A stretch of 64,000 bases of DNA from Mobula birostris. Taxonomy: Eukaryota. The position numbers and the translations under genes were made by a program. Position 1 is the first letter of the stretch, and each line of letters begins with the position of its first letter. The notes under the pieces are model-generated. The model ran no database searches. It was not told the DNA's origin and saw only the letters and a program-made list of their open reading frames with translations. The DNA lies in assembly GCF_030028105.1 (NCBI RefSeq), contig NC_092377.1, positions 103,965,177 through 104,029,176 on the forward strand. The letters run 5' to 3'. Below, in pieces: positions 1-64,000 of this stretch.

Positions 1-1620
1 GAGGAGGTGCTTGCTGTCTTGAGGAAAATTAAAGTGGATAAATCCCCGGGACCTGACAGAGCGTTCCCTCGGACCTTGAAGGAGACTAGTGTTGAAATTG
101 CGGGGGCCCTAGCAGAAATATTTAAAATGTCGCTGTCTACGGGTGAAGTGCCGGAGGATTGGAGAGTGGCTCATGTTGTTCTGTTGTTTAAAAAAGGATC
201 GAAAAGTAATCCGGGAAATTATAGGCCGGTGAGTTTAACGTCAGTAGTAGGTAAGTTATTGGAGGGAGTACTAAGAGACAGAATCTACAAGCATTTGGAT
301 AGACAGGGACTTATTAGGGAGAGTCAACATGGCTTCATGCGTGGTAGGTCATGTTTGACCAATCTGTTGGAGTTTTTCGAGGAGGTTACCAGGAAAGTGG
401 ATGAAGGGAAGGTAGTGGATATTGTCTACATGGACTTCAGTAAGGCCTTTGACAAGGTCCCGCATGGGAGGTTAGTTAGGAAAATTCAGTCGCTAGGTAT
501 ACATGGAGAGGTGGTAAATTGGATTAGACATTGGCTCGATGGAAGAAGCCAGAGAGTGGTGGTAGAGAATTGCTTCTCTGAGTGGAGGCCTGTGACTAGT
601 GGTGTGCCACAGGGATCAGTGCTGGGTCCATTGTTATTTGTCATCTATATCAATGATCTGGATGATAATGTGGTAAATTGGATCAGCAAGTTTGCTGATG
701 ATACAAAGATTGGAGGTGTAGTAGACAGTGAGGAAGGTTTTCAGAGCCTGCTGAGGGACTTGGACCATCTGGAAAAATGGGCTGAAAAATGGCAGATGGA
801 GTTTAATACTGACAAGTGTGAGGTATTGCACGTTGGAAGGACAAACCAACGTAGAACATACAGGGTTAATGATAAGGCACTGAGGAGTGCAGTGGAACAG
901 AGGGATCTGGGAATACAGATACAAAATTCCCTAAAAGTGTCGTCACAGGTAGATAGGGTCGTAAAGAGAGCTTTTGGTACATTGGCCTTTATTAATCAAA
1001 GTATTGAGTCTAAGAGCTGGAATGTTATGATGAGGTTGTATAAGGCATTGGTGAGGTCGAATCTGGATTATTGTGTTCAGCTTTGGTCACCAAATTACAG
1101 GAAGGATATAAATAAGGTTGAAAGAGTGCAGAGAAGGTTTACAAGGATGTTGCCGGAACTTGAGAAACTCAGTTACAGAGAAAGGTTGCATAGGTTAGGA
1201 CTTTATTCCCTGGAGCGTAGAAGAATGAGGGGAGATTTGATAGAGCTATATACAATTATGATGGGTATAGATAGAGTGAATGCAAGCAGGCTTTTTCCAC
1301 TGAGGCAAGGGGAGAAAAAAACCAGAGGACATGGGTTAAGGGTGAGGGGGGAAAAGTTTAAAGGGAACATTAGGGGGGGCTTCTTCACACAGAGAGTGGT
1401 GGGAGTATGGAATGAGCTGCCAGACGAGGTGGTAAATGCGGGTTCTTTTTTAACATTTAAGAATAAATTGGACAGATACATGGATGGGAGGTGTACGGAG
1501 GGATATGGTCCGTGTGCAGGTCAGTGGGACTAGGCAGAAAATGGTTCGGCACAGCCAAGAAGGGCCAAAGAGCCTGTTTCTGTGCTGTAGTTTCTATGGT
1601 TCTATGGTTCTATGGTTTTA
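1..1620 (+). mobile_element. CR1-type LINE, 3' part (RT ORF2, 3'UTR, (TTCTATGG)n tail)
   Basis: Open ORF 7-1533 with [37 protein letters not shown] and CR1 C-terminal RGH...FF..RVV..WN.LP motifs; octamer microsatellite tail ~1592-1620. Confidence 0.95.
7..1533 (+). CDS. CR1 ORF2 reverse transcriptase (5'-truncated by window edge, uninterrupted)
   Basis: 508 aa without stop, intact FADD motif. Confidence 0.85.
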   Translation: MLAVLRKIKVDKSPGPDRAFPRTLKETSVEIAGALAEIFKMSLSTGEVPEDWRVAHVVLLFKKGSKSNPGNYRPVSLTSVVGKLLEGVLRDRIYKHLDRQGLIRESQHGFMRGRSCLTNLLEFFEEVTRKVDEGKVVDIVYMDFSKAFDKVPHGRLVRKIQSLGIHGEVVNWIRHWLDGRSQRVVVENCFSEWRPVTSGVPQGSVLGPLLFVIYINDLDDNVVNWISKFADDTKIGGVVDSEEGFQSLLRDLDHLEKWAEKWQMEFNTDKCEVLHVGRTNQRRTYRVNDKALRSAVEQRDLGIQIQNSLKVSSQVDRVVKRAFGTLAFINQSIESKSWNVMMRLYKALVRSNLDYCVQLWSPNYRKDINKVERVQRRFTRMLPELEKLSYRERLHRLGLYSLERRRMRGDLIELYTIMMGIDRVNASRLFPLRQGEKKTRGHGLRVRGEKFKGNIRGGFFTQRVVGVWNELPDEVVNAGSFLTFKNKLDRYMDGRCTEGYGPCAGQWD

Positions 1621-4600
1621 TGAATGTGTGGCTAAGTAACTGGGGCAGGGGGCAGGGTTTCAAATTCTTGAATCATTGGGATCTATTTTGGGGAAGGTAT
1701 GACTTGTACAAAAAAGATGGATTACACCTGAACTCAAAAGGTACTAATATCCTAGCGGGATTGTTTAATATAGCTGTTAGGGAGGGTTTTAACTAAGTTG
1801 GCAAGGGGAAGGAAACCAAAGTGTTAGGATCGAGGAAGAGGAAAATAGAAATAAGTCAAAAATACTGTGCAGCAAAGATGGTAAGAAGGACAGGCCAGTG
1901 AATATACAGGATAATTTGCTGCAAAATAGAAATATAGCACAAGTGGCAACAGGTACCGATCTAAATGTACTGTACTTAAATGCACGCAGCATTAGAAATA
2001 AAGTGGATGACCTTGCTGCACAGCTGCAGGTTAAAAGATATGACATTGTGGCCATCACCGAGTCATGGCTAAATGGTGGATGTGATTGGGAGCTGAATAT
2101 CCCAGGATACACAGTGTATAGGAAAGATAGGAAGGTAGGTAAAGGGGGTGGCGTGGCCCTGATGGTAAGTAACGATATCAAATCAATAGAAAGAAGGGAC
2201 ATAGGATCAGAAGAGGTAGAATCCTTATGGGTAGAATTAAGAAATGGCAAGGGTAAAAAGACACTAATAGCAGTCATATACAGGCCTCCAAACAGCAGCC
2301 GGGATGTGGACTACAAGTTGCAGCTGGAAATAGAAAAAGCGTGTCAGAAGGAAAATGTCAAGATAATTATGGGGGATTTTAATATGAAAGTGGATTGGGA
2401 AAGTCGGGAAGGTAATGGATCTCAGGAGAGGGAGTTTGTAGAATGCCTACAGGATGGCTTTTTGGAGCAGCTTGTCCAGAAGCCCACCAGGGGACTGGCT
2501 GTTTTGGATTGGGTGCTGTGTAATGAACCTGAGGCGATTAGGGAGCTGGAGGTAAAGGAACCTCTTGGAAGTAGTGATCATAATATGATTGATTTCAGTT
2601 TCAAATTTGAAAAGGAGAAGCTGGTATCAGGCGTATCAATATTTCAGTGGAACAGGGGAAATTACAGTGGTATGAGAGAGGAACTGGCCCAAGTCAATTG
2701 GAAAAGTAAACTAAATGGAGGGACGACAGAGCAGAATTGGATGAAATTCCTACAAGAAATAAGGAAAATGCAGGAAAAATATATTCCAAGAAGAAAGAAA
2801 GTCATGAATAGAAAAATGGCACAAATGTGGCTAACGAGAGAGGTTAAGGCTAAAATAAAAGCAAAAGAAACGGCGTACAAGGAAGCAAAAATTAGTGGGA
2901 AAGATGAGGACTGGAAGTCCTTTAAAAACTTACAGAAAGAAACTAAGAAAGTCATTAGGAAAGAAAAGATGAATTATGAAAGGAAGTTGGCGATTAACAT
3001 AAAAAAGGATACTAAGAGTTTTTTTAAATATATGAAGAGTAAAAGAGTGACAAGGGTAGATATGGGACCGATTGAAAATGATGCTGGATTAATTATAATG
3101 GATAACAAAGAGATGGCAGAGGAACTGAATGAGTATTTTGCATCAGTCTTCATAGTGGAAGACATGAGCAATATACCTGATAGCCAGAGGTATCAGGGAA
3201 TAGAATTAGGTACAGTCAAGATAACTAGAGAGAAAGTGCTTGGGAAGCTAAGTGGACTAAGAATAGATAAGTCTCCTGGTCCAGATGAGATGCACCCAAG
3301 GGTTCTGAAGGAGGTGGCTTTGGAGATTGAGGAAGCATCGGAAATGATCTTCCAGGAATCAATAGACTCCGGCATGGTTCCAGAGGACTGGAAGGTCGCA
3401 AATGTAGTTCCGCTATTTAAGAAAGGAAGGAGGCAGCAAAAAGAAAATTACAGACCTATTAGTCTGACATCGGTGGTTGGAAAGATATTGGAGTCAATCC
3501 TCAAGGACGAGGTTATGAAATACCTCGAGGTGCATGACAAGATAGGCCGAAGCCAGCATGGTTTCATGAAGGGAAGATCCTGCCTTACCAACTTATTGGA
3601 ATTTTTTAAGGTAATCTCGAATAAGATTGACAAGGGAGAGGCTGTGGATGTTGTGTATTTGGACTTTCAAAAGGCCTTCGATAAGGTGCCGCATATGAGG
3701 CTGCTTAATAAGATGAGAGCCCATGGAATTACAGGAAAGATATTGAAATGGGTGGAGCATTGGCTGATAGGCAGAAAGCAAAGGGTGGGAATAAAGGGAT
3801 CCTATTCTGATTGGTTGCCGGTTACCAGTGGTGTTCCGCAGGGGTCGGTGTTGGGGCCGCTTCTTTTTACGATGTATATAGATGATTTGGATTATGGATT
3901 AAATGGTTTTGTGGCCAAGTTTTCGGATGACACCAAGATAGGTAGAGGAGCAGGAAATGTTAAAGAAACGGAAAGGTTGCAGAGAGTTTAGGAGAGTGGG
4001 CAAAGAAATGGCAGATGAGATACAACGTTGACAAATGTACGGTTGAACATTTCCAAAGAAGAAATAATCAGGCAGATTATTATTTAGATGGTGAGAAAAT
4101 TCAAAAATCGGAAGTGCAAAGGGACTTGGGGGTCCTCGTGCAGGATACCCTAAAGGTTAACCACCAAGTTGGATTGGTGGTAAGGAAAGCGAATGCTATG
4201 TTGGCATTCATTTCAAGAGGAATAGTGTATAAGAGTAAGGAGGTGTTGATGAGGCTCTATGGGGCATTAGTGAGACCTCATTTGGAATACTGTGTGCAGT
4301 TTTGGGCCCCCTATCTTAGAAAGGATATACTGATGTTGGAGAGAGTTCAGAGAAGATTTACGAGGATGATTCCTGGAATGCAGGGGCGAACATATGAGGA
4401 GTGTCTGTCGGCTCTTGGATTGTATTCATTAGAGTCTAGAAGAATGAGAGGGGATCTCATAGAAACGTTTCAAATGTTGAAAGGGTTGGACAGAGTAGAT
4501 GTGGAAAGGTTGTTTCCCTTGGTGGGTGAGTCCAGGACAAGAGGCCATAGTCTTAGAATTAGAGGGTACCCAGTTAAAACAGAGATGAGGAGAAAATTTT

Positions 4601-4825
4601 TTAGCCAGATGGTCGTGGATTTGTGGAATTCGTTGCCACATGTGGCTGTGGAGGCCCAATCATTGAGGGTGTTTAAGGAGGAGATTGACCGGTATCAAGG
4701 GATATGGGGAAAAAGCCGGAAATTGGAACTAGATGGGTGAATAGTTTAGCTCATGGGGGAGCTGCGGAGCAGACTCGATGGGCCGAATGGCCTACTTCTG
4801 CTCCTTTGTCTTGTGATCTTGTGAT
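1621..4825 (+). mobile_element. Second CR1 LINE: ORF1 SGNH-esterase C-terminus, ORF2 (APE endonuclease + RT), (TCTTGTGA)n tail
   Basis: DGLHLN esterase motif ending at 1796; ORF 1898-3991 has YLNARS, ITESWL, YRPP, MGDFN, SDH and RT motifs; frameshift ~3990, continues 4015-4740; tail ~4809-4824. Confidence 0.95.
1898..4740 (+). pseudogene. CR1 ORF2 endonuclease-RT, frameshifted
   Basis: Two ORFs (697 aa + 241 aa) split by a short deletion near 3988; catalytic motif reads FSDD rather than FADD. Confidence 0.85.
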
Positions 4826-4840
4826 ATCTGTAAAATTCTC

Positions 4841-5005
4841 GAGGAACTCAGTGAGTCAGGGAGTAACAATGGATAAGAATAAACTGTCGACGTTTTGGGC
4901 CAAGACATCTCCCCATGCCGAGAGAGTTTATTCTTCTGCTTAGATACTGCCTGCGCAGCTAAGTCCTGCTGCACTTGGTGTATTGTTCCATATTTCCAGT
5001 ATCTG
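4841..5005. repeat. Degenerate Penelope-derived inverted-repeat element
   Basis: gaggaactcag...gtcgacgttttgggccaagac and ...ttccagtatctg resemble the two arms of the 5595-5820 element. Confidence 0.55.
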
Positions 5006-5149
5006 TTGGGCTTTAGTGTATATCTGCATTTGGAATTGGATTGCACTTTGACACACGGAATACCTGTTGCTATTGAATATATTGTTTGTAGGAGTGTGCT
5101 GTGTTAAAGCAGCTGCTGATTCCGCTACCCTTACAGAATGTGTGACTTT

Positions 5150-5500
5150 TAGCGAGAGATCCCCGCACTTAGGAATTCGCCTGCAGTGCCCAGGTGATCA
5201 AATGCGCAGGCGCAATGGTACCAGATGATCCCCGGATATCGCGCATGCGCTCAGCGGACAAAGGGCTCTGGGGACTCGGCCGCAGGTAGGATCGGGGTTC
5301 CGGGCGGGAGTTTCACCGTCACCGGCGTCCGCGCCCCGACTGAGGGACAATTGCTCTGAGCTCCGAATACACCGTGGTCCCGCACTCCGGGATAGTCCCG
5401 ATCTTTCCCATCTCTCTCAGACCCGGGCCCGGGGAGATCTCTGCTGAGGGACTGAGAGCGGACGGGTCTCTCAGACACTGCCGAGCTCCAGCCATCCAAA
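5150..5500 (+). promoter_or_regulatory. CpG-island promoter of the ZNF gene with two NRF1-type sites
   Basis: Locally CpG-rich; TGCGCAGGCGCA 5203-5214 and GCGCATGCGC 5241-5250; splice donor CAG|GTAGGA at 5285/5286. Confidence 0.75.
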
Positions 5501-5594
5501 TCCAGGGATTAGGAACTCTGTGGGGGAAAAAAAACACAGAATCCTTCTATACGCTTTAGTTCTTGAGAAAATCGCCTTTGTTTTACCGTCCACG

Positions 5595-5820
5595 AACAAG
5601 AGAACATCTGCAGATGCTGGGAATCCAAGCAGCACACAGAAAATGCTGGGGGAATTCAGCAACCCAGGCAGCATCAATGGTAAAGAGTACAGTCGACGTT
5701 TCGGGCCGAGACCTTTCATCAGCACTCTTCATGATGAAAGGTTTCGGCCTGAAAAGTCGACCATACTCTTCCAAAGATACAGCCTGGCTGCTGAGTTCTT
5801 CTAGCATTTTGTGTGTGCTT
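5595..5820. mobile_element. Penelope-derived palindromic (MITE-like) element with back-to-back hammerhead motifs
   Basis: Left arm 5630-5726 is the inverted complement of right arm 5727-5820; arms match the 3' end of the Penelope copy at 48310-48400. Confidence 0.8.
5690..5726 (-). ncRNA. Minimal type I hammerhead ribozyme motif (core intact, one stem I mismatch)
   Basis: Minus strand reads AGTG-CTGATGA-AAGGTCTCGGCCC-GAAA-C-GTC-GACTG. Confidence 0.6.
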
Positions 5821-6569
5821 ATCTAGCACTTTCCCATCACTGAAGTGCCACACTCCAATGAGAAAGACTACTGCCCTCTCTTTCATATTCATTGGTATTG
5901 CATTGCTGAATTCACCATTATCAATCACTCTGTGTGGGTGGGGAGGTGTGGGGAGAGGTCACAACTCTTTGTAGCACTTTGGGACGTGCCCAGAACATGA
6001 AATAATAATTAATCCTTTTTAAAAAACTGTTGTATAGTCTGCACGGAAAATTTGTACACAGCCTGAAAACTGTGCATCACTTAAAATTAATATTATATAG
6101 CAGCAAAGCCTTTCTGTGTGAGAGCATGTCAGTTACTGTCTGGTCCCACAGCTTAGAGGGAGCTGTGAATAATACTAATAGAGAAAATCAAACTGAGCCA
6201 AGTCACAGATTGAAAATGGGTAGAAATGTCCCATTCTTATACAGACAGGAAGGCTGTCAGAGAACTTAATGGTCAGTCCCAATGCCCAGTTAGAAGATGA
6301 CTTTTTTTCCCAATTTAGGTTGAGCTTTGCTGTTGTGATGTCAGAGCTCAGCACAAAGACTAAAATTATCTCAATTGAAATGTTGTCCTTCACCCTTTGA
6401 TGTCTTTCGTAAATCTTTTTACAGGTTGGAACCAGCAAAGAATTTGTGAACAGGAATCCCAAAAATAACAACACGTCACTGTTGCTGTCTCTGTCTAGAT
6501 ATTTCCTTGGTAACACCAATAAGTATAAGAAGTATCTCATCCCAGCTGGTAATGTCCTTTGTGTCTGAG

Positions 6570-6806
6570 ATGACTTCAGCTGCATTGATTGTGCAAGGGA
6601 TTCTCTCTGTCTGACTTCGGACTTGATACATTGCCAGAGAATTCAAAGAGAACTGCGGGAAAGAATTCACACACTCATCCCACCTGCAGAGATATCAGTG
6701 AGTTCACACTGGGGAGAGGCCATTCACCTGCTCAGACTGTGGGGAGGGATTCACTCAGTATGACCTTGTGATATTGTAGTCACATCAATGAGTTCACACT
6801 TGGGAG
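6570..6806 (+). pseudogene. Two to three decayed C2H2 finger repeats upstream of the ZNF ATG
   Basis: Finger-like [35 protein letters not shown]...*SHQ*VHTWE, with stops, runs into the CDS start. Confidence 0.75.
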
Positions 6807-8243
6807 ATGCTGCACACCTGTTCAGATTGCGGGAAGGGATTCTCTCAGTCATCTCAACTGAAGGTACATCAGCAAGTTCACACAGGAGAGAAGCCATTCT
6901 CCTGCTCAGACTGTGGGAAGGGATTCACTCAGTCTGCTGACCTGCTGGCACATCGGTCAGTTCACACAGGGGAGAGACCATTCACCTGCTTAAACTGTGG
7001 GAAGGGATTCACTCACTCATCCAATCTCAAGAGACATCAGCGAATTCACACAGGGGAGAGGCCGTTCACCTGCTCTGTGTGTGGGAAGGGATTCACTCAG
7101 TCATCCAGCCTACAGACACACCAGCGAGTTCACACTGGGGAGAGGCCATTCACCTGCTCAGACTGTGGGAAGGGATTCTCTCAGTCATCTGACCTGAAGG
7201 TACATCAGCGAGTTCACACTGGTGAGAGGCCATTCACCTGTTCTGTGTGTGGGAAGGGATTTACTCGTTCGTCCCACCTACAGATACATCAGTCAGGTCA
7301 CACTAGGGAGAGGCCGTTCACCTGCTCATACTGTGGGAAAGGATTCTCTCAGTCATCTGACCTGAAGGTACATCAGCGAGTTCACACTGGGGAGAAGCCA
7401 TTCACTTGTTCAGACTGTGGGAAGAGATTCAGTCGGTCATCCCACCTGCAGATACACCAGTCTGTTCACACTGGGGAGAGGCCATTCACCTGTTCAGACT
7501 GTGGGAAGGGATTCACTCAATCATCACACCTATTGGCACACCAGTCAGTTCACACTGGGGAGAGGCCATTCACCTGCTCAGACTGTGGGAAGGGATTCAG
7601 TCGGTTATCCCACCTGCAGATACACCAGTCAGTTCACACTGGGGAGAGGCCGTTCATCTGCTTAGACTGTGGGAAGGGATTCACTCAGTCATCACACCTG
7701 CTGGCACACCAGTCAGTTCACACTGGGGAGAGGCCATTCACCTGCTCAGTCTGTGGGAAGGGATTCACTCAATCATCACATCTACTGGCGCACCAGTCAG
7801 TTCACACTGGAGAGAGGCCATTCACTTGCCCAAACTGTGGGAAGGGATTCACTCGGTCATCCAGTCTCAAGACACACCAGTCAATCCACACTGGGGAGAG
7901 GCCTTTTACCTGTTCTGTGTGTGGGAAAGGATTTGCTCGGTCATCTCAACTGGACACACATCAGCGAGTTCACTCGAGGGAGAGGCCATTCAGCTGCTTA
8001 GACTGTGGGAAGGGATTCGCTCAGTCATCTGACCTGAAGGTACATCAGCGAGTTCACACTGGGGAGAGGCCATTCATGTGTTCAGACTGTGGGAAGGAAT
8101 TCGCTCAGTCATCTCAACTGAAGGTCCATCAGCGAGTTCACACTGGGGAGAAGCCATTCACCTGCTTCGATTGCGGGAAGGGATTCACTCAGTTATCTCA
8201 ACTGAAGGTACATCAGCGAGTTCACACTGGCGATAAAGTTTAG
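6807..8243 (+). CDS. Tandem C2H2 zinc-finger protein, 17 fingers, no KRAB/SCAN/BTB domain
   Basis: 478 aa = 17 x 28-aa CxxCGKGF...HxxxH repeats with TGERPF linkers. Confidence 0.93.
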
Positions 8244-8329
8244 TTGAGCTGCATGCTCGATATTTAACTGTCACAGTTGCTGAATCCAGATGCAAGTTCT
8301 AAAGTGACTTACTCATTTATTTTTTTGAG

Positions 8330-8601
8330 ATACAGTGAGGAACATGCCTTTCCGGCCCTTCGAGCCACACTGTTGAGCAATCCCCTGATTTAACTCTAGC
8401 CTAATCATGGGACAATTTACAACGACCCATTAACCTACCAACCGTTACATCTTTGAACTGTGGGAGGAAACCAGAGCACCTGTAGGAAATCCAGGTGGCT
8501 GACAGCGAGAATGTACAAAACTCCTTACTGTCAGTGGTGGGAATTGAACCCAGGTCGCCTGCACTGTAAAGTGTTGTGCTAACCACTATGCTACCATGCT
8601 G
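8330..8601 (-). mobile_element. tRNA-derived SINE (HE1/V-SINE type) in the ZNF 3'UTR
   Basis: Minus strand starts gcatggtagcatagtggttagc (A box)...gggttcaattccc (B box); V-domain-like gtgctctggtttcctcccaca; CR1-like 3' tail. Confidence 0.8.
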
Positions 8602-8716
8602 AATTCTGCAATTATCGCTGCTGTTCATCACACCCTGGTCATTGGGCATGGGAGGAGTTTCTGCTGCTGATATTCATATTAATGGGACCGGAGCTTAATA
8701 TTCTGGATTTGTGACA

Positions 8717-8722
8717 AATAAA
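8717..8722 (+). terminator. Candidate polyadenylation signal of the ZNF gene
   Basis: AATAAA ~470 bp after the stop, followed by T-rich sequence. Confidence 0.5.
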
Positions 8723-10075
8723 TCAGTTCTATTTTAAACTCTCTTGGGTATTGAGTGAATCTACAACACATCCACTGTACAGAAGGGAGTCAACTCAGCC
8801 CAGCTGGCCCTTGCTGGTGTTTCTAAACTATGACAGACTTTTAAAATCCATCCCTGCTGTTCACCTCTCACTCTCCCTATGATGATGGGTTCAAAACAGG
8901 CACTATTCTGTGGTGAAGAGTTCTCCCTTGAATTACCTTTATGACTGCAGACTGAAGAAAAAGATGAGCTGACTGCAGTTATGTCTGACATGTTCTCGTA
9001 CATAAAATCTCCGGGCCAAGTAAGAATGACATTGATATTTAACCTCCGTATTCCCTGCCCATTTGAACATTTTGTGTAATTTTCACTGTTTCTATAAATG
9101 GCTGGTTATTATGGATTGTCCTATCTGTAATAATGGATCAGTCATAACATAATTTGTAGACTTCTGACTCTAAAACTGGATCAGGTTTGTATTTATAGTA
9201 AGGTATGAAGTCTTTTATGAGTTTTGTATTTTGGTGAATGATATTTGCCACTTGATTGTGCTTGTGTCAGAAATCAGATTGAGTGAAATTGCTGCAGGAT
9301 CCTGTAATGTGTTAGATTTTTTTCTGGTTTCTCTTTGTTGGTCTTTAATTATGTATTTCTGATAATATTTTTATGTTAACTACCTGTTCCTGTATCTCCA
9401 CAAGGAACTCCTCTGGTTCTGGGAAGAGGTCTTCCACTTTGAGCCAGACATTCGACACTTCCTTGTTAACCTCTGGTCTGCTCAGATCGTGGGGATGTCT
9501 TCCACAGAGGATCATGGCCTTCCATTGATTAACTTTTTCTTCTATAGTGATAATTTATTCAAAGTTCAAAGTTCTGTTAACACGGGTCACCTCATAGAAA
9601 CAATAACCATTTGTGCGTGGAGAGAATCTATTTACTGATAAGTAGGTTTATTGGCTCAGCTAACATGTGAATCGTCAAATAGAAAAGGTAATACCCGGGA
9701 AAGGCTTTCCTCTTTGGCCAAGCTTTCCTCTTTGTCCCAATCCAGTCTTCACATGTCCTACTTGGGGTTGCTCATAAACATACCTATGATGGTTATTAAC
9801 CAGAGTTATTGCTGTCTCGCATTCAAAGCCGCTCATTTTTATGCACTTACCTTACCAGTTCTAATTTTGCAATTCCAATCTTGTTGGCTTTAGAGAATCT
9901 TACTGGCTTGTGTCATCTTCTTATTGGCTCCGATCCAAGCCAGCATGCAGCTTTTGCCCACTTCTGCAAGTGAAAAGTGGTAACTTTTGTCTCTTTGCCC
10001 TCATACAGTTACCAAACTAGTAACCAGCTTGAATCACTCAGTACTGACACAGACCTCTCCCCCCATTCATACTCC

Positions 10076-10550
10076 TGAGAGCCAGTTTGTTCGAGGTGTT
10101 CTTTGAGGGGCATTCGGAGTGTGGCGGGTGCTTTCATGCAGACCATGGGTCCATTGCATGAGTAAAGAGATACATTCCTGACTACTACGGTATGAGCTCC
10201 AATGTTATGTGCACATCGGACTGGGCCCTTTTATTTTTATTTTCCTGTAGCTGTTTGTTAAAGTTGAAAATTTGGTAAATATACTTTATTTATAATTTTA
10301 TGCTGGTGTACGATCAGTCATTTCTGGGCTACTGATAACTGTGTATGGGCAGTATTTACGCAGCATTTGCTGTTTAAATTGAGGCCCCTTTAATTGGAAC
10401 ATCCTGATGTTTCTGTTTGGTTGAACCCCAAATCATACAGACCCCAGATGTGTGTTTATGAAAGGTGGCTTTCTCAATGCTGAGTCGCGTGGCAGTTAGC
10501 AGTCAGCTAACGAGCCAGATCTGTACGTGAGCCCCAGTGAGAGGATTACA
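10076..10550 (+). mobile_element. Probable LTR remnant
   Basis: LTR-like composition ending ...gagaggattaca; no TSD identified. Confidence 0.35.
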
Positions 10551-10789
10551 TAACACTAATCCTACCCCCTTTGTGTTATGCTGGGTCTCACTACATTTGA
10601 GCTCTGGTGTAGTTTCAGCTACTTGAGGTTGTGGTCAGTTTTCTAGTAGTTTTGGAAACTCTGAAAGGGCCAAGGCTCTGACAGAAACTCTTCCCCTTGT
10701 CTCTTAGTTCCCTTTCCATTCTCCTCTCCCGATGTACTAGATCCTCCTGTGCACAGTTTATAATCATGGAAACAACCTTTGAGAAATGT

Positions 10790-11876
10790 GCAGTGTGGTC
10801 AACCCAATTTTTTTTGACACTGATCAACAGAAAAAGACTCTCTTGACTCAAAGTGAAAACAGATCTCTGCAAAGTGATCTAAATCAATTACAAATACTGT
10901 ATAAAACACAAAATAGTTGATTGCATGAGTATTCACCCTCTTTAATATGACACACCTATTCATCACTGGTGCAGCCAATTGGTTTTAGAAGTCACATAAT
11001 TAGTTAAATGGAGATCTGTTCTTGGAGACCTGTGTGCAGTCAGGGTGTTTCAATTGATTGTAGTAAAAATACACCTGTATCTGACAGGTCTAACTGCTGG
11101 TGAGTCAGTATCCTGGCAAAAACTACACCATGAAGACAAAAGAACACCCCAAACAACTCCACGGTTATTGAAAAACACATGTTGGGAGATGGATAAATAA
11201 CATTTTTAAGCCATGGAATATCCCTTGGAGTACAATAAAGGCAGTCATCAAGGAATGGAAAGAATATGGCACAGCTGTAAATCTGCCTAGAGCAGGCCAT
11301 CCTCAAAAACTGAGTGACCATGCAAGAAGGGGTCTTGTGAGGGAGGCTACCAAGAGACCTATGACAACTCTAGAGGAGTTACAAGCTTGAGTAGCTGAGA
11401 TGGGAGAGACTGCACATACAACAACTGTTACCCATTTGCTTCACCTGTTGTGGCTTCATGAGACAGTGGCAAAGAGAAAGCCACTTCTGATAAAAAAAAA
11501 ACTCACATGAAATCTCAGCTAGAGTTTGCCAGAAGGCATGTGGGAGACTGAGGTCAGCTGGAAGAAGGTTCTATGGTCTGAAACTAAAATTGAGTTTTCT
11601 GGCCATTAGACTAAATGCTATGTTTGTTGTAAGCCAAACACTGCACATCATAATCAAAAACACATCATTTCTACTGTGAAGCTTGGTGGTAGCTTCATCA
11701 TGCTGTGAGGGTGCTTCACTGCAACAGGCCCTGGAAGGCTTGTGAAGGTAGATGGTAAAATGAATTCAGCAAAGAACAGGGAAATCCCGGAGGAAAACCT
11801 GATGCAGTCTGCAAGAGAACTGTGACTTGGGAGATTTGTTTTCCAGCAAGACAATGACCCCAAACATAAAGCCAAG
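10790..11876 (+). mobile_element. Tc1/mariner relic (left end + disrupted transposase)
   Basis: tgcatgagtattcaccc inner repeat; ATG AAG ACA AAA GAA CAC at 11130; WKKVLWS, TVKLGGSFIML.GCF and FQQDNDPKH motifs; truncated before the catalytic E. Confidence 0.85.
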
Positions 11877-11879
11877 TAG

Positions 11880-13430
11880 GCTTTATTCTATTGCTTTTTC
11901 TTTCTTTGATAGACTGCTACGTAGTTGTCCTTCACTGTCTTTACCAACTGTTGTACTTAGTTTTCTGACACAATCCCATCTATTATGGGTTCTGACAAAT
12001 CTGATCCTAACACCTCCTCCACTTATATCTCTTTCAGTCATGAGTTTATTAGGTGTGTAACCTGTTGGTGATGCACTGTATTCCTTAAGGCAAAACTACC
12101 TGCCACATTGTTACATGTTATTGCTCCACTTTGGCGATTTTCTTTGTGTTTGATTTATCCTTTCCACAATTCCATTAGATTGTGCTGTATAGGGCATATG
12201 AATTCTGCTTGATCTCAGAAAGTGGCAAGACATCTTGCATTGTCTGGGCTGTAAACTGTGTGCCTTGCTTGAATTCTATACTCTGAGGTAATTCCCAGAG
12301 AATAAACACCCTTTCCAATAAGAGTTTTGCAGTGGCTTTGGCCGTGTTTGTCTTAGTCAGCAAACCTTTACCCCACCTAGTGAAAGTATCTATCAGTACA
12401 AGAGTATATGTGTACCCTCCTGGAGCGGGTGGTAAGGATCCAACATAACCTATCTGCAAATTACACTGGTCTGGTGTGACAGAGGGCTCATTTCTATCAG
12501 GATTATATTGTGCACAAATCAAGCAATTCATGACACAGCGCTCCACGTCATCCTTCATTTGAAGCCACCAGCGCACCTCCTTTATTTTTTCCATGGTACT
12601 TTCAGCTTCCTGATGTCTCCATAGATTATAGTACCAGTTGATCATCTGGTTTTGTCCTCCCTCTGGAACCACAAACTTTCCTTCACAAAGGGATACTCCA
12701 TCCTTATCATACACTTCCTTGTTCTCTTAGTATATTTCTGACTCTGCTCCTTTTTTCATTTTTAAATATTCTTTCTATTTCTTCTGCTCCTCTATTAAAT
12801 TCATAACCTTGACCTATTGCTCCTTCTGCCATTCCCAACTCCCCAGTCTGGAGCTGCTATTCCTGCTCACTTGAAGTAATTTGCTTCACTAATTCATCAG
12901 CCTTTCTGTTCCCCTCAGGATTACTTAGAGTGGGCTTTCACCATTTTGACTCCATATTCTTTACTATTTGTGTCTTTATACTGCAATAGAGCAGCAGATG
13001 GAGGGGCTTCCTGTCAGCTGAATAAAACAACCCTCTTGCTTCCCACAGAGGCAAATGTGCTGTAAGGCTGTTCCAAGTGTACATACTGTCAGAGTGTATG
13101 ACTGACCAGAGCGGAAAACAATCTGGGTGGTTAACCACATATGCTACAGCTGCCAGTTCTACCTGTGCCTTCATGGTGCTGGGTAACTTGAAAGCTATAC
13201 TATACATTTTCTGGCCATGTTTATCCTCTACATAGATCCCACACCCAGTTCTCTCACCATCCTGTTCTGATGAGGAGCCATCTGCAAAAATTTAAGTAGG
13301 ATTTTTCCTTTTCCTTTGTGTATTTGATCTTTGGCATTACTGTATCTGATTTGCTTCTACCCTCCTCCTTTATCTTTTAGTATAAATGGTTCATTGGTAT
13401 CATTTACTATCATAACTTTACATTCCTGTT
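11880..13430 (-). mobile_element. Retrovirus-like pol relic (RNase H + integrase), spuma/loki-like
   Basis: RNase H FADGSS...ELAAV...HSDSMY (13290-12940); integrase H...C..C, LQIGYVGSLPPAPGGYTYTLVLIDTFTRW, QGTQF (12714-12175). Confidence 0.75.
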
Positions 13431-15095
13431 CATAAGATATAGGAGCAGAATTACATCATTTGGCCTATCAGCTCTGCTCCTCAGTTTCATCATAGCTGAT
13501 CTATTTCTCTCTCAGTCCTAATCTCCTGCCTACTCCCAGTATCACTTCATGCCATGACTTAATCAAAAGTCTGTTAACCTCTGCCTTAAATATACCCCAT
13601 GAGTTGGCCTCCATAGCCGCCTGTGGCAATGAATTCCACTGATCTATCATTCTCTGGTTAAAGAAATGCCTCTTCATCTCAGTTCTAAATGGTCATTCCT
13701 CTATTCTGAATCTGTGTACTCTGGTCTTAGACCTCACCACCCCCTCCCCATCACAGGAAACATCCTCTCCACATCTATATCGAGGCCATTCAACATTTGA
13801 TAGGCATCAGTGAATTCCTCCCCACCCCCCATTCTTCTGAATTCAGTAAGTACTGGCCCAGCATCATCAAGCACTCCTCAAATGATAAGTCTTTCAATTG
13901 TGGAATTGTTTTTGTAAACCTCCTTTGAACCCTATCCAATATCATCACATCTTTTCTTAGATAACTGCTCACAATACTCCAGGCGAGGCCTGTCCAACAC
14001 CTTATTAAGCTTTAACGTTACATTTTTGCTTTAATATTCTATTCTTCTTGAAATGAATGCTAACTTGCATTTGCCTTCCTCACCACATAATCTATAAATT
14101 AACTTTTATGGTATCCTGCATGAGGACTCCCAAGTCTCTTTGATGTTAGATTTTTGAGTTTTCTTTCCAGTTAGAAAATAGTCTTATCTTCTATTTCTTT
14201 TCCCGAAGTGCATGACCATAAACCTCCTGATGTATTTAATCTGCCATGTCTTTGCCCATTCTCCTAATCTGTTTCAGTTCTTCTGTAGCCTATCTGCTTT
14301 CTCAACACCACCTGTTCCTCTAACTATCTTCATAACATTTACAAAGTTGGCCACAATGCCATCAATTCCTTCATCCAAACCATTGATGTATATTGTCAAA
14401 GGAAGTGGGCCCAACACAGACCACTGTAGAACATCATTTGTCACCGGCATCAACAAGAGAAGGCTCCCTTTATTCACACTCTTTTTCTCCTACTAATCAG
14501 CCAATTCTCAATCCGTGTTAATATCTTTCCTGTAATACCATGAGCTCTTGTTAAGCAGGCTTATGTGTGGCACCCTGTCAAAGGCCTTCTGAAAATCCAA
14601 ATACACAACATCCACAATTGCCCTTTGTCTATCCTGCTTGTTATTTCATCAAATAATTCCAATGGATTTGTCAGGCAAGATCTTTCCTTAACGAAACCAT
14701 GCTGACTTTGGTTAATTTTATCATGTGCCCCTAAGTACCTCGAAACCACATCCTTAACAATCGACTCCACCATCTTCCCAACCTTTGAGGTCAGATTAAC
14801 TGTCCTATAATTTCCTTTCTTCTGCCCCTCTCCTTTCTTGAAGAGTGGAGTGACATTTGCAATTTCCCAGTCCCCCAAGACCATGCCAGATCATTACTAA
14901 AGCCTGCACAATCTCTTCAGCCACCTCTTTCAGAACCTCTCTTGTAGTGTCCCTCAACTTCTGGGTGCATTGTCAGGCCCTGGGGATTTATCCGCCTTAA
15001 CTTGCCTCAAGGCTGCAAACTCCTCCTCCTTTGAAATCTGTACAGGGTCTATGACCTCACTACTGTATTGCCTCACTTCTGTAGACTCCAAACTG
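13431..15095 (-). mobile_element. Degenerate CR1 LINE fragments
   Basis: Minus ORF pieces WEIANVTPLFKKG, QHGF, VLGPL, DKSPGPD; CR1 3' end at ~13431. Confidence 0.85.
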
Positions 15096-15099
15096 ACTG

Positions 15100-18000
15100 G
15101 GGTCTGCAAGTTAGGAAATTGAGTATCCAATTGCATAAGGAGGTATTGAGGTCAAGGTCTTGAAGCACATGGATTAGTTTTGAGGGAATGATATAATTGA
15201 ATGCTGAGCTGAAATCATCAAAGAGCATCCTGATGTACTGTATGCATCTTCATTGACCAGATGTTCCAGGATTGAGTGAAGTGCCAATGAAATGACATAT
15301 GCTAAGAAGGTCATTAGGAAGGAAAAGATGAATTATGAAAGGAAGCTGGTGACTAATATCAAATAAGATAATAAAAGCTTTTTTAAGTATATAAAGGGTA
15401 AAAGAGAGTTGAGAGTAGATATAGGACCAGTAGAAAATGACGCTGGAGATATCATAATGAGAGACACAGAGATGGCAGAGGAACTGAATATGTATTTTGC
15501 ATCATTCTCCACTGTGGAAGACATCTGCAGTATACCAGACATTCAAGAGTATCAGGGAAATGAAGTATGTGCAGCGAAAATTACGACTGAGAAGGTGCTC
15601 AGAAAGCTCAATGATCTGAGGGCGGATAAATCTCCAGGACCTGATGGAATGCATCCTTGGGTTCTGAAGGAAGTAGCTGGAGAGATTGTGGAGGCATTAA
15701 CAATGATCTTTCAAGAATCGATTAGATTCTGGCATTGTACCAGATGCTTGGAAAATTGCAAATGTTACTCCGCTATTTAAGAAGGGTGGGAAGCAGCAAA
15801 AAGGAAACTGCAGACCTGTTAGCCTGACACCAGTGGTTGGGAAGTTGTTGGAATCGATTGTCAGGGATGAAATTATGGAATACATGACAAGAAAGGCCAA
15901 AGCCAGCATGGTTTCCTGAAAGGAAAATTCTGCCTGACTGCAATTTTTTGAGGTAAGTACAAGCAGGGTAGACAAAGGAGATGCAGTAGATGTGGTGTAC
16001 TTGGATTTTCAGAAGGCTTTTGACAAGGTGCTGTGTGTGAGGCTGCTTAGCAAGATAAGAGCCCACAGAATTACAGGGGAGTTACTAGCATGAGTGGAGC
16101 ATTGGCTGATCGGCAGAAAACAGAGTGGGAATAAAGGAATCCTATTCTGGCTGGCTGCCGGTTACCAGTGGAATTCCACTGGGGTTGGTGTTGGGACCGC
16201 TGCTTTCTACCATGTATGTCAATGATTTGGACTATGGGATTAATGGATTTGTGGCTAAGTTTGCCGATGATATAAAGATAGGTCAAGGAGTGGGTAGTTT
16301 TAAGGAAACAGACTGCCTGCAGTGAGACTTGGATCATTTAGGGGAATGGACAAAGAAGTGGCAAATTAAATACTATGTTGGGAAGTGTATGGTCATGTGC
16401 TTTGGAGGAAGAAGTAAACGGGCAGACTATTTAGATGGGGGAGAGAGTTCAAAATGCTGAGATGCAAAGGGACTTGGGAGACCTTGTGCAGGGTACCCTA
16501 AAGTTTAACCTCCAGGTTGAGTCGGTGGTGAAGAAGGCAAATGCAATATTGGCATTAATTTCTAGACGCACAGAATGTAGGAGCAGAGATTTGATGTTGA
16601 GACTCTATAAGGCACTTGTGAGACTACACTTAGAGTAATGGGTGCAGTTTTGGGCTCCTTATTTTAGAAATAATATACTGACATTGGAGAGGGTTCAGAG
16701 AAGATTCATGAGAATGACTCCAGGAATGAAAGGGTTACTGTATGAAGAACGTCTGGCAGCTCTTGGGCTGTATTTCCTGGAGTTCAGGAGAATGAGGGGG
16801 GGATCTCATAGAAACATTCCAAATGTTAAAAGGCCTGAACAGATTTGATATGGCAAAGTTATTTCTCATGATAGGGGAGTCCAGGACAAGGGGCACGACT
16901 TCAGGATTGAGAACTTCCATTTAGAACAGAGATGCGGAGAAATTACTTTAGTCAAAGGGTGGTAAATCTGTGGAATTTGTTGCCACGAGCGGCTGTGGAG
17001 GCCAAGTCATTGTCTGCATTTAAAGCAGAGTTCGGTTCTCGATTAGCCAGGGCATCAAAGTGTACGGGGAGAAGGCAAGGGTATGACTGGAAGAATTGGA
17101 TCAGCCCATAATTGAATGGTAGAGCAGTCTCGATGGGCCGAATGGCCTACTTCTGCTGCTATATCTTATGGTCTTATGATCTTATGCTGTGGGTCTGTTG
17201 TGATGGTAGGCAAATTGGAGCAGATCCAAGTGGATGAAAGTGCTACTAGATGATAGCTATTGAGGCAGTTTACCACAATCTTCTTAGGTATAATTGAAAC
17301 CTGATTGAAGCAGAAATGTACCTCAGCCTGCTGAAGTAAGAGATTAAAGATATTGGTGACACGCCAGCCAGTTGATCACACAGATCTTTAGTTCTTGGTC
17401 AGGTACCCCACCTGGGTCGTTGCTTTCCACCTATCCTCCCTCCTGCAGGGTGCTCTCAAGTTGTCCTCAGAGACTGATATGATAGGGTCATCAGAGTGAG
17501 TCTGATATTGAGAAGGTTCCATGTTTCGATGGTCAAAGCGAGTATAGAAAGATTTGAGCTGATCTGGGAGTGAAGTTGTGCTGTCACCGATGTCACTTCG
17601 TTTTGCATTGTAATGGGAAATAACATTGTAGCCCTGCCACAACTGTCCAACATCCTTCACTGATTCAAGTTTGGTCCGGAAAGCCACTTTGCATCTGAGA
17701 TGGCTTTACAGATGTCGTACCTGGAACTCTTTGTATCTTACTTGATCGCCAGACTTGAATGCCACTGATCTGGCTCTCAGCAGATTGCAGGTCTCATATT
17801 CATCCAGGGTTTCTGGTTGGGGAAGACTCTGAATGATTTTCCAAGGACACACTCATCATGACTATTTTTATAATGTCCATGACAACCATGATGTTTTCAT
17901 TCATATCGTCTGATGATTTCTTCAACACGGCTCTTGTCCAGCGACTCCCATGGCCTTTCCTCTACCTCTGGTAACCTTCTCTTTGTTGTCCTTATCTCTA

Positions 18001-18405
18001 GAGCCTTGTTCTTTAACCTCTGCCTGTATGCAGGTAGGAGGAGACAGCCAAGTGATTAAATTTCCCAAAATGCAGTCTGGGCATGAAACAATAGACATTC
18101 CTAATCATAGTATAGCAGTGGTCGAGTATGTTGGGACCTGGTGCTGCAGGTTATATGTTGATGATAATTGGGCAGAGCCTTCTTCAAACAAGTCTGATCA
18201 AAGTTTCTGATTATTATTTGAAAGGGGTTTGGTCGGCTGTTTCTTGTTTGCTGATGCAGCATTCAATATCTGAGCGTCTACTTTAACGTGAGCCTTTGCT
18301 GGTATGCTCAAGAGCATGGAGAACTCTACTGGTATATAGATTGGTTGGCACTTAACTATCAGGTATTCCATGGTGGTGGGGAACAACAATGTGACAAGAC
18401 AGTTG
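15100..18405 (-). mobile_element. Rex1/Babar-like LINE relic, split by the CR1 at 15303-17185
   Basis: Minus-strand pieces (DFSSAFN-like at ~15200; LWQG...SLPDQLKSFYTRFD at 17.5 kb; endonuclease region ~18.0-18.4 kb) on both sides of the CR1. Confidence 0.65.
15303..17185 (+). mobile_element. 5'-truncated CR1 LINE, degenerate
   Basis: RT fragments similar to the 1898-4740 element; (TCTTATGG/A) tail ~17164-17185. Confidence 0.9.
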
Positions 18406-18896
18406 AGATCTGAGCCTATTACTTCCTCAAAGAATTCCAACACATTTGTCAGGCAAGATTTTCCCTTAAGCAAACCATGCTGATTTCGGCGTGTTTTAGC
18501 TGGTGCCTCCAAGTGCCCGGAAAACACATCTTTAATATAGGGCTCTATGATCATCCCAACCACTGAAGTCAGGCTAACTGGCAAGTAATTTCCTTTCTTC
18601 CTATTCCTTCCCTTCTTAAAGAGTGGAGTGTATAATGCAATTTGCCAGCCCTCCAGAAGTACTAAAGAATCTAGTGATTCTTGAAAGATCACTACTAATG
18701 CCTCCACAATCTCTGCAGCTATCTCCTTCAGAACCCTGGAGCATAATCCATCTAGTCCAAGAGACATCAACGTTCAGACCTTTTCAACATCCCCAGCACC
18801 AACTCCATAGTAATAGTAACCATACTCATTTCTACCCCCTGACACTCTCTAACTTCTGGCATACTGCTGGTGTTTTCCACAGTGAACATTGATGCA

Positions 18897-19585
18897 AGGG
18901 GGGAGGAGAAGATGGTGGTGCGACGCAGCGTGGGCAGCTGCTCCGAAATTATATTGTATGTGTTAACTAGGGGCCGTGCACAATCCTGATTTGATGGAGA
19001 CAGATGTGAGAAGCACGGAGGAACACCTGGAGAAACTTCTGAAATGCCTGCTTAGCTGCCGCTGCTACTGTGCGATTGAGAATCTCCGGAGGGGAAGGCC
19101 CCAAATCCTTGGCTTTACCTATTACCTGTTGCCGGGGCCGAGGTCGAAGCACTCAGCAGAGATGGGGCTTGGTGTTGGAGGGCTGGTTGGAGGCTGGAAG
19201 TTTTCGGATGGACTCAAGAGTTGGCTGTGGTCGGGTGCTTCCAGGATGCTGCATCGGCAAGTTTGCAGCGCTGGAAGCTCATGGCAGGAAGAGTTTTTTT
19301 TCTTCCTTCTACTGTCTGCGTGAGATGATGGGACTTTCGAGAGACTTTGAGACTTTTTTTTACCATGCCCATGGTCTGTTCTTCGTCAAATTACGGTATT
19401 GCTTTGCACTGTTGTAACTATATGTTATAATTATGTGGTTTTTGTCAGTTTTAGTCTTGGTCTGTCTTGTGTTTCTGTGATACCATTCTGGAGGAACATT
19501 GTATCATTTCTTAATGCATGCATTACTAAATAATAAAAGAGGACTGCGTGTCCTCATAATCATAATCTAATCTAATCTAATCTAA
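18897..19585 (+). mobile_element. Non-autonomous retroelement with (TCTAA)n tail
   Basis: Starts gggggaggagaagatgg (YY1-like); ends aataaaagaggactg...(tctaa)4; interrupts the CR1 cleanly; 3' copy at 60915-61070. Confidence 0.75.
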
Positions 19586-20522
19586 GATACTTATTGAGTT
19601 CACCCGCCATTTCCTTGTCCCCCATTACTTCTGCTCCAGTGTCATTTTCCAACCGTCTGATATCCATTCTCTCGCTTTTATTTTTTATAGTATATCTGAA
19701 AAATTGTTTGATAACCTCTATAATATTATTGGCCAGCTTCACCTTATATTTCATCTTATTGCTATTGCATTTTTAGTTGTGGCCTGTTGTTTTTTAAAAG
19801 TTTCCCAATCCTCTATAACTTCACACTACTTTTTGCTATACTATAAGCCTTCACAATTGCTTTTACATTGGTTTTAATTTCCCTTGTCAGCCAAGGTTAC
19901 TTCATTCTTCCTTTAGAATACTTTATCTTTTTTGGAATGCGTCTATCTTGCTCTTTACAAATTGCTTGCGAAAATCTCAGGCATTGTTATTCTACCATCA
20001 TCCCTGCTACTGTGCCCTTCCAAGCAACTTAGGGCAGCTCCTCTCTCTTGCCTCTGTAAATCGATTTACTCCTCTGTAATACTGAAGCATCTGACTTTAT
20101 CTTCTCCTTCTCAAAGTGCGGAGTGAATTCTGTCATATTATGATCACTGTCCCTAAGGGCTCCTTTACCTTAAATTCCATAATCAAATCTGGTTCATTAC
20201 ACAACAGCCAATCCAGAATTGCCTTTCCTCAAGTGGGTTCAATCACAAGCTGCTTTACAAAGCCATTCCGTAGGAATTGTAGAAACTCCTTCTAAATAGC
20301 ATCATGATTTTCCCACTCTGTTTCCATATTGAAATCCCTCAATGGCTGTTGCAACATTGCCTTTACATGCCTTTTTAATCTCCATTGTAATTTGTTGCCC
20401 ACCACCTGGATACTATTAGAAGGCCTGTATTAATTTCCATCAGACTCTTTTACCCTTGCATTTTCTTAGCTCAACCCACAAGGATTCTAAGTCTTTTGAT
20501 CCTATGTTATCTCTTTATAAGG

Positions 20523-21349
20523 TGTGATGCCAAACCACGTTATCAGACGATTGATGCTAATGAGAGAGATAAAGGAGGCAATGGAGAAATGTTCAAAATG
20601 TTAATGAGAGAGGAGAGAGAGATAACGGAAAAGAAACACAATTCAGAATATTGACAGACTGGTTGCTTTGAACCTGCACTGTTTGAAGTTTGATGGACAG
20701 GCAATACCCCAGCAGGGGGATAAAAAGAACAGGTTCGCTAAAGCATGGACACCACGAGATCACGAGATAATGAGACCCTGGAAGAGCAGTGTGCCCCCAC
20801 AAGTTGGTGGGAGTTTGGAGGTTTGGTTCGCAGAACCGACCATAGACTCACAGGGTGTAAAGGTACGATCGGTGGGAACCTGGTGTGTGTGTCTGCCCTT
20901 ACCTGGGTACCGGGTTCACCGCGGAAGACCGGTCATATCCGGAACGGAGGGGTCACAGTCAGTGACCACAGTGGGACAGAAGACATAAAAGGTTCCACCC
21001 GAAACCAACTGGGAAGAACATCAAAGGTCTGCCTGAATCAAATTTGCATCCCCCCGCCCCAACGGCACAAAAGTGATTACCGTGAACTGTACTAAACTGA
21101 ACTGAACTCTGCATCACTTAAGACTGATCATTTTACCCCTAGACTGCGATAGAGCCTGGTTTGATTCCTATTACCCTAGTCCTGTGTACATGTGTGTATT
21201 ATCATTGCTAACCTGTTGCATTTATATCCTTACAATTAGAGTACTGTGTTACTTATTTCTTTAATAAAACTTCATTAGTTCCTAGTAATCCAGACTCCAA
21301 CGAGTGGTCCATTTCTGCTGGTTTGGCAACCCAGTTACGGGGTACGTGA
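20523..21349 (+). repeat. 5' LTR (final bases displaced to 22240-22245)
   Basis: Closely matches 25489-26313. Confidence 0.9.
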
Positions 21350-22239
21350 TGTGACGAAAGAGGGTTACAAAAGTACACATAGACTAAGATGTTAACTGCC
21401 CTGTGCTAGCACCAGTGGGATCAACAGTTGATCTGCCACCTGTCTTCAGGAGAGAGAGATAAGTAAGACAATGGAGCAGCATTTGGAAATGTTAATGAAG
21501 AGACGAGAGAGTTTAACGGAAGGAGACACCGGTCTGAGTATTGTCAAGACCGGCTCCTTTTGAACCCTGAACTGTTTGAAGTGTGATGGACAGGCGATAC
21601 CCCAGCAGGGGGATAAAAAGGGGCAGGTTCGCTAAGACACCACACACGACACCACGAGGTAACGAGACCCTGGAAGCGGTGCGCCCCCACAAGTTGGTGG
21701 AAGTTTTGGAGGTCTGGTCGCGGGACCAGCCATAGACGCACAGGGTGGAAAGATACAGTTGGCGGGAACCTGGTGTGTGTGTCCACCCTTGCCTGGGTGC
21801 CGGGTTCACCGCAGAGGAACGATCGTATCTGAAATGGAGGGGTCACAGTCGGTGACCTCAGAAGACATTACAAAGGGCTCGCCCGAAAGCTAACTGCGAG
21901 GAATATCAAAGGTCTGTTGAATCCGATTTGAATATCAGCATTCGCTCTCTCTCTCCCCAACGGCACGACGGCGATTACTGCGAACTGAACTAAACTGAAC
22001 ACTGTCACTTGTGATTGAACATTTTACCCCTAGACTGCGATAGAGCTGATTGACCCTATTATCCTAGTTCTGTGTACATGTGTGTTTATTCATTGCTAAC
22101 CTGTTGCATTTATACCCTTACTATTAGAGTACTGTGTTGCTTATTTCTTTAATAAAACTTTCTTAGTTCCAGTAATCCAGACTCCAACTGAGTGGTCCAT
22201 TTCTGCTGGTTTGGCAACCCAGTTACGGGGTACATAACA
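21350..22239 (+). mobile_element. Solo LTR of a related subfamily inserted in the tip of the 5' LTR
   Basis: TG...CA bounded; different 5' end; flanked by GTGA/GTAA. Confidence 0.8.
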
Positions 22240-22249
22240 GTAACATAAG

Positions 22250-22275
22250 TGGGGATCTCATCCGGGATTTTGAAC
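22250..22275 (+). other. Primer-binding site complementary to tRNA-Pro
   Basis: tggggatctcatccgggattttgaac vs TGGGGGCTCGTCCGGGATTTGAAC. Confidence 0.85.
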
Positions 22276-22344
22276 GCCAAATTTGGGACTGGGTAAATTG
22301 ATTGGGTTAAAATTCCTGAAAGAAAGAAAGGGCAAACAGCAGAA

Positions 22345-23628
22345 ATGGAGATTGAGGAATTTCTAAAGGCGCCAACCTTGGAGGCATTAGAGGATGCCAG
22401 GAAGTCAGAATTGGCGACTGTTGCCAAACGATTGAATCTGTTTAAGGGGAAGCTGACAATGAGGAGAGTGGAGATGCACAGAGCTATCATTGAGCATTAT
22501 GTATCTAAAGGTGTGTTTCCCCAATCGGAGCTGGAGGTGGTATCTATGAGCAAATCTGGTGGAGAGGCGGTGCAGCTGCAGATGGAAAAATTGAGACTCG
22601 AGCACGAGTTCCGGGTAAGGCAGCTAAAACAAGAAGAGAAGCAGTTAGAACGACAAGAGAGAGAGAAGCAGAAGGAAAGGGAATTTGAGCTGGAGAAGTT
22701 AAGGATGACGCTAGCGCAGGGCCCCATGCCGAACCAAGGTGGAGGGTTCAGGGTGACCCAGGAGGTTAGGCTGGTTCCTCCATTTGAGGAGGCCGATGTT
22801 GATCGGTACTTTCTAAATTTTGAAAAAGTCACTGCAAGTCAGGACTGGCCGAGGGATAAGTGGGCTGTTTTGCTTCAGAGCGTACTTAAAGGGAAAGCTC
22901 AGCAAGCTTACTCGGCATTGTCCGCAGAAGTTGCCCAGAGGTATGATGTGGTGAAGGAGGCGATACTCAGGATTTATGAGTTGGTCCCGGAGGCATACCG
23001 GCAGAGGTTCCGGAATGTGAGGAAGCAGTGGGGCTGCACGTATTTAGAGTTTGCCCGTGGGATGCAGATGTATTGTGAGCGTTGGTGTGCCTCGAAAGGG
23101 GTCAATGGGGATTATGACAGACTGCTACAGCGAATACTGATTGAGTAGTTTAAAGGTTGTGTCCCTGAAGGTATGAGGCCCTATCTAGATGAGAAAGAGG
23201 CAGAAATTTTAGCCGCAACTGCTAAGTTAGCGGATGAGTACGCGTTAACACACAAAGCGAAGTTTACCCCAAGTAAAAGCTACCACAAGGGTAGTCGAGA
23301 GGGCGGAGAGAGTCTGCCGGAAAAGCCAGAAAGTAAGCCGGGGACTAGTGAGAAGGATAAGGAAGACCGGCAGCAGCTTGGTAGGAAGTCTCCTGGGGTC
23401 GTATGTTATAATTGTGGGAAAGCCGGTCACTTTGCGTCCAGGTGCTTTGCCCCAAAGAAGGAGATGAGGAAAGGAAAAACGATGACTCTGACTGGCTGTA
23501 CTGAGCTGGCAAACAAACCGCTAGGGGAGAAGAGGTCTGATAGAGTTCAGGAAGGGCGCGAGAAGTTTATTTCGGCCGGATTGGTGTCGGTGAAGGAGGG
23601 GTCAAACCCAGTTCCAGTACAGATCTGA
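22345..23628 (+). pseudogene. Gmr1-like gag (SCAN-related capsid + CCHC knuckle)
   Basis: VPPFEEADVDRYFLNFEK, ELVPEAYRQRFR, LIE*F, CYNCGKAGHFASRC; in-frame stop at 23146-48. Confidence 0.85.
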
Positions 23629-25370
23629 AGAGACACTGGAGCTTGTCAGTCACTGATCTTAAGGAGTGTTTTAGACTTTAGTTCAGAGACTGAGACTGGA
23701 GAGGTCAGTGTGATAAAAGGCATTGGGAAAGGGACCGAAGCAGTACCTTTGCACCAGATGCACCTAAAAAAGCGACTTGGTCTCTGGACTGGTCACGATA
23801 GGGGTGAGGCCCGAACTACCAATGAAAGACGTGGAGGTCTTACTCGGTAATGACCTCGCCGGCGGAGAGGTGTACCCAGCAGTAAGACTAACAAGCAAAC
23901 CTGCCAGGATTGAAGCCCCGCCCACAGACACAGGTTTATCCCATTTGTGCAGTGACTCGGCGCATGTCCAGAAAGGCTGCCGAAATGAATGTAGATTTAG
24001 CTGAGACGTTTTTACCAGCCTTGTATCAAGAGGGGTTAGAAAGTGAGAAGAAGGAGCATAGTGGAGCGGAAGGAAGTGAGGGAGTTGAGGTCGACTTATC
24101 ATTAGCAAAGAAGGAATTTATACAGGCACAGGAACGAGACGAGGAGCTAATGGTTTTGACGGAGACAGCTCTCTCCGAAGCAGAATTAAAAAGGGAGCCA
24201 GTGGGCTATTATGTGAAGGAGGGAGTACTAATAAGGAAATGGAGACCAAGTACTGTGCCCGCAGATGAGGTATGGGGGGTGGTGCACCAGGTGGTAGTGC
24301 GGAAAATTTATAGGTGTGTGATTTTTAACCTGGCCCACAAGATACCCCTGGGTGGACATTTTGGAGTGAGGAAAACAGTCGATAGAATCATGAAAGAGTT
24401 TTACTGGCCGCACATGAGGAAGGATGCTATTGACTATTGTAGATGTGAGCTAACACAGTTAGAGTCTATTGATATGTTAACAGCTTGCCATGATAAGCGA
24501 GCAGACCTAGTCGGTGTTATCACGAAAACTAATGAGGCTAGGGTGCCACCTGATAAGGGGAAAACCCATTTTGAAAAGATAAGTATGGTGCTGACCAGAT
24601 GGGAGAACTCTATTGTTTTGGCCAACTTTGCTGATAAAGTCTCTCCCTTCACCCCCGAACAGAGCGAGCTGCTGAGAAAGCTAATTAACTGGCATGCAGA
24701 CGTATGTCAGGATGTCCCAAGGCAATGCAAAGAGCCGGGTCATGGCGGTGTTGTCACATCCCGTCAGCCTAGTAAGCAACATCCCTATAGGATGATTAAT
24801 TCAGTGACAAAAGGGCTAAAGAACGCAGAAGCGTATATTGACGATTTAGTGGTCTGGAGTGATGTGGGAGGAGCACATTATGGCAGTAGAGGAGCTGTTT
24901 AAGCGGCTGTCAGAAGCCAACCTGACAGTGAACCTCGCAAAAAGTGAATTCGGCCACGCGAAGGTCACTTATATGGGATTTATAGTAGGACAGGGGCAGC
25001 TGGCACTGATGCAGGCTAAAGAGCGGGCTATCTCTGAAGTCCCCACCCCGACAGACAAGAGAGCCCTGAAAAAGTTCTTAGTGATGGTGGGGTACTATCG
25101 GAAGTTTTGCAAAAACTTTGCGGATATTACCCTCCCTCTTACTAAGCTCTTGCCAAAGAATGCGAAGTTTGTGTGGGACGACCTTTGTTATATTTGTCCG
25201 GCATGGAAACCACTGATAATTTACACTGACCACAACCCATTTTGGCCACTATGAAGGATAAAAACAAAAGGTTGCTAAGTTGGAGCCTGGTCTTACAGGA
25301 ATTTGATATTAAAATAAAACATATGAAAGGAATGGACAATGTGATTGCTGACTGTCTGTCAAGGTGCTGA
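23629..25370 (+). pseudogene. pol remnants: protease, integrase zinc-binding region, RT, RNase H
   Basis: RDTGACQS; H..GGHFGVRKT...FYWP..C; AYIDD; YYRKF; YTDHNP; NVIADCLSR; large internal deletions. Confidence 0.8.
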
Positions 25371-25488
25371 AAACTTAAAGTTCTCTGTATTAGCCGAATA
25401 GCTGATGACCCTGTATATTAGTGTGTATCTAATAACGTATTCATGCCCATAATTTTTACCCCAGTAAAAATCCTTTGAAGGGTAGGGG

Positions 25489-26313
25489 TGTGATGCCAAA
25501 CCAAGTTATCAGATGATTGATGCTAATGAGAGAGATAAGGGAGACAATGGAGAAACGTTCAAAATGTTAATGAGAGAGGAGAGAGAGATAACGGAAAAGA
25601 AACAGAATTCAGAATATTGACAAACCGGTTGCTTTGAATCTGAACTGTTTGAAGTTTGATGGACAGATGATACCCCAGCAGGGGGATAAAAAGAACAGGT
25701 TTGTTAAGGCACGGACACCACGAGATAACGAGACCCTGGAAGAGCGGTGTACCCCCACAAGTTGGTGGGAGTTTGGAGGTCTGGTTCGTGGGAACCGACC
25801 ATAGACTCAGAGGGTGTAAAGGTACGATTGGTGGGAACCTTGCCTGGGTGCCGGGTTCACCGTGGAAGAACGATCATATCCGGAATGGAGGGGTCACAGT
25901 CAGTGACCACAGTGGGATAGAAGACATAAAAGGGTCCGCCCGAAACCAACTGCGAAGAACCTCAAAGGTCTGCCTGAATCAAATTTGTATCCCCCCTCCT
26001 CTCTCTCTCTCTCTCTCTCTCCAACGGCACAACAGCGATTACTGCGAGCTGTACTAAGCTGAACTGAACTCTGCGTCACTTAAGACTGATCATTTTACCC
26101 CTAGACTGCGATAGAGCTTGGATTGATTCCTATTACCCTAGTCCTGTGTACATGTGTGTATTATCATTGCTAACCCATTGCATTTATATCCTTATGATTA
26201 GAGTACTGTGTTACTTATTTCTTTAATAAAACTTCATTAGTTCCTAGTAATCCAGACTCCAAGGAGTGGTCCATTTCTGCTGGTTTGGCAACCCAGTTAC
26301 AGGGTATGTAACA
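25489..26313 (+). repeat. 3' LTR
   Basis: TG..CA, directly after the PPT. Confidence 0.92.
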
Positions 26314-28091
26314 AAGGATTTGATTTTTTTTTTAACAAAGAGAGACCCCATCCTCTCTGCCTATCTGCCTAGCCCTTTGATACAATGTGTATCCTTGGAT
26401 ATTAAGCTTACAAATATGATCTTCCTTCAGCCATGACTCAGTGATACCCACAACATTATACATGCCAGTCTTCAATTACATTCAGAGATCATCTACCTTA
26501 TTGAGTATGTTGCATTCATTGAAATGTAACATATTCAGTCCTGTATTCATTACTATTTTTAATTTAGACAGTTTGGGTGTTATATGAAACAACGTACTAG
26601 TTGCTTGAAAAATTTCACTTCTAATTTACATCTCTCAGTACCGTCATAATTTCCCTGCTTTACATTTTCTCAATGAATTCATTGAATTAATCACAATTTG
26701 TCACCACAGGAAATTCACTTGTCTGACATAATCAGTTTGAAAGTAAAATATATATCCATGTTTTAATCTGCCGAAATCTGTCCTCATGGACATTGGTAAA
26801 TGGTATAAGAAACCTGGAATGATTTGCCTCAACATTTCATTCCGAGAAATTATCTGTAGGACACAAGGATAAACACTGAGCAGAGTAAATGCTAGAAAGT
26901 TATTTCAGTGTGGATAAAACATTATACGTGATCAGTGGCATCATCCAACTTCCTGGAAAGTGAGCAGAACAGTTAATGTTTTGTAACTCCATGAGTTAAC
27001 CAGTGTGAACCTGTTTATGATCATGTTATTGATATCCCTGTGCAAAATTATCTCAGCACTGTCAATCCTCTCAATTCAATATTCAGGTTTATCTGATTTT
27101 CTCACAGCTGAGATCTTTTTCCCTCTACCTTACGGGATCTACTCGAAAGTAGATATTGCCTTCAGTGGCAGCCTGCCCAGAGTATCATCATTTCTTGGGA
27201 CAAAAGACTCTCCGAGAAGGAGTGATTGGCAGAGTTTCACATTGTGAAGTTTACTGTTTCTGAATTATTCATAGAGTGAATACCTGGTCCTGTGGACACG
27301 TCTCACTGTGGAGTCTGTCAGAGCCTATTTCTTCACCCCAAAGTAATCATGGTTGGCCACAGGTGGACTTGTGTCCATGTTCTTGCAGCTTCCCAACCAC
27401 ACCGCCGTGCTTAATCTTTAGCTGTCTGTGTCAGACTCGGTGAACATGTTTGGAAATACCTAGTGACTGTTCTCTTCTTTTTTCAGTTTTTTTTCTATTT
27501 TTTAGTGAAATTACTGGTCATAGTGATTCTGTTCCAAGGAAAGAATGGCCTCTCCACCTGCAGCACTTGCTACCCGGCAGCCATGGCAGCAGCAGATCTA
27601 TTACCATTGCCACCGAAATAATTTCTTTCTCAGATCAATAATCATTATTTTCCAATGAATTTCCTGTACATCACGTCTGTGTTCAAGATTATGGGGATTC
27701 TGAGTTTTAAGGGCATAGACTGTTTTGTCTGGTTTACCGTCACTTTCACCTTTGATGGGTTCATCACAATTTGTTGCCAGAAGTTGAAAATAAAATATTG
27801 CATCAAAAACTGCGGCTGCGGTTCTAAGAATAACGCTCATCCTGATCTTCTGATAAACATTCCCCTAAGCTTCTCAGTTCAACCTTCAGAGATGATATAA
27901 GGCATACCACGGTTCTGTGTAATGATGAACAGTGAGGCATGCAGGCGATACAGGAATAAGTCTCTCAATACAGTCTATTTTGTTTTACTTCTTCCACACA
28001 GTCTGCCGCAAAGCATTTCTCTCACTAGCAGTTGAACAAGGGAAGTTAATACAAATAAAATCTTATTATTACTGATGCTGAAAGGTGCGAG

Positions 28092-28148
28092 GGCTCTGTG
28101 GCTTAACTGGTTAAAGCGACATCTAGTGTTCAACTCCCAGTCGAGCCT
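28092..28148 (+). tRNA. tRNA-Thr(AGT) pseudogene with internal deletion
   Basis: ggctctgtggcttaactggttaaagcg..tctagt|gttcaactcccagtcgagcct matches both ends of vertebrate tRNA-Thr(AGT); ~17 nt (3' anticodon arm, variable loop, 5' T stem) missing. Confidence 0.75.
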
Positions 28149-28301
28149 TCATTTAAGGGGTGAATTGCGATGCAATGAAGGCGGTTTCAGCAAATATCAT
28201 CATTCCCCACACCTATAATCACAAAGCAGAATGTCACAAGTAAGAGGAATGGAATAATAATAATGAGGGGGAAAAGCAGAAATCTTTTATGTTGTTATAT
28301 T

Positions 28302-31300
28302 TGTAGGGTAATGTAATTGGTGCAAAGGTACATATTTTCCAACCACCATCATTGAGTTGGGATTTAAAAAGAGGCTGGTCTGATGTGTTGATATATTTAT
28401 GTGGTTCAGTTACCATGCTTGTTGTTCAGTCTATGGAGTACAACAGAGGATTTGTTGCAGCTTAAACACAAAATGGCTCACGCTATATTTACAAAAACTT
28501 ACATTGGTGACCCAATGCTCTAGGACAATTCCGGAGTTATTGAACATGTCGGCCAATGCAGTCACTTTGAAACTTCCAGAGATTTGGGATTTGCTTAGTT
28601 TGTACAAGCCAAGGCCTAATTTGCGCTGCGAGAGATCTCTGCTGCTGACACCAATTATTACTACGTGGTAGTGTCGCTGAGCAACTCCGTGGGTGTGAAA
28701 ATGTTGAGTCTATGAGAACACCTGCCTGAACACAATAAATACCAATTACTGGAAAGTCACCTTTTATGGACTTTTGGACTATCGAAATCTGAGTGTGCCA
28801 AACAGTTGCTGTCCTTGCCTGGCCTAGGGCATGCTAGGCTGTCAGAGCTAATGGATCACATGCTGTCTCTCCTGGAAAATCTCCATCCTTGTTTTATTTT
28901 TAAACTATTCTTCATGCAGCAAATGCCTAATCAAGTTTACACTTGTTAATGAACCTATGAAGGAATATAGGTAACTTGCTAGAATAGCTGAGAGCCTACA
29001 CTCAGTCAGGCAGAGGTGCATCATTCCTCCCCCTTTCCCTGCCTTAATAAGCCCAGTTAGCAAGGCCTCCAACATAAGTATGCCAGCAGCTGTGAAACAG
29101 GCAACGCTGACCATGACAATGTGTGTTTATCCTGCTCACTTTGGAACAAATGTTAGGCAGTTCCAACGACCTTGCAGCTTTGACAGTGCCAGCACGTCAG
29201 GACATCAGAGATCTATGATCACTGTGGGTTCCAGCTGCCGGGGTGTCTACTGTTCATTATGGACACCCTTTCAGGGCAATGCTTCTGGTGTTACATGGGT
29301 GCTCAAATGAGTGTACTTCCAGCATTTTGATGAGAAGGCAAAGAGCGATGAAACCTTGCAGGAGGCCACCAATGGCAGCAGGATCCAGAGTTATGGGACA
29401 AACCGAGTGACGCTTACTTCAGTGGGCGATGTTACAAATGGGACTTCATTCTGGCTAAAGTGGCTAGACCTCTGCTTGGTGCCGATTTCTGGTGTGCCCA
29501 AGGACTGTCAGTTGATCTTAAGAACTGTAGGCTTGTGGATGTCAAGGACTTTTGGTTGTTACCCTTTGGGGGAACTTACCCAGTAAGTTCCCCACAACAG
29601 CTCTGTCAAGCCCATGCACCACCGCATGTGAGTTCATTCAACTGCTGGGCAAATTCCCAAACCCCGCCAAGCCCACATTCACCACTACAATCACAGAACA
29701 TGGGCTCAAACACCACATTTCCACAACTGGCCCACCTGTCCATACCAATGCACGGTCTGGACCATGCATAGACTAGCATCCGAAAAGGCGGAGTTTGCCA
29801 ACATGGAAAGACTTGGCATTATATGCTGGTCAAATCACCCCTGGGCTCCACCCTTCCATATGGTTCCTAAGTCCGGTGGCAGTTTTCTGCCCATGTGGCA
29901 ATTACCAGCAAATTAATGAGGTCACCAACCCTGGTTGTTACTGGGTCCCACATTTCCAAGATGTTTCAGGATGCTTAGCCGCGAAGTTATTTTTTTCCAA
30001 AAAGTTGACCTAGTTAGGTGCTACTATCAGGACATTCCCAAAATGGCTGTGATAAACCCATTTGGCCTCTTTGAGTTTCTGCACATGCCATTTGGGCTGA
30101 AAAATGCTGCACAGACTTCCCAATAGCTGATGGGCTCTGTATTAAAAAACTTTTGTTTACCTGAATGATATACTTGTCGCCAGTGCATCTAACTCCATAC
30201 TGGTGACTATGCCAATGTGGCGGCCAACCAAGTTACTGACCCAGAAGTCCAGGCTTCCCAAACATCAGTCATGGGCCTGTAGTTGGCTCACATTAAGCTC
30301 TGAGAATTTGGAGTTTCTCTCCTGTGCGGTGTTTCAACTAGTTTCCCTCACCCCCTAGTGTTCACAAACTGGAGGCAGAGAGTTTTGGACTCCAAATGTG
30401 ACCTGTCATATCCGGGCCAGAAGGCTTCAGAGAAACTGGTTGCACTAAAGTTTGTGTGGCATGTCCTTTGAAAGCACATGGGTGATTGGACTGCAGCTTG
30501 TATGGAGTGCCAGCTGGCAAAAATTAATCATCATATTCAGGCACCATTGGCATCTTTTGAGGTCCCTGTGAGATGGTTTGTTCTTGTCAGTGTGGACCTT
30601 GTTGGTCCTCTTCCTCCCTCCCATGGCTTCATGCACCTCCTTGCCACGGTGGATCGTACCACCAGGTGGCCAGAGGTTGTCCCTCTAGCATCCATGATGG
30701 CCACAGATGCAGCTTGGTTGTTCAACAACATCTTGATTGCTTGGTTTGGCACCCCATCTGATATTTCCTCTGACTGTGGTCCCCAACTCACATCAGACCT
30801 CTGGGCTGCGATGGGCCAGAAACTTGGCGTTAGGCTAAATCACACTGCGGGTTATTTCTCCTACAGTCCAATGCCAATGTGAGTGGTTTCACTGCTCCTT
30901 AAAGGCAACTCTGAGGGCTTCCCTTAAAGATGAACGTTGGGGTTCAGAACAGCTCCAAAAGAGGACTTACAGTTGTCCACGACTGAGTTGGTATATGGGC
31001 AGCCATGACGAATGCCAGGTGATTTTATTCCTGATGCCACAGCCGCCTGGTCGACCTCAACAGCATTCCACCCTCCTCAGTAAATTCAATTCCTTTGTAC
31101 ATATTCCTACTTCCCATCATTTTGTACAACACTGTTGGTTTCCTGTTAACCTACATTCCATCTTATTTGTTTTTGGCTGACATGACACACACCAGCATCC
31201 CCTTAGGCCCCTTATAGTGGTCGTTCTGCGTTTTGGAAAGGAGAGAAAAGACTTTTATCATAGATGGAGTGAACCTGAATATATTTTGTTATACCGCCTA

Positions 31301-31709
31301 AAACTGTCCGACCAAGATTTGGAGGATGCCGCTACCGTACCCCGGCCATGAGCACGTCAACACATCTCTGGATGAGCCAAATACACCTGCTGTTTTTCCA
31401 CCCATAGAACAAAGGACCCAAGCAGGGCAGCTGTTCTGATCTCTGGACAGGCTCACGCTTAAGGTTTTAGTGAATTCTGGGGGGGGGGGGGGGGGGGGGG
31501 GGAGGGTGGTCTGTGTAGGGTAAGGTAATTAGTGGAAATATTGAGTTGGGGGTTCACTTTAAGAGGCTGGTCTGACATGTTGATTAATTACGTGAAGATC
31601 AGTTACCGTGCTTTGTGTTCAGTGTCTGGAGTGCAGTAAATGATTTGTTAATAGTTTTTCTTAAACATAAAATGCCTCATGCCATTTTATTTTCAAAAAC
31701 CTAGTATCA
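28302..31709 (+). mobile_element. Degenerate Gypsy LTR retrotransposon with ~200-bp LTRs
   Basis: LTRs ~28302-28503 and ~31514-31709 (both start tgtagggtaa); PBS TGGTGACCC at 28505 (tRNA-Trp type); gag MSANAVTLKLPEIW; PLLGADF, MPFGLKNAAQT, integrase VDLVGPLP...VDRTTRWPE...SDCG; G-rich PPT. Confidence 0.85.
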
Positions 31710-31789
31710 CGTCAAAGCACATAGGTTCAAATGGTTTGTTTCTTGAAAATGCATCAGATAGATCTTTATCTGACAGATTGAAGATACTG

Positions 31790-31965
31790 ATACACAGAAA
31801 ACATAGAAAACATACAGCACAATACAGGCTTTTCGGCCCACAAAGCTGTGCCGAACATGTCCCTACCTTTGAACTACCTAGGCTTACCCATAGCCCTCTA
31901 TTTTTCTAAGCTCCATGTAGCCATCCAGGAGTCTCTTAAAAAACCATATTGTTTCCGCCGCCACA
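31790..31965 (-). mobile_element. CR1 3'-end fragment
   Basis: (catagaaa)-type tail and tacagcacaatacaggc...cggcccac 3'UTR. Confidence 0.65.
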
Positions 31966-32131
31966 TGTTTTGTTAATATACAAACAAAAGCTTTTTCAAT
32001 GTATCTGACAATAATAAACTATTTATCAAACTCTCCCAGTATGATTCAGGCCAGTAGCCTTGACCTAACCCTGTCTTGCAGGCGCCCCTCACCGCTCCCC
32101 CCCCCCCCCCCCACAAACACACAAACATACA

Positions 32132-32380
32132 CTTCAGGCTATGTATCTTGTCAGATTATACATGGACCCTTCAGATTGTGTATCCTGTCGGATTATACAT
32201 GGACTCTTCAGACTCTGTGTCCTGTTAGATTATACATGGACTCTTCAGACTGCGTATCCTGTGGGATTACACACTGACCCTTCAGACTGTGTATTCTATC
32301 AGATTATACATGGAATCTTCAGACTCTGTGTCTTGTCAGATTATACACAGACTCTTCAGACTGTGTATCCTGTCAGATTA
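32132..32380. repeat. 37-bp minisatellite, ~6.7 copies
   Basis: Unit cttcagactgtgtatcctgtcagattatacatggact starting at 32132, 32169, 32206, 32243, 32280, 32317, 32354. Confidence 0.9.
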
Positions 32381-32605
32381 CAGATTTTATGGTTCATTCA
32401 GGGCTTCTAATTGTTGGAAGTCTCTGAATGATTTTGTGGGAACACATTCATCGACAACTATTTTAATAAAGTCTGGAACAACTCTGGTATATTCATTCGG
32501 ATTCACAGATGAGTACTTGAACATGACCCAGTCCACCCATTCAGAACAATTCTGTAGATGCCCTTCTGCTTCCAGCGACCACCTCTTCATTGTCCTGATC
32601 TCTGT

Positions 32606-33240
32606 AGCTTTGGTGAGGAAGGCAAATGCCATGTTAGCATTCATTTCAAGAGGTCCAGAATACAAGAGCAAGGATGTGATGCTGAGGTTTATAAGGAACT
32701 GGCGAGGCCTCACCTTGAGTATTGTGAGCAGTTTGGGCTCCTCATCTTAGAAAAGATGTGCTGGCATTGGAGAGGATTCAGAGGAGGTTCACAAGGATGA
32801 TTCCAGGAATGAAAGGGTTATCATACAAGGAACACGTGATGGTTGTGCGTCTGTACTCGCCAGAATTTAGAAGAATGAGGGGGGATCTCATTAAAACCTT
32901 TCGAAGGTTGAAAGTCCTAGACAGAGTAGATGTGGAAAGGATGCTTCCCATGGTGGGAGAGTCTAGAACAAGAGGGCACAGCCTCAGGATAGAGGGGCAT
33001 CTATTTAAAATGGAGATATGGAGAAATTTCTTTAGCAGAATTTGTGGAATTTGTTACCGGAGGCCAGGTCATTGGGTGCATCTGAGGCAGAACTTGATAG
33101 GTTCTTGATTGGATGCAGCATCAAAGGTTACGGGAAGAAGACCAGGGTGTGGGGCGAAGGAGGGGAGAAACGATCAGTCAAGATTGAATAGTTGAGCAGA
33201 GTTGATGGGCCAAGTTCTGCTCCTTTGTCTTATGGCTTAT
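32606..33240 (+). mobile_element. CR1 3' fragment
   Basis: ORF 32758-33108 is CR1 C-terminus; tcttatgg tail. Confidence 0.85.
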
Positions 33241-34182
33241 ATTTTGAAAACGTGAAATGAAACTTCTGCTGTCACAGGGTGACCATGCAAACTGCACACA
33301 GCACAAGAGTTCAGGATTAAGCGCAGGTGGTTGGAGGTGTGAGACAGCAGCTCCATCTGCTGAGTTGCTGTGCTGCCTTTTCAGTAGATAGTCCACAGGA
33401 AAGCAGAAGAGGCTGGGTGTCAGCAAAAACACCAGGATATTATCAGAGGAGAAACATGAAGTCTGGAAGAAAATCACTAAGATTTTCCTTTCTCCTTTCC
33501 TGTGGACCATCCCCTGCTGACGAGCCTGTTTCTGTACTGTCACCACTCTGTGACTCTGATACTCCACCACGGCCTGTCTAGGCCCTCAGCTCTGAGCTTG
33601 TCTCACTGATCCCACTGTCATTTCAAGTTCACACCCCCAGTAGCTCACCAATTTTCTGCATAGAAGGAACGTTATTGATGCATCTGGATATAACCCACTC
33701 GCTGATGGGGCATGGGGAGATTTTGCTGCCACACAGTGGGGGCGGGGTTCATTATTTGATCTTAGTCCAACAGAAATCCATCCCCTTGGGTTCTGAATGC
33801 TTCAGGTGAGTCCGGCCTGAAGTGCTGTGTCTCAGGTTCCCACTGCACTTTCACAGTCAGAGGTTTCTGCAGCAGAGTAACAGGGTCTTCGGCCCTTCAT
33901 GTCTATACTGACCACTGAGGATCTGTCTCCACCGATATTAGCACTTCATTTATCAATTTCTGTCCTCGGTGATTCAAGATGCTCATCCAGATGGTCTTTA
34001 AATACCTACCTGCACCTTCCCTCGGGCAGAGTGTTCCTGACTGTAACCTCCCTCCGGGTGAATGAAGAAATTCTTCCTCAGATCCCATGACTCCTCTCTG
34101 TAAACCTGTGCTGCCCTGTTGTTAGATACCTTTGCCTAGAGCCATGGAGTTATACAACATGGAAACAGACCCTTTGCCTACA

Positions 34183-34677
34183 AAGAAGGTTCACCAGATT
34201 GATTCCTGGGATGGCAGGCCTTTCATATGATGAAAGACTGGATCGACTAGGCTTATACTCGCTGAAATTTAGAAGATTGAGGGGCGATCTTATTGAAACG
34301 TATAAAATCCTAAAGGGATTGGACAGGCTAGATGCAGGAAGATTGTTCCCGATGTTGAGGAAGTCCAGAACGAGGGGTCACAGTTTGAGGATAAAGGGGA
34401 AGCCTTTTAGGACTGAGATTAGGAAAAACTTCTTCACACAGAGAGTGGTGAATCTGTGGAATTCTCTGCCACAGGAAACAGTTGAGGCCAGTACATTGGC
34501 TATATTTAAGAGGGAGTTAGATATGGCCCTTGTGGCTACGGGGAACAGGAGGTATGGAGGGAAGGCTGGTGCAGGGTTCTGAGTTGGATGATCAGCCATG
34601 ATCATAATAAATGGTGGTGCAGGCTCGAAGGGCCGAATGGCCTACTCCTGCACCTATTTTCTATGTTTCTATGTTTC
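34183..34677 (+). mobile_element. Young 5'-truncated CR1 with (TTCTATGT)n tail
   Basis: Open C-terminal ORF 34199-34582 with intact 3'UTR. Confidence 0.9.
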
Positions 34678-35697
34678 CGGAGGTCTACCTGAACTAGTCC
34701 TAATTAACTGCACTTTGCCCTTATCCCTCTGAATCTTTCCTATGCATAGACCTGTCCAGATGACTTTTAAATTTAAACCCGCCTCTGCCACTTCCTCTGG
34801 CAACTTATTCCACAGAGCCACCACCTTCTTTGTGAAAAAAATTGATCCTCTCTCCTTAAGCCTATGCATTCTAGTTGTCTGCTCCTCCGCCCTGGCAAGG
34901 TGACTGTTACCATTCAGCTCTCTGGTGCTCCCTATGATTTGATATACTGTACCTCCATAAGGTCACCCCTTAGTCTCCTGTGCTCCAAGGGAAAAACCCC
35001 TATCTCAGGGGTGGCAAACGTCTGGCATGCATGCTCCAGGTGGTTTGTATAATAGTTTCTTGGAACGCTGTACCCAGTAGCTCTCCTCGGTTCTTTAAAT
35101 CCCACTATAATTTATATACATGGTGACTTTCAAATGAATCAGCAAATGTTTTTTTTTCACAACCTGAGAGCAGTGAGATGTTTTCACAGCTAGATAGTTG
35201 TGAAAACCTCGCAGACCTGGTTGCACATCAATATTCAGACAGTAGATGGTTACAATAACAAAACTATTTAGAAGGTATTTTAGAAAAAATACTTCCACCA
35301 CTTCCAAAACAATCCTACCACTAAACATATCTTTACCTCATCCCTGCCCCATTCCACAGGGATTTCTCCCTCTGCAGTTCCTTTGTCCATTCATACCACT
35401 CCGCTAAAGTTTGCTGATGACACCACTGTCGGAGGCTAAATCAAAGATGGTGATGAATCAGCATATAGGAAGGAGATTGAAAATCCGGCTGAGTGGCGTC
35501 ATAACAACAACCTCTCACTCAATGTCAGCAAGACCAAAGAATTGACTATAGAATTCAGAAGGAAACCAGATGTCTCTGAGCCAGTCCTCTTTGGAAGATA
35601 TGCGGTGAAGAGGGTTAGTATCTTTAAAATGTTAACTTGTAGGTTGAGTCAATATTAAGGTAGGAAAATGCAATCTCTAGGAACTTTGAATCTCTAA

Positions 35698-35755
35698 CAA
35701 CTTTGATGTGTGTTGCTTGAATTTCCAGCATCTGCAGAATTCCTCATGTTTGTGA
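35698..35755 (+). repeat. Short Penelope terminal fragment
   Basis: Near reverse complement of 47481-47540. Confidence 0.6.
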
Positions 35756-35897
35756 GGCAAATGCAATGCTAGCATTTATTTTGAGAGGATTTGAATATAA
35801 AAACAAGGATGTAATGCTGAGGATATACAAGACATTGGTCAGAGAGACGAAGTATTGTGAGCAGTTTTGGGGCCCTTGTCCAAAATATAAGAACAAT

Positions 35898-36272
35898 GGG
35901 TGGAGATACTCCCCTACCAAAAGCAAAGTGCTCCTTCCCTCTATTAGCCTGCAGGTCACCCTTGAGCAAGGTGTAGTACCTGCTGAATTATCCCCCACCC
36001 TCACCAATCAGGGTCACATAAAACCACATGGAGCACATAGACCACGGTCCTATGGCAGCTGCTGCATATCACAAGTCCTGGTTATGTGACCACTGACACC
36101 AGGCAGACAATCTCTGAAGAGTATTGATAATGGCTGGGGTCACCTGTCTTGTAAAGACACTGCCCAGATGAAGACAATGGCAAACCACTTCTGTAGAAGA
36201 ATTTGCCATGAACAATCATGGTGATGAAAAGACCACAATCACCTGCATCATACGACATGGAACATAATCATG
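35898..36272 (+). mobile_element. RTE-related non-autonomous element inside a CR1 fragment
   Basis: ggcaaaccacttctgtagaagaatttgcc RTE-type motif; CR1 sequence resumes at taagaaaggatgtgctgg. Confidence 0.5.
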
Positions 36273-36274
36273 TA

Positions 36275-37572
36275 AGAAAGGATGTGCTGGCATTGGAGGG
36301 GTTCATGAGAATGATCTGGGGAGTGAAAGGTTAATGTATCAGGAGTGTTTGATAGCTCTGGGCACATACTCACTGGAATTTAGAAGACTGGGGGGTCTCA
36401 TTGAAACCTCTCAGCATTATAGTGGAGTAATGGAATTACAGAGGCATGAGAGAGGAGCTGGCCAAAGTTGATTAGAAAGGGACACTAGCAGGGATGAAGG
36501 CAGAACAGCCATGGCTGGAGTTTCTGGGAACAATTCAGAAGGCACAACTGTCGGTGACAAGCGAGTCAAAGACAGCAAAGAACTAAGGAAGAGCATATAA
36601 AATAGTAAAAATTAGAGCTAAGTTAGAGGATTTGAAAGCTTTTAAAAACCAACAGAAGGTAACTGAATAAGCCATAAGGAAAGAAGAGATGAAATATAAA
36701 GTTAGTCTAGCCATTCAAATAAAAGAGGATACAAAATTTTTTTCAGATTTGTAAAGAGTAAAAGAGAGGAGAAAGTGGATATCAGACCTCTGGACAATGA
36801 CCCTAGAGTGGTAGTAATGGGGGTATAGAAACGGCAATTGAACTTAGTAAGTATTTTGCATCATCCTTACTAAGGAAAATACTAGCAGTATGTCGGAAAT
36901 TTGAGAGTGACGTCAGGGATCAGAATAAAGTGTAGATGCTATTACTATGGAGAAGATGTTTGGAAGGCTGAAAGAGGCACTGAAGAGATTGTGGAGGCAT
37001 TGGTAGTGATATTTCAAGAATCACTACATTCTGGAATGGACCCAAAGGTTCTGAAGGTTGTAAATGTCACTCCACCCTTTCAGAAGGGAAAGGGTGGAAT
37101 AGAAGAACAGAAGAAAGGAATAGGCCAAAGTCAGCATGGTTTCCTTAAGGAGAAGCTTCGCCTGACAAATCTGTTGGAATTCTTTAAGAAATAACAGACA
37201 GGATAGACAAAGGAGAATCAATGGATGTTGTTCATTTAGATTTTTGGGAGGCTTTTGAGAAGGTGCTGTACATGAGGCAGCTTAACAAGACCCCATGGTT
37301 TTACAGGAAAGATTTTAACATGGAGAGAAGATCAGCTGATTGGCAGGAGGCAAAGAGTGGGAATAAAGGGGGTCTTATCTAGTTGACTATCAGCAACTAG
37401 TGCTGTCTGCAAGTTTTGGTGTTGAGATTTTCATGTTACGATATGGATGATGGAATTGATAGCTATGTGAGCAAGGCTGTGGATGACTTAAAGATAGGTG
37501 GAGAGGCAGGTGGTGTTCAGGAAGCAGGGACTCTGCAGAAGGCCTTAGACAGATTAGGAGAATGGGCAAAGT
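36275..37572 (+). mobile_element. Degenerate CR1 fragments
   Basis: EIVEALVVIFQES, QSQHGF, TNLLEFF remnants. Confidence 0.75.
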
Positions 37573-38493
37573 AGAGCCTGATGCACCACCCATAACCTGA
37601 TGGATTTTAAATAATAAAAGAAACAGTCATGTTCAGTGAAACAGTGTTCATAGTGATCGGTGACTCAATATGAGTATTTCTAATATCGAAGAACTAAATT
37701 TCAGTAACCCTGTGGGTCATGTTATATGAGCTCCCTGGCCTTGACACACAGTGGAAACATTCCAAAACCCCAACACCCCAAAGGACCCTGCGTGATTCAT
37801 GAAGCTCACCCCACACTTTTCTAAAGCTCAAAGAACTTCGGGGATTCTGTTGGTCCTGCTCCATATTTTATTTTTTTAAAATTATTTGCACGATCTGTTC
37901 TTTTTGCATGTTGGTTGTTTGTCTGCCTTTGTTGTGTATGGTTCTTCATAGATTCTATTGTTTACTTTGTGGGTGCCGATAAGATGAACTTTAAGATTAT
38001 ATCTGGTGTACAGATTTTGATATTTACCTTCACCATTAAACTTAATTCATACCGTCTGTACGATAACTGGATCAGGATCACGTGACGGCTTCTACTCACT
38101 CACATTGAATTATTTACTTTCTGTTCTATGAAATTATTTTCCTCCTGGAGGACTTTTCAAATGTCACGATCTCGGCGGTCTGGCGCTTTTCCCCTTGACA
38201 CCTGTTCATTGGTGAATGAGGCTGGTCTCTGTCAGGATTTCTCATTTACCAATCAGAATAGGCGATTTGCTGCCAATCAAGCGCCACTCGGCATTGGGTC
38301 AGGAAGTACAGACGTCGGCGGGATATTAATTTTCGGTAAAATGAAACTATCCGGGAACGGGAGGGAGTCCGCTCTGTGCACAGATAAATGTAGATTATTT
38401 TAGGGGAGGAAATGCGATTTAGACCAAGAGTCGAAGTCGCTTGTCTACCACAGACACTTTGAACGGAAATGCCCCGGACTCACCCAGTCGGTG

Positions 38494-38540
38494 CTCAGCC
38501 CTTTCACAGACAATCTGAGTGGCTCTGAAAAGAGCCTTTG
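38494..38540 (-). terminator. Histone 3' stem-loop + HDE (H2A copy 1)
   Basis: Minus GGCTCTTTTCAGAGCC 38521-38536, then ACTCA and purine-rich AAAGGGCTG. Confidence 0.93.
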
Positions 38541-38566
38541 GGTTTTTAAATTGTCGTTTTATGTCT

Positions 38567-39150
<584 letters not shown>

Positions 39151-39232
39151 CTGTCACTCCTCAAAAAGACATGAAAGTTGAACAAACTTCAAAGTATATT
39201 TATTATCAAAGTATGTATACTACATACAGCCT

Positions 39233-41859
39233 TAGGGGTGGCCACTTCCAAATTTCCAAAAAGGAGGACATTGCATACGTGGTCATAGGTTACCAAATAT
39301 ATACAGTGCATTTAAAAAACATTTATTTCTTATAAAAAATTTAAACCATACTGCAAAAACAAATGCAAACAGATAACTTTAGTTATTTTATTAAATAAAA
39401 ATTCTAACATGATACTTTTTTTGCCTATATAAATCCAGCAAAACTTAGCTATTTCATGATTAATCAGTGATTTTCTGCCAGATCCCTTTTTCCTATTCAA
39501 TGATTCATCATTCTGCATATTACATACAGTATAAATAAAGAACTGAAAGAAATGAATATTCATTTTTACTCCTGCTGAAGCAGATATGCTAACCAAATTA
39601 ACTTACTTCACAAACTAAAGGAAGTAGCCTACTTAGGCCTACCCTGGACTGCCAGGTATGGATGTCTATTTTTTGTATTTTTGCCCTTTACTTGCTATCT
39701 CCAGGAGTTCTCTGTTGGCCAGGAGTTTTTTGTACATGCCTGGGCACTCTTCTGAGAAGTTATATTTGGAGCTCTGCTTTGATTGAGTCCACTTGCAAAC
39801 GTTTTCTCTCGTTTCTCCAAGCTGAGGTCATCATTGAAAAAACTCATTCTGTGTGAGCATTGCTGCATGGAAAAGAGAAGATATAAACACTCACCTTCTT
39901 CAGGTTTGTAAAGGAGACCTCAGATTTACTGAACAGCTTGAGATAACGTTCTTCACTGTGGCTATCTACCATCTCAGGAGTATTGATAATTGCCTCCACA
40001 ATCCCATACTCTTCATATAATTCATCCATATTAATATCTTGAAGGTTACAGGCCTTCACTGCATCACAGAATTCTCCAAAAGGTATTGCATGTGTTAGGC
40101 TCAATTTTGACACTTTGTTATGAAAGCTGTTTTCAGAGAAGTCATACCTGTCACTTAAGTACTTTATGACTCCTTCATAGAAAACAATGAAGTCTACTTC
40201 ACATTTCTTAGACACATCAAGGATAAGCTGGCTAAGCTTGGTGTTCACTGAAAAGCCAAAAAAAAAACAGTCCTTTACTCTTCTCTCAAGTTTGCATTTC
40301 AGTTCAGCCATTAGCTTAAGTACTGAAATTATGCTGAATGACTTGGCTTCTAGTGTTTCAATAGTGTCTGAGAACAATTTAAGAGCATGACTGAGGAAGA
40401 AACAGATCTCTGACAATTCACAGGCATTTCCTTCATCTTCAAAGCACTTCCACAGTACCTTGAGGCAATCCTCCTCACCTAGACTCTGAAAATAACTTCG
40501 TAGGACTTCCCAGCTCTTAAATATTCTGTTAATAGATGGCAAAGGAGAAAGCAATCTAGTTACAACATGCTGTAACAGATTACAATTATCAACATCCACG
40601 AATCCACAGAATTCCTTTAACTGTGCTGTTCTTTTAGCTGAGATGCTGAAATGGTTATACACTTTGAGCACAATATTTTCAACATCAATTTCCAGTTTTC
40701 CTGTAGCAAATCTTGTTGCATTGTATAAAATATGGACCAGACAATTTGCAGCAATAATGTTCTTTTGAGCCATTTTCAGTTTTTGATAAACACTGTTGTG
40801 TTTTCCATGGTTTACACTTGCATTGTGAGCAGTGTATGCAGACACTTTATTCAGATCCAGACCTGACGTCTCTGGTTTAACCAGTGGCTGATTTGTTATG
40901 TCCCCCTGATGATTCATTGGTACTGTATCGCTGTAAAACTCAAGTAACACATGTTGCACTCCCTTCTCAGGGTGAAAGTATCTCAGAAGTATTGGGAAAC
41001 ACTTTGTTGCACCTTTGTTTGAAGTATCATTTGCTACTGAAAAAGGCAAGCCATGTTCTTTGATATACTCCACATGGTTTTGTACAGAATACAGTGCTAG
41101 AATATTTTCACAATGCTTTTGCTTTAGTTTTACCACATGTTACACCTTTCACTATCAATGAGTCACTGTACAGGTATATTTCTTTGTCAACTTTTACTCC
41201 ACAATCAACACTTCTGTATGACTGATGATGCTTCACAGCATGATAAACTTCACACAGTTCTGCAGCCAAGACTGTGTCATCCTGAGTTGATCGAGCTGGG
41301 GAGAAAAATGATAACAGTGATGATGTACCAGCAGTACGAGCGTTAACTTTATGTTTATCTGTGGTAGCATGTCGTTCAACTGCACTTCTTCCCTTACTGT
41401 CAATCTCCACATCACAACGGCATAGTGTACAAAAAACATGAAGGACATCTTTTCTGCTTTTAGCAATAAATCCAAATTCTTTGGCCCATTCATGGTTAAA
41501 TATAGTCCTTTTTTTCAGCCTTTCTTTAGGGGCTTGAAACAAGAACAAAAAAGTCAACCACTCTCCACTGCAGCCTTGGGCGGACTGACCCCTCAGACGT
41601 GTTGACGTCACGTGACGCGTACGCTGCGGCTCATCAGCAGTGTTGACAACAGCAACTACATCTAATAAAAATATGTTAACGCTTGTTACAGCTTTCAGTT
41701 CCCACTGTTTTAGTATATCTGAGGTAATTTATATAAGTCTTTTAGTCAGACCCAAAAAAGGAGGACAAGTGAACGTCCGGCTCGAGGTGGCGCCGGACGG
41801 AGGACAGAGTGTTCAAAAGCCGGACTGCCTGGCCTAAAGCTGGACGTCTAGCCTCCCTA
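39233..41859 (-). mobile_element. hAT DNA transposon (Blackjack/Tip100-like TAGGG ends), near full length
   Basis: Ends TAGGGGTGGCCA / (rc) TAGGGAGGCTAG; imperfect 8-bp TSD TACAGCCT/CACAGTCT; subterminal ccaaaaaggaggaca at both ends; transposase inside. Confidence 0.88.
39640..41540 (-). pseudogene. hAT transposase, frameshifted
   Basis: Zn finger FCTLC...H...KH (ORF 41108-41611); core DTSN, CLVH, TRLLS; PCSNAHTE/VFS dimerisation motif broken at ~39844. Confidence 0.85.
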
Positions 41860-42419
41860 CACAGTCTTAAGATTCATCTCCTCAGAAGCAGTCACAAAAC
41901 AAAAGAAACCCAACAGACTCATTAAAAATACTCTAAACACACAATGTGTATAAATGAACAAATAGTGCAAACAATTGAAAGTAAGCAAAAAATACTCAGA
42001 ACAAAAGTTCAAGAAAGTGTGTTCACATTCATGAAGCCAGTCATAGCTGGTCCAGGAGCCTGTTAGTGTCAGGCCACAGCCTCAGATCTGCACAGAGATG
42101 TGTAAACCTCACCGAGCACCTCCCTCACCCTGGTCCTGACAGACTGACCTTTTCAATCTGGCCTCGTGCTTAAATCAACCAAATTCGGCCCATTCCTCAT
42201 TCTCGGACCTGGGCCCTGCTGCTTCAGTACAACTCTTCGGCCCTGCACCACCAAAGGAAATATAAAATTGCACAACAGACCAACAGAAAGCAATTAGAAA
42301 TTTCTGTGTGAACATGGTCAGTCATGTAATCCTGGTTACTGTCCACAGAGAAAGTGAATTAATTCTACCATAAGTGCCATTGGGATTGTGTCCTTCTTTG
42401 TGAAACTTGGTGCTTGGGA

Positions 42420-43592
42420 GGCTAAAAAGTCTGAATGTGGAGAAGTCACCTGAACCAGATGGACTACAGCCACAGCTCTGAAAGAAGAGCCTGAAAAGAT
42501 TGTGGAGGCATTTGTATAAATATTTCAAAAACTACTAGATTCTGGAATGGTTCCGTAGGACTGGAAAACTGCAAATGTCACTCCACACTTTCAGAAAGGA
42601 TGGAGACAGAAGAAAGGAAACTATAGGCCAGTTAGTCTGGTTGGGAAGATGTTGGAATCAATTATTAAGGGAGAGGTCTCAGGATACGTGGAGGCACATG
42701 ATAAAATAGGCTGCAGTGAGTGTGGTTTCCTCAAGGGAAAATCTTGTCTGACAAATCTGTTGGAACTTTTTAAGAGTTAACAGGCAGGATAGACAAAGGA
42801 GAATCTATGGATGTTGTTTACTCAGATTTTTGGATGGCCTTTGACAAGGTGCTGCACATGAGGCTGCTTAACAACATAAAAGCCCATGGTACTACGGGAA
42901 AGATTCAAGCATGGATAGAGGATTACCTGACTGGCAGGAGGCAAAGAATGAGAATAAAGGGGGTCTTTTCTGGTTGGCTACCCATGACTAGTGGTGTCTG
43001 CAGGGGTTGCTGTTGAGAACACTGCTTTTCACGTTATATGTTAACGATTTGGATGATGGAATTGATGGCTCTGTGGAGAAGGATGTTGATGATACAGAGG
43101 TAGGTGGAGGGGCAGATGGTGTTGAGGAAGCAGGGAGGCTGCGGACGGCCTTACATGGATTGGAAGATTGGGAAAAGAAGTGCCTGATGGAATACAGTAT
43201 AGGGAAGTGTATGGTCATACACATTACTAGAAGGAATAAAGGCATAACTATTTTCTAAATGGAAGGAAATTCAGAAATCAGAGGTACAAAGGCTCTTGGT
43301 AGTTCTCACTTAAAGTCCCTAAATGTTAACCTGCAGAATGAGTCATTGGTAAGGAAGGCAAATGGGATGTTAGCATTCATTTTGAGAGAACTAGAATATA
43401 AAAGCAAAGATGCAATGCTAAGACGTAATAAGGCATTGGTCAGAGCATACTTTAAATAATAGAGCAGTTCTGGTCTTATTATTTAAGAGAGTATACGCTG
43501 GCACAGTCTCAGAATAGAGGGGTGTCCATTTAGAACAGAGGTAAAGAATTTGAGAAAGAATGACAAAGAATTTCTGCAGCTCGAGGGTGGTG
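42420..43592 (+). mobile_element. Degenerate CR1 (unit 1; paralogues ~51130-52340 and ~59480-60668)
   Basis: MDVVYSDF.MAFDKV RT remnants, same defects in all three units. Confidence 0.85.
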
Positions 43593-43995
43593 ACTAAGTC
43601 CACACCACAATGCCTTTCTCTTCAGTGAATACAGCAGAGAACTATCCATTTCAGTCCACACCCTCTGGTTTCACTACAGGAAAGTTAAAACAGTGTCTGA
43701 GAATTCAAAGTTCTGCTTGTGTGTCAGGCAGCCCTTCCATCATTCCATATTGCGTAATATATGAAATTTATTACATTTTCTCTCATATAATAGTTGTATT
43801 TTTCCTTACAATCCCCTTATAGCTTATCTTTAAGCATTGTTAATTAGCCAGAGGCAGCTAAATTCAGGGTCTTGAAATTATGAATAGTTAAATGTTATTG
43901 CATTTTTGTGAAACATGCTATTAAGATTTTTGATGTGAATGCTGTAGGTATGTTGTTTAATAGTTCTGAAGGAGCAGTGTGCTCTGCTGATAATG

Positions 43996-46235
43996 TACTC
44001 CAAGTGGGGTCTGACCAGGTTCCTAGATAGCTGCAATATTACCTCTTGACCTTTCAACTCAATCCCACAATTGTGAAGGCTGCTACACCGTATGCCTTCT
44101 AAACCACAGAGTCAACCTGCATAGCAGCTTTGAGTGTCCTATGGACTCAGACCCCAAGATCCCTCTGATCCTCCACACTGCCAAGAGTCTTACCATTAAT
44201 GCTATCTTCTGCCATCATATTTGACCTACCAAAATGAACCACCTCACACTTATCTGGGTTGAACTCCATCTGCCACTTCTCAGCCCAGTTTTGCATCCTA
44301 TCAATGTCCCACTGTAACCCCTGACAGCCCTCCACACAATCCACAAGACCCCCAACCTTTGTGTATTCAGCCAAATTTACTTACCCATTCTTCCATTTAC
44401 TCATCCAGGTCATTTATAAAAATCTTGAAGAGCAGGGGTCCCAGAACAGATCCCTGAGGCACACCACTGGTCACCAGACACCATGCAGAATATGACCCAT
44501 CTACAACCACTCTTTGCCTTCTGTGGGCAAGCCAGTCCTGGATCCACAAAGAAATGTCCCCTAGGACCCCATGCCTCCGTACTTTCTCAATAAGCCTTGC
44601 ATGGGGTACCTTATCAAATGCCCTGCTGAAATCCATATACACAACATCTACCGCTCTTCCTTCATTAATGTGTTTAATCACATCCTGAAAAAATTCAATC
44701 AGGCTCGTAAGGCACGACCTACCTTTGACAAAGCCATGCTGACTATTTCTAATCATATTATGCCTCTCCAAATGTTCATAAATCCTGCCTCTCAGGATCT
44801 TCTCCCTCCACTTACCAATCACTGAAGTAAGATTCACTGGTCTATAATTTCCTGGGCTATCCCTATTCCCTTTCTTGAATAAAGAAACATCCACAACCCT
44901 CCAACACTCCGGAACCTCTCCCGTCCTCACTGATGATGCAAAGATCATTGCCAGAGGCTCAGCAATCTCCTCCCTCACTTCCCATAGTAGCCTGGGGTAC
45001 ATCCCATCCGGTCCCAGTGATTTATCCAACTTGATGCTTTCCAAAAGCTTCAGCACATCCTCTTCCTTAATGTCTGTATGCTCAAGCTTTTCAGTCCGCT
45101 GTAAGTCATCCCTACAATTGCCAAGATCCTCTTCCATAGTGAATACTGAAACAAAGAAGTCATTAAGTACCTCTGCAATTTCCTCTGGTTCCATACACAC
45201 TTTTACACTGTTACACTTGATTGGTCCTATTCTCTCACATCTTATCCTCTTGCTCTTCACATACTTGTAGAATGCCTTTGGGTTTTCCTTAAGCATGTCT
45301 GCCAAGGCCTTCTCATGGCCTCTTCTGGCGCTCCTAATTTCATTCTTAAGCTCCTTCCTGCTAGCCTTTTAATCTTCTAGATTCCTCTCATTACCTTGTT
45401 TTTTGAACCTTTCATAAGCTCTTTTCTCTTGACTAGATTTACAACAGCCTTTGTACATCACAGATCTTGTACCCTACCATCCTTTCCAAGTCTCATTGCA
45501 ACGTACCTCTTCAGAACTCCATGCAAATATCCTCTGAACATTTGCCATATCTCTTCCATACATTTCCCTGAGAACATCTGTTTCCAATTTATGCTTCCAA
45601 GTTCCTGCCTGATAGCCTTATATTTCCCCTTACTCCAATTAAAAGTTTCCCTAACTTGTCTGTTCCTATCCCTCTCCAATGCTATGGTAAAGTGATAGAA
45701 TTGTGATCGCTATCTCCAAAATGCTCTCCTACTGAGAGACCGGACACCTGACCAGGTTCATTTTCTAAAACCTGATCAAGTACAGCCTCTCCTCTTGTAG
45801 GCTTATCTACATATTGTGTCAAGAAACCTTTCTGAACGCACCTAACAAACTCCACCCTGTCTAAACCCCTCACTCTAGGGAGACGCAAATCAATATTTGG
45901 GAAATTAAAATCTCTCATCACAACAACCCTGTTATTATTACTCCTTTCCAGAATCTGTCTCCATATCTGCTCCTCGATGTACCTGTTACTATAGGGTGGT
46001 CTATAAAAAATCCAGTAGAGTTATTGACCCCCTCCTATTCCTAACTTCCACCCACAGAGACTCCATAGACAACACCTCCATGACTTCCTCCTTTTCTGCA
46101 GCCATGACACTATCTCTGATCAACAGTGCATGCCCCCAGCTCTTCTGCCTCCCCCCGTCTGTTCTGAAACATCTAAAGCCTGGCACTTGAAGTAACCATT
46201 TCTGCCCCTGAGCCATCCAAGTCTCTGTAATGGCC
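43996..46235 (-). mobile_element. CR1 ORF2 fragment (unit 1; paralogue ~52733-55007)
   Basis: ORF 44397-45305 RT; endonuclease pieces. Confidence 0.9.
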
Positions 46236-47581
46236 TTCGAAACAGTGTTTGGGAACTGGAGCTGCAGGTCTATGACCTCTGGCTTGTTCAGGAAATTGAA
46301 GCAGTGATAGATATGAGCTACAGGAGACAGGAAAATGGGTGACTCTCAGGAGAGGGAAGGGGGAATGTCAGATAGTAGAGAGTACACCTGTGGTCATCCG
46401 ACTCAAGAATTAGTACTCCATTTTGAGTACTTTTGTTGGGGACGGCCTACCTGGGGGAAAGAACAGTAGCCGTGCTTCTGGCACCAAGTGTGGCCCTGTG
46501 GCTCAGAAGGGTAGGGAACTGAAGAGGATGGCAGCAGTAATAGGGGACTCTATAGTCGGGGACACATAGGCTGTTCTGTGGACACTAAGTGGAAATGCAG
46601 AGGATAGTTTTCCTCCCAGGAGCCAGTGTTCAAGTTGTTTCTGGATGTGTCCACAGTATGCTGAAAAAGGAGGGTGAGCAGCCAGAAGTCGTGGTACATT
46701 CCGATAGAAAAAGGGAGAAACTCCTCAATAGAAGGATATAGGGAGTTAGAAAAGAAACTGAGAAGCAGGACATCAAGGGTAGAAATCTCAGGATTGCTGC
46801 CTGTGCCATGCGACACTGAGTATAGGAATAGAATAAGATGGCAGATAAATGCATAGCTGTTGAATTAGAACAAGGTGAATGAACTCATGGCACCGATTAG
46901 AGACTGGTTGGTATAACATTCTGGGCATCACTGAGTCATGGTTGAAAGAAAGCATGAACCTCAAAGGATATACTGATGGAATTACATCTTTAGAAAGAGG
47001 TGACAGAGTCAGAGAATGCTGAATTTTGTGGGTGGAGTTAAGAAGTTGAAAGGGTAAAGAAACCATGATGGGAATTATATAGTAACTAATAGCGGGGTTA
47101 AGATTGCAAAGTGAGCTGGAAAAGGCATGTAATAAGATTATCGACACAATTGTAATGGGGGAGTTCAGTATGCAAGGGGATTGGGAAATTCAGGTTGATG
47201 TTGGGTCCCAAGAGAGGGAATTTGTTGAATGCCAGTGAGATGGCTTTTTAGAGCAGCTTGTGCCTGAGCCTCCTTGGGGAAGAGCTATCTCAGACTGGGT
47301 GTTATTTAATAGCCTAGATCTAGGAGGGTAGACTAGCCAATAATATAAAGCAGGATACCAGAATTTTTTTTCAGTTATATAGAGAGTAAAAGGAAAGTTA
47401 GAGTTGATATTAGACCAATGGAAAATGATGCTGGTGAGGTAGTAATGGGGGACAAAGAAATGGCAGATGAATGTAATAAACGCAAACAGCAGGAATTCTG
47501 CAGATGCTGGAAATTCAAGTAACACACATCAAAGTTGCTGGTGAACGCAGCAGGCCAGGCAGCATCTCTAGGAAGAGGTCC

Positions 47582-48028
47582 TCCCCATCCCTCCCCACTG
47601 ATCTCCCTCCTGGCACTTATCCGTGTAAGCGGAACAAGTGCTACACGTGCCCTTACACTTCCTCCCTTACCACCATTCAGGGCCCCAAACAGTCCTTCCA
47701 GGTGAGGCGACACTTCACCTGTGAGTTAGCTGGGGTGATACACTGTGTCTGGTGCTCCTGATGTGGCCTTTTATATATTGGCGAGACCCGACGCAGACTG
47801 GGAGACCGCTTTGCTGAACATCTACGCTCTGTCCGCCAGGGAAAGCAGGATCTCCCAGTGGCCACACATTTTAATTCCACATCCCATTCCCATTCTGACA
47901 TGTCTATCCACGGCCTCCTCTACTGTAAAGATGAAGCCACACTCAGGTTGGAGGAACAACACCTTATATTCCGTCTGGGTAGCCCCCAACCTGATGGCAT
48001 GAACATTGACTTCTCTAACTTCCGCTAA
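47582..48028 (+). pseudogene. Penelope GIY-YIG endonuclease fragment
   Basis: PCKRNKCYTC...FTC...VIHCVWCS*CGLLYIGETRRRLGDRFAEH...VATHFN...GMNIDF; one TGA at 47759-61. Confidence 0.88.
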
Positions 48029-48314
48029 TGCCCCACCTCCCCCTCGCACCTCATCTGTTACTTATTTTTATACACACATTCTTTATCTCACTCTCCTTTT
48101 TGTCCCTCTGACTATACCCCTTGCCCATCCTCTGGGTTCCTCCCCCCCTTGTCTTTCTTCCCGGACCTCCTGTCCCATGATCCTCTCGTATCCGTTTTGC
48201 CTATCACCTGTCCAGCTCTTGGCTCCATCCCTCCCCCTCCTGTCTTCTCCTATCATCTTGGATCTCCCCCTCCCCCTCCCACTTTCAAATCCCTTACTCA
48301 CTCTTCCTTCAGTT

Positions 48315-48350
48315 AGTCCTGATGAAGGGTCTCGGCCTGAAACGTCGACT
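48315..48350 (+). ncRNA. Minimal type I hammerhead ribozyme (Penelope pLTR)
   Basis: AGTC-CTGATGA-AGGGTCTCGGCCT-GAAA-C-GTC^GACT: full core, stem I AGTC/GACT, palindromic ACGT stem III. Confidence 0.8.
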
Positions 48351-48856
48351 GTACCTCTTCCTACAGATAATGCCTGGCCTGCTGCGTTCACCAGCAACGT
48401 AGATGAATATAATTGGTACTTTACATCTGTCTTGACTGTGGAAGACGCTAGCAGTGTGCCATAGTTCTGTAAGTGTCAGGGAGCAGGAGTGAGTGCCAGT
48501 GCTATTACAAAGGAAAAAGTGCAAGGCAATCTCAAAGGTGGAAGGCTGGATAAGTCACCTGGCGCTTTTCCCCTTGACTCCTGTTCTTTGGTGAATGAGG
48601 CCGTTCTCTGATCGGGATTTCACATTTACTAATCAGAATAGGCGATTTACTGCGCCACTCTGCATTAAGTCAAGTCGAGACGACGGCGGAAAAAAATCTT
48701 AATTTTCGATAAAATGAAACTATCCGGGAATGGGAGAGAGTCCGCTCGTTGCAGCGATAAATGTAGATTATTTTAGGGGAGGAAAAGCGATTTAGACCAA
48801 GAGTCGAAGACGCTTGTCTCCGACAGACACTTTGAAAGCAAATCCCCCAGCCGGTG

Positions 48857-48902
48857 CTCAGCCCTTCCACAGACAATCTGAGTGGCTCTGAAAAGAGCCT
48901 TT
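48857..48902 (-). terminator. Histone stem-loop + HDE (H2A copy 2)
   Basis: Stem-loop 48884-48899. Confidence 0.93.
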
Positions 48903-48930
48903 GGGTTTTTTAATTGTCGCTTTTATCTCT

Positions 48931-49518
<588 letters not shown>

Positions 49519-49667
49519 TCACTCCCCAGAAGGAAATGAAATTTGAAAAACTTCAAAATATATTTACTATCAAAGTATGTATACTACATACACTCATCAC
49601 CTCAGAGGCAGTCACGAAACAAAAGAAACCCAATAGAACTCACTAAAAATACTCAAACCACCCAATG

Positions 49668-50652
49668 AGTCATAAGGGTGGTGCTGTTGGCAGACCCAAA
49701 TGCAAGACACAGACACTGTAGTACCAGGAACAGGTCTCGATGTGTCAAAAGAAAGCAAGAGAAGTGGGAACGAAAGGGCACTGGACATTGACACAGGCCC
49801 TGGATGAGACTAGGATGCAGGGCCAGGGCTGGGATATGGACAAGAAACACGGAACCCAGACAAGGAACTAGGAACAAGGGACTCCGGAACTAAAGCCTGG
49901 ACAAGGACCCAGAACCTGGTTCTTGGTTGGGACTAGGAACCTGGGTCTTGACTGAAAACCGGAATCCGGGTTTAGGCTAGGACAAGATGTGGCTACAGGC
50001 CATGACTAGGCGATAGGACTGGACGTGAGACTCTTGGACAGGACAAGGGAACTGCAGCACTGGATAAGGGAACTCCAACACAGGGCTGGGCGAGGCACTC
50101 CTGGGCTGGGTGAGGACACGAAGTTCAGACGTGGACAGGACTGGAACACGGCTCCATAACTTGTTCTTGGAGCACAGGAACACAGAACCTTGGACTTGAA
50201 CACAGTAACACAGAACATAGAGCCAGGACCCCTCCTTGGGAACAGGATGTAGGGCCGGGTCTCATCTTAGACACCGACACTAAACATGGGGGCACAAAGG
50301 GACAGTTCCAAACTCAACGATAGATGTTTCCTTATCTTGGTGTGGCAAGGCTCCGGTCTCACACCAGCTGTTAAACTAGATGGCGATACAGGCAAGGTAG
50401 CAGGTGAAGGGAACAGGTGAAGATTACAGACGAAGATAAAAGACGAAGGTTAGTGCCAAAGTAACTGCCAGGGAATCAGATGGAGAAGGGAAGGAAACAG
50501 TCCAGCAAATGAAGCTGAACCCAGGAGTTACTTATGTAGTCAGCCCAAAATGAGAATCTGGTGCCTCAATTAAGGCATCCCAACAGAACAAGGGAAAACC
50601 TGGAATATGGATGATGGACCGGAATGTGGACTTCATGGACTCGACCATGACC
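49668..50652. mobile_element. Solo-LTR-like insertion, 5-bp TSD CAATG (unit 2)
   Basis: Absent from unit 1; ends agtcat...atgacc; caatg at 49663-67 and 50653-57. Confidence 0.75.
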
Positions 50653-53600
50653 CAATGTGCAAAAATGAATAAAAGGTGTAAACAGTAAAAAGTAAGCAAA
50701 TAATACTCAGAACTGAAGTTCAAGAAAGTGTGTTCACATTCATGAAGCCAGTCATAGCTGGTCCATGAGCCTGTTAGTGTCAGGCCACAGCCTCAGATCT
50801 GCACAGAGATGTGTAAACCTCACCAAGCACCTCCCTCACCCTGGCCCTGACAGACTGACCTTTTCAATCTGGCCTCGTGCTTAAATCGGCCAAACATCAG
50901 CCCATTCCTCGTTCTCGGACCTGGGCCCTGCTGCTTTGGTATACTCTTGGGCCCTGCACCACCAAAGGAAATATAAAATTACACAACAGACCAACAGAAA
51001 GCAATTAGAAATTTCTGTGTGAACATGGTCAGTCATGTAATCCTGGTTACTGTCCACAGAGAAAGTGAATTAATTCTACCATAAGTGCCATTGGGATTGT
51101 GTCCTTCTTTGTGAAACTTGGTGCTTGGGAGGCTAAAAAGTCTGAATGTGGAGAAGTCACCTGAACCAGATGGACTACAGCCACAGCTCTGAAAGAAGAG
51201 CCTGAAAAGATTGTGGAGGCATTTTTATAAATATTTCAAAAACTACTAGATTCTGGAATGGTTCCGTAGGACTGGAAAATTGCAAATGTCTCTCCACACT
51301 TTCAGAAAGGATGGAGACAGAAGAAAGGAAACTATAGGCCAGTTAGTCTGGTTGGGAAGATGTTGGAGTCAATTATTAAGGGAGAGGTCTCAGGATACGT
51401 GGAAGCACATGATAAAATAGGCTGCAGTGAGTGTGGTTTCCTCAAGGGAAAATCTTGTCTGACAAATCTGTTGGAACTTTTTAAGAGTTAACAGGTAGGA
51501 TAGACAAAGGAGAATCTATGGATGTTGTTTACTCAGATTTTTGGATGGCCTTTGACAAGGTGCTGCACATGAGGCTGCTTAACAACATAAAAGCCCATGG
51601 TACTACGGGAAAGATTCAAGCATGGATAGAGGATTACCTGACTGGCAGGAGGCAAAGAATGAGAATAAAGGGGGTCTTTTCTGGTTGGCTACCCATGACT
51701 AGTGGTGTCTGCAGGGGTTGCTGTTGGGAACACTGCTTTTCACGTTATATGTTAACGATTTGGATGATGGAATTGATGGCTCTGTGGAGAAGGATGTTGA
51801 TGATACAAAGGTAGGTGGAGGGGCAGATGGTGTTGAGGAAGCAAGGAGGCTGCGGACGTCCTTACATGGATTGGGAGATTGGAACAAGTGCCTGATGGAA
51901 TACAGTATAGGGAAGTGTATGGTCATACACATTATTAGAAGAAAAACAAAGGCATAACTATTTTCTAAATGGGAAGGAAATTCAGAAATCAGAGGTACAA
52001 AGGCTCTTGGTGGTTCTCACTTAAAGTCCCTAAATGTTAACCTGCAGATTGAGTCATTGGTGAGGAAGGCAAATGGGATGTTAGCATTCATTTTGAGAGG
52101 ACTAGAATATAAAAGCAAAGGTGCAGTGCTAAGACGTAATAAGGCATTGGTCAGAGCATATTTTAAATAATAGAGCAGTTTTGGTCTTCTTATCTAAGAG
52201 AGTATACACTGGCCCAGTCTCAGAATAGAGGGGTGTCCATTTACAACAGAGACAAAGAATTTGACAAAGAATGACAAAGAATTTCTGCAGCTCGAGGGTG
52301 GTGAATCTGTGGAATTCATTTATACAGGTACTGTGGAGACCACAATGCCTTTCTCTTCAGTGAATACAGCAGAGAACTATCCATTTCAGTCCACACCCTC
52401 TGGTTTCACTGCAGGAAAGTTAAAACAGTGTCTGAGAATTCAAAAGTTCTGCTTGTGTGTCAGGCAGCCCTTCCATCATTCCATATTGCATAATATATGT
52501 AATTTATTACATTTTCTCTCATATAATAGTTGTATTTTTCCTCACAATCCCCTTATAACTTATCTTTAAGCATTGTTAATTAGCCAGAGGCAGCTAAATT
52601 CAGGGTCTTGAAATTACGAATAGTTAAATGTTATTGAAATTTTGCGAAACACACTAGTTAAGATTTTTGATGTGAATGCTGTAGGTATGTTGTTTAATAG
52701 TTCTGAAGGAGCAGTGTGCTCTGCTGATAATGTACTCCAAGTGGGGACTGACCAGGGTCCTAGATAGCTGTAATATTACCTCTTGACCCTTCAACTCAAT
52801 CCCACAATTGTGAAGGCCACTACACCGTATGCCTTCTAAACCACAGAGTCAACCTGCGTAGCAACTTTGAGTGACCTATGGACTCAGACCTCAAAATCCC
52901 TCTGATCCTCCACACTGCCAAGAGTCTTACCATTAATGCTATATTCTGCCATCATATTTGACCTACCAAAATGAACCACCTCACACTTATCTGGGTTGAA
53001 CTCCATCTGCCACTTCTCAGCCCAGTTTTGCATCCTATCAATGTCCCATTGTAACCTCTGACAGTCCTCCACACTATCCACAACACCCCCAACCTTTGTG
53101 TCATCAGCAATTTACCAACCCATCCGTCCATGTCCTCATCCAGGTTATTTATAAAAATCACACAGAGTAGGGGTCCCAGAACAGATCCCTGATGCACACG
53201 ACTGGTCACCAGCCTCCATGCAGAATATGACCCAACTACAACCACTCTTTGCCTTCTGTAGGCAAGCCAGTTCTGGATCCACAAAGCAATGTCTCCTTGG
53301 ATCCCATGCCTCCGTACTTTCTCAATGTTCCCTAGGATCCCATGCCTCTGTACTTTCTCAATAAGCGTTGCATTGGGTATCTTATCAAACGCCTTGCTAA
53401 GAACCATATACACTACATCTACAGCTCTACCTTCATCAATGTGTTTAGTCACATCCTGAAAAAATTCAATCAGGCTCGTAAGGCACAACCTGCCTTTGAC
53501 AAAGCCATGCTGACTATTCCTAATCATATTATGCCTCTCCAAATGTTCATAAATCCTGTCTCTCAGGATCTTCTCCCTCAACTTACCAATCACAGAAGTA

Positions 53601-56600
53601 AGATTCACTGGTCTATAATTTCCTGGGCTATCTCTACTCCCTTTGTTGAATAAGGAAACAACATCCGCAACCCTCCAACCCTCCGGAACCTCTCCTTCAC
53701 TGATGCTGCAAAGATCATCACCAGAGCTCAGCAATCTCCTCCCTCACTTCCAATAGTAATCGGTGGTACATCCCATCCGGTCCCAGTGATTTAACCAACT
53801 TGATGCTTTCCAAAAGCTCCAGCACATCCTTTTCCTTAATGTCTATATGCTCAAGCTTTTCAGTCCGCTGTAAGTCATCCCTACAATTGCCAAGATCCTT
53901 TTCCGTAGTGAATACTGAAGCAAAGTCATTAAGTACCTCTGCAATTTCCTCTGGTTCCATACACACGCTTCCACTGTCACAGTCGGTTGGTCCTATTCTC
54001 TCAAATCTTATCCTCTTGCTCTTCACATACTTGTAGAATGCCTTGGGGTTTTCCTTAATCGTGTGTGCCAAGGCCTTCTCATGGCCTCTTCTGGTTCTCC
54101 TGATTTCATTCTTAAGCTCCTTCCTGCTCACCTTATAATCTTCTAGATTCCTCTCATTACCTTGTTTTTTGAACCTTTCATAAGCTTTTCTTTTGTCTTG
54201 ACTAGATTTACAACAGCCTTTGTACACCACAGATCTTGTACCCTACCATCCTTTCAATGTCTCGTTGCAACGTACCTCTTCAGAACTCCATGCAAATATC
54301 CTCTGAACATTTGCCACATTTCTTCCGTACATTTCCCTGAGAACATCTGTTTCCAATTTATGCTTCCAAGTTCCTGCCTGATGGCCTGATATTTCCCCTT
54401 ACTCCAACTAAAAGTTTCCCTAACTTGTCTGTTCCTATCCCTCTCCAATGCTGTGGTAAAGTGATAGAATTGTGATCGCTATCTCCAAAATTCTCTCCCA
54501 CTGAGAGACCGGACACCTGACCAGGTTCATTTTCCAAAACCTGATCAAGTACAGCCTCTCCTCTTGTAGGCTTATCTACATATTGTGTCAAGAAACCTTT
54601 CTGAACACACCTAACAAACTCCACCCTGTCTAAACCCCTCACTCTAGGGAGACGCAAATCAATATTTGGGAAATTAAAATCTCCCACCACAACAACCCTG
54701 TTATTATTACTCCTTTCCAGAATCTGTCTCCATATCTGCTCCTCGATGTCCCTGTTACTATTGGGTGGTCTAAAAAAAAAACAGACAGTAGAGTTACTGA
54801 CCCCTTCCTATTCCTAACCTCCACCCACAGAGACTCCATAGACAACACCCCCATGACTTCCCCCTTTTCTGCAGCCATGACACTATCTCTGATCAACAGT
54901 GCATGCCCCCAGCTCTTTTGCCTCCCCCCGTCTGTTCTGAAACATCTAAAGCCTGGCACTTGAAGTAACCATTTCTGCCCCTGAGCCATCCAAGTCTCTG
55001 TAATGGCCTTCGAAACAGTGTTTGGGAACTGGAGCTGCAGGTCTATGACCTCCGGCTTGTTCAGGAAATTGAAGCAGTGATAGATGTGAGCTACAGGAGA
55101 CAGGAAAATGGGTGACTCTCAGGAGAGGGAAGGGGGAATGTCAGATAGTAGAGAGTACACCTGTGGTCATCCGACTCAAGAATTAGTACTCCATTTTGAG
55201 TACTTTTGTTGGGGACGGCCTACCTGGGGGAAAGAACAGTAGCCGTGCCTCTGGCACCAAGTGTGGCTCTGTGGCTCAGAAGGGTAGGGAACTGACGAGG
55301 ATGGCAGCAGTAATAGGGGACTCTAGAGTCGGGGACACATAGGCTGTTCTGTGGATGCTAAGTGGAAATGCAGAGGACAGTTTTCCTCCCAGGAGCCAGT
55401 GTTCAAGTTGTTTCTGGATGTGTCCACAGTATGCTGAAAAAGGAGGGTGAGCAGCCAGAAGTCGTGGTACATTCCGATAGAAAAAGGGAGAAACTCCTCA
55501 ATAGAAGGATATAGGGAGTTAGAAAAGAAACTGAGAAGCAGGACATCAAGGGTAGAAATCTCAGGATTGCTGCCTGTGCCATGCGACACTGAGTATAGGA
55601 ATAGATAAGATGGCAGATAAATGCATAGCTGTCGAATTAGAACAAGGTGAATGAACTCATGGCACCGATTAGAGACTGGTTGGTATAACATTCTGGGCAT
55701 CACTGAGTCATGGTTGAAAGAAGGCATGAACCTCAAATGATATACTGATGGAATTACATCTTTAGAAAGAGGTGACAGAGTCAGAGAATGCTGAATTTTG
55801 TGGGTGGAGTAAGAAGTTGAAAGGGTAAAGAAACCATGATGGGAATTATATAGTAACTAATAGCGGAGTTAAGATAGCAAAGTGAGCTGGAAAAGGAAGG
55901 TAATAAGAGTATCGACACAATTGTAATGGGGGAGTTCAGTATGCAAGGGGATTGGGAAATTCAGGTTGATGTCGGGTCCCAAGAGAGGGAATTTGTTGAA
56001 TGCCAGTGAGATGGCTTTTTAGAGCAGCTTGTGCCTGAGCCTCCTTGGGGAAGAGCTATCTCAGACTGGGTGTTATTTAATAGCCTAGATCTATGAGGGT
56101 AGACTAGCCAATAATATAAAGCAGGATACCAGAATTTTTTTTCAGTTATACAGAGAGTAAAAGGAAAGTTAGAGTTGATATTAGACCAATGGAAAATGAT
56201 GCTGGTGAGGTTGTAATGGGGGACAAAGAAACGGCAGATGAATGTAATAGGTCTTGACTGTGGAAGACGCTAGCAGTGTGCCATAGTTCTGTAAGTGTCA
56301 GGGAGCAGGAGTGAGTGCCAGTGCTATTACAAAGGAGAAAGTGCAAGGCAATCTCAAAGGTGGAAGGCTGGATAAGTCACCTGGCGCTTTTCCCCTTGAC
56401 TCCTGTTCTTTGGTGAATGAGGCCGTTCTCTGATCGGGATTTCACATTTACTAATCAGAATAGGCGATTTGCTGCGCCACTCTGCATTAAGTCAAGTCGA
56501 GACGACGGCGGAAAAAAGATCTTAATTTTCGATAAAATGAAACTATCCGGGAATGAGAGAGAGTCCGCTCGTTGCAGCGACAAATGTAGATTATTTTAGG

Positions 56601-56690
56601 GGAGGAAAAGCGATTTAGATCAAGAGTCGAAGTCGCTTGTCTACGACAGACACTCTGAACGGAAATCCCCCGGACTCACCCCAGCCGGTG

Positions 56691-56736
56691 CTCAGCCCTT
56701 CCACAGACAATCTGAGTGGCTCTGAAAAGAGCCTTT
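56691..56736 (-). terminator. Histone stem-loop + HDE (H2A copy 3)
   Basis: Stem-loop 56718-56733. Confidence 0.93.
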
Positions 56737-56763
56737 GGTTTTTTAAATTGTCGTTTTATGTCT

Positions 56764-57351
<588 letters not shown>

Positions 57352-57500
57352 TCACTCCCCAAAAGGAAATGAGAATTGAAAAACTTCAAAGTATATTTAC
57401 TATCAAAGTATGTATACTACATACACTCATCACCTCAGAGGCAGTCACAAAACAAAAGAAACTCAATAGAACTCATTAAAAATACTCAAACCACCCAATG

Positions 57501-58999
57501 AGTCATAAGGGTGGTTCTGTTGGCAGACCCAAATGCAAGACACAGACACTGAAGTACTAGGAATGGGTCTCGGTGTGTCAAGGAAGTAAGGGAAGTGGGG
57601 ACGAAAGGACACTGGACATTGACACAGGCCCTGGATGAGACTAGGATGCAGGGCTAGGGCTGGGACATGGACAAGAAACATGGAACCCAGACAAGGAACT
57701 AGGAACAAGGGACTCTGGAACTAAAGCCTGGACAAGGACCCGGTACTTGGGTCTTGGTTGGGACTAGGAGCCTGGGTCTTCACTGAAAACCGGAATCCGG
57801 GTTCAGGCTAGGACAAGATGTGGCTACAGGTCATGGCTTGGCGACAGGAGACTGCTGGACAGGACAAGGGAACTGCAGCACTGGACAAGGGAACTCCAAC
57901 ACAGGGCTGGGTGAGGACACAAAGTTCAGACTTGGACAGGGCTGGAACTCCATAACTTGTTCTTGGAGCACAGGAACACAGAACCTTGGACTTGAACACA
58001 GTAACACAGAACATAGAGCCAGGACCCCTCCTTGGGAACAGGATGTAGGGCCGGGTCTCATCTTAGACACCGACACTAAACACGGGGGCACAAAGAGACA
58101 GTTCCAAACTCAACGATAGATGATTCCTTATCTTACCGTGGCAAGGCTCCGGTCTCACTCCGGCAGTTGAACTTGATGGGGATGCAGGCGAGGCTTCGGG
58201 CAAGGCTTCAGTAGGAAGGGGAAGGGAAGGGAACAGTCCAGCACAGGATTGGGAATCTCCAGCACCGGGCTGGGCAAGGTACCCCTGGGCAGGACTTGGC
58301 TAGGCTCAGCTCTTGGACTCAGCTTGGTTAGGGCCTTGAGTACGGAGCCTGGACTCATCTTTGGAGCGCAGGTCCGGGACCCTTTCTAGGACGCAGGGCC
58401 GGGATGACTGCTGAGGCAAACTGCCGAGGATTCGGATGGGAACGATCCAGTGCCAGGCGAGGAATCTCCAGCACCGGAACACGGGCACCTGGACTCGGTC
58501 TTGGAACACAGGAAGACAGAGCCTTGGACTTGAGCACAGGAACAGGGAACACAGTCAGGATCTCTCCTTAGGAACATGACATAGGGCCGGGACTTGTACA
58601 CAGAACACAGACACTAAACATGGGGACACAAAGAAACAGTTCCAAACTCAACGATAGATAGTTCCTTATCTTGGTGTGGCAAGGCTCCGGTCTCACACCA
58701 GCGGTTAAACTAGATGGCAATACAGGCAAGGTAGCAGGCGAAGGGAACAGATGAAGATCACAGATGAAGATAAAAGATGAAGGTTAGTGCCAAAGTAACT
58801 GCCAGGGATTCAGATGGAGATGGGAAGGAAACAGTCCAGCAAATGAAGCTGAACCCAGTAGCTATTTATGTAGCTAGCCCAAAATAAGAATCAGGTGCCT
58901 CAATTGAGGCATCCCAACAGAACAAGGAAAAACCTGGAATAACGATCGATGGACCGGACCGTGAACCAGAATGCAGACTTCATGGACTGGACCATGACC
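57501..58999. mobile_element. Longer version of the same solo-LTR-like insertion (unit 3)
   Basis: Same site and TSD as in unit 2; ~0.5 kb longer with diverged internal repeats. Confidence 0.75.
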
Positions 59000-60914
59000 C
59001 AATGTGCAAAAATGAACAAAAAGTGCAAACAATAAAAAATAAGCAAATAATACTCAGAACTGAAGTTCAAGAAAGTGTGTTCACATTCATGAAGCCAGTC
59101 ATAGCTGGTCCAGGAGCCTGTTAGTGTCAGGCCACAGCCTCAGATCTGCACAGAGATGTGTAAACCTCGCCTAGCACCTCCCTCACCCTGGCCCTGACAG
59201 ACTGACCTTTTCAATCTGGCCTTGTGCTTAAATCGGCCAAACTTTGGCTCACTCCTGGTTCTCGGACTCGGGGTCTGCTGCTTTGGTATACTCTTGGGCC
59301 CTGCACCACCAAAGGAAATATAAAATTACACAACAGACCAACAGAAAGCAATTAGAAATTTCTGTGTGAACATAGTGAGTCACATAATCCTGGTTACTGT
59401 CCACAGAGAAAGTGAATTAATTCTCCCATAACTGCCGTTGGGATTGTGTCCTTCTTTGTGAAACTTGGTGCTTGGGAGGCTAAAAAGTCTGAATGTGGAG
59501 AAGTCACCTGAACCAGATGGACTACACCCAGGGCTCTGAAGAAGAGCCTGAAAAGATTGTGGAGGCATTTGTATAAATATTTCAAAAAACACTAGATTCT
59601 GGAATGGTTCCGTAGGAGTGGAAAATTGTAAATGTCACTCCACACTTTCAGAAAGGATGGAGACAGAAGAAAGGAAACTATAGGCCAGTTAGTCTGGTTG
59701 GGAAGATGTTGGAGTCAATTATTAAGGGAGAGGTCTCAGGATACGTGGAGGCACATGATAAAATAGGCTGCAGTGAGTGTGGTTTCCTCAAGGGAAAATC
59801 TTGTCTGACAAATCTGTTGGAACTTTTTAAGAGTTAACAGGCAGGATAGACAAAGGAGAATCTATGGATGTTGTTTACTCAGATTTTTGGATGGCCTTTG
59901 ACAAGGTGCTGCACATGAGGCTGCTTAACAAGATAAAAGCCCATGGTACTACGGGAAAGATTCAAGCATGGATAGAGGATTACCTGACTGGCAGGAGGCA
60001 AAGAATGAGAATAAAGGGGGTCTTTTCTGGTTGGCTATCCATGACTAGTGGTGTCTGCAGGGGTTGCTGTTGGGAACACTGCTTTTCACGTTATATGTTA
60101 ACGATTTGGATGATGGAATTGATGGCTCTGTGGAGAAGGATGTTGATGATACAGAGGTAGGTGGAGGGGCAGATGGTGTTGAGGAAGCAAGGAGGCTGCG
60201 GACTGCCTTACACGGATTGGGAGATTGGAACAAGTGTCTGATGGAATACAGTATAGGGAAGTGTATGGTCATACACATTATTAAAAGAAAAACAAAGGCA
60301 TAACTATTTTCTAAATGGGAAAGAAATTCAGAAATCAGAGGTACAAAGGCTCTTGGTGGTTCTCATTTAAAGTCCTTAAGTGTTAACCTGCAGATTGAGT
60401 CGTTGGTGAGGAAGGCAAATGAGTTGCTAGCATTCATTTTGAGAGGACTAGAATATAAAAGCAAAGGTGCAGTGCTAAGACGTAATAAGGCATTGGTCAG
60501 AGCATATTTTAAATAATAAGAGCAGTTCTGGTCTTCTTATCTAAGAAAGTATACACTGGCCCAGTCTCAGAATAGAGGGGCGTCCATTTAGAACAGAGAT
60601 GACAAAGAATTTCTGCAGCTCGAGGGTGGTGAATCTGTGGAATTCATTTATACAGGTACTGTGGAGACTAAGTCCACCCCACAATGCCTTTCTCTTCAGT
60701 GAATACAGCAGAGAACTATCCATTTCAGTCCACACCCTCTGGTTTCACTACAGGAAAGCTAAAACAGTGTCTGAGAATTCAAAGTAAGTTCTGCTTGTGT
60801 CAGGCAGCCCTTCCATCATTCCATATTGTGTAATATATGTAATTTATAACATTTGCTCTCATATAATAGTTGTGTTTTTCCTGACAATCCCCTTATAACT
60901 TCTCTTTAAGTATT

Positions 60915-61070
60915 ATTATAATTATGTGGTTCTGTCAGTGTCAGTCCTTGGTATGTCCTGTTTTCTGTGATATCACTCCGGAGAAACATTGTATCATTTC
61001 TTAATGCATGTATGCATTTCTAAATGACAATAAAAGAGGACTGAGTGTTCTCATAATCTAATCTAATCTA
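60915..61070 (+). mobile_element. 3' fragment of the (TCTAA)n-tailed element, unit 3 only
   Basis: Matches 19425-19585. Confidence 0.8.
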
Positions 61071-61175
61071 AATGTTATTGCATTTTTGCGTGACACACTG
61101 GTTACGATTTTTACTGGGAATACTGTAGGTTATTTGTTTAATAGTTCTGAAGAAGCGGTGTGTTCTGCTGATAAT

Positions 61176-64000
61176 GTTTGGGTTGCAGTTAAAGATAAGG
61201 GGCTGTGATGTTCAATTTAGGAATTTCGGCTCAGCCTTTCAGGTTGGTGGCATTGGGAGAGAGTTCTCAAGAAAGCTGGGTGGACTGGTTGATACTTTAA
61301 TGTTGGTCTGTCCGGACCCATTTGAGAACGATGAAGCTTCCATTATTGTGGGAACAAATACTCCCCCAGTGAGACGGCTAGTGGGAGACTGCAAGGAGAA
61401 AAATGGAAAGAATTTCTGGAAAACCTCATCCATTCACCCAGCGTTCAGAGCCATATCAGAGGATGCACAAGTTCCTCCTAATCTGGATGATGAGCACAAA
61501 CGAGGAACTGTGTAGTATCTTTAGCCCAAGCCCGTAATGTTACATCCTGGGGAAGTAGCTGGCGTGACAGGACACCCCAAGTTCCCTGGAATGTCTGATG
61601 CGGAGGCAGTCCTGGTGGATACTCTGGAGGATCGCGAGGAAGAGTTACGCTTACTTTCTGGGGTGCTGTGAGAGCTGAACCTCTGAAACGAGTTTGAGGT
61701 GGGTTGCTTCCAGAGTACCCGCCACTCCATCCGAGTGATCAAGGACACCCTTTTCAGAGAAAAGTCTCAATGGTTAGCACCAGCGCAGGTGGAAGATGTT
61801 CGGCAGCATCTGCTGAAATAGAAGGAAGCTGGAATTATCACTGAATCAAGGAGTCCCTATGAGTCATCCATAGGGAGGAAGAAATGAAAGGGACGAATGT
61901 GTGTTGACTAACGGACACTGAATCAATGTACGGTCCCTGACCAATGCACTGTTCCACAGATGAAGGATTCACTGGCCTGCCTGAATGGTGCAAAATGGTT
62001 CAGTGTCCTGGACCTAAGGAATGGGTATTATCAGATACCCATGAGTGAAGCTGACAAAGAGAAGACTGCATTCATATGTCCACTTGGATTCTTTCAATTT
62101 GAAAGAATGCCCCAGGACATACCAGGATCCCTGGCAATTTTTCAACATGTCATGGAGTAGACTGTTGGGGCATGAATTTACTTGAGGTACTGGTGTACTT
62201 GGATGATCTCATAGCGTTCGGGTCCACCCTGGAAGAGCACGAGAGAGGGCTACTGAAGGTGCTTGGCCCCCTGAAACCTGAAAGGTTAAAACTGTCACTG
62301 GACAAGAGCAGCTCTGCAAGACGTCACTCAACCACATTGGGTACATAGTCTCACGGGATGGGGTAATCAAGGATTCGTCAAAAGTAGAGGTGGTGACCAC
62401 ATGACCAAGGCCCAAGAAAGTGAGCACTCTACACTCATTCCTTGGGTTCTGTGGGTACTACTGGAGATTCATGAAGGACTACTCCAAATTAAACCACCCT
62501 TTGAATCAGCTTCTGTGTGGGTACCCACCTTGAAGAAGAGAAGAAGGAGAATAAAAGGGGAAGAAGATAATGTTCCTCTTAGCCATGAGGGATTAGGCAG
62601 TGTTCTATATCAGGACCAAGGTAAAGGGTTAACAGCAGTTTCTTTCATCAGTCAGAATCTGTCACCCTCTGAACATAACTACCCTATGTACAAATTGGAG
62701 TTTCTGGCATTGAAATGGGTTGTGGTGGACAAGTTAAATGACTATTTTGATGGTGTCAAGTTTGAGGTGAGGACTGACAACAATCCACTCACTTATTTTT
62801 TGACCTCAGCAAATTGGATGCTGCAGGTCACCATTGATTGGCAGCGTTATCAGCTTATAAGTTCAGCCTGTAACAGAGGCCGGGGAGCCAGAACATTGAT
62901 TCGGATGTGTTGTCTTGGCATTCACGAGATGCTGAAAATCGACAGAGAGTGGGAGAGTCTTCCTGCCTCTGTTGTTCAAGCAATCTTCCGGTTTTCCGCC
63001 ACGGAGAAACCAGCAGCAAGGCTGTGGTAGGATAGAGCTGTGGATCATTTGGAAGCTTCCGGTTGCTCCATTCCACAAGCTTATTGCAATTTGACTGTCC
63101 GAGCACAAAGCAGTTGCCTGCCTTGAGCCCAGTGGAATTGGCAGACACCTAGTGACCTGAACCCTTCTATAGGTGATATTTGGACATGTGTTGCAGAAGG
63201 TGACATGGCCCAAGTTGAAAAGATGAAACACACCCTATACCCCTACTGATGAGAGAATGGAATAAACTGGAGTTGAGGAAACAGTTTTTATACAGGGTCA
63301 CATCTCCTCTAGACAGGCCTCGGTGTTCGTTGTTGGTTTTGCCTGAGAAGCATCGGAGAATTGTGTTGAAGTCACTTCATGATGATTCAGGTCACTTGAG
63401 GTTTGACAAGATCTATGGATTGGTTTGAGATCCGTTCCATTGGCCCCGAATGAATCCTGAGGTTGAGGGTACTGTAAGTTGTGTATTCAATGTATTTGGG
63501 GGAAGACACTACCGACAAGATTGCTCCATTATCCCACTTACTGAGTCCAGGGCCACTTGATTCAGTGTGAATGGATTTGCTCTCCATCAAGCCTGATTCC
63601 AGAAACACTGCCAATGTCTTAGTCAGTACTGATCACTACACCAGATATGCTCCAGCTTTCCCACAAAGGGCCAGGGGATGTCCACAGTAGCCAAAGTGTT
63701 ATGAGAAAAGTATTTTGTTCATTATGACCTGCCAAGATGGATACACAGTGATCAGGGAAGGAATTTTGATAGTAGGCAGATACATCAGTTACTGGGCATG
63801 CTTGGAGTGGTGAAGTCGAGAACCACACCCTGTCATCCTCAGGGTGATCCCAGTTCAACTGGACATTGCTAGGCATGCTGGGAACCCTGGATATCAGCAA
63901 GAAGAACAAATGGAATCAGCATATTGGGCATTAGGTCCACTGCTACAACTGTACACAGAATGAAGCTACTGGATACTCACCATACCACTTGGAGATCAGG
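61176..64000 (+). mobile_element. Degenerate Gypsy pol (PR-RT-RH-IN), runs off the window
   Basis: WFSVLDLRNGYYQI, KTAFICPLGFFQFERMP, YLDD ~62195, LEFLALKW, TDNNPL, SDQGRNF. Confidence 0.9.

Follow-up and report, generated by a model that had tools for sequence, protein, structure and literature searches.

A minimal type I hammerhead motif in a dead Penelope-like element of Mobula birostris, and insertion junctions of its family as a record of RNA ends

Introduction

Minimal hammerhead ribozymes (min-HHRs) in the pseudo-LTRs (pLTRs) of metazoan Penelope-like elements (PLEs) were described by Cervera and de la Pena in 2014 (PMC4209133). The available parts of that paper report low activity even for dimers, and a consensus in which G10.1-C11.1 exceeds 80%, with G·U in several of the published rows. 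For a lizard PLE, the accessible text of PMC11167929 describes cleavage that is assisted by the protein and is dispensable for insertion in vitro, and it ties an optional tail to two internal priming sites. As far as the available portions of the two sources go, the role of PLE ribozymes is called still open in PMC8557442, and one cartilaginous fish was sampled for retrozymes in bioRxiv 10.64898/2026.07.22.740005. No literature joining ribozyme, Penelope and cartilaginous fish was found in a search that had subscription journals, Repbase entries and bioRxiv supplements outside its view, and no literature title or abstract start was found that reports a start site at helix I.

The PLE hammerhead is an already published kind, and the motif analysed here is itself ordinary for PLEs. 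The family that carries it numbers tens of thousands of recent copies that are 94-98% identical, and their insertion junctions can be read as a record of RNA ends. Read in this way, the junctions suggest that the element RNA begins at the ribozyme and mostly serves as a template without having been cut. This narrows the models and gives exact positions for RNA-end mapping.

The motif and its detection

The window is the whole stretch of DNA analysed, 64,000 nucleotides of Mobula birostris, and its features are listed in Table 1. Base-by-base reading placed the motif exactly where the first-pass annotation had it, and its sequence marks it as a minimal hammerhead of type I in a PLE pLTR. This identification, which apart from the pLTR was also made in that annotation, agrees with the published consensus, as the motif has the core CUGANGA ... 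GAAA ... NUH, the unpaired base between 9 and 10.1, and the loopless palindrome at 15.2-16.2. The palindrome ACGT is made up of A15.1-C-G-U16.1, with C48343-G48344 as the palindromic 15.2-16.2 and without a loop III. A stem of this kind would need a partner to form helix III, as had been proposed under the heading of dimer dependence. In the published register, stem II consists of G·U, G-C, G-C and U·G around a CUCG loop. The pair 10.1-11.1 is thus G·U, not G-C, in the window motif, and U11.1 was found in 106 of 118 family copies; a sister family has G-C. The distance from the GIY-YIG stop codon, earlier put at ~290 bp, is 287 nt (stop at 48026-48028).

The bare core is found three times in the 64-kb window, against 2.47 matches expected, which is chance level. 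Genome-wide (4.0 Gb), a search for the core with a 13-nt spacer, using the exact pattern CTGANGAA-N12-GAAACGTH, recovered 84,193 matches and the reversed pattern, used as the control, 46. The abundance suspected from the window is therefore real. The further suggestion that the family supplies many unannotated ribozymes holds for the sequences, which remain candidates, and the general case for PLEs was already made by Cervera and de la Pena in 2014. No Rfam hammerhead model matched at the motif, even with E up to 10 on 171 nt; PLE minimal motifs of such kind escape Rfam.

Table 1. Hammerhead motif, the PLE insertion that carries it and other PLE remnants in the window
Feature	Position	Strand	Basis or remark
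Weak PLE remnant	4833-4918		E 0.012
Older head-to-head PLE remnant, hammerhead in each arm	5595..5798 (or to 5830)	both	
PLE remnant pieces	35291-35392, 35698-35751		
Likely target-site duplication, left copy	47465..47477	+	12/13 identical to 48401-48413; in old LINE fragment
Inverted copy of family 3' end, including long 'tail'	47478..47579	-	Precedes forward piece
3' end of PLE ORF, CX4CxxC linker and GIY-YIG endonuclease, 5'-truncated	47578..48028	+	Reading-frame analysis
Pyrimidine-rich 3' untranslated part of pLTR	48029..48314	+	Poorly conserved between families
TTAGTCC around A48315, favoured 5' end of family, likely transcription start	48313..48319	+	Junction counts
Minimal type I hammerhead motif	48315..48350	+	Sequence reading; Fig. 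S3 consensus of PMC4209133 except U for C at 11.1
Helix I, 5' strand AGTC	48315-48318	+	Base-by-base reading
Core CTGATGA	48319-48325	+	Base-by-base reading
Unpaired extra A	48326	+	Usual unpaired base between 9 and 10.1
Stem II region	48327-48338	+	Base-by-base reading
GAAA	48339-48342	+	Base-by-base reading
C, then GTC triplet	48343, 48344-48346	+	Predicted cut after 48346
Helix I, 3' strand GACT	48347-48350	+	Base-by-base reading
3' end of forward copy, ~15 nt short of family's short end	48351..48398	+	
Likely target-site duplication, right copy	48401..48413	+	

The copy in the window

As read from its sequence, the copy in the window is a dead, 5'-truncated PLE, and it is likely inert. The forward piece spans 47578-48398 and comprises the end of the ORF, the pyrimidine-rich 3' region, the motif and a partial 3' end. 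An in-frame stop codon (47759-47761) lies inside the endonuclease frame. The ORF fragment is 93% identical to the RT-EN protein of the family, and its Pfam match to GIY-YIG (E 0.012) is below the cut-off. The inverted copy starts 6 nt past the cut site and therefore does not include the hammerhead. No microsatellite target was seen at the insertion. The PLE insertion is missing from a paralogous H2A repeat unit (56072-56734), where a small deletion blurs the site.

The first-pass annotation had inferred that this copy could self-cleave when two motifs pair. This found no support, as the copy is 5'-truncated and has the stop in its endonuclease frame, no same-strand intact partner motif is present within the 64-kb window, and the hammerhead helices have a predicted pairing probability of ~0 in their context. 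Its count of four pieces of the family was roughly right, in that the window holds this insertion and three further PLE remnants. The remnant at 5595 is a near-perfect 200-nt hairpin in which the core is intact in the - arm (5695-5722) and decayed in the + arm; the family has many short foldback insertions of this sort (loci L184-L186).

Other features of the window include three histone H2A genes on the - strand (38567-39091, 48931-49320 and 56764-57351), in tandem units of ~8-10 kb. No other histone frames were seen in the ORFs scanned. The middle gene ends in a histone stem-loop at 48859-48904. Two adjacent frames of 431 and 206 aa (39844-41728, - strand) have no Pfam match, and together resemble a disrupted hAT-type DNA transposase. 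The + strand includes an exon with a C2H2 zinc-finger array of ~17 fingers (6792-8243) and LTR-type retroelement pieces (22297-25254 and 62290-63030) with weak SCAN, zinc knuckle, integrase zinc-binding, RT and RNase H matches. A tandem array of seven copies with a 37-nt period lies at 32084-32422.

The family and its twin motifs

The family unit is ~3.5-3.7 kb long and has a single ORF for an RT with a C-terminal GIY-YIG domain. Pfam matches of the family protein are weak and below the cut-off; it has 107 homologues, most of them with RVT_1. One locus retains an unbroken RT-EN frame of 1,015 aa; 170 nt lie between the start of helix I and the first in-frame ATG. The linker before GIY-YIG, CKRNKCYTC, is a CX4CxxC form of the CX2-5CxxC that characterises Neptune and Nematis, and because of this linker the family was typed as Neptune/Nematis. 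The hallmarks of EN+ PLEs are present, namely partial tandems, here of very variable length, an inverted 5' copy and an optional tail of 30-40 bp. Two 3' ends are found in the family, ~70 and ~108 nt after the cut site. Some copies have a ~210-nt duplication in a Pro/Ser-rich region of the ORF (L032:5458-5900), and this likely accounts for units of 3.5 versus 3.7 kb. A shared 5' start at 47578 in many loci was an artefact of the truncation of the query itself.

In all 30 loci examined at the ORF start, the 3' tail of the element directly precedes the ORF, and the motif is included in 26. Twenty of these loci, picked for having the upstream motif, were extended, and every one has a second motif on the same strand, at 3.5-3.75 kb in 19 and at 1.9 kb in one; both cores are intact in 16. 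The twin motifs of full-length elements are the arrangement needed for a dimer. At two further loci (L171:1450-1560 and L025:480-545), the motif is repeated head-to-tail with a spacing of 36-40 nt and could dimerise in cis.

Junctions at helix I and at the cut site

Junctions were counted as copies with two non-consensus bases before a given base, and sampled loci were sorted by hand-set rules. Genome-wide, 783 copies carry two purines that replace the TT before helix I. Each of the 30 loci sampled from these was a true junction (16 clean truncations, 11 inversions without microhomology and 3 with), and 27 belong to the PLE family and three to other families. The estimate is ~3,100 copies with their 5' end at the first base of helix I; clean truncations make up ~1,670 of these (CI 1,075-2,244). 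This peak was counted genome-wide at one offset only (-32 from the cut). The clean truncations are ~20 to 65 times as many as near the cut, where they numbered 25-81 at the seven offsets from -8 to +7. In a biased sample of 322 copies, starts cluster at -32 to -26 with few just upstream, and the upstream edge of the peak is sharp (20, 13 and 13 versus 3, 1, 4 and 3).

As this pile-up greatly exceeds the starts at the cut site, the element RNA likely starts at the ribozyme. The TTAGTCC found there presumably fits the initiator YYANWYY. A similar peak would also arise if the reverse transcriptase stalled where helix I ends. A splice acceptor before helix I, in the form of a pyrimidine tract and AG, was considered and found no support, as no upstream exon was shared among the 30 loci at -32; however, unspliced templates would show no such exon, so an intron may still precede helix I.

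At the cut site, 55,074 read-through copies were found genome-wide versus ~740 estimated junctions, and in ~99% of family copies the sequence continues across an intact cut site. Raw matches with foreign bases just before the cut numbered 529, versus 127-317 at six control offsets. After the sorting of 280 loci (70 at the cut and 30-40 per control offset) and correction of the counts for visibility, there were ~739 junctions at the cut and 113-353 at the controls, an excess of 3.2-fold (2.7-3.9) over the control mean; the counts at offsets -4 and -8 are somewhat too low, owing to the larger number of CpG sites in their patterns. When microhomology cases were removed, 349 remained at the cut versus 94-314 at the controls, a value that does not rise above that of the +7 control. 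Of clean truncations that run into flanking DNA, there were 81 at the cut and 25-56 at the controls, or 2.0-fold (0.8-4.4). The ~3-fold excess is largely microhomology with the motif's own repeats, and a cleavage footprint at the cut site in the genome is possible.

Conservation, covariation and folding

Identity to 10 copies of other families is 81-94% for the motif and 35-75% for the flanking segments. Variation is mainly at position 7, loop II and 11.1. All core bases are retained across the sequences compared, as are the palindrome and the base left unpaired after A9, and helix I has only three firm pairs across families. Compensatory covariation in the stems, one of the two grounds on which the earlier proposal was to be judged, was not seen: in 19 sequences with 89% identity, several of them decayed, 0 of 9 pairs had changes in both partners. 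Covariation therefore lends no support, and the set is too uniform to refute the fold. An apparently compensatory helix I pair in locus L164 was a junction artefact of a head-to-head insertion.

The folding z-score is -0.05, and the double-hammerhead fold of the dimer is predicted at -11.5 kcal/mol versus -26.7 kcal/mol for its best fold, 15 kcal/mol apart in a model that ignores tertiary contacts. These folding models disfavour the active hammerhead form. Such predictions would agree with the low dimer activity that has been published and with the need of the lizard element for its protein. Dimer cleavage is reportedly also the subject of a study by Lunse et al. (RNA Biol).

Proposed mechanism and alternatives

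We consider it probable that the motif is a minimal pLTR hammerhead lying in a dead, solitary and likely inert copy and that, in active members of the family, it makes up the first 36 nt of the RNA and cuts weakly as a dimer. Transcription would start at the equivalent of A48315, 170 nt before the ATG, and the twin motif 3.5-3.7 kb downstream would act as the dimer partner, with weak cutting. Reverse transcription would start ~70 or ~108 nt after the 3' motif, which would account for both 3' ends. If the 3' motif were cut, the body of the element would lose its priming region and only inserts of 70-108 nt would result, so that productive templates would be those that are uncut or re-ligated. 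Cleavage may be slow or may depend on the protein of the element, as published for other PLEs. The element RNA is likely copied mostly uncut; re-ligated circles would likewise give read-through copies. More tentatively, the hammerhead might be a protein-gated switch in the first 36 nt of the transcript, whose pairing with its twin removes the capped leader or severs the priming tail. Both ends would then be recorded in the 84,000 copies of the genome, most strongly at the start of helix I, where the peak is large, and less so at the scissile bond, with ~1% of copies.

An unlikely alternative is efficient dimer cleavage by the twin motifs of a full-length transcript, followed by ligation of the unit-length RNA to a circle that serves as the template; read-through copies and partial tandems would arise as copying continues round this circle. 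Unit spacing of the twin motifs and partial tandems of very variable length would be expected, the cut site does have the most junctions of the seven offsets tested (3.2-fold over the control mean), and the model is put forward in the available text of PMC4209133. However, a circle has no end at helix I, where ~3,100 copies start, and once microhomology cases are left out, the excess at the cut (349 versus 94-314) no longer rises above the +7 control; for clean truncations it is 2.0-fold (0.8-4.4). Ribozyme mutants also still insert in vitro, according to the accessible part of PMC11167929.

It appears rather improbable that the sequence is kept mainly as a promoter or protein-binding site at the start of the RNA and that catalysis is vestigial in the family. 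The near-invariant sequence without covariation, U at 11.1 in 106/118 family copies, just three firm helix I pairs across families and the folding models that disfavour the hammerhead are consistent with this, as are the Naiad PLEs, which thrive without the motif (PMC8557442, as far as available). Against it, position 7 and loop II vary but the core bases, the palindrome and the base left unpaired after A9 do not, and the parts available of PMC4209133 and PMC11167929 include several families with G·U at 10.1-11.1 and a related lizard motif that cleaves with protein, respectively. We give very little credence to activity of the window copy itself, as a ribozyme that would pair in trans with other copies and cleave a host transcript. 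Although its core is intact and the genome offers tens of thousands of potential partner motifs, a same-strand partner is absent from the window, the neighbouring H2A gene is on the opposite strand and ends in its histone stem-loop ~460 nt away, and the paralogous H2A unit is without the insertion.

Comparison with known systems

The comparisons below are with the available portions of each source. The non-LTR retrozymes (bioRxiv 10.64898/2026.07.22.740005) also have a type I hammerhead, derived from PLE pLTRs. However, they are short non-coding tandem repeats, whereas the window element has a single motif behind an endonuclease frame and does not consist of tandem non-coding units with a motif each. 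With the Neptune/Nematis EN+ PLEs (Craig et al. 2021, PMC8557442), the family shares an RT with C-terminal GIY-YIG, the CX2-5CxxC linker, partial tandems, an inverted 5'-truncated copy and a tail on one end. It differs in that no microsatellite target was seen at the window insertion, and its linker places it with Neptune or Nematis.

PAc, the Poseidon element of Anolis carolinensis (Frangieh et al. 2024, PMC11167929), likewise has two 3' ends ~38 nt apart downstream of the motif, and unprocessed RNA is apparently the main template. However, the PAc ORF starts inside the motif, whereas 170 nt separate helix I from the first in-frame ATG here, and the linker of the ray family is the CX4CxxC form found in Neptune/Nematis. 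Cleavage was assayed for PAc and is predicted here from sequence.

The closest likeness is to the min-HHRs of PMC4209133, with which the motif shares the core CUGANGA-H, a G-initiated helix II, GAAA, a two-base palindrome without loop III, and NUH, together with a helix I of 3-5 bp, one motif per pLTR and mostly solitary copies in truncated elements. The window subfamily differs in having U rather than C at 11.1, as do several published rows, and a helix II of 4 bp. The species in Fig. S3 of that paper include no cartilaginous fish, and the published maxima are ~4,000 and ~9,000, compared with 84,193 exact cores in this genome.
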